A stretch of 59,966 bases of DNA from a virus (Duplodnaviria; Caudoviricetes). The translations under genes and the position numbers were made by a program. The stretch is taken from positions 1 through 59,966 of the IMG/VR virus record IMGVR_UViG_3300020179_000034; one strand, given 5' to 3'. Of this stretch, positions 1 through 59,966 are shown one piece after another (the first letter of the stretch is position 1; the number at the start of each line of letters is the position of its first letter). The notes under the pieces are model-generated. The model worked only from the letters and a program-made list of their open reading frames with translations, ran no database searches and was not told where the DNA came from.

Positions 1-1
1 A

Positions 2-67
2 AACCATGTCACTTGCACCTACGAGGATGGCTCTTACTGCGTCCCATGCGTGTTGATGGCGTGTTAA
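2..67 (+). CDS. 3' end of tail fibre gene (partial, duplicate of the 56342..59218 C-terminus)
   Basis: Reads NHVTCTYEDGSYCVPCVLMAC-stop, identical to the end of the 958-aa ORF. Confidence 0.9.
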   Translation, partial: NHVTCTYEDGSYCVPCVLMAC

Positions 68-79
68 TTAGGAGCAACC

Positions 80-241
80 ATGTCTGACGTTGAACTGAAA
101 CTATCGCTTGAAGAAGCCGTCGCCATCACGAACTTGATCGGGTCACTCCCGACGAGCCAAGGCGCGTGGCCGCTGTTTGAAAAACTGAAGGCACAGGTGG
201 AACCGCACCTGCCCAAATCTGAAGAGGTATCTAAACAATGA
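80..241 (+). CDS. Small hypothetical protein (53 aa) after the tail fibre
   Basis: AGGAG RBS then ATG at 80 (MSDVELKLSLEE...EVSKQ). The stop overlaps the next ATG (ATGA). The other repeat copy differs mostly at synonymous sites. Confidence 0.85.
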   Translation: MSDVELKLSLEEAVAITNLIGSLPTSQGAWPLFEKLKAQVEPHLPKSEEVSKQ

Positions 242-558
242 GTACCGTGATCACTTGGTCTGTCACCGCGATGGACTGCTACCCCGAATCCGACAACCAT
301 CAAGACGTTGTGTTCAACGTGCATTGGACTTGCGCTGGCGTGGACGACACTTACACGGGCAGCGTCTATAGCACTTGCTCTGTCCCCGCTCCAAGCGGTT
401 CGTTTACGCCGTATTCGTCCCTCACGCAAAACCAAGTCCTTGGTTGGATTTGGGCGAATGGCGTGGACAAGCAAAGCGCAGAGGCAGCGGTTGAGCAGCA
501 GATCGCCAATGCCAAGAATCCTCCGGTCGTCACGCCGCCGTTGCCTTGGGTTGCGTAA
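238..558 (+). CDS. Conserved phage protein downstream of tail fibre (possible fibre-associated or assembly protein)
   Basis: 106 aa with VHW...F.PY..LT...VLGW...LPW pattern. Translationally coupled; frame intact in both repeat copies. Confidence 0.75.
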   Translation: MSTVITWSVTAMDCYPESDNHQDVVFNVHWTCAGVDDTYTGSVYSTCSVPAPSGSFTPYSSLTQNQVLGWIWANGVDKQSAEAAVEQQIANAKNPPVVTPPLPWVA

Positions 559-836
559 TGACCGCCAACACCGTCTTCTTGCTGATCTTCGCAGTGCTTC
601 AGGTGTTAGACATCTGGACAACGCTGACGGCACTCAAGATGGGCCATCGGGAAATGAACCCGGTGCTGGCAAAAGCGTTTGAATATGCCGAGCCGCTGGT
701 AGTCATGGTCGTCATCAAACTCGCCGGGGTCTGGGCTTTGTGGTGGGCAGATATGTACTGGCTTACGGGGTTGATGTGCGCGGCGTATCTGTGGGTGATC
801 AATAACAACTTGGATGTGATTCAGAGGAAGAAGTGA
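558..836 (+). CDS. Small membrane protein, DUF5658-like
   Basis: Hydrophobic helices with an LD..TT...G..E.NP motif; TAATG coupling at 556-560. Confidence 0.6.
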   Translation: MTANTVFLLIFAVLQVLDIWTTLTALKMGHREMNPVLAKAFEYAEPLVVMVVIKLAGVWALWWADMYWLTGLMCAAYLWVINNNLDVIQRKK

Positions 837-1381
837 TGCCCATCCCCGCTGCACTTGGCGCGATCCTGACCCCCCTACTTGGTAACGGTTTAAATCTCGT
901 TGCCAACGCCGTCATGGCAAAGGGTAAGGATTACGTTGAGAAAAAACTGGGCGTTGAACTAAAACCGGACATGTCTCCGGACGAGATCATTCGCCTCAAA
1001 ACGGCAGAGATGGAACATGAAGAAGAACTGCTTCGCCTCAAGATTGAAGAGAACAAGTTGGATCTTCAAGAACTGGATATGCGTTTAAAGGACGTAGACT
1101 CTGCACGGGATCGTGAAGTTCAGATCGCCACATCTGATAAAGCCCCGCTGATCAATAAGATCGTCACCCCTATCCTCGCCCTCTCCATTCTACTTCTCAC
1201 CTTCGTCCTTTTTGGCGTTGTCATGTTTGACAACACTCCGGTAGAGTCCAGCCGCAAGGACATCCTGATCTACATCCTTGGTGTTCTCTCAGCCATCTCC
1301 ACGCAGATCGTCTCGTACTACTTCGGTTCCTCACAGGGCAGTAAAGAGAAGTCTGATCAACTGCGGGAGGCGATGAAGTGA
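833..1381 (+). CDS. Putative holin (3TM/GTA-holin-like)
   Basis: Coiled coil followed by two TM helices ending in YYFGSS; lies directly upstream of the endolysin. Confidence 0.7.
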   Translation: MMPIPAALGAILTPLLGNGLNLVANAVMAKGKDYVEKKLGVELKPDMSPDEIIRLKTAEMEHEEELLRLKIEENKLDLQELDMRLKDVDSARDREVQIATSDKAPLINKIVTPILALSILLLTFVLFGVVMFDNTPVESSRKDILIYILGVLSAISTQIVSYYFGSSQGSKEKSDQLREAMK

Positions 1382-1761
1382 GTAACGTGCAGAACCAAGC
1401 AGACTTCCTGCTAGATGTCACCCGCCTCATTAACAAGGCGACCGAACTTGGCTTTCAGGTCACAGCCGGGGAGTTGTATCGCACCCCTGAGCAGCAAGAG
1501 ATTTACGTCAAGACGGGGCGTAGCCGCACGATGAATAGTCTGCACCTGCAACGCAGGGCGGTAGATTTAAACTTCTTTCTGAACGGCAAACTGACTTACG
1601 ACAAACAAGTCCTTGCGCCACTTGGTGCCTATTGGGAATCACTGCATCCGCTAAATTCATGGGGAGGGAACGGGGTTAAACTTGTCGATACGCCGCATTT
1701 CAGTCGTGGCGTAGATAAACCTGAATGGCGGAGAGTAACCGGTGCCCCTCCAAAAAGTTGA
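1378..1761 (+). CDS. Endolysin, peptidase M15 family (L-Ala-D-Glu peptidase-like)
   Basis: YRTPEQQ, SLHLQRRAVD (SxHxxxxAxD), WGG and DTPHF zinc-peptidase motifs. Confidence 0.88.
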   Translation: MSNVQNQADFLLDVTRLINKATELGFQVTAGELYRTPEQQEIYVKTGRSRTMNSLHLQRRAVDLNFFLNGKLTYDKQVLAPLGAYWESLHPLNSWGGNGVKLVDTPHFSRGVDKPEWRRVTGAPPKS

Positions 1762-4033
1762 ACTTCGACCCGGCGTAAACCGCGAATCTACTTCGTATGC
1801 TAACGAAGGTGGTTTTTTTGCAGGGGATAAAATTCGTTTTCGTTCTGGCTACGCCGAAAAAATAGGAGGCTGGCAGAATATTAGTACAGCGGGAAGTACG
1901 TTCTACGGTATATGCCGTATATTGTGGAATTGGATTAGTAAACTAAATCAAAACCTTGTTGGTTTAGGTACAAGTCAAAAAGTTTATGTAGAACTTGGCG
2001 GTATTTATTATGACGTTACCCCTCTTGGTAACTCACTTAATCTTTCGCAGAACCCCTTTACTACGACTTCTGGCAGTCGCTTGGTGACTGTAACAGCTAC
2101 GGGACATCTAACGACTATTGGCACGTACGTCAATTTTTCTGGAGCTACGACAGTAGCCAGTCTTGTTCTCAATGGTGAATACGAAGTTCAGTCTGTACCC
2201 AACGCTAATACATTTACAATTTTTGCTTCAGCTACAGCGAGTTCTACTACTACAGGGGGTGGCTCTTTAGTTATTGCCGAATTTGACATTGACGCTGGAA
2301 ATGCCGTTTTTAGTTCTGGCGTAGGCTGGGGCGGTTCTCCATGGGGTGCAGGCGGTTGGGGTTCTTCTACAGGCGCGGGTGTGGATATGCGCCTCTGGTC
2401 AATGTTTAATTACGGTGACGATTTGATATTTGCCGAACGTGGTGGAGAAATTTATTTTTGGACAATAGATACGTCTTCGTGGTCTCGTGCTGTTACGTTG
2501 GAAGAAAAAGCTAACACTACTAATAAAGGCTCTACACTTGGTACGTTTGCATCAGGTGTTACGACTATTCTTTTGGATGACACAACCGGGCTTGATACAG
2601 GCGCGGTGCTGTCAGGCAGTGGCATCGTCACTGGCACGTACGTGACGGAATCGTGGGATTTTGGTAACTCAGTCACGATCTCGCAGGCGACAAACGGTTC
2701 GTTTACGCTTACTGATATTTCGTTCAGTTACGCTGGTCGGCATGTGCCAAATGAAGTCAATATGATTATTGATTCGCCCGTTAATGATTTCGTAATTACG
2801 TGTGGTTCTACGCCATTTGATCCTACAAATTTTAATACTACGTTTGATCCTCTTTTAGTCCGTTGGTCAGATCAAGGTAATGTTTACGAGTTTGTTCCTG
2901 CAACGACTAACCAGTCAGGTGAACAACACTTATCACAAGGTTCTTTTATTGTTACAGCCAACAATACTCGTCAAGAAATATTGATTTGGACAGATACCGC
3001 CCTCTTCTCCATGCAGTATGTCGGGCCTCCGTTTGTATGGTCGTTTAATTTATTAGATCAAGACACTACAATTGCTTCGCAGAATGCTGTGCTGACAGTA
3101 AACAATGTGGTCTATTGGATGGGCCGCGACAAGTTCTTCATGTATTCGGGACGCGTTGAGACGCTGCCTTGCACACTTCGCCAGTATGTTTATAACGACA
3201 TTAACTACGATCAGTTAAGTCAAATTACGGCAGGAGCAAATGAAGGGTATAACGAAATTTGGTGGTTTTACCCTTCTTCTAATAGCACAATTAATAATCG
3301 GTACGTAATCTATAACTACCTTGAACGTGTTTGGTACTACGGTAATTTAAATCGTACGTTTTGGTCGCAACATACGCAGAGAACTTATCCGTTTGCGGCA
3401 TTCAACGTGCAGCAGGCGTACCTTTCTACGGCAATTAACAGTTCGATAACCACAATTACTTTAACCGATGCTTCTACTTTTCCAGAAACTGGAATTATTG
3501 TAGTTAATTCAGAAAAAATTTCTTATGCCGCCAAGACTGGTAACACCTTGACAGGTTGCGTCAGGGGAGTAGCGGGTACGACAGCAACTTCGCATGATCA
3601 ATACGCATACGTTGTTTTTAATGTGGCTAACCAAATAGCGTTACACGAAATTGGTAACGACGATGAGTCAGTAACTCCAGCGTTGCCGATTGAAGCATTT
3701 ATAGAATCGTCTGATTTTGATATTCAAGATGGTCAAACTTTTGGTTACGTTTGGCGTATTGTGCCTGACCTTAATTTCACAGGGTCTACAGGGTCAAGTC
3801 CAAGCGTAACGCTCACTGTGCGTCCTCGGCAGAACTCAGGTAGTAATTATTCTTCTGCAGATAGTCCCACGGTGACGCGCACTTCGACGGTGCCAGTTCA
3901 GCAGTACACAGGTCAGGTCTACACCCGAGTGCGAGGTCGCCAGATGGCGTTCCGTGTGGACTCAACTGAGTTAGGTGTGGCGTGGCAGATGGGCGTGATG
4001 CGTATCGACGTTCGACCGGATGGGCGTAGGTAA
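1742..4033 (+). CDS. Virion structural protein, probable tail nozzle/DNA stabilization protein
   Basis: 763 aa, beta-rich, with RWSDQ and YWMG..F..Y.G propeller-like motifs. Sits upstream of the ejection-type genes, as in podoviruses. Confidence 0.6.
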   Translation: MPLQKVELRPGVNRESTSYANEGGFFAGDKIRFRSGYAEKIGGWQNISTAGSTFYGICRILWNWISKLNQNLVGLGTSQKVYVELGGIYYDVTPLGNSLNLSQNPFTTTSGSRLVTVTATGHLTTIGTYVNFSGATTVASLVLNGEYEVQSVPNANTFTIFASATASSTTTGGGSLVIAEFDIDAGNAVFSSGVGWGGSPWGAGGWGSSTGAGVDMRLWSMFNYGDDLIFAERGGEIYFWTIDTSSWSRAVTLEEKANTTNKGSTLGTFASGVTTILLDDTTGLDTGAVLSGSGIVTGTYVTESWDFGNSVTISQATNGSFTLTDISFSYAGRHVPNEVNMIIDSPVNDFVITCGSTPFDPTNFNTTFDPLLVRWSDQGNVYEFVPATTNQSGEQHLSQGSFIVTANNTRQEILIWTDTALFSMQYVGPPFVWSFNLLDQDTTIASQNAVLTVNNVVYWMGRDKFFMYSGRVETLPCTLRQYVYNDINYDQLSQITAGANEGYNEIWWFYPSSNSTINNRYVIYNYLERVWYYGNLNRTFWSQHTQRTYPFAAFNVQQAYLSTAINSSITTITLTDASTFPETGIIVVNSEKISYAAKTGNTLTGCVRGVAGTTATSHDQYAYVVFNVANQIALHEIGNDDESVTPALPIEAFIESSDFDIQDGQTFGYVWRIVPDLNFTGSTGSSPSVTLTVRPRQNSGSNYSSADSPTVTRTSTVPVQQYTGQVYTRVRGRQMAFRVDSTELGVAWQMGVMRIDVRPDGRR

Positions 4034-4626
4034 TGGCTGATAATGTCCCAACACCGAATCTACCTGTCGCGCCGATTCAGTACGAACAACGGTTTCAGGA
4101 TCAGTTTGCTAATGTTCTGCGTTTGTTTTTTACAAATTTGGTAAACAAAATTAATTCGCCTATTTTTTATGCGTCATATTTTGATACAACTACGCAAACA
4201 AACCCCGTAGCTGATGCTGTTAATTTATTTACTTTTAATTCAGTAAAGTGTGAATACCAAATAAGTCGAGGTACTCCTAAATCAAAAATTTATATAAATA
4301 ACACAGGAATTTATAATTTTCAATTTTCTGTGCAGTTAGACAAAACCGCTGGTGGCTCGGCTGCAGTATTTATATGGCCCCGCATTAATGGAGTTAATGT
4401 CTCTAATTTGAATTCTAAAGTTGTTATTGATAGTGCAAATTCTGAATTTATTGTAACGAAAAATTTTGTATTAATAGTGAAAAATAATGATTATTTTGAA
4501 TTGGCATGGCAATCTTCTGATACTGATGTTGTGGCTGCTGCCTCTGCAGCCGCCAGTAATTATTCTGCCATTTCGTCTGTTATTTTGACCGTCACGTGGG
4601 TATCAAACTACGAGGCGAACCAGTGA
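4033..4626 (+). CDS. Virion structural protein (beta-sandwich C-terminus)
   Basis: Coupled to the upstream gene; GIYNFQFSVQL and DYFELAW motifs; locally AT-rich. Confidence 0.55.
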   Translation: MADNVPTPNLPVAPIQYEQRFQDQFANVLRLFFTNLVNKINSPIFYASYFDTTTQTNPVADAVNLFTFNSVKCEYQISRGTPKSKIYINNTGIYNFQFSVQLDKTAGGSAAVFIWPRINGVNVSNLNSKVVIDSANSEFIVTKNFVLIVKNNDYFELAWQSSDTDVVAAASAAASNYSAISSVILTVTWVSNYEANQ

Positions 4627-4659
4627 TACTATTCAACAAATTTACCCCGTGGGGGCGCT

Positions 4660-7545
4660 ATGAACCGTAATCCATCCATGGCAGGGCTTGCCTCTCTCGT
4701 GCAGTCACGGGGTCGAGACGGCGATTCTGTCCTTGTCCATATGACCCCCGGCGAGGTTAAGGGGCTACAGGCTCTTGCCTTTGCTCACGGTGGACAACTG
4801 AGCATCAATCCCGACACGGGGCTGTATGAGGCCAACTTCCTCAAGAAACTGTTGCCGACCATTGTCGGCGCAGTACTGACTCCGCTGACGGGTGGCTTGA
4901 TTAACCCGCTGACGGCGGGGTTCCTTGTGGGTGGCGTTGAGGCGGCACGTACGGGCGACCTTGGCAAAGGCTTGATGGCGGGTCTTGGCGCGTACGGCGG
5001 TGCTGGACTGACTAGCGCATTGGCGGGTACTGGAGCCGCTGCCGCTGCCGGAGCAGGCGAAATTGCTAAAACGGCTGGTACAGAAGCCGCCGCTGCCGCT
5101 GCTAAAGAAGGTGCCACTCAGGCTGCTCAAGAGGCTGCTAGACAGGCGGCTATGAAAGAAGCGGCGCAAGCGCAGATTCAAAAACAGATTGCCACTAAAG
5201 GCATGTTTAGCCGTTTGCCCGAAGGCGTGGCTAGTTTCAAAAACATCGGCGCAGGCATTGGAGAAATCGCTGGCGGCGGTGCCAATCTTGGCGGTATTGG
5301 CGGCTTAGGCGCAGCCGGGTCTGCGTTCGGTACGCTTGGCTTGCCCGCTAAGGCTGGCTTGACCATGACTGCTGCTAACGCGCTTTCGCCTGAAATGGAA
5401 ATGCCGGAAGGCGGCGCGTACAACATTGATGATTCTTATTACCAATCTTATGGGTATAGTCCCGAGCAGGGTAGATTCCTTGGTGGTCGATTTATAAAAG
5501 GCTACCCCGGCTTCCCTCCGCCGGGTATGGCAGGTGGCGGCGTAATTCCTGCTCCAAACGGCAACTACCCCCTCGCCAAACCTTCTAATTCGATAGGCGG
5601 GTATGGGCCAGATATTGATCCATATACGGGCGAAGAGAAGTTTGCTGACGGTGGTAGCGTCGGTAACCAAGGCCTTCAGCAGTATTACCAAAGCCTGCTC
5701 TCAGCACCGGCTCCACAGGCTGCTCCCAACCAAGCCTTTGCTAACTACATGCAGGGACTTAATCAGTTTGTAACGTCACCTGTCGCACCTCCTGCGCCGC
5801 CCAAGCAGCAGCCTCCTGCTGCAGGTATTGCTCCACCGGGAGCAGGTGGTAGGCCAGTTGCGGGTGGGGGCGGTACCAGACCGCCAGTCTCGCGGCCTCC
5901 AAATGCTCAGTTCCCTTTTAGAGGGGGGTATGGATTTAACGAGGGCGATACATTTCTCAGTACTGGTGAAGCTTATGGCGGTAATGAAGGTGCGATGCGC
6001 TGGGATGCGAATCAGGGGCGGTTCGTTTCTGATGCCCCGCAAACTCCGTTTAGCGCCGGTAATTTGCCAAGTGGCAACCCGTTTAGCGGTTTTAGCGGCA
6101 TAGACTTCTCTGCGCTCCAAAACATGTACGGCGGGGCTGGAAATATGCCCATAACCAACGAGTACGATCAATTTGTTTCTGACTCGGAACAAGGTATGGA
6201 TCAGGGCACTGCAAATACGCCTCCGCAAAATCAGTATCAAACACCTGACTTTAGCGGCATGGACTTCTCTGGCTTGCAGAACTTGAACTTGAACATGTCT
6301 GGTATTGGTGGCGCGGGGAGTTACGGCCCTGATATGTCCATGTACGGACAACAGCCTGATATGGGACAGCAGCCTGATATGGGACAGCAGCCTGATATGG
6401 GTCAGCAGTTTGATATGGGTCAGTATCAGCAGCCTGATATGGGTCAGTATCAGCAGCCTGATATGGGACAGCAGCCTGATATGGGTCAGTATCAGCAGCC
6501 TGATATGGGTCAGTATCAGCAGCCTGATATGGGTCAGTATCAGCAGCCTGATATGTCCATGTACGGACAACAGCCTGATATGGGTCAGTATCAGCAGCCT
6601 GACTTCTCTGCATACAACCCAACACAAAACTTCTTTCAAGAGTACGCAGGTGGGTCGCCTAACTACGATATGGGTAACACGCCGATCCAAGAGTTCGTCG
6701 GTACGCCATACATGCCAGAAATGCCGGAAATGCGTTCAATTGAGAGAACACCAAGGTCGCAGCAGCCGCAGCCTCAACCACCTCCGCCTGATATGGGAAG
6801 CCTTGGTGGTGGCTTCGGTACGCCGTACATGCCAGAAATGCCGGAAATGCCTTCAATTGAGAGAACACCAAGGTCGCAGCAGCCGCAGCCTCAACCACCT
6901 CCGCCTGATACGGGAAGCCTTGGTGGTGGCTTCGGTGGCGGTATGGATTTTGGTAGGTTCGACGATTTTAGCAACGTGCCTCAACAACCTGCGCCGCAAC
7001 CTGCTCCTGACATGGGTGGTCTTGCCGGTCTTGGAGCGTTGGGCGGTATGCCACAACAGTCTGCACCGCAACCACTGCCTCAACCGTTACCGCAGCCACC
7101 CCCGCCTGATATGGGAGGATTTGGAGGGTTTGGAGGATTTGGTGGCTTTAGCGGATTCAATCCAGCGCCACAACCCGCCCCTCAACCTGTTCCGCAGCCG
7201 ATGCCGCAATTTCAACAACCTGCTTTTGATATGAGCAGTTTTGATGGCGGTATGGACTTTGCCGCAGGTGGCCCGATTGGATACGCCGCTGCAGGTAAGT
7301 TCCTGCGTGGCCCCGGCGATGGCATGTCGGATGACATCAAAGCCAACATCAATGGTCAGCAAGAAGCACGGCTGGCTGACGGGGAGTTTGTCATTCCTGC
7401 CGATGTAGTGTCGCATCTTGGTAACGGTTCAAGCGAAGCCGGGTCTCGTAAACTTTATAAGATGATGGCTGATATTCGTAAGGCTCGTACGGGTAAAACC
7501 CGGCAGGCTCCGAAGATCAATCCTAAGAAGCACTTACCGGCATGA
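4660..7545 (+). CDS. Putative internal virion/ejection protein with long low-complexity repeats
   Basis: 961 aa. N-domain GRDGDSVLVHMTPGE...INPDTGLYEA, C-domain GPGDGMSDDI...LADGEFV, and a Q/P/G/M/F-rich middle. Confidence 0.65.
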   Translation: MNRNPSMAGLASLVQSRGRDGDSVLVHMTPGEVKGLQALAFAHGGQLSINPDTGLYEANFLKKLLPTIVGAVLTPLTGGLINPLTAGFLVGGVEAARTGDLGKGLMAGLGAYGGAGLTSALAGTGAAAAAGAGEIAKTAGTEAAAAAAKEGATQAAQEAARQAAMKEAAQAQIQKQIATKGMFSRLPEGVASFKNIGAGIGEIAGGGANLGGIGGLGAAGSAFGTLGLPAKAGLTMTAANALSPEMEMPEGGAYNIDDSYYQSYGYSPEQGRFLGGRFIKGYPGFPPPGMAGGGVIPAPNGNYPLAKPSNSIGGYGPDIDPYTGEEKFADGGSVGNQGLQQYYQSLLSAPAPQAAPNQAFANYMQGLNQFVTSPVAPPAPPKQQPPAAGIAPPGAGGRPVAGGGGTRPPVSRPPNAQFPFRGGYGFNEGDTFLSTGEAYGGNEGAMRWDANQGRFVSDAPQTPFSAGNLPSGNPFSGFSGIDFSALQNMYGGAGNMPITNEYDQFVSDSEQGMDQGTANTPPQNQYQTPDFSGMDFSGLQNLNLNMSGIGGAGSYGPDMSMYGQQPDMGQQPDMGQQPDMGQQFDMGQYQQPDMGQYQQPDMGQQPDMGQYQQPDMGQYQQPDMGQYQQPDMSMYGQQPDMGQYQQPDFSAYNPTQNFFQEYAGGSPNYDMGNTPIQEFVGTPYMPEMPEMRSIERTPRSQQPQPQPPPPDMGSLGGGFGTPYMPEMPEMPSIERTPRSQQPQPQPPPPDTGSLGGGFGGGMDFGRFDDFSNVPQQPAPQPAPDMGGLAGLGALGGMPQQSAPQPLPQPLPQPPPPDMGGFGGFGGFGGFSGFNPAPQPAPQPVPQPMPQFQQPAFDMSSFDGGMDFAAGGPIGYAAAGKFLRGPGDGMSDDIKANINGQQEARLADGEFVIPADVVSHLGNGSSEAGSRKLYKMMADIRKARTGKTRQAPKINPKKHLPA
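6328..6603 (+). repeat. Coding tandem repeats QQPDMG/QYQQPDMG (18- and 24-bp units)
   Basis: About a dozen cagcagcctgatatggg-type units, in frame within the 961-aa ORF. Confidence 0.95.
6700..6936 (+). repeat. 117-bp (39-aa) tandem duplication
   Basis: GTPYMPEMPEM...GSLGGGF starts at 6700 and again at 6817, nearly identical. Confidence 0.95.
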
Positions 7546-7985
7546 AGTTAGACATCTCACTCGTTCCGTACGGTCAGATCAGTTACCTCGTACCGTCACT
7601 GATCAAATACTTTCAGGAGTCTGAAGGTTGGACGAAGGGTCGTGCGAGTGTTGATGACATTGTACGTTTTGCTCTGACTGGGCAGATGCAGTTATGGGTA
7701 GTGTTTGATCCTGAAGACAATGACACGATACATGGTTATGTCATGACAGAGATTAAGCAGTATCCCAAGTCGAAGATGTTCGTCATTCAGTACTGCGCGA
7801 TGAATCCAAATCACATGCAGTACGTTGAAGAGATCATGCACGACACGGCTGATAGGTTTGCAAGAGACGCTGGTTGTGCAGGCATTGAATTCTACGGTCG
7901 CCCCGGTTGGGAACCGCACGTTAAGAAACGTGGATACACCGTTAAGACGGTGGTGTTTGAAAAGCATTTTGAGGTGAAATTATGA
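7542..7985 (+). CDS. GNAT-fold-like virion assembly protein (positional analogue of T7 gp13)
   Basis: 147 aa with QLWVV and A...GC..IE..GRPGW motifs; lies between the nozzle-like and ejection-type genes. Confidence 0.55.
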   Translation: MKLDISLVPYGQISYLVPSLIKYFQESEGWTKGRASVDDIVRFALTGQMQLWVVFDPEDNDTIHGYVMTEIKQYPKSKMFVIQYCAMNPNHMQYVEEIMHDTADRFARDAGCAGIEFYGRPGWEPHVKKRGYTVKTVVFEKHFEVKL

Positions 7986-9424
7986 GTAGTGGCGGCGGCG
8001 GTAGTTCACAGCCTACCCAACAAACAGTTACTCAGGTCACGATACCGCCTGAGTTAATGCCGTATGCCAAGCGAACGCTTGGTACTGCAGAGCAACTTAC
8101 ATACAATCAGCCATATCAAACTTATGGCGGTCAGCGCGTTGCGGGATTAAACCCGCTTCAGCAGCAGGCTATGCAACAAGTGCAGCAGCAACAAACTGCA
8201 CCTCAGTTGGGTCAGGCTACAGGGTTTGCAGGACTTGCTGGGCTACAGGCGCAGCAATTAGGTAACTATGCCCCGTCTCAGTATCAAGGACTAGACGTTA
8301 ATTATCTTGGCGCTCAGGCTCCTAACTTGCAGCAGTTCCAGATGGAAGGGCCGGAGAGAGTTACGGCGCAAACTGACTTTGGTGCGGTATCCGCACCGGG
8401 GCTTCGTGACATTCAGATGGGTGGGCCGCAGCAGGTTCAGGCCGAAAGGTTTGGACTATCTTCGCTTCAGCCGTACATGTCTCCGTACATGCAGGACGTT
8501 GTGGAGACCCAAAAGCGCGAGGCGATGCGCGATGCGGCTCGTCAAATACCCGGTGTGGGCGCTGCCGCTGCACGTGCAGGGGGGCGAGGCGGTAGTCGTG
8601 AAGCCCTACTTCGTTCAGAAGGACAACGGAACCTTCAGCAACAGTTGCAAGGTATCCAAGCCACGGGTACGCAGCAAGCGTTCCAACAGGCTCAACAGCA
8701 GTATGGCGTTGACCGCGCACAGGCTCTACAGGCTGCTCTGGCTAACCAAGCAGCGGGACTCACGACGGGTCAGGCTAACCTTCAGGCCGCGCTACAGACT
8801 CAAGGTCTTGGCGCACAACAGGCGATGCAGGCTCAATTGGCTAACCAGCAGGCTAGGATTACTGGAGGTCAGATGGGTCTTCAGGCGGGGCTTGCCAATC
8901 AACAGGCTCGGCAGAGAGCGGCTGAACAGAACCTTGCTGCTCGTCTTGGCGTTCAGCAGTTGGGGGCGCAGCAAGGTCTACAGGCTCAATTGGCTAACCA
9001 GCAGGCTCAACTTCAGGCTCAACAACAGGCTCTTGGACAAAGACAGTTTGGTGCTGAGTTCGGGGAACGATCTCGTCAGTTCGGGGCTAACCTTGGACTA
9101 CAAGGCATTCAGCAGCAGTTGGCTGCGGCAGGCATGTTGGGCAGCCTTGGTCAGCAACAGTTTGGTCAGCAGCAGGCTATTAACCAAGCCCAGATGGCAG
9201 CAGGGCAACAGTTGCAAGGTTTGGAGCAGCAAAGGCTTCAGGCTTCGTACGAAGATTTTCTCAATCGTCAGCGTTATCCGTATCAGCAACTTGGCTTCAT
9301 GTCAGACTTGATCCGTGGTACACCAACCGCTGGCGGCGTTCAAAGCATTTATGGCGCACAGGCTAGTCCGATTGGAGCTTTAGCGGGATTAGGGGGTCTC
9401 TATATGGCTGGTAGGGGCGGCTAA
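7982..9424 (+). CDS. Putative DNA ejection/pilot protein (Gln/Gly/Ala-rich)
   Basis: MSSGGGGS N-terminus, LANQQA repeats, hydrophobic Gly-rich C-terminus. Confidence 0.6.
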   Translation: MSSGGGGSSQPTQQTVTQVTIPPELMPYAKRTLGTAEQLTYNQPYQTYGGQRVAGLNPLQQQAMQQVQQQQTAPQLGQATGFAGLAGLQAQQLGNYAPSQYQGLDVNYLGAQAPNLQQFQMEGPERVTAQTDFGAVSAPGLRDIQMGGPQQVQAERFGLSSLQPYMSPYMQDVVETQKREAMRDAARQIPGVGAAAARAGGRGGSREALLRSEGQRNLQQQLQGIQATGTQQAFQQAQQQYGVDRAQALQAALANQAAGLTTGQANLQAALQTQGLGAQQAMQAQLANQQARITGGQMGLQAGLANQQARQRAAEQNLAARLGVQQLGAQQGLQAQLANQQAQLQAQQQALGQRQFGAEFGERSRQFGANLGLQGIQQQLAAAGMLGSLGQQQFGQQQAINQAQMAAGQQLQGLEQQRLQASYEDFLNRQRYPYQQLGFMSDLIRGTPTAGGVQSIYGAQASPIGALAGLGGLYMAGRGG

Positions 9425-9444
9425 ACCGCAAGCAGGAGATAGAC

Positions 9445-11004
9445 ATGGTAAATTCACTTCAAGGCATCTCCGCGCTTGATCCGCGAGTTGCAGCGACTGA
9501 AAAATTTATTAAAGAGAAGCAGATCCCTCCCGATCAGGTTGAAGACTTTCTGCTCTCTATGGGTGCTGACCCGCGTCTGGCTTCTCTGGTATTCAAATAC
9601 CGCAAAGTGAAAGAGGCGGCAGAAAATCAGCAAAAAAGCCCCCCTTCAACTTCTAACGTCGCTGAAGAAGTTTCTAACCAATACGCTCAACTAAAGCAAC
9701 AGGAGCGTATGCGTCAAGGCGTGGCAGGTATTCCTGCGCCGAATCTCGCTCGTGCGCCTATGCGTGGTGGTATTACAGGTCAGGCTGCGCCGCAAGCGCA
9801 GATGGCTGGTGGCGGCATCGTTGCATTTGCAAATGGTGGTAGACCGCCTAGAACTTACACTGTTGATCCAGAAGGCAACGTCGATATTGGAAGCGTCGGG
9901 GATCTTATTCCTTATGAAGCGCCGGTTGAACCTAAGACGGCTAGTAAATCAACAAGTGTACTTAGACGAATTGCAGGTAATCCGCTACTGCGCCGTGCTG
10001 GTTACGCTGGTCTTGGCTTGACTGCACTGAGCGCTTTCCTTGGCGATGACGAGGAAGAAAAGAAAAAAGAAGAGCCTAAAGTTGAACTTATCGGTTTGAC
10101 CGATGAGCAACGACGTATGTTGGCTGAGCGGGACGCTACCGCTGGCCCAGTGCAAAGTGACGCTGCGATGCCGGGCGCTCCCAAGTTCAGGGGCGCTGAC
10201 TTTTCTCAATACAGAGAGGCTATTAAAGAAGCCGAGAAAAATGTACCGACCGACAGAAAAGCGGCTTTCAATGAAGAAATTCAGCGCCTAAAAGATATTG
10301 GTGCATTTGAAGGTATTGAAGAACGACAAAAAACTCTCAAAGAACAGAAAGAAAAAGCCACTATGTCGCCAGAAAAACGTTTCTGGCTATCGTTCGCCCA
10401 AGCCGGGTTTGCCGCATCTGCAAAAGGTGCGCGTAATCTTTGGGAGACTTTGTCTATGGGCGGTGCCGAAGGCATGAAAGTCTATCAATCCATGAAGGAC
10501 AAAGAGGCAGAAACTCTTGAACGTATTGCAGATAAAGAACTGCAGTTGAAAGACCTTATGGTTGCTAGAAAAACAGGTGCTATGGAGCGTGGCGACAGAC
10601 GATTTGATGAAGCCAGAAAGGATTTGCGCGACCTTCGTTTGCAATATCAAGAGCAGAGAAACATCAACTCCAGAGCAGAAAGCCAGTTCAATGCTAACAT
10701 TTACGGCACTCAAGTTCAGGCTGCTATTGCTAAGATGAGTCGAGACCAAAAGGCCGCGTTTGAAGGACTGCAGCGACAGTATCAGCGTGATATTACGGCG
10801 TCTATGTCTACACAAGACCCGAAGATGCGTGCAGCACTTGAGACTCGCGCTAAAGAAACACTTCAGGCTTTGGGCAATCTTGCCAAAACTGATCCGTCTG
10901 TCATTGGTCGTCTGTTAGAACAAGAAATAGAGAATCAAATAGTAAATAAAAATAGACAAGGCGGCGGTAGTGCTGGTGGTGAAACGTATCTCGGCAGTAT
11001 CTAA
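9445..11004 (+). CDS. Putative ejection/internal virion protein
   Basis: 519 aa, helical, AGGAG RBS, MAGGGIVAFANGG motif; lies within the ejection cluster. Confidence 0.55.
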   Translation: MVNSLQGISALDPRVAATEKFIKEKQIPPDQVEDFLLSMGADPRLASLVFKYRKVKEAAENQQKSPPSTSNVAEEVSNQYAQLKQQERMRQGVAGIPAPNLARAPMRGGITGQAAPQAQMAGGGIVAFANGGRPPRTYTVDPEGNVDIGSVGDLIPYEAPVEPKTASKSTSVLRRIAGNPLLRRAGYAGLGLTALSAFLGDDEEEKKKEEPKVELIGLTDEQRRMLAERDATAGPVQSDAAMPGAPKFRGADFSQYREAIKEAEKNVPTDRKAAFNEEIQRLKDIGAFEGIEERQKTLKEQKEKATMSPEKRFWLSFAQAGFAASAKGARNLWETLSMGGAEGMKVYQSMKDKEAETLERIADKELQLKDLMVARKTGAMERGDRRFDEARKDLRDLRLQYQEQRNINSRAESQFNANIYGTQVQAAIAKMSRDQKAAFEGLQRQYQRDITASMSTQDPKMRAALETRAKETLQALGNLAKTDPSVIGRLLEQEIENQIVNKNRQGGGSAGGETYLGSI

Positions 11005-11006
11005 AA

Positions 11007-14000
11007 ATGCCTCGCTATAGAGTGACAATGCCTGATGGCAGAACATACTCAATTGATGGGCCAGAAGGTCTTAGCAATCAAGAAGTAGTCGCCGCTGTTC
11101 AGCGCAAACTTGGAGCAGGCAAAGAGCCGGGCAAGACCACATTAGGCGGTGAACTGAAAGAAGCCGTCAAAGGCATCATACCCGGTGCTGCTGGGCTACT
11201 TGAAACAGCGGCTACAGGTGCTGCTGCACTCCTGCCTGAAGAAGCAGAAATGGCTGTTCGTAGTAAGGCTGCTCAACTGGCTGGCGCTACCCGTGAAGCA
11301 TTCAAGGCTGCTCCCGGTTACGAAGAATCTACGGGCCGTAAATTCGGTGAGGCTCTTGGTTCTACTGCACCGTTCTTTGCTCTTGGCCCGCTCGGTGCCG
11401 CTGGACGGGCTGGCGCACTCGGTCTTGGTGTAGGTGCTGGTGCAGGTGAAGCGCGACAACGTGCAGAAACTGAAGGCGGGGAAGAATCAAAAGGCTTAGC
11501 CACTGCGGCAGGTGCCGTTGTCGGCGTAAGCGAAGTATTCCCCGTATTTAATTTTGTTAAGCGTTTGCCTCGCGATACTAAACTAGCGATGGTGGATCGT
11601 ATCAAGCGTGGATTCCAAGCGGCTGGTGAAGAAGGCGCACAGGAAGCGGCTGCTCAAATCGGGCAAAACTTAATTGCCAGAGGTATCTATAAGCCAAGCC
11701 AGTCTTTAATTGAGGGCGCTGGCGAAGAAGGTGCTTACGGCGCAGGTGTTGGTGCCTTTATTCAAGTTCTTACTGATATGGCGCTCGGTCGCCGTGCCGT
11801 GACACCGCCTCCGGCTCCTACCGCTGAAGAGAAACTAACTCAGCCTGAAACGCCGCCCACTGCACCGCCCGGAACACAGGCCGCTGCACGTGAAGCAGTG
11901 CAGAAACAGGTCGAAACAAAAGAAACAGTTAAGCAAGCAATCAGCGATGAGGAAGACGCGCAGGAAGAAGCCCGTCGTGAACGCGCGGCTATTCAGGCAT
12001 ATGAGCGTAGTGTCTTAGATCAAGACGAAGAACTGCGTCGTTACTATGACGGAGAGACACTTCGTGAGGCGGCAGAAGCAGAGCGTCTGGCTCCTGTTGA
12101 GGAAGACATTCCTTACATGCCGCCCGCTGCGCCTGCGGTTGAGCCTGAACTTGTAGAAAGACCTGAAAGCTATGAAGGCTTAATGGATGCGAGGTCTTTT
12201 AGGGAACGAGAAGAAGCCGCTGCAATAACTGCAGATCTAATAGAGCAAGAAAAAGCAGATATACAAGAGGCTAAAGATTTATTAACTGATATTGATAAGG
12301 GTGAAGTGGCTATTAACCCTGCTCAAGTTAGCAATGTAGCCAGAAATCTAGGCGTAAAACTTTCGCCAGAATCTACTTTACCTGACACTGTTGAAAAAAT
12401 TAGGCAGGCCGTAGAAGTAGCGGAAGCTGCTCCCATAACTATGCCCGGTATATTGACTGCTATAGTACCGAAGAGAAAAGAGGGCACGCGCTCACCGGTT
12501 CCTACTTTTGAAGAATTTCTTCAGCAACAAGAAGAACCCGAATACACGATGCGCGATGCCGCGCTTGAGGTATTTAAGGAGACAGGCAAGACCAACGTAG
12601 ACACGTTGCGTACCCGACTGGCTATCCCATTGCAGGAAGCCAAAGAACTTAGGCAGTCTTTAATTGACGAAGGGCTACTTGTAAGGCGCGGCAACACCTA
12701 TATATTGCAGGAAGTAGAAGCGGCTTCGACTGTCAAAGCAGAGGAGGTTAAAGATGCAGGCATACGCGCCAGAGATATTGAAGAAGTTGACACTGGAGCA
12801 GTTGGAAGAGGCGATATTCTGCCTCCATCACGACCTGTATCCGCAGGACAAGTTACTGCAGAGCCTGCAGTTACCGCAGTGGAACGAGTTAGCGAACCTG
12901 CTGCAATTACTCCTGCGAGAACGGAGAGCGTCGAACCTGCACTAACTGCGGGTAAACCTGCATTACCTGAGAATAAAGTAAAGAAAGCAGCGGAAGCAAT
13001 TACTGCTCGCCGCATACAGCCGGGCTTGCCTCTTGAAGATACCCGTGAAGCAGAACCAAAAAAGGCTGCTCCATTTAAATTTATTGGTAGACGGGCTATC
13101 TTAGATGAAGCAAAAGCGTTGTATGAAGTTGGACAAATAAGCCCGCGCACTTACCGTGCCATAGCAAAAGAAATTTCTTCTGCACCATTTGGTGAATTAA
13201 AACAGCGCGACTTAGTAAAGATACGCAATAAATTACGTGCGTCTCAGCAGCGTATCCAAGCAACTCAAGAGGCTCCTGTAGAGCAGGAGAAAATAGAAAC
13301 TCCGGTTTCTACCGACGAAGAACTTGCTGCGTTTTACAAACGCAGGCAGGAAGAAGATACTCAGCAACGTGTACGCCGTGTACGCCGTGATCGCCGTGAT
13401 ATTGGTCTGCGCTTTGAGCGCGGTAAAGGCGCAGGCATGGATGCGGATCGCGTCTATGAAGTCGCTAACAAAATTGCCTCAACTTGGAAAAATCCGCCTC
13501 GTATCTTTGTGGTGCAGTCCGTTAGTGAACTACCTGACACGTTGCGAGATCGCATTCCTAGTGATGCCAAGGGTTTTCATATCCGTGGCGATGTGTTTTT
13601 GATTGGAGACAATCTCTCCTCAGACACTGGAGTCAAAGCCACGCTGTTCCATGAGTCGTTAGGCCACTACGGTCTTAACACTGTATTTGGACGGCGTCTG
13701 CGCGAGGTCTTGCTTGACATCTACCGGACTAATCCGGCGATGCGTAAGGCTGCTGACAAGTGGATCAAGAACAACCCCGACACCTACGCCAACTTGGGTG
13801 CTGAGAACGAACGGTCTATGGCGGTAGAGGAAGTGCTTGCCGGGTCTTCCTCGCAAGGTGCTATCAAAGACGCAGGTATTCGTGCTGCTTTTAACCGTGT
13901 CGCTGCCTTGGTGCGTAAGTTCCTGCGGGGCATGGGCTTCCAGATCAACTACAGCAACAACGACATTCGGCAGATCATCATCGAGGCTCACGATTCGGTC

Positions 14001-16796
14001 ACGACTAAGCGGCGCGAACAAGTCTACGGCGACGGTACAATAGCATTTGAACGTAAAAAATCTGAAGCCCGACTTAGTAATGTCTTCGATGTAAACCTTA
14101 CTGCGCCAAGGTATAACAGTCAGATTGGTGACGGCGTACGTGGTGCGCTTGAAAGAGTTGGAGAAAACCTACGCGATGCGGCGATAGGTCTATTGGCGGT
14201 GCCGCACATAGCAGAAGTTTGGCAGTCTAAACTTCCCGCCGTAGAAAAACTTGACCGTATCATTAACGAACGTGGCGCGACTGAAATGAGTCGGCGCGAG
14301 GAAGTTGCTGCTAACGTAACTAAGTGGTTTGACTTGTCTAACAAGTACAGAGACCAGCCTCAAATTTTAGATAAGTTTTTTCAAATCGCAAATATGACTA
14401 CGGTCTATCAAGTAGACCCGCTCAGTTCAGAAAAAGGCACCGCTGGTTTTGTAACACGCGAAGTTCTTAAAAAACCCAAAAACGAAATGAATGGGCAAGA
14501 ACGCGCTGGCTACGACATCATTAGAGAGTATGACAAATTACCTGCTGACCTTCGTCAAGCCTACAAAGAACTGCGAGAAACCTACGACAGAAAAGGTAAA
14601 GAGTTGTTTGCTTTGATGGAACAGCGGCTTGGTAAAGATGTTGTAGACAAACTCAAAGCCAAGTATGACTCGAAGCGTTTGCAGGTGTACCTGCCGCTGT
14701 GGCGTAGCGGTAACTACTGGCTCACGTATAAAGACAAAAACAACGAAACAATTACCTCGGCATATGCAAGTAATGTTGATAGACAACGTGCCATCGAAGT
14801 CGCTACCAAACAAGGTGGTAAAGACTTTACTGCTTTCTCACGACTTAGTGAGGCGCGTAGAAGTGGCCCCCCGCCGACCGGGTTTTTGGGCGATGTAGTT
14901 CGTGAAATGGAAGCCAAAGGTGCGCCGCAGGACATGATTGATGCGGTGTACGAAACCTTCTTGAACTATCTCCCGGCAGAGTCCATCCGGCAACAATTGC
15001 AATCGCGTGAAGAGTCATACGATTTCAAGACCGGAACAAACAGGTACGGCGTGTTCGGCTTTGAGCCTGATGTATTTCAGGCTTATGCCAACGTGGCTAC
15101 CCGCATGGCGAACCAACTGACAAATCTTGAGTACGCCATCCCGTTTGAAGAGACGATGAAAGAAATTAAAAAGCAGGCAGGCGGCGAAAGAATAACTGAG
15201 CCGACCCTTCGGTCTGTCTACACAAATCTTGAAAAGAAAGTTAACTTCATTCGCAATCCAGAAGTCAACTGGTTTGTTGATAAATCAAGTTACTTCAGTT
15301 ACCTATGGTATATCGCGGGTAACATGTCTTCGGCGTTTATTAATACAACTCAGTTGCCTATGGTGGTTGTGCCACTACTAGGCGGTAAGTATGGTTACGA
15401 TAAAAGTTTAGCCGCCATGGAACGTGCTATGGGCATGTATTTCAACGGTGGTTGGGACAGCAACAACGGCGGTAAAAGTGCTTTCCCGTCTGACTTTACA
15501 TTTGGTGCCGCCAAAAACATAAAGCCGGAACACAAACGGCTTTATAACGCTGCTGTATCCCGTTCGGCTATTCGTCGCTCCACTGGCTATGAAATTACCG
15601 AAGCGCAAAAAAGTGGAGTTAAAGACTATACGGGTATAGGCGCACGAGTTACGCACGGCCTAGGTTGGGTGTTCCAAAATTCTGAACGCTTCAACCGCGA
15701 AGTCACTTTGCTTGCGGCGTTTGACCTTGCATACAAAAAAACTGGCAACGTAGACAAAGCCATTGAAGAAGCCATCAAAGTAGTGAACGACGCTCACGGG
15801 CCAGCGTTGGCAGAAGCAGGGCCGCGCTTGTTCCAGTCTGGTATAGGTAAAATGATGTTTACCTTCAAACGGTTCGCGCAGGCACAGATATATTTGCTTG
15901 CCAAACTATTTAATCAAGCATTTAAGGGTGCTGATCCTACCACCCGCGAGGTAGCACGTAGCCAGTTGATCGGTATCTTTGGGTCATCGTTCTTGATTGC
16001 TGGCTTGCAAGGCATGCCGCTCTATGGTGCGGTGGAATTCTTGGCTAACCTACTTATGGGCGACGATGATGAGCCTTATAACTTTGATGCCTACGTGAAT
16101 TCCAAGTTTGGTGAGACAGGTCGCAAAGGACTGCTCAACCAGATGATCGGCGTGGACGTTGCATCCCGTACCGGCTTTAACGGTTTGATCTGGCGCGAAG
16201 ACCCCAGAAGAATGAGTGAAGTAGGTGTGCTTACGTACGGTTTGGAGCAGGCACTCGGGCCGTCTTACGCTGCATTCGTAAATATGGGTCGTGGTATTAA
16301 ACTCTTTAAGGAAGGCGAATATCAGCGTTCTGTCGAGGCGTTCTCTCCGTCCTTTATACGTAATGGGTTAAAGGCCATGCGTATAGCAGAAGAAGGAGTA
16401 AGGTCAAAAGACGGCACTCCAATTGTAGAGGACGTTAGTAAGTATAACGTGATGATGCAGGCTGTTGGGTTTAATTCTGCCGAAGCCGCAGAAGCGCGAG
16501 AACGTGCAGGGTTCGATTACAAAATTCAAAAAGGATTGCTCAATCGACGTACTGCGCTGCTTGATCAATACTATGCCGCTTGGCAAGAAAACGATGAGCA
16601 AGGTATGCAAGAAGCGTTGGATAGCATAGCCAAGTTCAACGAAAAGAACCCTCAACGTGGTTTACGTATTAAAGGCAGTACGCTCATCAAGTCGATCAAA
16701 GGCCGTACAACCAGACAAGAAATGTCAGTTGATGGCTTGTACATGCCGATGCCAATACGGAATCGTGTACAAGAAATACTTGAGGGCGGCAGTTAG
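11007..16796 (+). CDS. Large polyvalent/ejection protein (zincin-like metallopeptidase motif, PLxRFG-like domain)
   Basis: 1929 aa. ATLFHESLGHYG followed by EEVLA; YLPLWRSGNY; last gene of the virion arm. Confidence 0.7.
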   Translation: MPRYRVTMPDGRTYSIDGPEGLSNQEVVAAVQRKLGAGKEPGKTTLGGELKEAVKGIIPGAAGLLETAATGAAALLPEEAEMAVRSKAAQLAGATREAFKAAPGYEESTGRKFGEALGSTAPFFALGPLGAAGRAGALGLGVGAGAGEARQRAETEGGEESKGLATAAGAVVGVSEVFPVFNFVKRLPRDTKLAMVDRIKRGFQAAGEEGAQEAAAQIGQNLIARGIYKPSQSLIEGAGEEGAYGAGVGAFIQVLTDMALGRRAVTPPPAPTAEEKLTQPETPPTAPPGTQAAAREAVQKQVETKETVKQAISDEEDAQEEARRERAAIQAYERSVLDQDEELRRYYDGETLREAAEAERLAPVEEDIPYMPPAAPAVEPELVERPESYEGLMDARSFREREEAAAITADLIEQEKADIQEAKDLLTDIDKGEVAINPAQVSNVARNLGVKLSPESTLPDTVEKIRQAVEVAEAAPITMPGILTAIVPKRKEGTRSPVPTFEEFLQQQEEPEYTMRDAALEVFKETGKTNVDTLRTRLAIPLQEAKELRQSLIDEGLLVRRGNTYILQEVEAASTVKAEEVKDAGIRARDIEEVDTGAVGRGDILPPSRPVSAGQVTAEPAVTAVERVSEPAAITPARTESVEPALTAGKPALPENKVKKAAEAITARRIQPGLPLEDTREAEPKKAAPFKFIGRRAILDEAKALYEVGQISPRTYRAIAKEISSAPFGELKQRDLVKIRNKLRASQQRIQATQEAPVEQEKIETPVSTDEELAAFYKRRQEEDTQQRVRRVRRDRRDIGLRFERGKGAGMDADRVYEVANKIASTWKNPPRIFVVQSVSELPDTLRDRIPSDAKGFHIRGDVFLIGDNLSSDTGVKATLFHESLGHYGLNTVFGRRLREVLLDIYRTNPAMRKAADKWIKNNPDTYANLGAENERSMAVEEVLAGSSSQGAIKDAGIRAAFNRVAALVRKFLRGMGFQINYSNNDIRQIIIEAHDSVTTKRREQVYGDGTIAFERKKSEARLSNVFDVNLTAPRYNSQIGDGVRGALERVGENLRDAAIGLLAVPHIAEVWQSKLPAVEKLDRIINERGATEMSRREEVAANVTKWFDLSNKYRDQPQILDKFFQIANMTTVYQVDPLSSEKGTAGFVTREVLKKPKNEMNGQERAGYDIIREYDKLPADLRQAYKELRETYDRKGKELFALMEQRLGKDVVDKLKAKYDSKRLQVYLPLWRSGNYWLTYKDKNNETITSAYASNVDRQRAIEVATKQGGKDFTAFSRLSEARRSGPPPTGFLGDVVREMEAKGAPQDMIDAVYETFLNYLPAESIRQQLQSREESYDFKTGTNRYGVFGFEPDVFQAYANVATRMANQLTNLEYAIPFEETMKEIKKQAGGERITEPTLRSVYTNLEKKVNFIRNPEVNWFVDKSSYFSYLWYIAGNMSSAFINTTQLPMVVVPLLGGKYGYDKSLAAMERAMGMYFNGGWDSNNGGKSAFPSDFTFGAAKNIKPEHKRLYNAAVSRSAIRRSTGYEITEAQKSGVKDYTGIGARVTHGLGWVFQNSERFNREVTLLAAFDLAYKKTGNVDKAIEEAIKVVNDAHGPALAEAGPRLFQSGIGKMMFTFKRFAQAQIYLLAKLFNQAFKGADPTTREVARSQLIGIFGSSFLIAGLQGMPLYGAVEFLANLLMGDDDEPYNFDAYVNSKFGETGRKGLLNQMIGVDVASRTGFNGLIWREDPRRMSEVGVLTYGLEQALGPSYAAFVNMGRGIKLFKEGEYQRSVEAFSPSFIRNGLKAMRIAEEGVRSKDGTPIVEDVSKYNVMMQAVGFNSAEAAEARERAGFDYKIQKGLLNRRTALLDQYYAAWQENDEQGMQEALDSIAKFNEKNPQRGLRIKGSTLIKSIKGRTTRQEMSVDGLYMPMPIRNRVQEILEGGS

Positions 16797-16999
16797 CCGA
16801 TACGCCAGACCCTGACACCAAGATGTCCATCCTTGGACGAGGCGTAAGCCTTCACCCTAACCTTGGCAATCTTGGCGCAGGTATCTAACTTATACAGCAT
16901 CTCTGCCGGTTTGACGGTAGGCACGAAGAAAGAATCCCCGACTTCCATACCGTCAAACGGAAAGACCCACTCAGGTTCCTGAAGCCTTGTTTCCGTCAT
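16793..16999 (-). CDS. Small putative DNA-binding protein
   Basis: FPFDGMEVGDSFFVP...GVRVWR, a common phage small-protein pattern; last gene of the - arm. Confidence 0.7.
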   Translation of the reverse strand: MTETRLQEPEWVFPFDGMEVGDSFFVPTVKPAEMLYKLDTCAKIAKVRVKAYASSKDGHLGVRVWRIG

Positions 17000-19799
17000 C
17001 CTTAAACTTTTCCAAGAATTCTTTAGTTACAGCAGGGTCAGCGCGGAAAGCGTAAGTCCAGATTGGTGAGGTCACGCCACCTTTCCACCCCGTTGAGAGA
17101 CGCATCTTCTTGGCATCTACGAGGGTTCCCTTCGCCTTCAACACCGTCTCCATCTCTTCTGTGCTGACGTTGCACTCCGTGACTAAATACTTTCTTAATT
17201 CAGTTTTGGAGATGTACTGCATGTTGGTATCAATTTCAATTCGTGCCACGATTGCGCCGTACGCATTTGCAATTTGCCTGCCTTCGTTAAACACGAGAAT
17301 ACCGTTCTGATACTTAAGCAAAAACTCTGTGATGAGAGCCTCGTAATCCACTTCGCCGTCTTTCATTGTTTTGTCCCTAACCATGATTGATTGCAGCAGT
17401 ACATAGTTGAATAGCCTATCCAAGTCATAGTTCACAATATCGGCCTCAATGGCTAACTCCAGCCCAGCGAACGTGGAACTGATAGCGTTCTCATAGAACC
17501 GATATGAAACGTCCGTGCCGAACCGCGACTGCCTGATCCGCTCGTGCCACTTCTCCAGCGTCTTGATAGTGGCTTCATCTCCAATACGCATCAGGTGCTT
17601 GATGTACTCAAACCCAGCCCACCCATAGTTGGTGTTAAATGGATCAAAAATTTCTTCACCCAGTTTGGAATTGTCTGCCATAGCCGCAGGCCGATTGATG
17701 CGGAACTCCATGTAACGAGCCATCTCACCAGTCGGGTTACGCTTGGCTGCAAAAATCTTATCCCGCATAGACTCGTTGGATGTCATCAAGCACAGTTGTG
17801 ACGCAGTCAACTCCTGCTCACGCTCAGCATTGACGCTTGACTGCAACCGAATCTTGCCCTTGCCTTGTGAAACAGAGTGAATTAAGTTTGAAAGTTCCTT
17901 CGGGTCTTTGTCCTTGACCTCGTCTAAGCATAGGATAATGTTCTTCAAGTTAAGGGCGCGTTGTACTAGTCCGTTGTCAGTTGCCTTGTAGACGCTGACG
18001 TTCTTGGGATTAGCGAACACGCTACTAGCCGCAAGCAGCGCACCAGTCTTACCGCCACCCGTGTTGCCCGTGTAGCAGAAGGTCATACCGCTTGTGGTGC
18101 AGAACCGCATCAACGGAGAACCGAACGCCATACCAAGGGCAAAGGCATGCATCTCAAATCCCGGCGCGTTTAGTTTGTTAGCACACTCCTGCCACTTCTC
18201 GTAGGAACCCTGCGGCTCAAGCATCTTGGCGATGCTCTTTACCATTGGGGACACCGGGGCATGCCGCTCTTTGCCTTCCCGAGTGATCTCTACGTTACCG
18301 ATAACGAACGCATCGTTTTCTAGCGTCCATCCCATCTGACCACGTATCTGTTCAGCAGCATCCTGCGACTGTAAGTAGTGCGCCCATTTAGTCATGTATT
18401 CCACCAGTTTAGGCCATTGTGCTTGCATAGGCGGGGAGACACCCGCCTTACCGAGCGTTCGTTTGAACTCGTCCAAAGACTGCATAGACTCGTGAGTCAG
18501 TTCAAACTCGCGAACTTCGTGAGGCAGTAATGCACGAATCGTAAATATCTCTCCATCAGAACGACTGTACATACGCTTGATAGGAAAGAAATCATTAGTT
18601 GATATCAGAGTTGGTTCTGGTTGATATCGTGATCCGTCTTCATCAACTTCGGCGGGGGGTAGGAAATAAATTCCTCCGGTTCGTCCACGTACATAGGGAC
18701 GGATCGCAGGTGGAAATACCGAAACTTCTTTGGAATCCTCCTCGACCCGAACTGCGTCCTCCTTGGGACTTTCCGTGGCTTCGACAAAGCGTCGTCCAAC
18801 GGCAAGAGGGTTTGTGATGCGACCTCGGAAGGCGCAGCCGTCGCACCCGCCGGGGTTGAGTTCGTTAAACTTGTCGCACGAAAAAGGTTTACCAAAAGAC
18901 TGATTAGCCTTGCGAATTGTTGCTTCATAGTTGTACTCAGGGTGGTCTTCAGACATCAAGTGGATGGATGCTTCCCAGTCGGTGCAGTGCCGTGCGATTG
19001 ACAGTCCTGCATACCAAAGCGGTTCTTCTAATTTGGAAGCGTTAGTTAGAATGTGTTTGATCTGAGCGCAGCCCTGATCGTTCAGACTTTTCTCTGCGAT
19101 GTCTTGGAACGTGGTCTCGTAGTTGTCGAGCCGCGCTATCTTCTTTGTATCTTCATCAAGCCCTTTCGGCAGTAAGTCAAGAATTGATCCACTAGTGCTA
19201 ACTTCGCCTAAGTAATTCTTAAACATGTCGAAGTCGTACTCTACGAACTCCGTGTCCAAGAACTTGGTCGGTACAGGTAGATCAGTCTTGTAGTTAAGTG
19301 TCTCGGGGCAGCGCAGGATACGCGCCGCATCTGCCGTTACGGCAGGATCAATCTTGAGATAGTCTAAGCACATCTGCTTGAACTTAGTGGCGTAAACCTT
19401 CCATTCGTCGGTCGGTACGTCACGATCAAAAATCCAATAAGCATGCACCCCGCCACCAGAATCCACACGGACAGGAGGAGGAAGTTCGTACTGCTTGACG
19501 AAATCATCCAACGCAGCAAGTGCTTCGTTTTTGCTGCGGTACTTCTTATCGTTGTCGCCAACGTCAAGATCAATAAAGAATGTCTTGCAGAACTGAGCGT
19601 AATCAGTCTTGCGGCTATGACCCTTGAAACTATTTAGTGCGACAAATACATTCTGGCCTCCATTAGCAAACTCGTTAATTACTACAACCAAGTCGTCGAG
19701 TGTTTCCACGAAGCGGTGAGTTGTTTTGTCATTCTTAATACCGGCAACACAGTAAACACCCTGCGACGGTAATGCTTTCTGGTAAAATTCTTTTTGCAT
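16971..19799 (-). CDS. Primase-helicase (RepB/AEP-like primase plus DUF927-type helicase)
   Basis: FIDLD and SGGGVHAYW primase motifs, Cys cluster, Walker A GNTGGGKT, Walker B CLDE. Confidence 0.85.
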   Translation of the reverse strand: MQKEFYQKALPSQGVYCVAGIKNDKTTHRFVETLDDLVVVINEFANGGQNVFVALNSFKGHSRKTDYAQFCKTFFIDLDVGDNDKKYRSKNEALAALDDFVKQYELPPPVRVDSGGGVHAYWIFDRDVPTDEWKVYATKFKQMCLDYLKIDPAVTADAARILRCPETLNYKTDLPVPTKFLDTEFVEYDFDMFKNYLGEVSTSGSILDLLPKGLDEDTKKIARLDNYETTFQDIAEKSLNDQGCAQIKHILTNASKLEEPLWYAGLSIARHCTDWEASIHLMSEDHPEYNYEATIRKANQSFGKPFSCDKFNELNPGGCDGCAFRGRITNPLAVGRRFVEATESPKEDAVRVEEDSKEVSVFPPAIRPYVRGRTGGIYFLPPAEVDEDGSRYQPEPTLISTNDFFPIKRMYSRSDGEIFTIRALLPHEVREFELTHESMQSLDEFKRTLGKAGVSPPMQAQWPKLVEYMTKWAHYLQSQDAAEQIRGQMGWTLENDAFVIGNVEITREGKERHAPVSPMVKSIAKMLEPQGSYEKWQECANKLNAPGFEMHAFALGMAFGSPLMRFCTTSGMTFCYTGNTGGGKTGALLAASSVFANPKNVSVYKATDNGLVQRALNLKNIILCLDEVKDKDPKELSNLIHSVSQGKGKIRLQSSVNAEREQELTASQLCLMTSNESMRDKIFAAKRNPTGEMARYMEFRINRPAAMADNSKLGEEIFDPFNTNYGWAGFEYIKHLMRIGDEATIKTLEKWHERIRQSRFGTDVSYRFYENAISSTFAGLELAIEADIVNYDLDRLFNYVLLQSIMVRDKTMKDGEVDYEALITEFLLKYQNGILVFNEGRQIANAYGAIVARIEIDTNMQYISKTELRKYLVTECNVSTEEMETVLKAKGTLVDAKKMRLSTGWKGGVTSPIWTYAFRADPAVTKEFLEKFKDDGNKASGT

Positions 19800-19813
19800 A
19801 CACTGCCACAGAT

Positions 19814-19842
19814 AAAAAAGGCGGGGTCAGAAGTCCCCCGCC
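19814..19842 (-). terminator. Intrinsic terminator upstream of the primase-helicase gene
   Basis: Minus strand GGCGGGG-gacttctga-CCCCGCC followed by TTTTTT. Confidence 0.75.
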
Positions 19843-19866
19843 AAAGAGGTGTAAAACGAAACTAAA

Positions 19867-20178
19867 TCAAAGATTTCCTCCCAACATTTGAGAGACGTAT
19901 ATCTTCGCGTCGAGAGAGTTACGAGCGGGAAGTACACCCTGCTTCATATCTTCCTCAATGAGGTAGATGAAGGCTTCAATGCGGGTGCGCTTCTCCTCTC
20001 TTATACCCTGTCCCCTGAACCACGCATAGACCGTAGTTCGTGAGGTCTCTAACGCTTTAGCCACGTAAGCCGCAGGGAGGTTAGCCTCGACACATACTCT
20101 GCCAAGTTTCACCCCCAAGCGGTTGGGGTCTCCGTCTTTTAGCGCGACCAAGAACTTGTCGCCATATGAGCGAGGCAT
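19867..20178 (-). CDS. HTH (XRE-like) transcriptional regulator
   Basis: VAKALETSRTTVYAWFRG helix-turn-helix. Confidence 0.75.
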   Translation of the reverse strand: MPRSYGDKFLVALKDGDPNRLGVKLGRVCVEANLPAAYVAKALETSRTTVYAWFRGQGIREEKRTRIEAFIYLIEEDMKQGVLPARNSLDAKIYVSQMLGGNL

Positions 20179-20187
20179 GGTAACTCC

Positions 20188-21042
20188 TTACTTCTTCGCC
20201 CACTTCTTGACAACGTCGGCAACGTCTCCGTTCGGAGCAGCCTCGGCTTTCTTAGTCGGCTCACGCAACTTCGGTTCCTGCAGTGCAGCAGGGCCAGTGA
20301 CGATGGGGCCAGAAGTCTCACCTTCATCTGCCTGATACACAGTCAACTTAACGGCGGCTTCTGCTGCTGCCGAGTTACGCTGACGGGTAATAACTTCAAT
20401 ATCTGATTCGTTCACTGCTGCAGCGGGCGAGAACAGTACCTTCGGTACAGGCGACTTAGTGTCAAACTGCATCTTAGTTACAACACGCCCCGCACTAATG
20501 TCGTTGCTAGCCAACATCTGAATGTACGGACGGAACGGATACTTGCCGCCTTCTTCCTTACCAAAGCATGACGTTGCGGGAAGCACCAACTGCATCACAT
20601 CACCGCCGGGGTTATTCGGCAGCACTACCGCAGTTCGCCAAGACAGGCGGCATGCCGCGCCGCTACCGCCCTGACCTGATCCTTTGACCGACCACTGGCA
20701 CTGATCGCAAGAGTTGGCTTGAGGATTCTTTACCTCAACGTCGGGCGTCTTGGAATCGGTTGACCAACAGACGGGCGCAATCTTCTCGCCTTCCTTGTAT
20801 GCACCAGAGTAGTAGGTGCGGCTAGCGGTATGTGCCATCTTCACAAAGATGACGTTCATGTGCCGATCTTCAATGGACGCGACTTCCTTGCCACCCGCCA
20901 TCTTGCGGAACACGCCGCCCTTGATGCTGATGCGCTTGACCCCGCCAGTGCCGCCACCGGCTACGGCACGAGTGTCATCGTCGAGTCCAGTCTGCACCGT
21001 GGCAATCTGGTTCTTCAAACTGACTATGATGTCGTTACTCAT
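20188..21042 (-). CDS. Putative ssDNA-binding/replication accessory protein with Cys cluster
   Basis: RISIKGGVF, RTYY, PVCWS, CxxC...ACR; flexible tail; located between the helicase and primase genes. Confidence 0.55.
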   Translation of the reverse strand: MSNDIIVSLKNQIATVQTGLDDDTRAVAGGGTGGVKRISIKGGVFRKMAGGKEVASIEDRHMNVIFVKMAHTASRTYYSGAYKEGEKIAPVCWSTDSKTPDVEVKNPQANSCDQCQWSVKGSGQGGSGAACRLSWRTAVVLPNNPGGDVMQLVLPATSCFGKEEGGKYPFRPYIQMLASNDISAGRVVTKMQFDTKSPVPKVLFSPAAAVNESDIEVITRQRNSAAAEAAVKLTVYQADEGETSGPIVTGPAALQEPKLREPTKKAEAAPNGDVADVVKKWAKK

Positions 21043-21048
21043 AAATCC

Positions 21049-21450
21049 TCACTTACTGTTTTTGCGTACTGTTACACCGAACTCTCGCATCACGTTGATG
21101 CCGGGAGGTAGCCCGTTATCTTCATGATCGTTGAGAAACTCTCTAAAGTTGCTCTGATGTATACGCCGCTCAAGCAAGTGCGGAGCATCGTTATCAAGAA
21201 CAAACTTGTAAAAGTTATCCCAGTCTTGGCAGAAGAAACGCTCATTTAGCTTCCGCATAACCGTGCCGTGACCAGTCTTAATACTGTCAGCGTTCACCGA
21301 GTTGCAGATGTCAAGTAGCGCGGCTTCGATCTGTGTCGATTCGTCTTTGAGTGCTTTATCAGCAGCCTCAAACTCACGTAGTAATCTTTCGCGTTGATCG
21401 CGTATAGCAATAAACGCTTCAACTAACTGTTCTGTATTCACTGTATTCAC
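21049..21450 (-). CDS. Conserved phage replication-module protein
   Basis: Coiled coil plus SIKT..GTV...DWDNFY.F...LLERRI...PPG pattern. Confidence 0.6.
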   Translation of the reverse strand: MNTVNTEQLVEAFIAIRDQRERLLREFEAADKALKDESTQIEAALLDICNSVNADSIKTGHGTVMRKLNERFFCQDWDNFYKFVLDNDAPHLLERRIHQSNFREFLNDHEDNGLPPGINVMREFGVTVRKNSK

Positions 21451-23039
21451 TGTGCCTCCTCACTAATTACGTTACTATATAAGTCAACTATTTTTTGATG
21501 ACTGTCTACTTTGCCTTGCAGCATGGCATACATCTTCCTCTCAACATCCGAGCCTTGCAGGTGAACAACAGTCATCTTGTTCTTCTGCCCGACTCGTTCA
21601 ATACGTCCGATGCACTGCAGATAAGTCTCTACGCTCATCACTGGCGACCAAAACACAACGGTGTCAGCAGCAGTTAGCGTGATGCCATGCGCTGCAGATT
21701 GCGGCTGAATCACAAGCACTCGCGGATCAGTCAAAGATTGAAATTGTTTGATTATCTCTGCGCGTTCTTGTGCTGCAACCGAACCTTGTATGATTTCGCT
21801 TGTAATGCCTTCGCTAGTTAAAAACTTCGTGACTACATCAATAGTATGAATGTACGGAACAAATACTACAACTTTGTTTGACGTTTCATCAAGCACATCT
21901 TTCAGTTCGCGAAGTCGCGGAGATATGTCAAACTCAATGACTTGCTGCTTGTCGGTATATACCGCACCGCCACTAATCTGTAGAAGTTTATTTAGCGATG
22001 CTGCTGCATTGACGGCAGAGATTTGTTCTCCTGCTGCTTCAATCAGCATCTGCTGCTTTAACGTTTTGTAATACTTCGCTACTTGAGAAGTTAGCGGTAC
22101 ATCACGTGTCTGATAAGTAAGTTCTGGTAGATCAAGACATTCTTTCTTGGAATAGCGCACCGCAGGCTGTAATGCTCGGTGTACCTCTTCTTTGTGCGTC
22201 GGTTTAGGCAACCACTTAAAGCGGCTTATTTGTTGCATAACTTTATCTCGCCACGCAGTAGTGAACTTTGGCACGCGTTGAGGCGAAACCAATCTTGCAA
22301 GGCCAAATGCATCAACAGGCGATTGTGACGCAGGTGTGCCAGTCATCATCCACAGCCACGTGTCAGGTGTAAGTAACTTGGCTAGTGTCTTCCATCGCTT
22401 AGTCGATGCCGTTTTGTATGCGTTAGCCTCGTCAACAATGATCAGATCAAACTTGGCGGCGACTAGGGCATCAAACACCACGTGTGTGCCATCGTAGTTG
22501 ATTATCGTGAAGTCGTACTCGCTCTCGATAATCTTCTTTCTTTTCTCGCTCGTGCCGTAAGCCACGGCGCATGTGCGGTACATAGCGGTCTTGAAAATAT
22601 CTGCTTGCCACGCTGAATACATGATGGAGAGCGGGCAGACCACCAAAACTTTCTTGATGACCCCTAAGTTCATTAAATAGTCAGCGGCCCAAATGGCAGC
22701 GGAGGTCTTGCCCGTGCCTGCCTCATTGAAACAGAACGCACGTTGTCTTACGGACAAGAACGAAGCCGTGTCCCGCTGATGTTCAAACGGTTTGTACACA
22801 CCGGGCCAGTTGTAATCTCGCAGTATGGGTGAAGGAAGTTTTGGAAGAGTAATGTTTGGCTGCGCCTGATCAATGATGGCGCTTGCTACAGATACTTCCT
22901 TGTGATTCCAAAACAAAACTATTTCTTTACTGTTGCCTTGTGACTTTGTGATTTCACACTTCTCTACGTGACTGTAGATATCGTCAGCAAGGTTGTAAGG
23001 AATACTGAACTGTAACGCTTGGTTTTCAACTATGTTCAT
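21447..23039 (-). CDS. SNF2-family (SF2) helicase
   Basis: GTGKT, IVDEA, MTGTP, HGITLT and QCIGRIER motifs. Confidence 0.92.
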   Translation of the reverse strand: MNIVENQALQFSIPYNLADDIYSHVEKCEITKSQGNSKEIVLFWNHKEVSVASAIIDQAQPNITLPKLPSPILRDYNWPGVYKPFEHQRDTASFLSVRQRAFCFNEAGTGKTSAAIWAADYLMNLGVIKKVLVVCPLSIMYSAWQADIFKTAMYRTCAVAYGTSEKRKKIIESEYDFTIINYDGTHVVFDALVAAKFDLIIVDEANAYKTASTKRWKTLAKLLTPDTWLWMMTGTPASQSPVDAFGLARLVSPQRVPKFTTAWRDKVMQQISRFKWLPKPTHKEEVHRALQPAVRYSKKECLDLPELTYQTRDVPLTSQVAKYYKTLKQQMLIEAAGEQISAVNAAASLNKLLQISGGAVYTDKQQVIEFDISPRLRELKDVLDETSNKVVVFVPYIHTIDVVTKFLTSEGITSEIIQGSVAAQERAEIIKQFQSLTDPRVLVIQPQSAAHGITLTAADTVVFWSPVMSVETYLQCIGRIERVGQKNKMTVVHLQGSDVERKMYAMLQGKVDSHQKIVDLYSNVISEEAQ

Positions 23040-23054
23040 ACTGCACCTATTTGT

Positions 23055-23212
23055 AAAAGCCCGTCTCGTGGGCCAGACGGTTAACGCTCAAGGTGGAGGC
23101 TGTGTTTATGGATAAAACACGCTTTGTACTTGCCGTTAACTGACGCGGTTCGCGGTGTCATAGCCGCAGGGGGAGGGTGAATGTAAAACCCCATCCAACG
23201 CACTCGCGCCTT
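23055..23212 (-). ncRNA. Candidate structured RNA leader upstream of the SNF2 helicase
   Basis: Six complementary segment pairs in a 180-nt intergenic gap (detailed in findings). Confidence 0.45.
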
Positions 23213-23220
23213 ACGCTGAA

Positions 23221-23475
23221 TTACTTCATAGCCCCGCTCGACTTGCGACGGAACGAACGATTTTTAGATGGTGCTTCCAGACGAGTGCCGTCACGGTTGT
23301 TGCCACCTTTTGATAACGCCTTTATGTGTGCCACATCTTTACCTTTGCGGTCAACACCTTTTTTATCATACGACCGTCGCGCACGTTGTCGCTCCATACG
23401 GTCATCATGTTCGTCACGCGCCATTTGTTTTTTGTACTCGTGCTTGTAAGGTCGCGTCTTGTTCACATACGGCAT
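23221..23475 (-). CDS. Small HNH-like endonuclease
   Basis: DVAHIKALSKGG...N..NRS pattern; basic protein. Confidence 0.65.
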   Translation of the reverse strand: MPYVNKTRPYKHEYKKQMARDEHDDRMERQRARRSYDKKGVDRKGKDVAHIKALSKGGNNRDGTRLEAPSKNRSFRRKSSGAMK

Positions 23476-23477
23476 AA

Positions 23478-24131
23478 CTACCTCACCTTGTAAAACTTAC
23501 ATTTCTCTACCGGACACCAACCGCACAAGCCAGTTGGTTTTTCGGGCCACATATTGTTTTCGTACGATAACTCTAATCTATTCAGGTCAAACTCAAACTC
23601 CTTCCAGAGTTTGTTTATATCAGACCGCAAATATTTCTCCGGCACAAACGAGTTCCTAGTTATAAACAGTAGCGCTGCCTTTATGTTAATCACTTCGGGA
23701 AAGTGACAGTAGGTCATCAACGCCATCAACTTCAATTGTTTCGGGTCTGGATACTTGTCACTACCAGTCTTGTAGTCGATGATGTATGCGTCTTCACCAT
23801 CTATTATCAGCAAGTCAACAATCCCACGAACCCAACGGCTATCATCGTTAAATTCACACGGCGTCTTGTCCAGTCGCAGTCCCATCTGATACTCGGGATA
23901 TTTATTTCCCGATATTTTCAAGAGTTCATCAAGCACGGGCTTGTAGTGTACGTAGTGCTTGGCAAGCGGCTTACCTTCACGTACGTAATCTTCAATAGCC
24001 TTGTGAACCTCTGTCCCATATAGCATCTGCTCCGTGACCTTCTTGACCACGGACTTGGCAACTTTGACCTCATAATACTGCCGAGGGCAGTTCACAAAAT
24101 CTTTTAGGCTGCTGTACGACCATTGAATCAT
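23478..24131 (-). CDS. PD-(D/E)XK exonuclease (Cas4/RecB-like)
   Basis: SYSSL..F..CP, GTEVH, GIVDL...DYKTG, QLKL, CGWCP...C. Confidence 0.88.
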   Translation of the reverse strand: MIQWSYSSLKDFVNCPRQYYEVKVAKSVVKKVTEQMLYGTEVHKAIEDYVREGKPLAKHYVHYKPVLDELLKISGNKYPEYQMGLRLDKTPCEFNDDSRWVRGIVDLLIIDGEDAYIIDYKTGSDKYPDPKQLKLMALMTYCHFPEVINIKAALLFITRNSFVPEKYLRSDINKLWKEFEFDLNRLELSYENNMWPEKPTGLCGWCPVEKCKFYKVR

Positions 24132-24337
24132 TCGTTGTCACCCTTAACGTGGACGCCCATATCAGCAAGTTGTTTGCGCTGCTTAACTATGGTCTTCCAG
24201 TAACTATTGTTCAGTTCTTTCAAAGTCTTCATGTAGATTTCTTCCGACCGTATGTACTCCTTCAGCAGAGTAACTTCTGCCTCAAGTTGTTTTATACGAT
24301 CAGCACTCTCCATAAGACTGTCCGTGTTTAGTTTCAC
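24128..24337 (-). CDS. Small coiled-coil hypothetical protein
   Basis: Fills the gap between polymerase and exonuclease with ATGA coupling; start uncertain. Confidence 0.55.
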   Translation of the reverse strand: MKLNTDSLMESADRIKQLEAEVTLLKEYIRSEEIYMKTLKELNNSYWKTIVKQRKQLADMGVHVKGDNE

Positions 24338-26159
24338 AGGCCACAGGCAAACCTTTTGCCCAGTCCGGTGGAGTAGACATTACTTGTGTTATGAACGCAA
24401 GGGCGTCTTCAAGTTCATTTGTGCGTACCATGATAACGACAGCGTCATGGACGGTAAGTATAGGTCTGTACCGCTCACGTAGTTTAAGCATCTGCTCAGC
24501 GACGATGATACGAGCCAGTGCCTGCACTACGTTCTCAACTACCGAGCCTCCCCAAATAGATACAGAGCCTTTGCGGGAGTTGTAGGTTACGCATTCGTCT
24601 TCGATACGCAGATTCGGGTATTGGATATACAAACCATTAGGCAATCGTAGACCTGCGCTGTTTACCCGCACCGCACCGTGCTTTCCTAAAGAATACTCAT
24701 TCATCTCGCTAGTCCAACCCGCGATATGCCCGAGGGCCATCTCCGAGTCTCGCCAAAGGGTAACAATCTCATAGTTGACGCTGCGGTACAGATTCACAAT
24801 CTGCTTGCACCCTTCCTCCGATAAGTCAGCCCCCGGCGGCTGCGTTTTTAATGTGTGCCGTAACTTCGCCGCACCCGTGCCGTAACCAAGTCCAAGGATG
24901 CAGGTCTTGCCTACGAATCGCTCGACGGGATCAGCCTTGGTAATCTTGCGTTCGTAAATCTTACTAGCAAAAATCGAGTACACATCTTCGCCTCGTCTAA
25001 ACTGTTCTACGACATCTGTCTGACCTGCGAGCCACGCCAGAACCCGCGCTTCAATCTGTGAACTGTCACAGTTAATTATGGTGTAGCCTTCGGGCGCAAT
25101 CACCGAGTTCTTCAGTGTCTTCTTTTTCTTATCACGGCTTGGAAGATTCTGGAAATTAACCGAATCAGCCCCCGCCCAACGCCCCGTATGTGCGCCGTAA
25201 TACTTAAGCGGGATAGGTAGATGACCACGGTTTCTAGCACCAATACCGATAAAGCGTTCAATGCGTGACTCCTCTATGGTGGACTTAGTACCCAAACGAA
25301 CCGCGCACAGTTGTTGCACAAGTGCGTTATCAGATTCTAGTAACGCGATAAACCCCTCGTCGTTCTTGGCAAGAGCAAAGGTTTCCTTACCTGTCGTAGG
25401 ACTAATCTTTTTGGGTGGCTCAACGCCACGCTCCTTCAAAACGGCAGCAAACTGCAAGTTGCTAGCCAACTTCTTGCGTACATCTTCTTCGGTAGCTGCA
25501 CCGAGTTTATCCATCAGTCCCTGCAACAGTTCTGACTTTTCTTTTTTAATTTCTTCAAGACGCTGCAGCAGCAAAGCGTCGTCAACATGCAGAACGGGTT
25601 GCGTATACATACGCAAAGTCATGTCGATAAGGTCTAGTTCAGATTGCGGAAAGTCTTTGGCAAGCAGGGCATTAAACAACTTGAACGTAAGTTGTGTATC
25701 TTTTATGCAATACGCCGCATAACGCTCAAGGTCTTCTTTGCTAAAGTCAGTGCGGCGTTTGCCAATAGCGTTAACAACTTCCGTACCTTTCTTACCCAAT
25801 GAATACCGTTCCACAAGTGCGGCCAGCGAACCACCTGCATCAACACCATGTATTGCACGTGCCATACACAGCGTATCAAAATAGTACGCCGGGACTATGT
25901 TGAAGATGAACGACAGGATTGCCCCGTCAAACTGAGTGTTGTGACAAAGCAGTGCCGATTCTGACCAGTCAATTTGATCAAGTCGTTTCTTAATATCTTT
26001 ATGATTGCCGCTAAACCACTCTGGCTCGCCATCATCAATTTTGATAGCAACACCAATTACTTCAAACAACGGATTACGAATGTATTCTTCCGTCGTCAGT
26101 TTAGTTAGACTGAACTGTTGAGAATAGTAGGTTTCAAAGTCGAGCGTAACAAAACTCAT
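24300..26159 (-). CDS. polA: DNA polymerase family A with 3'-5' exonuclease
   Basis: LDFET (ExoI), HNTQFD, YCIKD, HTGRW, DSSQIEAR (motif A), GKTCILGLGYG (motif B), TVHD (motif C). Confidence 0.95.
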   Translation of the reverse strand: MSFVTLDFETYYSQQFSLTKLTTEEYIRNPLFEVIGVAIKIDDGEPEWFSGNHKDIKKRLDQIDWSESALLCHNTQFDGAILSFIFNIVPAYYFDTLCMARAIHGVDAGGSLAALVERYSLGKKGTEVVNAIGKRRTDFSKEDLERYAAYCIKDTQLTFKLFNALLAKDFPQSELDLIDMTLRMYTQPVLHVDDALLLQRLEEIKKEKSELLQGLMDKLGAATEEDVRKKLASNLQFAAVLKERGVEPPKKISPTTGKETFALAKNDEGFIALLESDNALVQQLCAVRLGTKSTIEESRIERFIGIGARNRGHLPIPLKYYGAHTGRWAGADSVNFQNLPSRDKKKKTLKNSVIAPEGYTIINCDSSQIEARVLAWLAGQTDVVEQFRRGEDVYSIFASKIYERKITKADPVERFVGKTCILGLGYGTGAAKLRHTLKTQPPGADLSEEGCKQIVNLYRSVNYEIVTLWRDSEMALGHIAGWTSEMNEYSLGKHGAVRVNSAGLRLPNGLYIQYPNLRIEDECVTYNSRKGSVSIWGGSVVENVVQALARIIVAEQMLKLRERYRPILTVHDAVVIMVRTNELEDALAFITQVMSTPPDWAKGLPVACETKHGQSYGEC

Positions 26160-26698
26160 GGATCAACGCTCCATGTCTCGGTTTGGCGCTGCAACTTAGG
26201 CCACTCTAATTTTGTAACGAATGATTTGTCCTGCACAAGAATATGATTGGTAGGTTGTGCCGTGAACCTGCCGTTGTCTAACTTGATAAAGTAAAACTCT
26301 TTGGACTGTTCTGGCTCTAGGCTAAATCCATCAAGCATAGGGATCGCCGTGAAAAGGTACTCACCAAAAAGTTCTTCTTTGTTTCGCAGTCTTGCACAAA
26401 TTGCCATGGCTTCAAGAAACGGGTACTCCACCACGCTGAATTGATGCCCATAACAATCCCAAGTTTGAGCAGAGTCGGTAGGCCATAAATTTTCCACGGG
26501 TTTGTGCGCGAGTCGATGCAAAGAAACATTCCTGTAGATTGCCCCGCATTCAAGCAGCACATGGCATCCCCAAGTCCTGCCGGGATGACTAACCAGACCA
26601 AACCACGCGACACGTTCCCACTTGTCGTTACCAAATGTTTTAGGTTCAACGTAACAATATGTATGACGGGGCAACGGCCCCGCACCTGAGTAAATCAT
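26156..26698 (-). CDS. Hypothetical protein (180 aa)
   Basis: ATGA-coupled on both sides; no recognised motif. Confidence 0.7.
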   Translation of the reverse strand: MIYSGAGPLPRHTYCYVEPKTFGNDKWERVAWFGLVSHPGRTWGCHVLLECGAIYRNVSLHRLAHKPVENLWPTDSAQTWDCYGHQFSVVEYPFLEAMAICARLRNKEELFGEYLFTAIPMLDGFSLEPEQSKEFYFIKLDNGRFTAQPTNHILVQDKSFVTKLEWPKLQRQTETWSVDP

Positions 26699-26877
26699 TT
26701 CTTCTTGCTACCCTTTTTTAACCGCGCCACTTCTTCACGCAGCCGCTGAATCTCATCGTGACAGGCCCACAACACACCGCCCACGGTCAGGAACTTCATT
26801 TCCGTAGTTGTTGATGTATCGTTGATCTCGTTGGGCAACGCACGGATCAAGTCAAGAATGTCATCTTCGATCTCCAC
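26695..26877 (-). CDS. Small hypothetical protein
   Basis: GGAGG RBS, operon position, DEIQRLR coiled-coil end. Confidence 0.6.
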   Translation of the reverse strand: MEIEDDILDLIRALPNEINDTSTTTEMKFLTVGGVLWACHDEIQRLREEVARLKKGSKKK

Positions 26878-27064
26878 GTAGTGCCTCCAACTCAGCCTTT
26901 AATACGCTAATTTCTTGAGCCAACACACTTGCTTCAAGTTTCAGTCCTGCCTTACGCATTGTTGCAAGGGCTTCTTCTACTTTGACTTGTTGCGAATGCC
27001 GCCACGGCATCCGTTCCATCTCAGCCTTCCACGCGCCCGGTGGAGACTCGTTATCGACTGGCAT
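26861..27064 (-). CDS. Small hypothetical protein
   Basis: GAGG RBS; overlapping operon arrangement. Confidence 0.6.
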   Translation of the reverse strand: MPVDNESPPGAWKAEMERMPWRHSQQVKVEEALATMRKAGLKLEASVLAQEISVLKAELEALRGDRR

Positions 27065-27326
27065 ATTGCTGCCTCACTTGATCGCGCACTAATGTAAGTA
27101 ACTTACAAATCACGTGTGTCTGTGATTTAGTTTTACCGTTGCGATTAAGAGAGTCGAATTCTGCGGCGTACATTCCGATAATGTCCCATCGCAGAACTTC
27201 TAAATTACCGTTATCGTCAATTTTTGCCCAAACAGTTTCTGGATTGACCGTAGTTTTTATATGTTCCTGCGGCACGATAAGATACGCTTCATCGTCCTCT
27301 AGAACTTCTTTATTGATCTCACTCAT
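27051..27326 (-). CDS. Hypothetical protein
   Basis: AAGGAG RBS before ATG at 27326; operon position. Confidence 0.6.
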   Translation of the reverse strand: MSEINKEVLEDDEAYLIVPQEHIKTTVNPETVWAKIDDNGNLEVLRWDIIGMYAAEFDSLNRNGKTKSQTHVICKLLTLVRDQVRQQYASR

Positions 27327-27999
27327 GGACAATCTCCTTGGCTACATCCATCCACTCTTTACCGTATTCAACATCTACCCAATCTTTGAACCACGGCCCA
27401 CCTCTGGTGAAGTGAACGGCTTGCGGGTTCGGGCAGTCCTCGCGGGTGTGCCACCCTTCCAGATAGTTATAAGCAATAGGCAACTCACCGATGGTCGCGT
27501 CCCACAGGAACCGTAACTGATGCAGGTACATCCCAGACTCGCGGTTCACAACTTCGGGAGTAAGTGTCTTGAGCAACGGATGCCCACAGTTCCAAAGGAT
27601 CATGCTGCTCCAGTTCTTGCGTGGATACTGGTGCTGAACCCTGCCGTCCATCTTCGTTGACTCTTTCGGCTTGTAGTCATGCTTGACCACACGCACCCCG
27701 TAATATGGATCCATGTAGTTCTCAAGCGCAGCGATGTCGCCTCGCCAGAGAAAGTCACAGTCCATGAAGACAGCCCACCCCTCGTAGTTGCACAGGTGCG
27801 GCACAAGGAAGCGCGTGAAAGAAAATTCTGTAGATGACAACGGGTCATGCTCACGCCAGTAAAGATTCCGTTCACGCATCTCGGTCTGCTTGATCGGCTT
27901 GATCTGAAGTGGCACAGACGTATGCTTCTCAAGCGACTTCTTACAAACTTGATACGCGATATCCTCGCGGCTATCCCAGCCGATAAATATTTTCATCAC
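27319..27999 (-). CDS. GT-A fold nucleotide-sugar transferase (GT8/CDI-like)
   Basis: IFIGWDSRE, STEFSFTRF, FMDCD (DxD), YPRKNWSS and HFTRGGPWF motifs. Confidence 0.85.
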   Translation of the reverse strand: MMKIFIGWDSREDIAYQVCKKSLEKHTSVPLQIKPIKQTEMRERNLYWREHDPLSSTEFSFTRFLVPHLCNYEGWAVFMDCDFLWRGDIAALENYMDPYYGVRVVKHDYKPKESTKMDGRVQHQYPRKNWSSMILWNCGHPLLKTLTPEVVNRESGMYLHQLRFLWDATIGELPIAYNYLEGWHTREDCPNPQAVHFTRGGPWFKDWVDVEYGKEWMDVAKEIVHE

Positions 28000-29858
28000 A
28001 CCCTCTCAAATTCCCTCTTACGATTTGTGCCTTTGAAGTGAAGAATCTTCGCTTTATCTGTGTTGTGTTCGGGTAAACAACCGTAGACTGATTCGGTAAA
28101 TTCACCACACCCATACTTCTCTGCGTAGATTCGTAATGCTTCTTGGTCGCCGTACCACTGCTTGAACTTTGGATCAAGCGAATCGTATATCTTCAATACG
28201 TTTGACCAGAATCTCGTATCGTTGGTGGCTACTGCACAGCCCACGTATGGATAGAGTTCACCAATCGTCTTCCCTGCGTACTCATCAAACTTGATACCGC
28301 GCTGCTCAATATTGAACCCTGCGTCATTGTTGAACGCTCTACGACATAACGAAACTTGTGTTCCAGCTAGCATGTCTTCGACATTGATCTTGTCCTGCAC
28401 TAGCATATCGGTATCCAAGAACAACGTTGGCACTTCGATCTCTAACTGAGAGTACATTTTAACTCGCGCATACATTAAATTTTTCTTATCAACAGTTGTT
28501 TCAAACCTGTCGGTTATACCCATCACATCTGGCGTAGAACTGTCTGTACACATGATAACGTTTGCATCAGGGTTGTACCGCAAAATCGATTTCACCATTT
28601 TATGTGGATAAGAGATGTCATCGCCCACGTGGAAAAATACAAAGGTCTGCCGGTTGCGATCTCGTTGTCCGAGTAACGCATCTAATTCTTCTTTGACCTG
28701 CATCAACTGCAAATCCCATGGCGCGTTCATGTTCTCGCGCTGATAAATCTTTATGCTCGGATACCACAGGCTTTCGTTACCGATACGGTTGTTCCAATAC
28801 CAGAGTTTGTTGGCATCCAAAAGCAAAACATCTTTACCTAGCGCCCCTGCCAGATGCACATTCGCGCACGATGGCGAGATGATGACGCTGCATATTTCCA
28901 TGAGCGCAGCCACGTTCTCAATATCAAGGAACGTATCAATGTGCGTGGTAATGAGACTTGGATGAAACCCTTCGCCTTCTTTCTGTGCATCGCCATACTG
29001 AAGATTAATGAACTTTAGAAACGGTGTGTCCAGAATCTGACGAAACGCTTCAAGCGGCACAGACTTGTGTTGACCAATGATGGGCGCGGTACTTGTCCAA
29101 GTTAGACCAGCAACGTAGTCATCTTCATGCAACCCATACTCTTTGCGGAGTCTAGCCACACGCTCAGGATCAGCCTTAAAATAAGCGGTCGAAACGTTAG
29201 GAGCGATGTCACGCACAGAATCAACAAAGTATTTAGCGAGAGAGGCAATCGGTATATGTGAGTCGTGATTGCTCATTTTCACACGTGCGTTATGAGACAG
29301 GAAGGTGACGTTCTTCGCCTTGCACCCGCGCTGAAAAAGATTCGCTAAACGCAAATCAATCAGCACCGTGATATGTTCAACCTCTCGCGCTAACGCTTCG
29401 ATGAGAGAGCCATACAGAATCTGATCACCAATGCCTTGCTCACACCAGACAAGCGGTCGTTTTAGTCCTTTGCCGCGCTCCCATTGTGAGTGCTTGGTAT
29501 GTAGGCGGGGGGACTTAAAAGTTTTGCTGCCCCAACGCCGCTCGTAGCCTTGCCAACCCTTTTTGAAATCACCCATTTGCAAGGCAAGAAGTCCAATAGT
29601 CCAACCTGCATCGTCGTTGTTGGGTTCCAGTTGTCCTGCGATCTCAAAGTGTTGACGGGCTAACTCCCACCTATGCATTTCCCAATGGCATCGCCCAATC
29701 TGCAATTCGGTCGCAGTCAGGACAGGCAACGCCACGTGAATGTTTTGGAGGATGCTGATGGCCTCGTCGTAGTTGCCCTCTTCAGCTTTGGCAAAACCTG
29801 TCTTGTAAATGTGTTCAGCAAACTCAGGTAGGGTCTGTTGTTTATTCCCTTCAATCAC
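27996..29858 (-). CDS. TPR + GT9-like (GT-B) + GT-A glycosyltransferase fusion
   Basis: N-terminal TPR helices; GW..YE.RW, EQGIGDQI and HLAGALG motifs; C-terminal FLDTDML, GDQEAL and ILHFKG. Likely GTG start at 29858, coupled to an upstream 39-aa ORF. Confidence 0.8.
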   Translation of the reverse strand: MIEGNKQQTLPEFAEHIYKTGFAKAEEGNYDEAISILQNIHVALPVLTATELQIGRCHWEMHRWELARQHFEIAGQLEPNNDDAGWTIGLLALQMGDFKKGWQGYERRWGSKTFKSPRLHTKHSQWERGKGLKRPLVWCEQGIGDQILYGSLIEALAREVEHITVLIDLRLANLFQRGCKAKNVTFLSHNARVKMSNHDSHIPIASLAKYFVDSVRDIAPNVSTAYFKADPERVARLRKEYGLHEDDYVAGLTWTSTAPIIGQHKSVPLEAFRQILDTPFLKFINLQYGDAQKEGEGFHPSLITTHIDTFLDIENVAALMEICSVIISPSCANVHLAGALGKDVLLLDANKLWYWNNRIGNESLWYPSIKIYQRENMNAPWDLQLMQVKEELDALLGQRDRNRQTFVFFHVGDDISYPHKMVKSILRYNPDANVIMCTDSSTPDVMGITDRFETTVDKKNLMYARVKMYSQLEIEVPTLFLDTDMLVQDKINVEDMLAGTQVSLCRRAFNNDAGFNIEQRGIKFDEYAGKTIGELYPYVGCAVATNDTRFWSNVLKIYDSLDPKFKQWYGDQEALRIYAEKYGCGEFTESVYGCLPEHNTDKAKILHFKGTNRKREFERV

Positions 29859-29974
29859 CAATACTCCCTCCCTGACCCTCGTTTCGCTGCCCACTCCGGT
29901 GGTGGCACGTGCGCCCATGCTTGATACCGTTCCCATTTCCACCGTCGCCACACGTTACGCATCCAACGGATCAT
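29855..29974 (-). CDS. 39-aa Trp/Arg-rich peptide (not in the ORF track)
   Basis: MIRWMRNVWRRWKWERYQAWAHVPPPEWAAKRGSGREYW; 4-bp overlaps with both neighbours; AGGAG RBS. Confidence 0.65.
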   Translation of the reverse strand: MIRWMRNVWRRWKWERYQAWAHVPPPEWAAKRGSGREYW

Positions 29975-30609
29975 GTTGACTCCTGCGATAGCACTTGGAT
30001 CAAGGTAAACGGGATAGATATTGCGGTCTTCCTGCCCTCACGTGGGTAAACCAACACACGCCCCGGCGACTCCAACATCATCGCGTTGGCAACACCTTTT
30101 TCGGTTCCCTCAAAATCGTCCATAACAAATACTGTCTTGTCGTGAATGATCTTGTTCAGCGGCTCAACATCCTGCTGACTCAGCCGACCGTCAAGATAGA
30201 TGAGGTCTACCTTCACGCCCTTCTCAGCCATGTCGGCAAACATCTCGTGTGACGGTTTCTTGGGATACTGAAAGATATTAGGTACGTCCAAGTCAATGTT
30301 GTTCGACACATCGCAGGTGTAAATATCCACTAGACGCTGACAGGCAAGATTCATAGTAATGGTAGATACGCCTATGAACGTGCCGACTTCAGCGATAGCG
30401 TCAGGCTTAAAGAAAGCGATGATGCGGAATAATTCTTCCGCATCGTCCAACGATAAAGAACCTGTATCGTAATCAGCTTGAACCCGTAACATTCGCTGAT
30501 TTTTAATGACTCTTTTAATTCGCTCGGATGAAAAATCTCCAATTTTTTTATCAATGATATCCCATATAACCTCGCTCAGTCGCTTGCGACCAATCTGCAC
30601 TGTGTTCAC
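29971..30609 (-). CDS. Class I SAM-dependent methyltransferase (Methyltransf_24-like)
   Basis: AEVGTFIGVS, TCD, DLIYLDG and VMDD motifs. Confidence 0.8.
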   Translation of the reverse strand: MNTVQIGRKRLSEVIWDIIDKKIGDFSSERIKRVIKNQRMLRVQADYDTGSLSLDDAEELFRIIAFFKPDAIAEVGTFIGVSTITMNLACQRLVDIYTCDVSNNIDLDVPNIFQYPKKPSHEMFADMAEKGVKVDLIYLDGRLSQQDVEPLNKIIHDKTVFVMDDFEGTEKGVANAMMLESPGRVLVYPREGRKTAISIPFTLIQVLSQEST

Positions 30610-31424
30610 TGAATAGCTTCCTTCAAGTCCTTGAGAACCTTGTTTTGAATGTCGCGAATGTCGTTGCTCAAGTCACGGATAACTAGTTTGATATTTCCAA
30701 ACTTATTCGGGTTGAACGCATGCCACGACAACGCGATATAGTCCATGTTGGTCAGACGGTTGTCTTCTAAGCAACGTCTGTACAAGTTTGACACGGAGCG
30801 CGGCGCTTTATCAAAGTTCCCGTGTATCATGTCATTGTACGCATAGATTATCGTAGACTTACGATCAGGGTGAGCCATCAACGACAATACAACACCCGCA
30901 CGAAGTGACGCCGTGCTAACACGCGCCTTGTTAGTGCTAGTGGCATTATCGTCAAAGTAGCAGAGATATTCATGAGCAAAGCTCTCAGTGAGTTCACTCT
31001 GTTCAACCGTGTGACGACTATTACCGTACGGATACAACGCCGTTCTGATGAGCGCACCGATCATAGCCTGTCGGTTGTCTGCCACGCCACGACGGAACGC
31101 AAGTGATCTCGCCTTGCCAGCATCGTAGTGTGCAAACGCATGCGGATCGACATTACGTGCAACTAGAAAAGGTAGCGCAACATTCGCCGCTTCAATAGCG
31201 TGAAGTCTATGCCACCCATCGATTAACGCGCCTGTGACATCGAACGAAATAGTTTGGGCTACATCGGTATCCCACTTGCCATCTCTCATCGCCTCGGCAT
31301 ACGTCTGAATCACGCCCTTGAAATCACGCCCCTTCTGACGAACGTGAACATTGGACAGATACTGACGCGCTTTCTTCGCGTCGATGATCTCTACTTGATA
31401 AGTATACTTAACTTTCTTAGTCAT
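30606..31424 (-). CDS. ParB/Srx-like N-terminal domain protein
   Basis: YAEAMRDGKW...LIDGWHRLHAI...YDAGKARS. Confidence 0.7.
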   Translation of the reverse strand: MTKKVKYTYQVEIIDAKKARQYLSNVHVRQKGRDFKGVIQTYAEAMRDGKWDTDVAQTISFDVTGALIDGWHRLHAIEAANVALPFLVARNVDPHAFAHYDAGKARSLAFRRGVADNRQAMIGALIRTALYPYGNSRHTVEQSELTESFAHEYLCYFDDNATSTNKARVSTASLRAGVVLSLMAHPDRKSTIIYAYNDMIHGNFDKAPRSVSNLYRRCLEDNRLTNMDYIALSWHAFNPNKFGNIKLVIRDLSNDIRDIQNKVLKDLKEAIQ

Positions 31425-31426
31425 AA

Positions 31427-31819
31427 TTAAGCCCTCTCACGGATGTTGATTTCACGGTCAAGATAAAACCGTGCTTTCTTTAAGTCTTCGACAGGATCGG
31501 TGTGCTTCTTTCCCGCACGTACCACGTATTTAACAACGTTGCCAAGTCGGTAGTTCAAGTCCTTAGCTTCGATGAAGTCGAGTGTCTCGACACCACCAGT
31601 AGTGTAGTGAATTGGCTTGTTCACTACATCCGTCGCTTGCTCTATTTCTTTGACAACAGCGGTAATCTTTGAAGGCGCAGCCTTACCCTTTTGATTACGG
31701 ATCACGAGCCGCACGAACGAATCTTTGTAGCCCGTTTTTTCTTTGATTTCTTTGATAGATAAACCCGCAGTAAAATACTCGCGTATTACCTCTGATTTAT
31801 TAACTTTTTTATCACTCAC
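31427..31819 (-). CDS. HTH + DUF3310 (T7 gp1.7 nucleotide kinase-like) protein
   Basis: DVVNKPIHY...GNVVKYVVRAGKK...EDLKKARFYL; N-terminal HTH-like segment. Confidence 0.8.
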   Translation of the reverse strand: MSDKKVNKSEVIREYFTAGLSIKEIKEKTGYKDSFVRLVIRNQKGKAAPSKITAVVKEIEQATDVVNKPIHYTTGGVETLDFIEAKDLNYRLGNVVKYVVRAGKKHTDPVEDLKKARFYLDREINIRERA

Positions 31820-32094
31820 TGCATTAACTCCTTTAACTGATTTACGTTTGACTCATCTATAACTAAGGCAACCCCACCCGCTTTACGCACATCATCAAGA
31901 TGTTTTAGTTGTAGCGCAGTCGGTTTGTTGCCATTTGCTTTACACTCTATAGCATAAAATAAGCCTTGTTTACAAACTAAAAAATCTGGGACACCAGAAG
32001 AAAAGAAACCAGTTCCCATCGGCATCGCGTAATACGCTTGCATCTCTATAAGAATTTTCTTTACCTTCGTTTTGACTTTTGCTTCGGGAGTCAC
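31816..32094 (-). CDS. VRR-NUC/Holliday-junction resolvase-like nuclease
   Basis: MTPE.KV, GVPD, AIECKA, PTALQ and AGG motifs. Confidence 0.85.
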   Translation of the reverse strand: MTPEAKVKTKVKKILIEMQAYYAMPMGTGFFSSGVPDFLVCKQGLFYAIECKANGNKPTALQLKHLDDVRKAGGVALVIDESNVNQLKELMQ

Positions 32095-32120
32095 AGTGTC
32101 TCCTTCAATAAAAATAGTTA

Positions 32121-32489
32121 CTACTCTGACATTGTCAGCCCTCCACGCAATTCTTGAAAGAGGCTAGGTGATATGACCAGACAGTAACGGTTGAGATATC
32201 GCCAGCCGATGTCGAGCAGCACGGACGGATAGTGATCGTGGAACTGCCAGATGATTGACTCATCCTCTAATAATTCCAACGAACCACGCCTAGCAGCATG
32301 TATCTTGTCCCAGTCGTAGGCATTGATCAGACCGACTATGACCTTGATCTCGTTGGGCAAAGTATCGTCAGTAAACTCACGTTTCACACCTTCGTCTAAG
32401 TAAATCTTATATAGACCGTCATTGATGCGGCTGTACACCCGATACCCAGTGTCTACTTTGAGTGGCGTATAAGTTTTATACACGGACAT
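32121..32489 (-). CDS. Hypothetical protein
   Basis: 122-aa ORF in the operon. Confidence 0.65.
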   Translation of the reverse strand: MSVYKTYTPLKVDTGYRVYSRINDGLYKIYLDEGVKREFTDDTLPNEIKVIVGLINAYDWDKIHAARRGSLELLEDESIIWQFHDHYPSVLLDIGWRYLNRYCLVISPSLFQELRGGLTMSE

Positions 32490-32490
32490 A

Positions 32491-33591
32491 TCACGCCATG
32501 CTCAGGCTGTTCAGTACAAACATTTGCGATGTCGTATGTGAGTGTTGGCGGCATGCTGCACCGATCTCAGGCCAGAACCGTTTGCCCTTCATGTCATCAT
32601 TGTTAGGTACAAGATTGTCGCAGCCAATGTGAGACTTCAGCATAACGAGTTGTATTTCTAACTCTTTCCGCAAGTCGCTCGGCAAATCTTGCAGGCTCCT
32701 GTACCACCGCAACGGTGTAGAGAACCCTACCTCTGGCATGTACGCAAACTCGCCTGCGTAGGGCAGATTAGTGCCATTACCGTAAGTGTTGAGCGCAGTG
32801 GAAATTGGCACTGTGTTGGTCTTGCCTACGATCACGCCGCCACGTATGTGCGGGAAGAAAATGATTTTGTCCCCCTCCATCATGGAGCGCACGATAGCCA
32901 ATGAGTTATCAAACTTCTGGTCGATCTGATTCATCGTGTCATACAACGATCTGATCTTGTCCATGACGCTGCATGGGATGTTGCTCCTGTCTAAGTCACC
33001 CATAAACGCTTTGATCAGTGTGTGGGAAAACTCACGGGGGACAGGTACAGTCGGGCGACCGCTAAGACTGTTTCCGTACGTTGAATCTATAGCGTTGTCA
33101 ATAATGTCACGGATGTGTTCACTCATGGTGCGCTCGACAGATAAGACTGCGCTGCATATCTCGCTGTGAACATCATGACTACCTTTTGACATCTTTTGTA
33201 CCGCGTAGCGTTGCGTGTTGGTGCATAACTTTGATCCACCAAACCCGTATATATTATTGCGGAAGGTATGATTGGCGGCTTGCACAGTGAACGCCGTTTC
33301 GTCTTCTGAACGTAACTCTTTTTCTCGTGGGTCGTAGTTCAAATTTGCCACATCGAAACCATGCACTGTTGACAGCATCATGTTGTGACCTATATCAAGC
33401 GCAGCACCCCAACTGTTCGGAGCCTTGAACTCTGCCACTCGTATACGCCCTTCGGTCGCGCCGTAGATAGCGACAGCAATAGGCCACAGTGGAGAACGCA
33501 CCGCATCTTTTCGCAGTGCTTCGTTATCCATCATCGTATTCGGCAGGAACATCTCGTCGATGTTCACCTTAATCGTATTTCGCTTAGCCAT
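32491..33591 (-). CDS. Hypothetical protein (~366 aa)
   Basis: GGAGG RBS before ATG at 33591; long ORF following the VWA gene. Confidence 0.75.
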   Translation of the reverse strand: MAKRNTIKVNIDEMFLPNTMMDNEALRKDAVRSPLWPIAVAIYGATEGRIRVAEFKAPNSWGAALDIGHNMMLSTVHGFDVANLNYDPREKELRSEDETAFTVQAANHTFRNNIYGFGGSKLCTNTQRYAVQKMSKGSHDVHSEICSAVLSVERTMSEHIRDIIDNAIDSTYGNSLSGRPTVPVPREFSHTLIKAFMGDLDRSNIPCSVMDKIRSLYDTMNQIDQKFDNSLAIVRSMMEGDKIIFFPHIRGGVIVGKTNTVPISTALNTYGNGTNLPYAGEFAYMPEVGFSTPLRWYRSLQDLPSDLRKELEIQLVMLKSHIGCDNLVPNNDDMKGKRFWPEIGAACRQHSHTTSQMFVLNSLSMA

Positions 33592-33603
33592 GACAACCTC
33601 CAA

Positions 33604-34866
33604 TTAGTTTTCAATAACAATCTTTCTACCAACAGGCGGCTCAAAGCCCCTGTTATGATTCGGCGGCAGCAGCCACAACACTGGGCAGTTCAACTCCCAA
33701 GTGATGTCATGCTCCACGTGGCCATCCGTGAACACAATCAGGAACTGTGGCTCGACGTTGTTCTTCGTGATGTAGTCACTGACGCACGACACCTTAGTAC
33801 CGCCGCCACCCAACGGCTTGAGCAACGTAGCGATGCCCTCGTAGTTACCTTCAAACACCTGCTCACCATGCACCATCGTGTCCCACCACAACACACGCAT
33901 ACGCTCTGGTCTGCATGTCTCACAGATGGACGCGATTTCGCCGCCGACCATGTTCAGCAGCGCGTCACCGATGCTGCCCGATGTATCGTTAGCGATAACA
34001 CCCTCGCAAATAGTCTCGGACTCCACGTGTGGCAGGAACAAATCATCAGCGAGACGGCGTCGGTTAAGTTTCGCCCAAGTCAACTCGTCCCGTCCTGCCA
34101 TCGCTGCGCTCACGAACTCACGCAGTTCCTCACGCCAGTCCACCTTGGGAGCAAGTATCTCCGTGATGGCACGGGGAGCCTTCACGCCAAACCGACCTGC
34201 GATAAGAGAGCCTTGACTGATAGCCTCGTCAATATCTTTCGATAACTGCTCAGCGGCTTCGCCGTCCATCGTCTCAGTCGATTCAGTGTCATGCTCGTCG
34301 AGCGGCTCCATGTCGCTGACACTGTCAGAGCCAGAAGTATTTTGGCCCATGCCGCCACTCTGACCTTGCTCGCCGGAAGGTTTCTGTTTCTCCTTCTCCA
34401 TGCGCTTGACCAAGTCATCCCACACTTGGCGCACCGACCACCCGTGATACTTGACATCGTAGAGCGCACCCGTTGGCAACTTCACCAAGTCGGGTGCCTT
34501 TTGACTGATCTCCATGATGATGGCGTTGATCACAAAATCCATCGCCACGTTGGCAAGTCGCGGATTCTGCTTGATCAAATCTTTGTGTCGTGGGATGTGC
34601 TTCAGCATCACATGCCCGTTCTCGTGCAGCACCAAGCCACCCAACTCAGCAAGGCTCAACTTTTCGATGAAGTTTTTCCCATATCGTTTGTTTAGACCAT
34701 CCGTACACGCTGTCGGAATCCCGACATCGACACTTGATTCACCCATCATGAGGATGCCCGAAAACAAGCAAGTCTCAGGGTGCTTCATTAGTCTGATATG
34801 CACCTTCTTCAACTTCATTGTTGCTTCGTGCGTACTTACGGGGATTGTTTCTGCTACTGCGTTCAT
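33604..34866 (-). CDS. DUF2201-like metallopeptidase + VWA domain protein
   Basis: TACTDG, LHENGH (HExxH), DTSGS MIDAS, GGGGT and FTDG motifs. Confidence 0.88.
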   Translation of the reverse strand: MNAVAETIPVSTHEATMKLKKVHIRLMKHPETCLFSGILMMGESSVDVGIPTACTDGLNKRYGKNFIEKLSLAELGGLVLHENGHVMLKHIPRHKDLIKQNPRLANVAMDFVINAIIMEISQKAPDLVKLPTGALYDVKYHGWSVRQVWDDLVKRMEKEKQKPSGEQGQSGGMGQNTSGSDSVSDMEPLDEHDTESTETMDGEAAEQLSKDIDEAISQGSLIAGRFGVKAPRAITEILAPKVDWREELREFVSAAMAGRDELTWAKLNRRRLADDLFLPHVESETICEGVIANDTSGSIGDALLNMVGGEIASICETCRPERMRVLWWDTMVHGEQVFEGNYEGIATLLKPLGGGGTKVSCVSDYITKNNVEPQFLIVFTDGHVEHDITWELNCPVLWLLPPNHNRGFEPPVGRKIVIEN

Positions 34867-34892
34867 ACAGCCTCCATTGTCAATTGTTTACA

Positions 34893-35981
34893 TCAGGTCA
34901 GCAGTTGGTAATTACCATCCTGCAACCACTTGGAAATTTCAGCGTTCTTCGACGCGATAGGCGAGAGCCGACTGCTGCCCATCGCCATCGTGAAGAAGAC
35001 TGACTGCAACTCCTCAGACTTCGTCCGTCGCATAAACTTCATAAACTTGCTCAAGTCATCCTGCGTCTTGATAACGTCGATGGCATTGAACATCATCATG
35101 AACAGAGCCGCCTGTTTCTCTGGCACTCTGACACCGTCAGGGTCTTTGATAACATCCTCTGCCAACACCACCTCGTCCTTGAGGGACAACACTGCCGCCA
35201 ACTGTTTCGCACTCGGTACGCCAATCGAACCTGCAAGAGCCGCCATCGTCAGCGAATGACCTAACTTGTCACGGTTCACGATGTCGGGGTCACAGTTAGC
35301 GAGTGAGCGTGGGGAGCAGAATTGTTTTGTACGATGCACGGGAATGAACACATGCTCGTTGTCCTGTGGAGTAATTCCATCCAAGTAACTCGCCATGACT
35401 GACGGCGTCATCTTGACGAACGCTCTCAACTCCATAGACAACCCTGCGTTAGTCGCCCACACCAACCACTCGTCCACCGTAGGCTTACGAATGTTCAGCG
35501 TTGTAACGCGGTTCGATGCGTGCGCTAGCAGTGCGTTGCCAACACCATCTGTTGCAAGATTACCTGTCGCGAACACGATGGAATCTGGATGCAAGACATA
35601 GTCCATCCACACCTTGTCGAGCGTGAGCCGCGCACCCAACTTCTGCAACATCTTGTCACCCTTGTCGTACTCGTCGATCATGATCAACTTGGGTTTATTG
35701 GACTTCGGCTTGAGCAGTGACGATATGTATACTTCCAACTCGCCAGTGTCACGGTTCGGCGCACGTAGACCCAACTCACCATAGTCGATGCACGACCAGT
35801 CGAGATACACGGGGTCATACGCATCGCCCAATGCCTCGACCAACATTCGGTAAAGAGTTGATTTACCGATGCCAGGCTCCCCTTGAAAGTAATAAGTCTT
35901 GTTCTTGCCGTTCACCAACAGCAACTTGAACGCCTCGGGGATACTGATGGCGTTGTTAAAGTTAAGAGTTTCTCGTTTCAT
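34893..35981 (-). CDS. MoxR-like AAA+ ATPase
   Basis: GEPGIGKS Walker A, MIDE Walker B, ATGN sensor, SPRS; adjacent to the VWA gene. Confidence 0.85.
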   Translation of the reverse strand: MKRETLNFNNAISIPEAFKLLLVNGKNKTYYFQGEPGIGKSTLYRMLVEALGDAYDPVYLDWSCIDYGELGLRAPNRDTGELEVYISSLLKPKSNKPKLIMIDEYDKGDKMLQKLGARLTLDKVWMDYVLHPDSIVFATGNLATDGVGNALLAHASNRVTTLNIRKPTVDEWLVWATNAGLSMELRAFVKMTPSVMASYLDGITPQDNEHVFIPVHRTKQFCSPRSLANCDPDIVNRDKLGHSLTMAALAGSIGVPSAKQLAAVLSLKDEVVLAEDVIKDPDGVRVPEKQAALFMMMFNAIDVIKTQDDLSKFMKFMRRTKSEELQSVFFTMAMGSSRLSPIASKNAEISKWLQDGNYQLLT

Positions 35982-36024
35982 GACTGATATAGCCTCCGTT
36001 TAATTACGTACAAATCTGACAATG

Positions 36025-36936
36025 TCAGAAACCAAACTTCTTCAAGATGTCATCGACCGACTCTTTGACCACGACGCGCTTGGTGTCACTGTTGCGTAGA
36101 GTTTCAATGCTCAAGCCAGCCACCACCTGTTCGAGTTCGGCACGTGCCTCCTCCAAGCGACTGTCCTGTGTCACGTTGAACTCTTTGAAGGTCTCGCACA
36201 TCTCCTGCGCCCGTTGCAACGTGGTGTCGTACAACTTGCGCTTCTTGACCTTCATCTGACCATCTTCGATCACAGTCTCAGTGTCGCAGCAGTGCGAGAG
36301 TGACTTCATTACATCAACCATCTGCTCAACCTGCTTCTGGTAGATGTCCTGCACTAGTTCTTTGGCTTGCCGCTCGTAGTGCTGCGCCAAGTCGTTCGCC
36401 AGTGAGTTGCTTATCTCACAACGAAAGTCCCCGACTGGTACTTCCGCCGTAAAAACCTTCACCTTGAAGCACGACATCACCTCGTCCACAGGCGGGTAGT
36501 CAGTCGCCTTGAACATATCGCCTTGGACAAACGCCTCGTTAGCCACGGCGGTGGTGTATACCTGACGGAACTTGTCCTTGAGTTCTTCAGTCTTGGCTTG
36601 ACGCTCCTCGACCTGCTTCATGAACCCCACGATGCGCGGCGTGGGTAAGAATCGCCATCGACCAGACCACGGGTAAGTCTCGCGCTCGACAAAGTTGTAC
36701 CAAGTCTGCCTGTCGTTCAGCACAGCCCGATGCTCGTGGACACCTGCCAGAAGTTTCTTAACGAAACGTCCTGCGTCCCTGTCGGCTCTCTTGGCGGTGG
36801 TGACTTCGTCACTGATCTCGCGATCTTGCTTCGTGCCAGTCCACACACTGACTTCGATGTTGACCAAGATGCCAGACGTAGCAAGTGAGACGACATGATC
36901 TGGCTTTTTTAGTAATGAGTTCGTTTGAGATTCCAT
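36025..36936 (-). CDS. Conserved helical protein of the AAA/VWA module (DUF3150-like)
   Basis: WTG.K.D, T.PW, DYP and FNVT.D..LE motifs; first gene after a promoter. Confidence 0.6.
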   Translation of the reverse strand: MESQTNSLLKKPDHVVSLATSGILVNIEVSVWTGTKQDREISDEVTTAKRADRDAGRFVKKLLAGVHEHRAVLNDRQTWYNFVERETYPWSGRWRFLPTPRIVGFMKQVEERQAKTEELKDKFRQVYTTAVANEAFVQGDMFKATDYPPVDEVMSCFKVKVFTAEVPVGDFRCEISNSLANDLAQHYERQAKELVQDIYQKQVEQMVDVMKSLSHCCDTETVIEDGQMKVKKRKLYDTTLQRAQEMCETFKEFNVTQDSRLEEARAELEQVVAGLSIETLRNSDTKRVVVKESVDDILKKFGF

Positions 36937-37038
36937 TTGCTCAGCCTCCTGACTCTGTCAGAGTCGTAAGTATTTACAGTTAGGTAGAGTCGGGCAGTTG
37001 GCAGTCCTGCCCGTTTGTCACTACCACATGACAAGAAT

Positions 37039-37067
37039 AGTATAACACAACTTAACAATCTAATCAA
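37039..37067 (-). promoter_or_regulatory. Sigma70-type promoter
   Basis: TTGATT-17 nt-TATACT on the minus strand, upstream of the AAA/VWA operon. Confidence 0.75.
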
Positions 37068-37543
37068 GCCGAAAACCTATCGGCGTTGGGCATTGGTGCT
37101 ACGGCGCTCTGTTGCTCGTTCATGTCTCGAATGTAATTCAAATAATCGATCACCAACTCTGGAGCGCGGTAATCATGCCCACCGATGTTCCACTCAGTGT
37201 TCAGCATGGGCGCGGTGTCATACTTCTTCCAGTCGTACACCGTCGCCACGATCTCGTCCCCGTCTGGCAGCGTGAACACAAGTACCCATTCGGCTTGAGT
37301 CTTGTCACCATCACCGTCTAATGGTTCACCAAACGCCATGACCAAGTCATTGAAGTCGGCACGGACGTAGCCCTTGAGGCACGTGCCGTGGATCCTGTTG
37401 TAGTCCTGTTGCGGTTCAACACGCATACGCTCAACCTCCTGCCGTATCTTGGCTAGTTCAAGTTCTAACTGTTGACGCTCTTCTTCCTGACGCTTGTGGT
37501 CGTGCCACCAGTCGTTCATGTCGTTTTGGATGTTCATGTTCAC
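37064..37543 (-). CDS. Hypothetical early protein
   Basis: FGEP...KT.AEW...ATVYDWK...WNIGG pattern. Confidence 0.7.
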   Translation of the reverse strand: MNMNIQNDMNDWWHDHKRQEEERQQLELELAKIRQEVERMRVEPQQDYNRIHGTCLKGYVRADFNDLVMAFGEPLDGDGDKTQAEWVLVFTLPDGDEIVATVYDWKKYDTAPMLNTEWNIGGHDYRAPELVIDYLNYIRDMNEQQSAVAPMPNADRFSA

Positions 37544-37737
37544 GATTGCACCTCGCCCGTAACGGGGTAGTACCCAAATGATTTACCCTCAAAAACTTCT
37601 CGCTGCGCTTGCGCTTGTGCGTCGGCATCAGACATACCGTCCTGCTTCATCTCGCGCACTCGCCGCTGCACGTACTCATCTATACGTTGCGCGGAACGCT
37701 CCGCCCAAAGTTCCCCTGCCTGTTTATCTACTAACAT
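37540..37737 (-). CDS. Small early protein
   Basis: AGGAGG RBS. Confidence 0.65.
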   Translation of the reverse strand: MLVDKQAGELWAERSAQRIDEYVQRRVREMKQDGMSDADAQAQAQREVFEGKSFGYYPVTGEVQS

Positions 37738-37738
37738 C

Positions 37739-37936
37739 TCACGCCTCCTTTGCCAAAATCCATCTATCAGTGTTCATAAAAACTTCTTCGACCCACACGC
37801 AGTCTGCACCGTACTCGTCGGTGAGCCGTTCGCAGTCCTCTGTAATAACTTGAACAACCTTGTTGGCTTTGTCACTTTCAAGATCATCCACCCCATCAAA
37901 CTCAAACACCACAAGCACTTGCATCTTCTTAGCCAT
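37739..37936 (-). CDS. Small early protein
   Basis: AGGAGG RBS before ATG at 37936 (MAKKMQV). Confidence 0.65.
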   Translation of the reverse strand: MAKKMQVLVVFEFDGVDDLESDKANKVVQVITEDCERLTDEYGADCVWVEEVFMNTDRWILAKEA

Positions 37937-37937
37937 C

Positions 37938-38168
37938 TCACACCTCCTCGTGTTCAATGTGAAAACTTTTAACCACACCATACATATCGTTCAACCGTAC
38001 CCTTCGCACTACCAACGCTTCCTTTGTGCTAAACGACCCGACCCCGTAGTCATTACAGTAGGAATGTACCGCCTTACGTGCCTTGTTTAGGGTTGTATGC
38101 ATGGAGAGCGGCTCTCCGTTATTAGTCGCCGTATTCCTTCGCACTAGTACTACATAAACATTATCCAT
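37938..38168 (-). CDS. Small early protein
   Basis: AGGAGG RBS. Confidence 0.65.
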   Translation of the reverse strand: MDNVYVVLVRRNTATNNGEPLSMHTTLNKARKAVHSYCNDYGVGSFSTKEALVVRRVRLNDMYGVVKSFHIEHEEV

Positions 38169-38190
38169 CTCACGCCTCCTTCTGACAGTG

Positions 38191-38322
38191 TCAGATAAAA
38201 AAGTAATAAATCACGGAGCCAGTGAGGGCCGCCGTGAAACCGTGGTGGAATCCTTTGAAATACACTTGCTTTAGGGCGTTGTGTATCTCGACCTTCAACT
38301 CGACAATTTCCTGCTCACTCAT
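38191..38322 (-). CDS. 43-aa protein with hydrophobic C-terminus (not in the ORF track)
   Basis: MSEQEIVELKVEIH...VIYYFFI; the stop codon lies inside the 38182 palindrome. Confidence 0.55.
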   Translation of the reverse strand: MSEQEIVELKVEIHNALKQVYFKGFHHGFTAALTGSVIYYFFI

Positions 38323-38485
38323 TGATCTCGTCCTCCTCGTCCCACAGAAGTTCATTACGCCTCGCCATGTCAGCGACCTCGTCCTCGCTCATGTACTTGA
38401 GCGCACACAGCAGCACGTGACGGGCATAACCAAAGTCCAACCCATCCACCTGCTCCAACAACTGATTAGTTACTTTTCTGACCAT
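38315..38485 (-). CDS. 56-aa acidic protein (not in the ORF track)
   Basis: MVRKVTNQLLE...ALKYMSEDEVADM...; AGGAGG RBS. Confidence 0.65.
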   Translation of the reverse strand: MVRKVTNQLLEQVDGLDFGYARHVLLCALKYMSEDEVADMARRNELLWDEEDEINE

Positions 38486-38486
38486 G

Positions 38487-38672
38487 TCAGCGACCTCCTT
38501 TTGTCGTGATGAATCTGGCTACCGCTTGCTTCGCTCTACGCCGCTCGGTGTCACGCTTTAACTCCTCGCAGCACAGGCAAGACTTGCACCCGCAAATCTT
38601 GCCCACGGCTACGCGCTCCATACGCAACCATTCCTCGCGACTCCAGTTCAACTCTTCTAAAAGCGAATTCAT
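38487..38672 (-). CDS. Small Cys-rich protein
   Basis: CGCKSCLCC motif; GGAGG RBS. Confidence 0.6.
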   Translation of the reverse strand: MNSLLEELNWSREEWLRMERVAVGKICGCKSCLCCEELKRDTERRRAKQAVARFITTKGGR

Positions 38673-38890
38673 CTGTAAAACCCTCCCTTGTTGTTGATGC
38701 CCTTCAGGTCTTCAGGGTTACTAGTCACGATGTAGTTTGATTTGTGCATCGGCACGATGGTGTGCCGCTTAGCCCTCGCCACGCGCTCCCCGCAGGGTAG
38801 GCAGGTAGTGAATCCCGCCATGCTACGGGCATACGGTACGCGCTTCGCCCAACACTTCGTGCATAACTTTTCCATACCATTCTGCGACAT
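38669..38890 (-). CDS. Zinc-finger protein (DksA/TraR C4-like)
   Basis: CTKC...R...G...CLPCG...PMHKSNY. Confidence 0.6.
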   Translation of the reverse strand: MSQNGMEKLCTKCWAKRVPYARSMAGFTTCLPCGERVARAKRHTIVPMHKSNYIVTSNPEDLKGINNKGGFYR

Positions 38891-39112
38891 GATTTACAGT
38901 ACTCCCGTTTTTCGAGTGGTAGTTACAGCGTGGGTGGCTTTTAACCTCGTTCTTACACCCGCCCCCACGCGGACGGGTGATGCAGGACGTTCAACCTCAT
39001 GGGTGATTACGCGATACCCACAACGTCCAAGTTTCTCTCGCGTAATCTTGTTTCTGACAGTGTCAGAGCCGCGAGTATTTATGACCTCGTTTGCTTCCTC
39101 GACTGTATAGAT

Positions 39113-39141
39113 ATTATAACAAAACTTGACTAATAAATCAA
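39113..39141 (-). promoter_or_regulatory. Strong sigma70-type promoter
   Basis: TTGATT-17 nt-TATAAT on the minus strand. Confidence 0.8.
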
Positions 39142-39269
39142 GTCGATACAGCAACGGCGATAGGCTAATCAATGGTGATGCGTAACGTGAAAGGCGTGAA
39201 AGTGTTTTGTATATTCTGGTCTGGCTGGTCTTCAGTGTCAGCGTGGGATATGTGTTGCTCTGACAATGT

Positions 39270-39640
39270 CAGATGTTCCGGTGTTCCAGCGTGTTCCAGA
39301 AAAAAAAGTTGCACTATTCTTCACGGGTGCTACGTTCCGTAGTGTAAGCGGATGAAGTAAGTTATTGATTTTTAAGAAAGAAGAAGAAGAAGAAGTTATA
39401 TTATGGAACAGAAAATAGTGTAAGTGTTCCATGTTCCATGAAATTGGGAATAGGGGCTACGGATTGCCGAAAAAATTTTATTTACGAACTTGCGCCGTGC
39501 CATGAACGGCGTCTAACTTTGTCCGCTTAGCCCCTCTCGGAAAACGTGGAACATTGGAACAAACCGTGTTTTTGTTTTATTTATCAAAGGCTTGCGTGTT
39601 CCAGAGGCTTGGAACACGTGCGGAACAGAATCGGAACAAA
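39270..39640. repeat. Cluster of TGTTCC/GGAACA hexamers (putative origin iterons)
   Basis: About 12 copies in both orientations, interspersed with A/T tracts, in non-coding DNA. Confidence 0.7.
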
Positions 39641-39805
39641 AAATGCTTGACCCGCGAAATCTTTTCTGGTAGCCTTGGATACCCAAGGCGGTCGATAAAG
39701 TTTTCGGTCTGACACTGTCAGAACTTTGCGCTTTTCCATTTTCCTCGCGCAACGGCCTTCGCCATACGCTTTTGCCTTGTCCTTGGGCTTTACCCTTTTC
39801 CCTAG

Positions 39806-39865
39806 GAACTGGTATCTATAGAACTGGTATCTATAGAACTGGCTTCACAAGAACTGGCCTCACGG
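39806..39865. repeat. Four 15-bp tandem repeats GAACTGG-N8
   Basis: gaactggtatctata twice, then gaactggcttcacaa and gaactggcctcacgg. Confidence 0.9.
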
Positions 39866-39889
39866 CGTGAACCAAAGTCGTTCGGGCGT

Positions 39890-39924
39890 AAAAAAGCCCC
39901 GCCAAGCGTGAGCCTGACGGGGTT
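39890..39924 (-). terminator. Intrinsic terminator ending the first early operon
   Basis: Minus strand CCCCGTCAGGC-tcac-GCTTGGCGGGG then CTTTTTT, right after the 39930 stop. Confidence 0.8.
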
Positions 39925-39929
39925 GTGGT

Positions 39930-40115
39930 TTAGAAATAGAACTCGTGTTGTTTGGGCGCGTCTACGAAATCGAATTCCCATCGAGTCGGTAATTCCAACT
40001 TGGTGAGTTCTTTCGCCCAGTAAAACGCTTGGTTAAACGAATCGAACTCCGAACAGAATTCGATCATGCTGCCATGTTCATCCATGCGAGTGTGGAACAC
40101 TTTGTAGATGATCAT
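39930..40115 (-). CDS. Small early protein
   Basis: ATG at 40115 overlaps the upstream stop (ATGA). Confidence 0.55.
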   Translation of the reverse strand: MIIYKVFHTRMDEHGSMIEFCSEFDSFNQAFYWAKELTKLELPTRWEFDFVDAPKQHEFYF

Positions 40116-40369
40116 ACTACCACCACCCGTTCGGACGTAACCGAAACTTTGCACTCCACGCCGCCGGGAACACGCCGCCCGAACATATCGATATGTTCAT
40201 TTCCCCATCGCGCCATGTATCGACTGGCCGACTTGATCGCGGCTTGCATAGCCGCCTCACGATCTCGAAAGAAAACCGGGATAGTGTAAGTGTCTTGGAT
40301 TTCTGGACGATAATCGTCGCCCCATGTAGGGTCCGACACGGTAACATGCGCTCTGAACATTTTACGCAT
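40112..40369 (-). CDS. Small early protein
   Basis: GGGGAG RBS. Confidence 0.6.
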   Translation of the reverse strand: MRKMFRAHVTVSDPTWGDDYRPEIQDTYTIPVFFRDREAAMQAAIKSASRYMARWGNEHIDMFGRRVPGGVECKVSVTSERVVVV

Positions 40370-40429
40370 AACAATCTCCCCTGATAGTGTAAGAGCAGGG
40401 GCGGCTTGCGCCGCCCCGCCCCGTTGGGT

Positions 40430-41128
40430 TTAACCGAGAAGTGACTTGCGGAACGCTGCCAGAGCCTTCTTCGCGCCGTCGTTTGTGGCGACCTTGCGAC
40501 CGTCCGTTCGTGCCTTGCCCAACTTGGCAATCATCGGCTTCGCGAGACTATCGACCCACTCATCAACCGACTGAGTAGCACCGCGACCGCCAGATCGTTC
40601 GACGAACTCCGCTTCAAAGAACCGACCCCACGCCTTCGTCGCCGTGTTGGTTATGGTTTTGCGCGTAGACTCTACGAACCGACGCAGCCCCATCGGGTTA
40701 TCGGTCATGCTCGGCAACTTCGCGAGACTCGCCCGATCCATCGCAACCGCGTTACGACCCGTGAGCACGAAGTTCGCCGGACGCTCGTTTTTACCATTTG
40801 TAAACACGCTCGGTACGTGGAACTCATCGTCTCCCGACTTGTGCAGCGGACGGTCATACTCGGAACCCTCGGTCAGCGACATAATCGCCGCAGCCATGAA
40901 CAGGTTCCGCGCTTCCTCGCACGCTTCGGACTCGCGATCCAACGCACCCGACTCGGTGCGCGGGAAATCCGCAGTTAGCCTTGCGAACTCGCCCCGATAC
41001 TTTGACCACTTCGTGCGATCCGCACGAGTATGGCCGCCGACCTCGCGACCGAGTCCAGAAATCCCGTCAGCGATGGACGGGGCCAGTACGGATTTAACGG
41101 TATCCGCGACCGTGTTGGCTTGTGCCAT
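40430..41128 (-). CDS. First early gene, hypothetical (232 aa)
   Basis: GGAG RBS; downstream of an extended -10 promoter. Confidence 0.7.
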   Translation of the reverse strand: MAQANTVADTVKSVLAPSIADGISGLGREVGGHTRADRTKWSKYRGEFARLTADFPRTESGALDRESEACEEARNLFMAAAIMSLTEGSEYDRPLHKSGDDEFHVPSVFTNGKNERPANFVLTGRNAVAMDRASLAKLPSMTDNPMGLRRFVESTRKTITNTATKAWGRFFEAEFVERSGGRGATQSVDEWVDSLAKPMIAKLGKARTDGRKVATNDGAKKALAAFRKSLLG

Positions 41129-41199
41129 GGTAGTGACAACTCCACCGGAAAGAATCGCGCCGGTTTCGCGACACCGAACAACACGTCCGATGTAATTCC

Positions 41200-41231
41200 A
41201 TTATACCACACTACGATCCTGACAGTGTCAG
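41200..41231 (-). promoter_or_regulatory. Extended -10 promoter with palindrome over the -35 region
   Basis: TGgTATAAT at 41208..41200; CTGACAGTGTCAG at 41219-41231. Confidence 0.65.
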
Positions 41232-41487
41232 ACCAGACGGCAGGCAAAAAATGGCGCGAACTCAAGCCCACACAATAGTGCTAGTCCTCAACCTAGCCGA
41301 CCCCACCCGTACCCACCCATGTCGCTAGGTTTAGGAGTCCCGCACAAAACTCTATACATACTATTCCACACAAATCTCCCCCACATTTCTCCAATGTTCG
41401 TACCCCACCCCCCTTCATATAGAAAACCCCCCCTTGATGGAACCTTAAGATTCCTTTATAAATTCCGCACTACTTGGGTTGAGGCCC

Positions 41488-42081
41488 ATGCAAATACTTG
41501 TGCCGTACATCGAAGACAACATTCCGCTCCCCGCTAGCGCGGCTGAAGCGTTGCCGGAGTTAACTCCGGCTGAAGAACTAAGCATGCGGGTACGTACTAT
41601 AAAACTCGTATCTGATCTAACAGGCCAGCCCATCATCCCGACTAGCGAAGAGAAGGACGCTGCCGAGGAAATGGCTAGAAAAATGATGGAAGATCCTGAT
41701 GCACGGCCTGAATATGCCCTGCACTCGGACGAGTTCACTGCGTATTTATCGGGTCTGGTCTACCGTTCTAACGGTGCTATTGTCAAAGAATTAGCCGATC
41801 TTAAAAACTATGTCATAAATAAACTCGTATACGAGATTGAGCATACTAAAGATAATAAGTTAAAGATGCAGGCGGTAGCCAAACTGGGCGAGATTGACGG
41901 CGTGGACGCATTTAAGCGTCGAACTGAGACCACGCACGTTATTAAGCCCATCGAGGAAGTTGAAAAAGAACTTCTGCAGGTACTGGAAGGTATTGAGTAC
42001 AGCGTAGTTGGTGAAAGTAATAACAATATAAACCCCGAAGATTACTTACTGCCTGATGAAACTTCCCCAACTAACTCCTGA
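41488..42081 (+). CDS. Putative terminase small subunit
   Basis: Helical ORF directly upstream of, and overlapping, the large terminase gene. Confidence 0.6.
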   Translation: MQILVPYIEDNIPLPASAAEALPELTPAEELSMRVRTIKLVSDLTGQPIIPTSEEKDAAEEMARKMMEDPDARPEYALHSDEFTAYLSGLVYRSNGAIVKELADLKNYVINKLVYEIEHTKDNKLKMQAVAKLGEIDGVDAFKRRTETTHVIKPIEEVEKELLQVLEGIEYSVVGESNNNINPEDYLLPDETSPTNS

Positions 42082-43579
42082 AAAACTCAAAGCGCTGCGT
42101 ATGGCGTTGCCAACGATGCCCGATGAGCAGAAACGGCGCACGTTGGAGTTGTTAAAGACGTATCAAACTGAGCGTACCCGTGCCGTTGGCAAGGATTTTT
42201 TCTTAGATTTTATCGCTCACGTGTATCCGGGCTACAAAGTAGGGCCGCACCATAGAAAATTAGCTGGAATTTTTGAAGATATTGCTGCAGGAGCGCGAAA
42301 AAGGGTCATCGTCAACATCGCGCCTCGTCATGGCAAGTCGGAAATGATCAGTTACCTCGCTCCGGCATGGTTTTTAGGCAAATTTCCGCATAAAAAGGTC
42401 ATTATGGCCTCACATACCGCCGATTTGGCGGTCAACTTTGGCAGAAGGGTGCGTAATCTTGTTGGCTCAGACCTTTATCATGACATTTTCCCGACTGTTG
42501 AGCTTCAAGCTGATAGTAAGAGTGCTTCTCGTTGGGGTACTAACTTTAATGGTGAGTATTTTGCTATTGGTGTTGGCGGTGCTTTGGCCGGTCGCGGCGC
42601 TGATCTTTTCATTATTGACGACCCTCATTCTGAGCAGGAAGCGAAGCAAGGCAGAGCCGACGTATTTGAGCCAGCATGGGAGTGGTTCCAGTCAGGCCCA
42701 GTCCAAAGATTGATGCCGGGTGGTGCCATTATCGTCGTAATGACTCGATGGTCAAAGATGGATTTGACCGGCAAGATCGTAGACCACATGACTAAGAACG
42801 AGGACGCGGATCAATGGGAATTGGTCGAGTTTCCCGCTGTTCTCAACGACAAACCGCTTTGGCCTGACTTCTGGACACTGGAAGAACTGCTTGCCAAAAA
42901 GGCGAGTATGGATGTGCGCTATTGGCAGGCACAGTACATGCAGCAGCCGACCTCAGAAGAAGGTGCCTTGCTCAAACGAGAATGGTGGCAGGTGTGGGAG
43001 AAGGAGGATCCGCCCCCTTGCGAACACATTATTATGAGCCTCGACGCCGCTCAAGAAAAGACTAACCGCTCTGACTTTAACGCCCTGACTACATGGGGGG
43101 TCTTCTTTAACGAGGAGACTAAGAACTATAACCTAATCTTGCTGAACGCCATCAAAGAGCGGCTTGAGTTCCCTGAACTGAAGGCGATGGTGCTGGAGGA
43201 GTACAAAGACTGGAATCCTGATTCATTTATTGTGGAAAAGAAGTCCAACGGTGCGGCGCTTTATCAGGAGATGCGCCGCATGGGTGTGCCGCTTAGCGAG
43301 TTTACCCCGTCCAAGGGGCAGGACAAGATCAGTAGAGTAAATGCTGTGTCAGACTTGTTTGCTGCGGGTATAGTCTGGGTACCCGATAGGCGCTGGGCGC
43401 GAGAGGTCGTCGAGGAGTGTAACGACTTCCCATCCGGCGCGAACGATGACTTAGTGGACTCAACCACGCTGGCGCTTTTGCGGTTCCGTCAAGGCGGGTT
43501 TATCCGTCTTCCGACTGACGAGCCGGAGCCGAAGAAGTGGTTTAAGAGTCGTAAGTCACTAGCAGCCGGATATTACTAG
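42056..43579 (+). CDS. terL: Terminase large subunit
   Basis: APRHGKS Walker A, IIDD Walker B, MTRW, YMQQP, and nuclease motifs SLD...DDLVDS. Confidence 0.95.
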   Translation: MKLPQLTPEKLKALRMALPTMPDEQKRRTLELLKTYQTERTRAVGKDFFLDFIAHVYPGYKVGPHHRKLAGIFEDIAAGARKRVIVNIAPRHGKSEMISYLAPAWFLGKFPHKKVIMASHTADLAVNFGRRVRNLVGSDLYHDIFPTVELQADSKSASRWGTNFNGEYFAIGVGGALAGRGADLFIIDDPHSEQEAKQGRADVFEPAWEWFQSGPVQRLMPGGAIIVVMTRWSKMDLTGKIVDHMTKNEDADQWELVEFPAVLNDKPLWPDFWTLEELLAKKASMDVRYWQAQYMQQPTSEEGALLKREWWQVWEKEDPPPCEHIIMSLDAAQEKTNRSDFNALTTWGVFFNEETKNYNLILLNAIKERLEFPELKAMVLEEYKDWNPDSFIVEKKSNGAALYQEMRRMGVPLSEFTPSKGQDKISRVNAVSDLFAAGIVWVPDRRWAREVVEECNDFPSGANDDLVDSTTLALLRFRQGGFIRLPTDEPEPKKWFKSRKSLAAGYY

Positions 43580-43589
43580 GAGAATCTAA

Positions 43590-46145
43590 ATGGCCGTTGA
43601 TAAAAGTTTAATGCAGGCTCCGCAGGGTCTTGAAGCACTTGCTCCCCCCGAGCCGATTGAGATTCAGATTGAAGACCCTGAAAGCGTATCTATTGGTATC
43701 GACGGGGTTGTGATTAACCTTGTGAAGTCTGAGCCACGTGCCGAAGACTTTGACGCCAACCTTGCTGATTTCATGGGTGAGAACGAGTTGCAGAGCCTAG
43801 CCTCTGAACTTTTGGGGCAGTACGAACAAGACCTTTCAAGTCGCAAGGACTGGCTAGATACCTACGTCAAAGGTTTGAAAATTTTGGGTATTCGATACGA
43901 AGAACGTACTGAGCCGTGGCCCGGTGCGTGTGGTGTGTTTCACCCACTTCTGATGGAGTCGGCGGTCAAGTTTCAGTCCGAGACCATTATGGAGACCTTT
44001 CCTGCCATGGGGCCGGTCAAAACCAAGATCATCGGCAAGGAGACTAACGAGAAGAAAGATTCCGCTGTTCGTGTCGCGGATGACATGAACTATCAGTTGA
44101 CCGAGGTAATGAAAGAGTACCGCCCAGAGCATGAGCGGATGTTGCTCAGCATGGCTTTGGCGGGTAATGCGTTTAAGAAAATTTACTTTGATCCTTCGCT
44201 TGATCGGCAGACTGCTATCTATATCTCGGCTGAAGACATTATCGTGCCGTACGGCGCAGCCAATTTGGAAGGTGCCGAGCGTGTTACGCACCGGATGCGT
44301 AAGACGAAAAATGAGTTAATTAAACTACAACACGCGGGGTTTTATCGTGATGTAGACTTGGGTGATCCGGTTCGCACGATGGATGAGGTGGAGAAGCAAA
44401 AGGCTGAAGATCAAGGTTTCTCGGCGTCCATGGATGACAGGTTCCAGTTGCTTGAGATGCATGTGAACATCGACTTGCCGGGTTACCCTGATGTCGATAA
44501 AAACAACGACGAAACAGGAATTGCTCTACCGTATGTAGTGACCCTTGAAAAAGGAACCAGCACCGTTTTGGCGATTAGGAGAAATTATCGTGAAGACGAT
44601 AAACTCAAACAGAAACGACAACATTTCGTTCATTATGGATATATACCCGGATTTGGATTTTACTACTTCGGACTTATACACCTTATCGGCGGTCACTCTA
44701 AAGCGGCAACTTCCCTCCTTCGTCAACTTATCGACGCAGGAACTCTTAGCAATCTTCCGGGTGGTCTCAAATCACGCGGTCTGCGTATCAAGGGAGACGA
44801 TACACCCATCGCTCCCGGTGAGTGGCGAGACGTAGACGTACCCTCTGGCGCGGTTCGGGACAACATCCTGCCGCTGCCGTACAAAGAGCCAAGCCAAACC
44901 CTTGCTCTACTTATGGACAAGGTGATCGAGGAGGGCCGCAGATTCGCTGCGGTGTCTGATCTCAAGATTAGTGACATGTCATCACAGGCTCCAGTAGGCA
45001 CTACGCTTGCTGTGCTTGAGCGCGTTCTCAAAGTAATGACGGCGATTCAGGCTCGCATTTACTACACGATGAAGCAGGAGTTTAAACTTCTAGCTGCAAT
45101 TATTCGTGATAACACACCAGATGAGTATTCGTACGAGCCGGAAGTAGGCAATCGCAAGGCCAAGAAAGCTGACTACGATGACGTTGATGTCATCCCAGTC
45201 AGTGATCCAAACGCGGCTACGATGTCGCAAAAGATCGTGCAATACCAAGCCGTGCTGCAGTTGTCTCAGTCTTCACCCGGCATCTACGATATGCCGTACT
45301 TGCACCGGCAGATGATTGAGACTCTTGGCGTTAAGAACGCTGAGAAAATTATTCCTGACCCAGACAAGATGAAGCCGCGTGACCCGATCACCGAAAACAT
45401 GGATATCCTAAACGGCAAACCCGTCAAGGCGTTTATGTATCAAGATCACGAGGCTCACTTGCAAGTGCATAACGCTGCTTTGCAAGACCCGAAGATGCGC
45501 CAGATTATCGGGCAAAACCCGAAGGCGCAAGAGATCATGGGCGCTGCGATGGCTCACATCATGGAACATGTAGCGTTTCAGTACCGCAAAGAAATTGAAA
45601 AGCAACTTGGAGTCGCCCTCCCGCCGATGCCGGAGGAGGACAAGGACGAAACGTATCTGCCGCAAGAAGCTGAGATTCAAGTCTCGCGTCTTTCTGCTAT
45701 CGCAGCCGCCAAACTTTTGCAGAAAGATCAAGCTGAAGCACAAATGCAGCAAGCTCAACAACAGGCTCAAGACCCTGTACTGCAGATGCAGCAGCAAGAA
45801 CTGCAACTCCGTCAGCAGGAACTGCAACTCAAGGCGCAGCAGATTCAGATGGAAGCGCAAAATAGACAAACAGAATTGCAGCTTGAGGCACAACTCAAGC
45901 AAGCAGAACTGCAACGCAAACAGCAAGAGATGCAGATCATGGCAGCTACCAAGGCCGATGAACTCGACCTACGGAAGCAAGAAATAGCTAATAGAACGCA
46001 ACTTGATGCTGCACGACTCGGTGTGGATGTTCAGAAGCACAAGACCAATTTGTCTGCCAAGCAGCAAACTGAAGGTATGCGTATGGGTATCGATATCGCA
46101 AAACAAACAATGTTACGGTCAAAAAATCCAAGAAGGGAGGAGTAA
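43590..46145 (+). CDS. Portal protein
   Basis: 851 aa after terL; GFYYFGLIHL; long Gln-rich coiled-coil C-terminus resembling a P22-type barrel. Confidence 0.88.
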   Translation: MAVDKSLMQAPQGLEALAPPEPIEIQIEDPESVSIGIDGVVINLVKSEPRAEDFDANLADFMGENELQSLASELLGQYEQDLSSRKDWLDTYVKGLKILGIRYEERTEPWPGACGVFHPLLMESAVKFQSETIMETFPAMGPVKTKIIGKETNEKKDSAVRVADDMNYQLTEVMKEYRPEHERMLLSMALAGNAFKKIYFDPSLDRQTAIYISAEDIIVPYGAANLEGAERVTHRMRKTKNELIKLQHAGFYRDVDLGDPVRTMDEVEKQKAEDQGFSASMDDRFQLLEMHVNIDLPGYPDVDKNNDETGIALPYVVTLEKGTSTVLAIRRNYREDDKLKQKRQHFVHYGYIPGFGFYYFGLIHLIGGHSKAATSLLRQLIDAGTLSNLPGGLKSRGLRIKGDDTPIAPGEWRDVDVPSGAVRDNILPLPYKEPSQTLALLMDKVIEEGRRFAAVSDLKISDMSSQAPVGTTLAVLERVLKVMTAIQARIYYTMKQEFKLLAAIIRDNTPDEYSYEPEVGNRKAKKADYDDVDVIPVSDPNAATMSQKIVQYQAVLQLSQSSPGIYDMPYLHRQMIETLGVKNAEKIIPDPDKMKPRDPITENMDILNGKPVKAFMYQDHEAHLQVHNAALQDPKMRQIIGQNPKAQEIMGAAMAHIMEHVAFQYRKEIEKQLGVALPPMPEEDKDETYLPQEAEIQVSRLSAIAAAKLLQKDQAEAQMQQAQQQAQDPVLQMQQQELQLRQQELQLKAQQIQMEAQNRQTELQLEAQLKQAELQRKQQEMQIMAATKADELDLRKQEIANRTQLDAARLGVDVQKHKTNLSAKQQTEGMRMGIDIAKQTMLRSKNPRREE

Positions 46146-46334
46146 ATGGGTTATTCCAACGCTCTAGAATACTTGGATACAAAACTTCAAGAAGAGCGCA
46201 CATTAATTGTTGAAACCTTAATCCAAGGTAAGTTGGACGAAGGCGAATACAAACGTCTTTGCGGGGCGCTACAGGGTCTCGATCTCGCCAAGAACCATAT
46301 CAAAGACCTTGCAAAACGGCTGGAGGAAGAGTGA
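46146..46334 (+). CDS. Small conserved protein between portal and GroES
   Basis: GGAG RBS; EYK..CG...GL motif. Confidence 0.7.
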   Translation: MGYSNALEYLDTKLQEERTLIVETLIQGKLDEGEYKRLCGALQGLDLAKNHIKDLAKRLEEE

Positions 46335-46708
46335 GTAGCATAGACGTAGCAAAAACACAGGAAGAGGCTAACAAGGCCAAACTCCTACCGGAGCCAAAAG
46401 GCTATCGAATTTTGTGTGCAGTTCCGCATGTAGAGGAGGAGTTTGAGGGGGGGATCGTTAAAGCCGAGGACACCAGAAAAGTCGAGGAGCAGACCACGGT
46501 GGTTCTGTTTGTCGTCAAAATGGGTGACCTTTGTTACGCAGACAAGGAACGTTTTCCCACTGGCCCTTGGTGCAAGGAAGGCGACTTTGTGCTGACCCGC
46601 CCCTATTCAGGCACCCGCGTGGTCATCCACGGTCGGGAGTTCCGCATTATCAACGACGATACGGTGGAAGCGGTGGTCGAAGACCCCCGTGGAATCCGTC
46701 GCGCATAG
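46331..46708 (+). CDS. groES: Phage-encoded GroES/Cpn10-like co-chaperonin
   Basis: P.GYRIL, mobile loop EGGIV, VVKMG, KEGDFV...YSGT...FRIINDD; GTG start at 46331 after GGAGG. Confidence 0.8.
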   Translation: MSSIDVAKTQEEANKAKLLPEPKGYRILCAVPHVEEEFEGGIVKAEDTRKVEEQTTVVLFVVKMGDLCYADKERFPTGPWCKEGDFVLTRPYSGTRVVIHGREFRIINDDTVEAVVEDPRGIRRA

Positions 46709-46717
46709 GAGTAAATC

Positions 46718-47707
46718 ATGGCTGTTGAACAAACTGAATTTAAGTTTCCTGATGAGATCGAGGCTGAAAAAGTCGAAGCAAAACAAGAAGTTAGCGACAA
46801 TATTGAAGTTAAAGTAGAGGATGATACCCCGCCAGAAGACCGGGGCCGTAAACCTCTGCCCAAAGACATTGTGGATGAACTGGAAAAGGATGATCTTGAG
46901 GAGTATTCCGAAAAGGTAAAGAAACGCCTCTCCCAGATGAAAAAGGTCTGGCACGACGAGCGTCGTGAGAAGGAACGTGCCGCCCGTGAAAAAGATGAGG
47001 CTGTCCGGTTTGCCCAACAGCAATACGAGGAGAACAAGCGGCTGAAGCAGCGACTTGGTGTGGGCGAACGCGCCTTTATCCAAGAAGTTACCAAGGCTGC
47101 TAACAATGAACTTAATGTAGCCAAAGACAGGCTAAAACAGGCTTATGAGGCTGGTGATGCCGAGAAGATTGCGGAGGCTCAGGAGTCCCTGACCGATGCC
47201 AAACTTCGGCTGCAGCAATACTCCAGATTTCAGCCTACTTTACAACCCCAAGAATCGGGTGTACAACAAACACAACAAGTCCAAACGCCACAGGCTTCTG
47301 CTCCAGTAATCGACCCGAAAGCTGAATTATGGAGACAGAAAAACCCTTGGTTCGGCGTAGACGAGGAGATGACCGCCCTCGCACTTGGACTGCACGCTAA
47401 ATTAGAAAGGTCTGGAGTAGATTTGCGTAGCGATGATTACTATCGCCAGATCGACTCGACGATGAAGAAGCGATTCGCTGACTATTTCGATGAGGAAGTA
47501 GAACAGGAAGAAAAGCCGATTCAAACGAGAGAGGTTGAAAAACCTACTCGCACAAAACCAGCCAATGTAGTGGCTCCGGTCACGCGGGGAACCGCGCCTC
47601 GTCAGGTACGCCTGACACCGACTCAAGTTGCTATCGCTAAGAAATTAGGTTTGAGCAACGAGCAGTACGCACGAGAACTTATGAAACTGGAGAACGACAA
47701 TGGTTAA
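46718..47707 (+). CDS. Capsid scaffolding protein
   Basis: Acidic N-terminus, coiled coil, NPWFG, C-terminal LT..QVAIAKKLG...EQYA. Confidence 0.7.
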   Translation: MAVEQTEFKFPDEIEAEKVEAKQEVSDNIEVKVEDDTPPEDRGRKPLPKDIVDELEKDDLEEYSEKVKKRLSQMKKVWHDERREKERAAREKDEAVRFAQQQYEENKRLKQRLGVGERAFIQEVTKAANNELNVAKDRLKQAYEAGDAEKIAEAQESLTDAKLRLQQYSRFQPTLQPQESGVQQTQQVQTPQASAPVIDPKAELWRQKNPWFGVDEEMTALALGLHAKLERSGVDLRSDDYYRQIDSTMKKRFADYFDEEVEQEEKPIQTREVEKPTRTKPANVVAPVTRGTAPRQVRLTPTQVAIAKKLGLSNEQYARELMKLENDNG

Positions 47708-48149
47708 CAATCGTCTTGATCGTGAAGTTGAAAATAGAGAATCGACGCAGCGCACAAAAAATTGGACTCCTCCCCAGACGCTTCCGGCACCTACGCCGCA
47801 GCCGGGTTGGGTGTTCCGCTACATCCGGACAAGTATTATGGGAACTGCTGACCCATCGAATACCTCCGCAAAATTTCGTGAAGGTTGGGAGCCTGTGAAG
47901 GCTGAAGACCATCCGGAGTTGATGCATATGACCGATCCTAATTCCAAATTTAAAGGGAACGTTGAGATCGGTGGTTTGTTGTTGTGTAAAGCTCCAGAAG
48001 AGTTGATGAATCAGCGCGATAACTATTACGCGCAGCAAGCAAAGGCTCAACTGCAGTCTGTAGACAACAACTTTATGAAGCTAAACGATGAACGTATGCC
48101 GCTCTTTAATGAAAAGAGAACGACGATCTCGTTTGGTAAAGGTAAATAA
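47700..48149 (+). CDS. Conserved head-module protein
   Basis: FRYIR...EGWEPV...GGLLLCK motifs. Confidence 0.65.
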   Translation: MVNNRLDREVENRESTQRTKNWTPPQTLPAPTPQPGWVFRYIRTSIMGTADPSNTSAKFREGWEPVKAEDHPELMHMTDPNSKFKGNVEIGGLLLCKAPEELMNQRDNYYAQQAKAQLQSVDNNFMKLNDERMPLFNEKRTTISFGKGK

Positions 48150-48167
48150 TTTATTTTGGAGTAACTA

Positions 48168-48830
48168 ATGGCATATCCTACTATCGACAAGCCTTATGGC
48201 TTGAAGCCGATTAATATAATCGGCGGGCAGGTGTTTGCCGGTTCGACTCGCCAACGTCGTATTGATTCTGGTGCTTCCAGTATTGGATACGGCGACCCGG
48301 TGAAATTCGCATCGGACGGCACTGTTGTTGTGTGTACGGAAACGACGGCTCCCCCGGACGCTGGCTTTGCCGGTGTATTCTTGGGTTGCACGTTCGTATC
48401 CTCTGTAACTGGTCAGCCGACTTTTTCGCAGCAGTGGACTTCGGGTACTTCGGTCAAGGCTGGTACGTTTGTTTACGCATACGTAGCGGATGACCCGGAC
48501 ACCCTGTTCAAGGCTGTCGGCGTGTCGGCTTCGCTTGTGGTTTCGACCTCGGGCGGCTTCGTGTATGGCGACATTAATTCCAACGTTGCGTTGGTGGCTA
48601 ATACGCTAAATACGACTACGGGCGATTCGCAGCAAGGGCTTTTGACTAGCTCTGTTGCAACCACTCGTTCGCTGCCTATTCGCATTGTCGATGTGGTTGA
48701 AGACACTTCCTTTGTGTCAAGCGGCACTACCTACTACCCAGAAGTTATCGTGAAGTTTAATGCTTCATACATTACGAGTAACTCTCTGATTGTGGGTGGT
48801 CACGCTTATAACAACCCACTCGGCATTTAA
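48168..48830 (+). CDS. Capsid cement/decoration protein (putative)
   Basis: Beta-rich 220-aa protein immediately upstream of the major capsid gene. Confidence 0.6.
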   Translation: MAYPTIDKPYGLKPINIIGGQVFAGSTRQRRIDSGASSIGYGDPVKFASDGTVVVCTETTAPPDAGFAGVFLGCTFVSSVTGQPTFSQQWTSGTSVKAGTFVYAYVADDPDTLFKAVGVSASLVVSTSGGFVYGDINSNVALVANTLNTTTGDSQQGLLTSSVATTRSLPIRIVDVVEDTSFVSSGTTYYPEVIVKFNASYITSNSLIVGGHAYNNPLGI

Positions 48831-48847
48831 TAGGGGAGTTCTAAGAA

Positions 48848-49756
48848 ATGGCTATTTCACGCGCACAGTTACTTAAGGAACTCCTTCCGGGTTTGAATGC
48901 CCTGTTTGGCCTTGAGTACAAGACCTATGGTGAGGAGCATAAGGAGATCTATGAAACTGAGACCTCCGAACGTTCCTTTGAAGAGGAGACCAAACTTTCT
49001 GGATTTAGTGCAGCCCCGGTAAAAGCCGAAGGCTCTGCTATTGCGTATGACAACGCACAGGAAGCGTGGACTGCTCGTTACAGTCACGAGACAATTGCTC
49101 TCGGCTTCTCCATCACGGAAGAGGCGGTTGAAGACAACCTGTACGATTCGCTGTCTAAGCGATATACCAAGGCGCTCGCCCGAGCGATGGCGTACACGAA
49201 GCAAGTTAAGGCGGCTGCAGTTCTGAACAACGGCTTTTCAGCGTCCTACCCCGGTGGTGACGGTGTGGCCCTGTTCTCGACTTCACACCCGCTTGTTTCA
49301 GGTGGTACCAACAGCAACCGTTTGACGGCTTCTGACCTCAACGAAACTTCGCTTGAGGCGGCGGTCATTCAGATTGCTGGTTGGGTTGATGAACGTGGAC
49401 TCTTGATCGCGGCGAAGCCCGGTAAGCTCATCGTGCCTCCAGCACTGATGTTCACTGCCAAGCGTCTCCTCGATACGGAGCTTCGCGTGGCAACTGCGGA
49501 CAACGACATCAACGCGCTGAAGGCGATGGGGTCGATTCCGGGTGGTTACACTGTTAACCACTACCTGACGGATACGAATGCGTGGTTCCTAACCACCGAC
49601 GTTCCGAACGGTATGAAGTACTTCGTTCGTACCCCGCTGCAAAACAGCATGGACGGCGATTTCGACACCGGTAACGTCCGTTACAAAGCCCGTGAACGCT
49701 ATAGCTTCGGCTTTAGTGATCCGCTGGGTATGTTTGGTTCGCCGGGTTCGTCTTGA
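48848..49756 (+). CDS. Major capsid protein (Mu gpT-like, HK97 fold)
   Basis: MAISRAQLLKELLPGLNALFG, DGVALFS..HP, LIVPPAL, YLTD..AWFL, RERYSFG..DP. Confidence 0.92.
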   Translation: MAISRAQLLKELLPGLNALFGLEYKTYGEEHKEIYETETSERSFEEETKLSGFSAAPVKAEGSAIAYDNAQEAWTARYSHETIALGFSITEEAVEDNLYDSLSKRYTKALARAMAYTKQVKAAAVLNNGFSASYPGGDGVALFSTSHPLVSGGTNSNRLTASDLNETSLEAAVIQIAGWVDERGLLIAAKPGKLIVPPALMFTAKRLLDTELRVATADNDINALKAMGSIPGGYTVNHYLTDTNAWFLTTDVPNGMKYFVRTPLQNSMDGDFDTGNVRYKARERYSFGFSDPLGMFGSPGSS

Positions 49757-49763
49757 TGAGTGT

Positions 49764-49795
49764 GGGAGGGGGGTGAAAGCCCCCTTCCCTTTTTT
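49764..49795 (+). terminator. Intrinsic terminator after the major capsid gene
   Basis: GGGAGGGGGGT-GAAA-GCCCCCTTCCC-TTTTTT. Confidence 0.9.
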
Positions 49796-49819
49796 GTTTT
49801 GTAAGCGTATACGTTGAAT

Positions 49820-49895
49820 TTACCGGGGTAATTTAAGTCCATCAGACAGACCCGGCTGACGACATGCAGACTGATGGACGACTCGCATGTGAGGT
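49820..49895 (+). ncRNA. Multi-pseudoknot RNA, probable Mu-gpT-DE-type element
   Basis: Three interlocked helices in A-B-A'-C-B'-C' order, directly downstream of a Mu-gpT-like capsid gene. Confidence 0.6.
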
Positions 49896-49903
49896 AATTT
49901 AAA

Positions 49904-50095
49904 ATGGCTCAGACTACATTCAGTGGCCCGGTTAATCTGGGTGTTTTCACGGTTGCTACGGCCCCTACGAGTAACGTCTCTACAGGCTCCGTTGCTTATT
50001 TCTCAAATGGCGCTGCAGGTAACCCGGTTCTTGCGTTTTACAACGGCACCAACTGGTTGCGTGTGGACACTTTGGCTGCTATTTCTGCTAGCTAA
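49904..50095 (+). CDS. Small virion protein
   Basis: GAGGT RBS; MAQTTFSGPV N-terminus. Confidence 0.75.
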   Translation: MAQTTFSGPVNLGVFTVATAPTSNVSTGSVAYFSNGAAGNPVLAFYNGTNWLRVDTLAAISAS

Positions 50096-50117
50096 TACCC
50101 CCTAACCCTAGGAGGGT

Positions 50118-50423
50118 ATGACAATGCAAACAGATGTCTTAGCCAGTAAAGTCGCTACGACTGCTGGCGATCTATTGGATCAAAATAGCCTTGTAATTGG
50201 GCGTTCTCGCGTAAAAGCGATTTACATTGTTCCTGATACCGGTGCGGGTACAGTGACGTTTCGTGACGGCGGGGCTAATGGCCCAGTCAAGATCGTATTA
50301 AACACCAAGGCAAGTTCAACTTCTGCGGACTACACCCTGATGCCGGGTGAAGGATTGCTCTTCCAAACGAGCATTTACATCGTCCCGTCAGCCGTTATCT
50401 CCACGCTGGTGATTTATGGCTAA
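50118..50423 (+). CDS. Small beta-rich virion protein
   Basis: AGGAGG RBS; PGEGLLF motif. Confidence 0.7.
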   Translation: MTMQTDVLASKVATTAGDLLDQNSLVIGRSRVKAIYIVPDTGAGTVTFRDGGANGPVKIVLNTKASSTSADYTLMPGEGLLFQTSIYIVPSAVISTLVIYG

Positions 50424-50670
50424 AACTCCTGCGTGGCAACGCAAGGAAGGTAAGAATCCTGCTGGCGGCTTGAATGCCAAAGGCAGGGCTTCCTACAACC
50501 GTGCTAATCCCGGTAAGCCGGGTCTCAAGCGTCCTCAACCCGAGGGCGGTGCGCGTAAGAAATCATTCTGTGCCCGTATGTCGGGCATGAAAAAGAAACT
50601 GACGAGTGCCAAGACTGCTAACGATCCGAACAGTCGGATCAATAAATCACTTCGCGCATGGAATTGCTAA
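50416..50670 (+). CDS. Small basic protein (DUF6321-like)
   Basis: GGLNAKGR, RKKSFCARM and LRAWNC motifs. Confidence 0.7.
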   Translation: MAKTPAWQRKEGKNPAGGLNAKGRASYNRANPGKPGLKRPQPEGGARKKSFCARMSGMKKKLTSAKTANDPNSRINKSLRAWNC

Positions 50671-50672
50671 AA

Positions 50673-50861
50673 ATGAAAGACGAAAATGTTGAAACCCTAA
50701 AAAACGTGGGTGACGCGCTATCTGTCTTTACGGTAATAGGAACTCTAATCGAAATGCTTCCGTCTGTTGCGGCAATATTTACTATTTTGTGGACGGGTAT
50801 CCGTATTTACGAAACTAAAACCGTACAAGGTTGGATTAAGAAGTGGAAAAACCGTGCCTAG
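50673..50861 (+). CDS. Small membrane protein (holin-like topology)
   Basis: One or two hydrophobic helices and a basic tail. Confidence 0.55.
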   Translation: MKDENVETLKNVGDALSVFTVIGTLIEMLPSVAAIFTILWTGIRIYETKTVQGWIKKWKNRA

Positions 50862-51003
50862 TAAATCTGCTAAACAACATCGTCTAATGGCTGCGGTCGC
50901 TAATAACAAAGCGTTCGCTAAAAAAGTTGATATTCCACAATCCGTGGGGCGGGAGTACGTTAAAGCCGATAAAGGCCGCAAATTTAGGAGTAAATCGAAA
51001 TGA
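50854..51003 (+). CDS. Small basic protein
   Basis: GTG start; PSKSAKQHRLMAAVA...IPQSVG.EY..AD. Confidence 0.65.
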   Translation: MPSKSAKQHRLMAAVANNKAFAKKVDIPQSVGREYVKADKGRKFRSKSK

Positions 51004-51272
51004 GAATGAAGCCTAAAATGATGAAAATGATCAAGAAAATGAATATGGGCGGTATGCCTTATTCTGATGGTGGCATGACCAAAAAAATGAATATGGGTGG
51101 TATGGCCTATTCTAATGGTGGCATGACCAAAAAAATGAATATGGGTGGCATGTCTTATTCAAAAGGTGGCATGACCAAAAAAATGAACGGTAAACCTCAG
51201 TCTGGTAGTGGAGCATCTAAACGCGCTGATGGCATTGCCAGCAAGGGTAAAACCAAAGGACGTTTTGTATGA
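51000..51272 (+). CDS. Met/Lys/Gly-rich basic protein with 48-bp repeats
   Basis: KKMNMGGMxYSxGGMT three times; C-terminal RADGIASKGKTKGRFV. Confidence 0.75.
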   Translation: MRMKPKMMKMIKKMNMGGMPYSDGGMTKKMNMGGMAYSNGGMTKKMNMGGMSYSKGGMTKKMNGKPQSGSGASKRADGIASKGKTKGRFV

Positions 51273-52060
51273 AACGAAAAATGCGTAAGTTTAGACTCGG
51301 TGGCGGCATTGATGGCGGCTACGAAGAAAATCCACCGGGAATGACTAGCTACAGTGACGGCAAGGGACGCGTGCCTATGTCTAATCGCAGAAATAGCGAT
51401 GAAGATAAGCCTATGACTTTTAAACAGGCTTTTGCAGAAGCACGTGCTAAAAAACAGGATACTTTTACTTTTAAGAATCCTAAGACGGGGAAAATGGAGC
51501 GTTTTCATACCCGTACTAAAGAAGAGGAAAGTAAACCTAATAATGTTAGTAATAATAAACTTAAAGAAGTTACAGAAACCAAGACTTCCGAAATTAAAAC
51601 GCCTGTTAGTAGAAGCGTAGCCCCGAAAAGAAAATTGCCTGAAAATTATAGTCCAAGAGTAGGTTCAGGGCGATATAACGATCCTACAACTACATACGGG
51701 GAACGTTTATTATCACCGCTTAAAAAACTTACTGACATTTTTGGTCTTCGTGAGGAAGAGAGTGTCATGCGGAACATGGGCGTAAATAGAGAAGAAGCCC
51801 GTAGACGCCTCGATGCTAAAGAAAAGGCAGAAGAGGGTATGCGCCGTGGCGGTAAGATTAAAAAAATGGCTTCGGGCGGTAGTTTTCCTGACCTAACTGG
51901 CGATGGCAAAGTAACTCGCGCTGATGTTCTTAAAGGCCGTGGCGTATTCAATCAAGGTGGTCGCGTAAAGAGATATGCCAGTGGCGGTTCTGTTTCGTCT
52001 GCTTCTAAACGTGCTGATGGTATCGCTCAGCGCGGTAAAACTAGAGGAAGACTTATATGA
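51269..52060 (+). CDS. Basic protein with multiple xxGG motifs
   Basis: TFKQAFAEAR, PDLTGDGKVTRADVL and C-terminal RADGIAQRGKTRGRLI. Confidence 0.75.
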   Translation: MKRKMRKFRLGGGIDGGYEENPPGMTSYSDGKGRVPMSNRRNSDEDKPMTFKQAFAEARAKKQDTFTFKNPKTGKMERFHTRTKEEESKPNNVSNNKLKEVTETKTSEIKTPVSRSVAPKRKLPENYSPRVGSGRYNDPTTTYGERLLSPLKKLTDIFGLREEESVMRNMGVNREEARRRLDAKEKAEEGMRRGGKIKKMASGGSFPDLTGDGKVTRADVLKGRGVFNQGGRVKRYASGGSVSSASKRADGIAQRGKTRGRLI

Positions 52061-52353
52061 TGAGTTCTCGCGGTATGGGCGTGATTGCTCCTAGTAAAGT
52101 TCCTCGTGCTAGACGGCGCGGGGACAATAAGCCTGTGATTGGTACCGGCAAACCAATTCGTCACGCTGAAGGCGGTAAGGTCAAGAGCAAGGTCAATCAA
52201 TCTGGTAACTACACTAAGCCCGGTATGCGGAAGAGCTTGTTTGAGTCTATTAAGGCTCGTGCCGTTCAAGGCACTGGGGCAGGCCAGTGGAGTGCAAGAA
52301 AGGCACAGTTACTGGCAAAGACTTATAAGGCACGAGGCGGCGGGTACAAATGA
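52057..52353 (+). CDS. Small basic protein
   Basis: NYTKP...GQWSARKAQ...YK..GGGY. Confidence 0.7.
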   Translation: MMSSRGMGVIAPSKVPRARRRGDNKPVIGTGKPIRHAEGGKVKSKVNQSGNYTKPGMRKSLFESIKARAVQGTGAGQWSARKAQLLAKTYKARGGGYK

Positions 52354-52595
52354 AAGCTCCGCAGCAGTCTCTTAAAGCGTGGGGTGATCAGAAATGGAGA
52401 ACCAAAAGTGGTAAACCCTCTAGCAAAACGGGTGAAAGGTATCTACCGGAAGCTGCAATCAAAGCTCTCAGCCCTGCGGAATACGCTCGTACGACGGCTG
52501 CAAAGCGCCGTGGCAAAGCTCAAGGCAAGCAGTTTGTTTCGCAGCCTAAAGGCATTAAAGAAAAAGTAAGGTCATATAGAAGGCAGGGCATGTAA
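52350..52595 (+). CDS. Small basic protein (DUF5872-like)
   Basis: QQSLK.W..QKW.T...RYLP..A...GKQFV. Confidence 0.65.
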   Translation: MKAPQQSLKAWGDQKWRTKSGKPSSKTGERYLPEAAIKALSPAEYARTTAAKRRGKAQGKQFVSQPKGIKEKVRSYRRQGM

Positions 52596-53320
52596 TGGTA
52601 GACAAGACTACAGCCACCACAGAATTTAACCTCGACCTCAATACGATTATTGAAGAGGCTTTCGAGCGTTGTGGGGCTGAACTGCGTACGGGTTACGATT
52701 TCCGTACGTCGAAGCGTAGTCTTGCCCTCCTGCTGATGGACTGGGCAAATCGCGGCATTAACCTATGGACGTTGGAGCAAGGCACTCAGACTTTGACTTA
52801 TAATCAAAGTACATATGATTTACCGGTGGATACGGTTGACCTACTTGACCACGTGATCCGTACGGGTACGGGTACGAACCAGCAAGACATCAACATCACG
52901 CGCATTTCATCCAGTACCTACCTTTCAATCCCTAACAAGAACGCGACGGGGCGTCCAATTCAAATTTGGATTAATCGCCGTACGGGTGCGACAGGTGCGG
53001 ATGATGCCGTGGTTTATCCGCAATTTGTAGTTTGGCCCAAGCCTGACAACACGACGACTTGGACGTTGGTATATACCCGGCTTCGCCGTATGTTTGATCC
53101 CGGCACGGGTGTAAACGGTCAAGACATTCCTTTTCGTTTTATGCCTTGCATGGTGGCTGGTTTAGCTTATTACCTATCGATGAAAATTCCCGGCGCGGAT
53201 GTTCGTATGCCGATGCTCAAGGCTCAATATGACGAAGCTTGGGATTTGGCATCTGGAGAAGATCGTGAGAAGGCGGCGGTTCGGTTCGTGCCACGTGAGA
53301 GTTTCTTGGGTGGCTACTAA
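52595..53320 (+). CDS. Head-tail adaptor-like protein
   Basis: Helical N-terminus; IPNK..TGRP, WPKPD and CMVAGLAYYL motifs. Confidence 0.6.
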   Translation: MVDKTTATTEFNLDLNTIIEEAFERCGAELRTGYDFRTSKRSLALLLMDWANRGINLWTLEQGTQTLTYNQSTYDLPVDTVDLLDHVIRTGTGTNQQDINITRISSSTYLSIPNKNATGRPIQIWINRRTGATGADDAVVYPQFVVWPKPDNTTTWTLVYTRLRRMFDPGTGVNGQDIPFRFMPCMVAGLAYYLSMKIPGADVRMPMLKAQYDEAWDLASGEDREKAAVRFVPRESFLGGY

Positions 53321-53697
53321 TGCCAAACAGATTTGCAAGTGGCAAACACGCGATTGCGGAGTGCGACCGATGTGGATTTCGTTTCAAACTTCGGCAATTA
53401 AAATCTCTGACAATCAAGACCAAAAATGTCAACATCTTGGTTTGTCCAGAGTGTTGGGAGCCAGATCAGCCGCAGTTGTCATTGGGTCTTTACCCTGTTG
53501 ATGATCCGCAAGCTATACGGAATCCACGGCCTGATTTAAGTTTTTATGAAATTGGTAATGATGGTGCAAGTGGCAGTCGAGTAATTCAATGGGGCTGGAA
53601 CCCGGTTGGTGGAGCTAGAGCAAATGATGCAGGACTAACTCCGAATGATCTTGCCCCGGTTGGAGAAATTGGAACGGTTACGGTCGTTACGACCTAG
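53320..53697 (+). CDS. Zinc-ribbon protein
   Basis: CDRCG...VCPEC, PQ...PRPD. Confidence 0.7.
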   Translation: MPNRFASGKHAIAECDRCGFRFKLRQLKSLTIKTKNVNILVCPECWEPDQPQLSLGLYPVDDPQAIRNPRPDLSFYEIGNDGASGSRVIQWGWNPVGGARANDAGLTPNDLAPVGEIGTVTVVTT

Positions 53698-53706
53698 GAG
53701 ATTGAG

Positions 53707-53877
53707 ATGAAGAACGGAATGCGTAAAGTTGCGAAAGAAGAAGTACGAGAGCATGAATCTCGTATGCACAAAGGCAAAAAAGGCGTAAAGAAATTTGGTC
53801 ATGGCGGTAAAACTGGCAGCGACATGCTGAAGTACGGTCGCGGTATGGCTAAAGTGATGAATCAAAGGGGACACTAA
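53707..53877 (+). CDS. 56-aa basic protein (not in the ORF track)
   Basis: AGGAG RBS; MKNGMRKV...KKFGHGGK...GRGMAKV; stop overlaps the next ATG. Confidence 0.7.
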   Translation: MKNGMRKVAKEEVREHESRMHKGKKGVKKFGHGGKTGSDMLKYGRGMAKVMNQRGH

Positions 53878-54074
53878 TGAAAAATACTTCTTACAATCAG
53901 CCGAAGCCCAATCCTGAATCAACGGGGCGTAATGGCTATCCTGATACGGACGTAAACAAGGGCGTCACCCACATGAAGATGAAAGGTGCGGGTGCCGCAA
54001 CTAAAGGCACAAAGTTTGTGTCACAGATTAATCTTGAAAATAACGCTAAGTATCGGGCGGGTTGGTCGCCGTGA
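53877..54074 (+). CDS. Small basic protein
   Basis: KMKGAGAATKG motif; translationally coupled. Confidence 0.65.
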   Translation: MKNTSYNQPKPNPESTGRNGYPDTDVNKGVTHMKMKGAGAATKGTKFVSQINLENNAKYRAGWSP

Positions 54075-54709
54075 ATTACAGTCAGCTTTCTACACTAATT
54101 CAAGATTATTGCGAGAGTACGGAGTCTAGCTTCGTCTCCAATATACCTACGTTTGTGCAGTTAGCTGAAGAGCGTATCTATAACTCGGTTCAGATTCCTG
54201 CGATTCGCAAGAACGTGACCGGGACGATGACGATTAATTTTCAGTATTTTCAATTACCGTCCGATTGGCTTTCGACGTTTTCATTAGCGGTAATTGACCC
54301 GACAACGGGTGAGTATGAGTACCTTTTAAACAAGGATGTAAACTACATCCGACAGGCGTACCCGCCGCCAAACTCGTACGGCAAGCCTAAGTACTATGCA
54401 ATTTGGGATGATACGAGCATGATTATTGGGCCTACGCCAAATCTTGCATACACGGCTGAACTGCATTACTACTATTATCCGACTTCTATCGTTAGCGCGA
54501 ATACGTCGTGGCTTGGCGATAACTTTGAAACGGTGCTGCTCTATGGGTCGCTTCGTGAGGCGTACATTTACCTCAAGGGTGAGCAGGACATGATGCAGTA
54601 TTACGACCAGAAGTACATGGAAGCCTTAGCTCAATTAAAGCGCCTTGGTGACGGTCTGGATCGTCAGGATGCGTACCGTTCTGGACAAGTTAGGGTGCCT
54701 GTCACATGA
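54071..54709 (+). CDS. Second adaptor/tail-tube-A-like protein
   Basis: LAEERI, LPSD, G.PKYY, GPTP and LLYGSL.EA motifs. Confidence 0.6.
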   Translation: MNYSQLSTLIQDYCESTESSFVSNIPTFVQLAEERIYNSVQIPAIRKNVTGTMTINFQYFQLPSDWLSTFSLAVIDPTTGEYEYLLNKDVNYIRQAYPPPNSYGKPKYYAIWDDTSMIIGPTPNLAYTAELHYYYYPTSIVSANTSWLGDNFETVLLYGSLREAYIYLKGEQDMMQYYDQKYMEALAQLKRLGDGLDRQDAYRSGQVRVPVT

Positions 54710-54951
54710 GTTTTGAAGGCGATGTAGAACTTGGGCAGGTCTTTGTCCAGACGACGAGCAACCGGGGTTATACTCCGGAAGAGATTGCTGAACGGGCTAC
54801 CACCCGCATTCTTCGTGTACAAACGGAGAAAGAATTAAAACGGGTACTTACAAAGTACCTGCAAGAGGCGCAAGACTCCGAACGGATGAATGCGCGTCGT
54901 ATCCTTATTGAAAATGGTTTTAATGATGCTGCAAAGCATCTAGGAGATTAA
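54706..54951 (+). CDS. Small conserved structural-module protein
   Basis: TSNRG.TPEE.A motif; translationally coupled. Confidence 0.65.
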   Translation: MSFEGDVELGQVFVQTTSNRGYTPEEIAERATTRILRVQTEKELKRVLTKYLQEAQDSERMNARRILIENGFNDAAKHLGD

Positions 54952-54953
54952 AA

Positions 54954-55409
54954 ATGGCGATTACTCAGGCCATGACGACCTCATTTAAGGTCGAGATTCT
55001 GGATGGTATTCACAACTTTGGTACGGGCGTGATTCGTGCTGCAACCACGGCTGATACGTTCAAACTCGCGCTTTACACTTCATCGGCTACGCTCAGTGCC
55101 ACTACCACGGCATACACGGTGACTGACGAAGTGTCTTCATCTGGCACGAACTACACGGCAGGTGGGCTGACGCTGACGATCTCGCAGGTACCGACTTCCA
55201 GCAGCACGACGGCGTTCATCGACTTTGATGATCTGACCTTCCCGAGTGCAACGATCACAGCCAACGGTGCTTTGATCTATAACTCGACTCAGGGAAATAA
55301 GGCTGTTGCGGTGCTGGCGTTTGGCGGGGATAAGACCTCGACCGCTGGTAACTTCACCATCCAATTCCCGGCTGCTGCGGCTTCTACTGCGATCCTTCGT
55401 ATCGCCTAA
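54954..55409 (+). CDS. Virion structural protein (tail-associated)
   Basis: SFK.E...FKLALY...YTAGG..L...GALIYN...L.FG; Thr/Ala-rich. Confidence 0.7.
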   Translation: MAITQAMTTSFKVEILDGIHNFGTGVIRAATTADTFKLALYTSSATLSATTTAYTVTDEVSSSGTNYTAGGLTLTISQVPTSSSTTAFIDFDDLTFPSATITANGALIYNSTQGNKAVAVLAFGGDKTSTAGNFTIQFPAAAASTAILRIA

Positions 55410-55427
55410 TTTAGTTAGGCAAGGGCC

Positions 55428-56330
55428 GTGGCAGGCGTCATAGTCGCCTTCGACGGTTGGAACGCTTCCGGCGTAGGCTGGGGCGAACAAGGTTGGGGGC
55501 AGGGAGTTGGTAATCTTACCGCGACTGGTGAAGTCGGCACGGTAGGAATTGCTGCGTCTGCAGTTGTTGTAGTTACAGACGTTTCGGCTAGCGGTGCAGT
55601 TGGCACCGTTACAGTTGTCGCTGCGGCAAATATTCCTGTTACCGGCGTTGAGGGTACGGGGCAGGTTGGGGATGTCTTTGTCGTTGGCGCTGCCAATGTT
55701 CTTGTTACCGGCGTTGAGGCGACTGGCGAGGTTGGCAATGTCACGGTTGCAGCCGATACCGTTGTCTTGGTCTCGGGCGTTTCGGCTACAGGCCAAATTG
55801 GTACGGTTACGGTCGTTGCGGAGGCTAATGTCTCCCTGACCGGCGTTGCAGCAACAGGTCAAATCGGTACGGTTGTTGTTGTCCCAGAAACCATAGTTAT
55901 CGTCTCAGGCGTTGCGGGAACGGGTGAGGTTGGGGATGTTGTTGTCGCTGCAGCGGCAGTTGCAGCGGTAACGGGCGTTCAGGCTTCGGGTCAAGTTGGC
56001 GACGTTTCGGTTAAGACCGATCAAGTTCTCTCTGTCACAGGCGTGGCAGGAACGGGGCAGATTGGCACCGTCGGTGTAGCGGTTGGCATTAACGTTTTTG
56101 TCACGGGCGTATCGGCTACGGGTGCGGTTGGCTCGGTTACTACATCTGCCGGGGCAAATGTTGTAGTCTCTGGTGTAACCGGAACAGGTGTTATAGGTGC
56201 AGTAAATATTTGGTCGGTTATTAATCCTGCTCAAAATGCAAATTGGACAGATATAAACGATTCTCAAACGGCAAATTGGAACGAAATTAGTACGTCGCAA
56301 AACCCAAATTGGACACAGATTGCGGCGTGA
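55428..56330 (+). CDS. Val/Gly/Thr-rich repetitive fibre-like protein
   Basis: About eleven 21-aa repeats of VTGVxATGxVGxVxV. Confidence 0.7.
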   Translation: MAGVIVAFDGWNASGVGWGEQGWGQGVGNLTATGEVGTVGIAASAVVVVTDVSASGAVGTVTVVAAANIPVTGVEGTGQVGDVFVVGAANVLVTGVEATGEVGNVTVAADTVVLVSGVSATGQIGTVTVVAEANVSLTGVAATGQIGTVVVVPETIVIVSGVAGTGEVGDVVVAAAAVAAVTGVQASGQVGDVSVKTDQVLSVTGVAGTGQIGTVGVAVGINVFVTGVSATGAVGSVTTSAGANVVVSGVTGTGVIGAVNIWSVINPAQNANWTDINDSQTANWNEISTSQNPNWTQIAA

Positions 56331-56341
56331 GGTAATGACAC

Positions 56342-59218
56342 ATGGCTAGTACATACAGCACTAATCTGGCGATTGAACTCATCGGTACTGGCGACCAAGC
56401 CGGTACATGGGGCAATACCACTAATACCAACCTTGGAACCCTGATCGAACAGGCGATTTCAGGTTACGTCACCCAAGCCGTTTCCACGGGAACCGATACC
56501 ACGATCACCATCCCGAACGGTGCCACGGGTGTCGCTCGTAACATGTACATCGAACTGACGGGTACAGGTGGGGCTAGTACGAATCTAATCGTTCCGTCCA
56601 ACAAGAAACTTTACTTCATCTTCAACAACAGCACCGGAGCGGTGACGGTGAAGGTGTCCGGTCAAACGGGCGTATCAGTACCACAAGGTAAGAAGATGGT
56701 GCTGACGAGTAACGGCACGGATGTGGTGAATGGCCTTAACTATATCGCTGATTTTGCCTCTAACTCCGCAACCATTACTCACCTGTCAGCGACTTCTGCG
56801 ACGATTACAAACCTTACGCTGACGAGCCTTGTCATCAGCAATCTCAGCATTGCTTCAGCCAACATTACAAATCTTACCGCCACCTCCCTCACCGTCTCCT
56901 CCGGTTCCACCCTAAATGGCGGCGTAGTCATTAACGAGCCGGGAGCAGATGCCGACACTCGCATCGAAGGCGACACCGACGCGAATCTGTTTTTTGCGGA
57001 TGCGTCAACGGATCGGATTGGGGTGGGGACGAATGCGCCACTTAGCAAATTTCAAGTAGCAGGACAGGTTCGCATTTCTGGCGTTTCTACCGGTTCAACA
57101 GCACTTGTGATTCCGGCTGGCGATATTCTTAGTGACGTTTCTTCTGGTGCGTTTGCTATTGGAAACTACGGCGATGCGTCCTCTGAAATGCGGATCAGCA
57201 CTCGCGGGTTTACTACGTTTAGAACCGGCGCGACGGTTGGTACGGATGGCACAGAACAAATGCGCCTCACCTCCACCGGCCTCGGCATCGGGACGAGCAG
57301 TCCTGTTGGAAAAGTACACGCCGTAGCCAGTACTGCTGGCACAACCTCGCTTTTTGAAAGAAGCACCGCATCCACGGCGGTTCCTGTTTTTGCCTCACGC
57401 TCGCTTGCAACGTCTTCTGGGGACATGGCTGATGGCTTCGGCCCTACTCACGCATTTGCAATTCAAGATGGCGCAGCGGTTATCAACCCCATTAGCGAAA
57501 TTGGCGCAGTGCGCGAAGGCGCGGATAACAGTGGTGCTTTGGTATTTAGAACTTATTCTGCTGGAACCGCAACGACACAGATGCGCCTCGACTCCTCTGG
57601 GAATTTGATTGTCGGTGGAACATCTGCACCGCTATCTGCGGCAAGTAGAGGCAATGTCACAATCAATGGCTCTAGCACAGCCATTATGAACCTGACTATT
57701 GGTGGCACAAACAAGGGTTATATCTTCCATGACGATTCCGCAATGGAAGTCTGGAACGCAGATAACTCTGACATGAAATTTGCCACCAACAACACCGAAC
57801 GCGCACGCATCACGAGTGGGGGGGATTTTGGGATTGGCACGAGTACGCCGGGGACAAAACTCCACGTCACCGGCAGCAACGGGTTTTTTGTTCAGTTCCT
57901 CAACTCGACTAATAACACTGGTGAAGGTATAGCCTTTGGATCTGGCACCAACCTTGGACGCATATCTTCCAACGGCGCAAGTACTGCGCTGACGCTTGAG
58001 ACCAACGGCTCCGAACGCGCACGCATCACGAGTGGGGGGAATTTTGGGATAGGCGATACCGGCCCATCTTCAAAACTCCAAGTCGCTGGTGACATCCGTA
58101 TATCTGGAGCAGGGTCTAGTATTGACGGATACGATGGAGGCTTTCTTGATTACTCCTCAAGTGCATTGAGGATTAGAGGACAAAACTCTACAGGCGGAGT
58201 CATAACATTTATGACCTCTGCAAATGGCGCAGGAAATATTTCCACCGAACGCGCACGCATCACGAGTGATGGGAATTTGGGGGTGGGGACGACGAGTCCG
58301 CAGGCACGACTGATGGTTGGTGGGTCTGCCGATTTTCCGGTTCTCAAGATTTCTCGGTCCGATGCTAGTTACAATAGCGGAATCCTGTCGCTAGGTGATG
58401 GCAATGGCACCACGAATAACGTTGGCATATGGCGCGGTGCGGCAAACAGCGTCTCGTCTGGTGGCAATGTGATGAACGTCGGCGGCTATGATGGCATCGT
58501 GTTTACCGCCGGCAATGCTGCACTTGGCTCACAAACCGAACGCGCACGCATCACGAGTGGGGGGAATTTTCTAGTTCAAAAAACAACGTCAAATAACACC
58601 GACACAGGAATAAACTGGATTCCTAACGATTATCTTGTTGTTACCAATAATGCAACTAGTTCGGGTGATAGAGTTTTGATGGTGAATCGTCAGAACTCAG
58701 ATGGCACTTTGGTAGAGTTTCGCCAAGAAAATGTCAACGAAGGCACCATCTCTGTTAGCGGTAGTACTGTTTCCTACAACGGCGGTCACTTATCACGCTG
58801 GTCGCAATTCTCAGACGGTAGCCACCCCGATTTAGTCAAAGGCACCGTGATGACCAACCTTGACCAGATGGCGGTGTGGATTAATCCAGAGACGGGCGAA
58901 CCCGAAGAAAACGAACAGTTGAACTGCATGAAGGTGTCGGATGTTGAAGGCGATCCGAACGTCGCAGGTGTGTTCGTAAATTGGGACGGCGAAAGCGATC
59001 TAAACATCGCCATGACGGGCGACATGATTATCCGTATCGCTCAAGGCGTGGTGGTTCAGCGCGGTGACTTGCTGATGTCGGCGGGTGACGGTACTGCCAA
59101 GCCGCAGGGTGATGATATTCGCCGCAGCAAAACCGTTGCCAAAGTCACATCAAACCATGTCACTTGCACCTACGAGGATGGCTCTTACTGCGTCCCATGC
59201 GTGTTGATGGCGTGTTAA
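56342..59218 (+). CDS. Tail fibre/receptor-binding protein
   Basis: Anchor N-terminus (G...GTWG..TN.N), repeated ERARITSGGN-GIGTxxP modules, C-terminal chaperone-like domain. Confidence 0.85.
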   Translation: MASTYSTNLAIELIGTGDQAGTWGNTTNTNLGTLIEQAISGYVTQAVSTGTDTTITIPNGATGVARNMYIELTGTGGASTNLIVPSNKKLYFIFNNSTGAVTVKVSGQTGVSVPQGKKMVLTSNGTDVVNGLNYIADFASNSATITHLSATSATITNLTLTSLVISNLSIASANITNLTATSLTVSSGSTLNGGVVINEPGADADTRIEGDTDANLFFADASTDRIGVGTNAPLSKFQVAGQVRISGVSTGSTALVIPAGDILSDVSSGAFAIGNYGDASSEMRISTRGFTTFRTGATVGTDGTEQMRLTSTGLGIGTSSPVGKVHAVASTAGTTSLFERSTASTAVPVFASRSLATSSGDMADGFGPTHAFAIQDGAAVINPISEIGAVREGADNSGALVFRTYSAGTATTQMRLDSSGNLIVGGTSAPLSAASRGNVTINGSSTAIMNLTIGGTNKGYIFHDDSAMEVWNADNSDMKFATNNTERARITSGGDFGIGTSTPGTKLHVTGSNGFFVQFLNSTNNTGEGIAFGSGTNLGRISSNGASTALTLETNGSERARITSGGNFGIGDTGPSSKLQVAGDIRISGAGSSIDGYDGGFLDYSSSALRIRGQNSTGGVITFMTSANGAGNISTERARITSDGNLGVGTTSPQARLMVGGSADFPVLKISRSDASYNSGILSLGDGNGTTNNVGIWRGAANSVSSGGNVMNVGGYDGIVFTAGNAALGSQTERARITSGGNFLVQKTTSNNTDTGINWIPNDYLVVTNNATSSGDRVLMVNRQNSDGTLVEFRQENVNEGTISVSGSTVSYNGGHLSRWSQFSDGSHPDLVKGTVMTNLDQMAVWINPETGEPEENEQLNCMKVSDVEGDPNVAGVFVNWDGESDLNIAMTGDMIIRIAQGVVVQRGDLLMSAGDGTAKPQGDDIRRSKTVAKVTSNHVTCTYEDGSYCVPCVLMAC
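57795..58559 (+). repeat. Four exact 24-nt repeats CCGAACGCGCACGCATCACGAGTG in the tail fibre gene
   Basis: Start at 57795, 58011, 58245 and 58536. Confidence 0.95.
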
Positions 59219-59230
59219 TTAGGAGCAACC

Positions 59231-59392
59231 ATGTCTGACGTTGAACTGAAACTATCGCTTGAAGAAGCCGTCGCCATCGTGAACTTGATCGGGTCACTCC
59301 CGACGAGCCAAGGCGCGTGGCCGCTGTTTGAAAAACTCAAGGCGCAAGTTGAACCGCACTTGCCCAAATCTGAAGAGGTATCTAAACAATGA
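59231..59392 (+). CDS. Variant copy of the 80..241 protein
   Basis: One amino-acid change (T to V); other differences synonymous. Confidence 0.8.
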   Translation: MSDVELKLSLEEAVAIVNLIGSLPTSQGAWPLFEKLKAQVEPHLPKSEEVSKQ

Positions 59393-59709
59393 GTACGGTA
59401 ATTACTTGGTCTGTCACCGCGATGGACTGCTACCCCGAAGCCGACAACCATCAAGACGTTGTGTTCAATTGTCATTGGACTTGCGCTGGCGTGGACGGCG
59501 ACTATTCGGGCAGCGTCTATAGCACTTGCTCTGTCCCCGCTCCGAGCGGTTCGTTTACGCCGTATGCGTCCCTCACGCAAAACCAAGTCCTCGGCTGGAT
59601 TTGGGCGAATGGCGTGGACAAGGACAGCGCAGAGGCAGCGGTTGAGCAGCAGATCGCCAATGCCAAGAACCCTCCGGTAGTCACGCCGCCGTTGCCTTGG
59701 GTTGCGTAA
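59389..59709 (+). CDS. Variant copy of the 238..558 protein
   Basis: 106 aa with a few substitutions. Confidence 0.8.
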   Translation: MSTVITWSVTAMDCYPEADNHQDVVFNCHWTCAGVDGDYSGSVYSTCSVPAPSGSFTPYASLTQNQVLGWIWANGVDKDSAEAAVEQQIANAKNPPVVTPPLPWVA

Positions 59710-59966
59710 TGACCGCCAACACCGTCTTCTTGCTGATCTTCGTAGTGCTTCAGGTGCTAGACATCTGGACGACGTTGACAGCACTCAAGATGGGACACCG
59801 GGAAATGAACCCGGTGCTGGCAAAAGCGTTTGAATATGCCGAGCCGCTGGTAGTCATGGTCATCATCAAGTTAGCCGGGGTCTGGGCTTTGTGGTGGGCA
59901 GATATGTACTGGCTGACGGGGTTGATGTGCGCGGCGTATCTGTGGGTAGTGAATAACAACTTGGAT
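59709..59966 (+). CDS. Variant copy of the DUF5658-like membrane protein (3' partial)
   Basis: Runs off the window end. Confidence 0.7.
   Translation, partial: MTANTVFLLIFVVLQVLDIWTTLTALKMGHREMNPVLAKAFEYAEPLVVMVIIKLAGVWALWWADMYWLTGLMCAAYLWVVNNNLD

Follow-up and report, generated by a model that had tools for sequence, protein, structure and literature searches.

The host range of phages is set largely by the tips of their fibres, and several systems that diversify this receptor-binding end are known. DGRs need a reverse transcriptase and a template repeat, and shufflons and invertible fibre segments of the Gin/Cin type need a site-specific recombinase and inverted sites. The modular theory of phage evolution proposes linker sequences. 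Reshuffling of tips in uncultured environmental phages has mostly been inferred from cultured coliphages. In T-even phages the fibre and adhesin genes g37 and g38 recombine at conserved motifs (His boxes and glycine-rich motifs), producing chimeric adhesins from a shared pool, according to the passages of Trojet et al. 2011 (PMC3157838) that cite Tetart 1996 and 1998. The length of identity needed for homologous pairing is short, with minimal pairing segments of 31–34 bp for RecA and 23–27 bp for Red-beta given in the relevant section of De Paepe 2014 (PMC3945230). Modular shafts with varied tips, either with or without a Peptidase_S74 domain, are described for the MAT fibres of Bdellovibrio in excerpts of Caulton et al. 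2024 (PMC10769870).

Here we describe a tail-fibre gene from an uncultured lake phage that is podovirus-like by gene content. The window, by which we mean the whole stretch of DNA that was analysed, is the 59,966-base IMG/VR record IMGVR_UViG_3300020179_000034, and the gene lies at 56342..59218 on its + strand, encoding a product of 958 aa with an N-terminal anchor, a modular shaft and a C-terminal tip. Our overall reading, in which we have considerable confidence, is that this is a modular fibre whose modules and tips exchange between phages by homologous recombination at conserved junctions. The product matches the PHROG tail-fibre families phrog_18345 (7.8e-20) and phrog_9942 (6.5e-17), and a Pfam search returned no family. 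The virion-attachment N-terminal domain (56342..57001, + strand) recurs in 48 of the 58 genes whose 5′ end is complete and has 96% identity to contig L092 over 56339–56886, yet this conserved domain is itself mosaic and contains many breakpoints outside the junction motifs. The tip (58559..59215, + strand; 219 aa) is the presumed receptor-binding end and belongs to a family of 12 members, one of eight tip families seen after the last junction. It had no match in a Pfam search and hence no Peptidase_S74 domain, which is present after the same junction 24-mer in the relatives L001 and L005; an Atlas search gave a weak lead to Peptidase_G2.

The shaft repeats match chains of the Bdellovibrio MAT fibres (8ond, E 2.2e-8; 8ojn, 5.4e-5; 8oml, 2.7e-3) in an alignment spanning gSERmRIdtsGNlGlGtaaPtskLhV, and the GIGTxxPxxKL half of the repeat resembles, by eye only, the published MAT capping-loop consensus. 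An AF2 monomer model of a shaft fragment was poor, with a mean pLDDT of 45.5. The window fibre thus has a shaft repeat homologous to that of the MAT fibres and shares the combination of modular shaft and varied tips described in those excerpts. Unlike a phage fibre, the MAT proteins carry a signal peptide and sit on the surface of a bacterium. In the same excerpts of PMC10769870 the word ‘recombination’ turns up only among the methods, where strains are constructed, and nothing is said about junction DNA. The MAT-like repeat also distinguishes the window shaft from T-even fibres, with their His boxes and glycine-rich motifs.

Each module of the shaft is bounded by the junction peptide motif (T/S)-E-R-x-R-(I/L)-x-S-x-G-N-x-G-I-G-T-x-x-P; a literature search for strings from it (GNVGIGT, NVGIGT, GIGTTSP and GNLGIGT) found no match. 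An earlier note on this DNA, made from the sequence alone, had drawn attention to a 24-mer occurring exactly four times in frame, with highly divergent modules in between, and both points hold. The 24-mer CCGAACGCGCACGCATCACGAGTG is found at 57795, 58011, 58245 and 58536, all on the + strand and all in frame in ORF 56342–59218, where the copies translate as (T/S)ERARITS and are spaced by 216, 234 and 291 nt (72, 78 and 97 codons). No further copies appear when up to three mismatches are allowed and none in 100 shuffles, and the 24-mer is absent from the rest of the 59,966-base record and from its reverse strand. The module bodies between junctions have 21–41% protein identity and 41–49% DNA identity, whereas exact DNA identity between the 24-mer copies extends over 24–35 nt. 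These copies define the C-type junctions of the + strand: C1 (57795..57847), the 24-mer with its extension, TERARITSGGDFGIGTST; C2 (58011..58063), SERARITSGGNFGIGDTG; C3 (58245..58297), TERARITSDGNLGVGTTS; and C4 (58536..58570), TERARITSGGNF, which joins shaft to tip. The G-rich extension that had been reported after every copy follows only three of the four, copy 3 reading GATGGGAATTTG instead.

A second junction form, placed by the same note near 57256 and 57577, is also real, its two copies at 57256–57279 and 57577–57600 having 79% identity (repeat family D2). In relatives this pair is resolved into two distinct recurrent junction types: type A (57251..57303, + strand), GTEQMRLTSTGLGIGTSS, whose DNA core recurs in relatives, and type B (57572..57619, + strand), TTQMRLDSSGNLIVGG, whose core ATGCGCCTCGACTCCTCCGGC does likewise. 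Upstream of these lies a first, degenerate junction (57002..57040, + strand; ASTDRIGVGT). Short conserved motifs therefore alternate with variable segments in the window fibre (four C, one A and one B), as in the T-even genes. No RNA structure was predicted at the four 24-mer junctions (z-scores 0.72, 0.92, −1.16 and 0.77).

Junction DNA is conserved beyond what protein and codon-usage constraint would give. With codon frequencies taken from 42 related fibre genes as baseline, the chance that two ERARITS copies share all codons is 1.5e-4, falling to about 1.5e-11 for four copies, in agreement with the earlier observation that selection on the protein does not explain their synonymous identity. 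GGG is the rarest Gly codon (0.14) in the related fibre genes, yet the junction has GGGGGG, and the junction codons GCA and AGT are not the preferred ones in those genes. For a further measure of conservation, relatives were recruited with N-terminal peptides and not with the junction, which gave 53 independent instances of the junction. At residue-identical sites codon identity is 1.4–2.4 times the expectation from offset −5 to +4, with the exception of the Glu codon at offset −3 (1.10 times), and 1.2–1.7 times from +6 to +13, settling at about 1.0 farther out. The codon preceding Glu is NCC in 18 of 21 instances despite a varying residue (ACC in 10/10 for Thr, GCC in 7/7 for Ala). A comparison of synonymous identity at junctions and elsewhere, which the earlier note had proposed, was made in 10 N-terminally recruited genes (45 pairs) whose N-terminal domain is 88% identical: codon identity is 0.94 at ERARITS vs 0.65 at identical residues of the N-terminal domain, and identity over the adjoining 90 nt on the 5′ side of the junction is 28% in these genes. 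Recent common ancestry of the junction copies, instead of maintenance, could partly cause this excess. The conservation of motif DNA between otherwise divergent genes is shared with the T-even phages; unlike there, synonymous conservation is quantified for the lake fibres, which are known here from sequences of uncultured phages.

The junctions are widespread. A search of other sequences, likewise proposed beforehand, recovered the exact 24-mer in five other viral contigs and 31 metagenome loci, always in frame in fibre-like ORFs and distributed over fibres of seven N-terminal families, while junction allele 1 or allele 2 precedes six tip families. The order A, B, C is preserved in 27 of 28 genes, so that fibres of the window type, unlike those of T-even phages, have three position-specific junction types keeping a proximal-to-distal order. 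C-type junctions number between one and four per gene, which indicates module gain or loss only indirectly, and the Ala codon agrees among copies in 11 of the 13 genes holding at least two of them. Two matches were set aside. That to the L123 (Spirillospora) genome is a chance match to a 23-mer in an unrelated ORF. A match in a Bdellovibrionota MAG was rejected as a link between phage fibre and predatory bacterium; the contig itself is probably phage DNA that was placed in the MAG bin, since phage-like lysis genes (Peptidase_M15_4 and a DUF5658-like membrane protein) adjoin its fibre gene.

Stretches of 93–100% identity with other contigs terminate at junctions. The clearest comparison is with the sister strain L003, to which the window is 99.7% identical over a 681-nt stretch that starts with the C4 junction and runs to the stop codon, identity climbing from about 70% to 99.7% at the 5′ edge of C4. 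The shafts of the two are unrelated, i.e. the whole shaft has been replaced, and the 5′ edge of the replacement lies in the first, degenerate junction, where identity is lost at 57002..57040. The upstream 3 kb are about 100% identical between the two strains except for two diverged patches; a ‘strain bubble’ earlier reported beside the gene is probably the diverged patch at 56142–56441. A single module (57598..57829, + strand; 232 nt) has a 100% identical counterpart in contig L099, the flanks on both sides being unrelated, and its left edge lies inside junction B (57598) and its right edge inside C1; in L099 no other module separates it from a Peptidase_S74-type tip, whereas in the window three more modules follow. 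Similarly, a 351-nt stretch with 99.7% identity to L111 ends at 57303 in junction A, and the window shares with L094 and L120 a 93.6% identical stretch beginning at 58546 in junction C4.

Clustering of breakpoints, a further check put forward in the earlier note, was assessed over the related genes. A naive test using all ungapped HSP ends showed no enrichment, with 19 of 680 within 20 nt of a junction core vs 36.4 expected, and was replaced because most such ends are scattered mismatches in the conserved N-terminal domain. In the replacement test only ends followed by unrelated sequence were counted, and after this filtering 14 of 99 lie near junction cores vs 5.9 expected. Once the list of filtered ends was known, the junction zone was extended to include the GNxGIG half, and with this post hoc definition 32 of the 39 distinct shaft breakpoints are in junction zones vs 9.3 expected (binomial p 2.5e-14; 68 non-redundant genes). 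Breakpoints in the N- or C-terminal domains, outside the junction motifs, make up 48 of 87. Of the 24 cassettes with unrelated sequence on both sides, 15 end in a zone on one side or both and 9 on neither. Junctions are hence preferred, not sole, breakpoint sites within the shaft, and, as in T-even fibres, exchanged segments have their ends at or close to the motifs.

The same positions are variable in lake populations. Logan contigs from four lake-water runs break at the junctions, where other sequences enter or leave; they start or have loose ends at 57005, 57021 and 57039 in the first, degenerate junction and break at 57274–57289 (A), 57799–57822 (C1), 58036–58039 (C2) and 58264–58299 (C3). 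By contig depth, which is a coarse measure, the window-specific modules are present at about 39–63x in X1 and X2 and at 0–8x in X4 and X8 (about 39–63x, 43–59x, 2.6–5.6x and 0–8x over the four runs), whereas the gene ends have about 60–110x in all four. Within the population, the same gene ends enclose different shafts. Many of the contigs and runs may share one lake campaign, and the samples are not independent. The Logan contigs (k=31) do not bridge junctions and neither confirm nor refute module order, which rests on genes that all come from short-read assemblies. Apparent joints between junctions in these contigs were rejected as deletions, unknown letters lying between.

The earlier note had proposed that the junctions are recombination sites for swapping modules without a DGR or shufflon, and the shared stretches that end there and the replaced shaft relative to L003 support this. 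Its statement that no invertase or reverse transcriptase is encoded also stands: profile searches of the record with RVT_1, Resolvase and Phage_integrase gave no match to a reverse transcriptase, invertase or integrase, a PHROG scan of 71 ORFs found no recombinase and no reverse transcriptase, and no single-strand annealing or Rad52-like protein was recognised among the ORFs scanned. A PD-(D/E)XK nuclease (23481–24131) is the sole candidate recombination function in the record. A repeat search of the fibre gene gave short junction families only and no long near-identical pair like a DGR template and variable repeat, and there are no reverse-strand copies of the 24-mer of the kind that shufflon-type inverted crossover sites would provide. 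Silent donor cassettes were not found, all 24-mer copies in the record being within the one gene, and the module donors are other phages. The window system thus resembles DGRs, shufflons and Gin/Cin segments in diversifying the receptor-binding end of a phage fibre, but none of their required parts was found in the window record. Of the phrase ‘cassette-shuffling system’, the shuffling at junctions was supported and a dedicated system was not.

Since no dedicated system was found, ordinary homologous recombination suffices. The 24–35 nt of junction identity match the 23–34 bp minimal pairing segments given in the cited section of PMC3945230, and exchange at short perfect identity within diverged sequence is what that section describes for relaxed recombination by lambda Red-beta, RecT and Erf. 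Unlike in those mosaics, the identities in the window recur as standard module-boundary motifs and not as chance remnants, and the record yielded no recognisable Rad52-like recombinase. In the pathway we propose, the fibre, presumably trimeric, would consist of the conserved anchor, tandem junction-bounded shaft modules and then the tip. Two fibre genes would meet in one cell, via co-infection or a prophage, and would be paired at a junction of near-constant DNA by homologous recombination, with enzymes that might come from the host (RecA) or from phage functions that escaped recognition. The product would be an in-frame chimera in structural register; the repeated C junctions would permit the number of modules to change, and the last would swap the tip. 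As types A, B and C sit proximal to distal, exchanges would keep module order. Repeated exchange or conversion may keep the junctions identical, with selection for exchangeability perhaps contributing, and the outcome would be diversification of host range.

That the junctions are only an essential structural motif written in preferred codons, with DNA identity unrelated to recombination, is extremely improbable. The motif is indeed conserved in protein as far as the Bdellovibrio MAT fibres, and in these genes CGC, ATC, GAA and ACG are each used more often than any other codon for the residue, but constraint of this kind does not account for the unpreferred GCA and AGT or the rarest Gly codon GGG, for NCC kept where the residue varies, for codon sets whose identity by chance is as rare as calculated above, for synonymous identity above that of the N-terminal domain or for shared stretches that terminate at junctions. 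Concerted evolution inside one gene, in which conversion keeps the repeats left by a tandem duplication alike and phages exchange nothing, would fit the single allele usually seen among same-gene copies (the Ala codon in 11/13 genes). It is nevertheless very unlikely, given that junction DNA occurs single-copy in fibres of seven N-terminal and six tip families, that near-identical modules are found in different genes with unrelated neighbours and that the module bodies, at 21–41% protein identity, cannot be aligned as recent duplicates. Within-gene conversion may act in addition to the between-genome exchange.

The coexistence of several junction-sharing genotypes in the same samples, and the breaking of k=31 contigs at every junction, raise the question of whether assemblers jumped between strains at shared junctions and so created chimeric genes and breakpoints. 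We give this very little credence, as the reads are longer than the exact repeats of 24–35 nt, and so are the larger k-mers with which standard metagenome assemblers work; the window-specific modules moreover covary in depth over the four runs, as expected of one genome, and the ending of shared stretches at junctions is a property of the contig graph and not of threading. Recognition of the 24-mer by a dedicated nuclease or recombinase, for example a homing-type endonuclease that drives cassette exchange, would suit the sharp DNA conservation even at a codon with a varying residue, and an HNH_3 endonuclease gene does lie directly downstream of the fibre gene of the relative L006 (1838–2296). 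Such a mechanism seems highly doubtful all the same: the record holds no reverse transcriptase and no serine or tyrosine recombinase, the 24-mer has no inverted copies, no conserved enzymes are encoded beside the fibre gene, and three junction sequences, two alleles and other conserved patches all serve as breakpoints, as expected of exchange driven by homology.

Homology-driven exchange between phages is therefore the reading that we prefer, and motif-based exchange of this kind, already known as a principle by which fibres evolve, is met here in uncultured phages of fresh water. The locus is a clean case of it, combining in-frame junctions, excess synonymous conservation, mapped breakpoints and a sister strain with a replaced shaft. 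Junction primers or k-mers could be used to catalogue fibre cassettes in lake metagenomes, and the junctions indicate natural points, compatible with the structure, at which chimeric fibres could be spliced. More tentatively, the A, B and C junctions might be standardised, ordered recombination linkers whose DNA is kept by selection for exchangeability, the fibres of many lake phages (at least seven attachment and at least six tip families) then forming one community-wide combinatorial cassette library in which each gene pool is marked by its own junction allele. If this is true, the junctions would be a natural example of the linkers of the modular theory, and if their DNA is selected for exchangeability they would count as evidence that evolvability is selected for in the receptor-binding proteins of phages.

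The tail-fibre gene (56342-59218, + strand) is an ORF of 958 aa that matches tail-fibre families in PHROG and no family in Pfam, and it contains all four exact copies of the 24-mer CCGAACGCGCACGCATCACGAGTG (57795, 58011, 58245 and 58536), each on the + strand and in frame as (T/S)ERARITS. Distances between consecutive copies are 216, 234 and 291 nt, and no extra copy appears in the window even when three mismatches are allowed, nor in any of 100 shuffles (0/100). The window is the entire virus record (59,966 bases, completeness estimated at 95%), and the record holds no copy beyond these four and none on the reverse strand. Exact identity between copies at the C junctions reaches 24-35 nt, and the module bodies between junctions share 21-41% identity as protein and 41-49% as DNA. 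The earlier note had described these repeats, the divergence of the modules and a second junction form at 57256 and 57577, and all were recovered, the second form with 79% identity. The junctions contain stretches of 6-7 G (57818-57824, 58034-58039 and 58559-58564), which are built from the rarest Gly codon and could promote slippage in replication or transcription.

That junction DNA is more alike than protein constraint requires, as had also been proposed, was borne out by codon usage. Against a reference of 42 non-redundant related fibre genes, the chance of sharing all seven ERARITS codons is 1.5e-4 for two copies and 1.5e-11 for four, and the junction carries GGG GGG, two copies of the Gly codon that fibre genes use least (0.14). 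A blind set of 79 relatives was found through N-terminal peptides, a selection independent of junction DNA, and 53 of its junction instances with unrelated flanks were compared at residue-identical positions, numbered as offsets from the conserved Arg. Codon identity is 1.4-2.4 times expectation at offsets -5 to +4, with the exception of the Glu codon (-3, 1.10); it is 1.2-1.7 times expectation between +6 and +13, and close to 1.0 farther out. Of 21 instances, 18 have CC as the last two bases of the codon preceding Glu, despite a varying residue (Thr ACC 10/10, Ala GCC 7/7). In 45 pairwise comparisons of ten blind-set genes that share an N-terminal family, protein identity of the N-terminal domain is 88% and codon identity at its identical residues is 0.65, compared with 0.94 for ERARITS, where 36 of the 45 pairs are entirely identical; the 90 nt immediately 5' of the junction show 28% identity. 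No RNA structure that accounts for this conservation was found at the junctions, and the identity may be selected for or be a by-product of repeated exchange.

A search for the exact 24-mer elsewhere, as the earlier note had suggested, returned five other viral contigs and 31 metagenome loci, in frame within fibre-like ORFs every time. Three junction types recur with almost fixed DNA, namely A (TE(Q/G)MRLTSTGLGIGT), B (E(R/K)MRLDSSGN) and C (ERARITSGG), and the A-B-C order is preserved in 27 of 28 genes with at least two types. Type C exists as two alleles, allele 1 of the window (GCA and AGT) and allele 2 (GCC and AGC), the latter carried by 18 of the 23 blind-set ERARITS. The Ala codon of C-type junctions is GCA in 36/38 cases among genes recruited by the 24-mer versus GCC in 23/27 in the blind set, and it agrees within 11 of 13 genes holding at least two C-type copies, a pattern that looks like homogenisation within gene pools, read across two gene sets that differ in ascertainment. 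The exact allele-1 junction is found in fibres from seven of nine N-terminal families, and allele 1 or 2 sits ahead of six of eight sequence families that follow the last junction, Peptidase_S74 tips among them. Allele 2 also occurs in fibre genes of three contigs (L121, L122 and L124) from MAG bins of Ilumatobacteraceae, Candidatus Fonsibacter lacus and Bdellovibrionota; because phage-like lysis genes adjoin the L124 fibre, these are probably phage contigs that were binned with MAGs, and as pointers to a host they are weak at best. ERARITSG with exact allele-2 DNA in Spirillospora (L123) lies in an unrelated ORF of a G+C-rich genome and looks like a chance match.

The window gene is a patchwork, its best matches being split among different contigs. 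Positions 56339-56886 match L092 (96%), and 56953-57303 match L111 (99.7%) with the right end at junction A. The module at 57598-57829 is 100% identical over 232 nt to L099, with edges within junctions B and C1 and both flanks unrelated, and in L099 it is the last module ahead of an S74-type tip. From the 5' edge of junction C4, 58535-59215 match L003 (99.7%); L094 and L120 match from 58546 onward (93.6%), and the match to L115 begins within the tip, at 58739. Across most of the upstream 3 kb, L003 and the window share about 100% identity; they differ in two small patches and in a wholly replaced shaft, and L003 is a sister strain carrying a swapped shaft. One patch (54042-54341, 79-89% identity) is at the start of an SU10-type adaptor gene; the other (56142-56441, 69-87%) runs from the C-terminal end of a neighbouring repeat protein into the fibre gene, of which it takes in the first 100 nt. 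This latter patch may represent an interface that co-varies, and the 'strain bubble' of the earlier note probably corresponds to it. The tip domain (58559-59215) has no Pfam family; its one weak lead in a protein atlas, with a score of 0.92 and 144 features in common, is to the Peptidase_G2 autoproteolytic domain. Roseobacter phage CRP-831 shares 70.5% identity with fibre residues 790-958.

Breakpoint clustering, surveyed across 68 non-redundant genes, depended on the ends counted. With every ungapped HSP end included there was no junction enrichment (19/680 versus 36.4 expected). When ends were retained only if the next 90 nt were <70% identical, 14 of the 99 remaining contexts fell ≤20 nt from a junction core, against 5.9 expected. 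Many remaining ends lay at the other motif half, GNxGIGT, which the first definition had left out, and the zones were therefore widened post hoc to both halves; these post-hoc zones hold 32 of 87 merged breakpoints (9.3 expected) and 32 of the 39 in the shaft (p 2.5e-14), the remaining 48 of 87 lying in terminal domains. Among 24 distinct cassettes with both flanks unrelated, both ends fall in zones in five, one in ten and neither in nine.

Part of the fibre gene is present in 24 lake-water metagenome runs, and in the four compared (X1, X2, X4 and X8) Logan contigs end at junctions, the X1 pieces being 57005-57289, 57274-57814, 57799-58039, 58036-58299 and 58271-58564, and other sequences join and depart at the break places. 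These contigs bridge no junction, so module order is that of the assembled records. Contig depth, a coarse measure, is about 39-63x for window-specific modules in X1, 43-59x in X2, 2.6-5.6x in X4 and 0-8x in X8, and about 60-110x at the gene ends in all four alike, which fits a window shaft belonging to one genome, with other shafts between the same gene ends in X4 and X8.

Judged by gene content (portal, large terminase, family A DNA polymerase, primase-helicase), the record is podovirus-like. Directly 5' of the fibre gene, 55428-56330 encodes a 300-aa protein of ~20-aa repeats (VTGVxATGxVGxV), with no family in Pfam or PHROG and ~68% mutual likeness among its DNA repeats; it also lies 5' of differing fibres in two relatives (L001 2992-3897, - strand; L003 1219-2121). 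Two paralogous SU10_adaptor proteins occupy 52595-53317 and 54062-54706 (E 1.7e-6 and 8e-25). On the 3' side are a DUF7936 protein (59389-59706, 4.3e-26) and a DUF5658 membrane protein (59709-59966, 7.6e-9), the latter also adjoining the fibre in L124, beside the lysis cassette. A giant 1929-aa protein (11007-16793) has a C-terminal part that matches DarB-like antirestriction families (6.7e-77) and a weak N-terminal virion RNA polymerase match.

The earlier note had stated that neither an invertase nor a reverse transcriptase is encoded, and the record indeed lacks a reverse transcriptase as well as any serine or tyrosine recombinase; inverted sites and silent cassettes are likewise absent from it, no annealing protein was recognised, and the sole candidate recombination function is a PD-(D/E)XK nuclease (23481-24131). 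The junction identity of 24-35 nt agrees with published minimal pairing segments (RecA 31-34 bp, Red-beta 23-27 bp; PMC3945230). On these grounds the best reading, and a likely one, is that conserved motifs serve as sites of general homologous recombination. In one relative (L006), 1838-2296, directly 3' of the fibre gene, encodes an HNH_3 endonuclease (2.2e-16) that also matches an AP2 domain weakly, and such a homing-type nuclease could stimulate local exchange. A literature search on the junction motif strings found no paper. Bdellovibrio MAT fibres have a shaft repeat homologous to that of the window; in the passages found, recombination is mentioned in the methods only and junction DNA goes unmentioned (PMC10769870). 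The closest known case is motif recombination in T-even tail fibres, with which the locus agrees in every feature tested. The core proposal, that the junctions are recombination sites for module swaps, is supported, with shared stretches ending there and the L003 shaft replaced, and the case is well defined and quantifiable.
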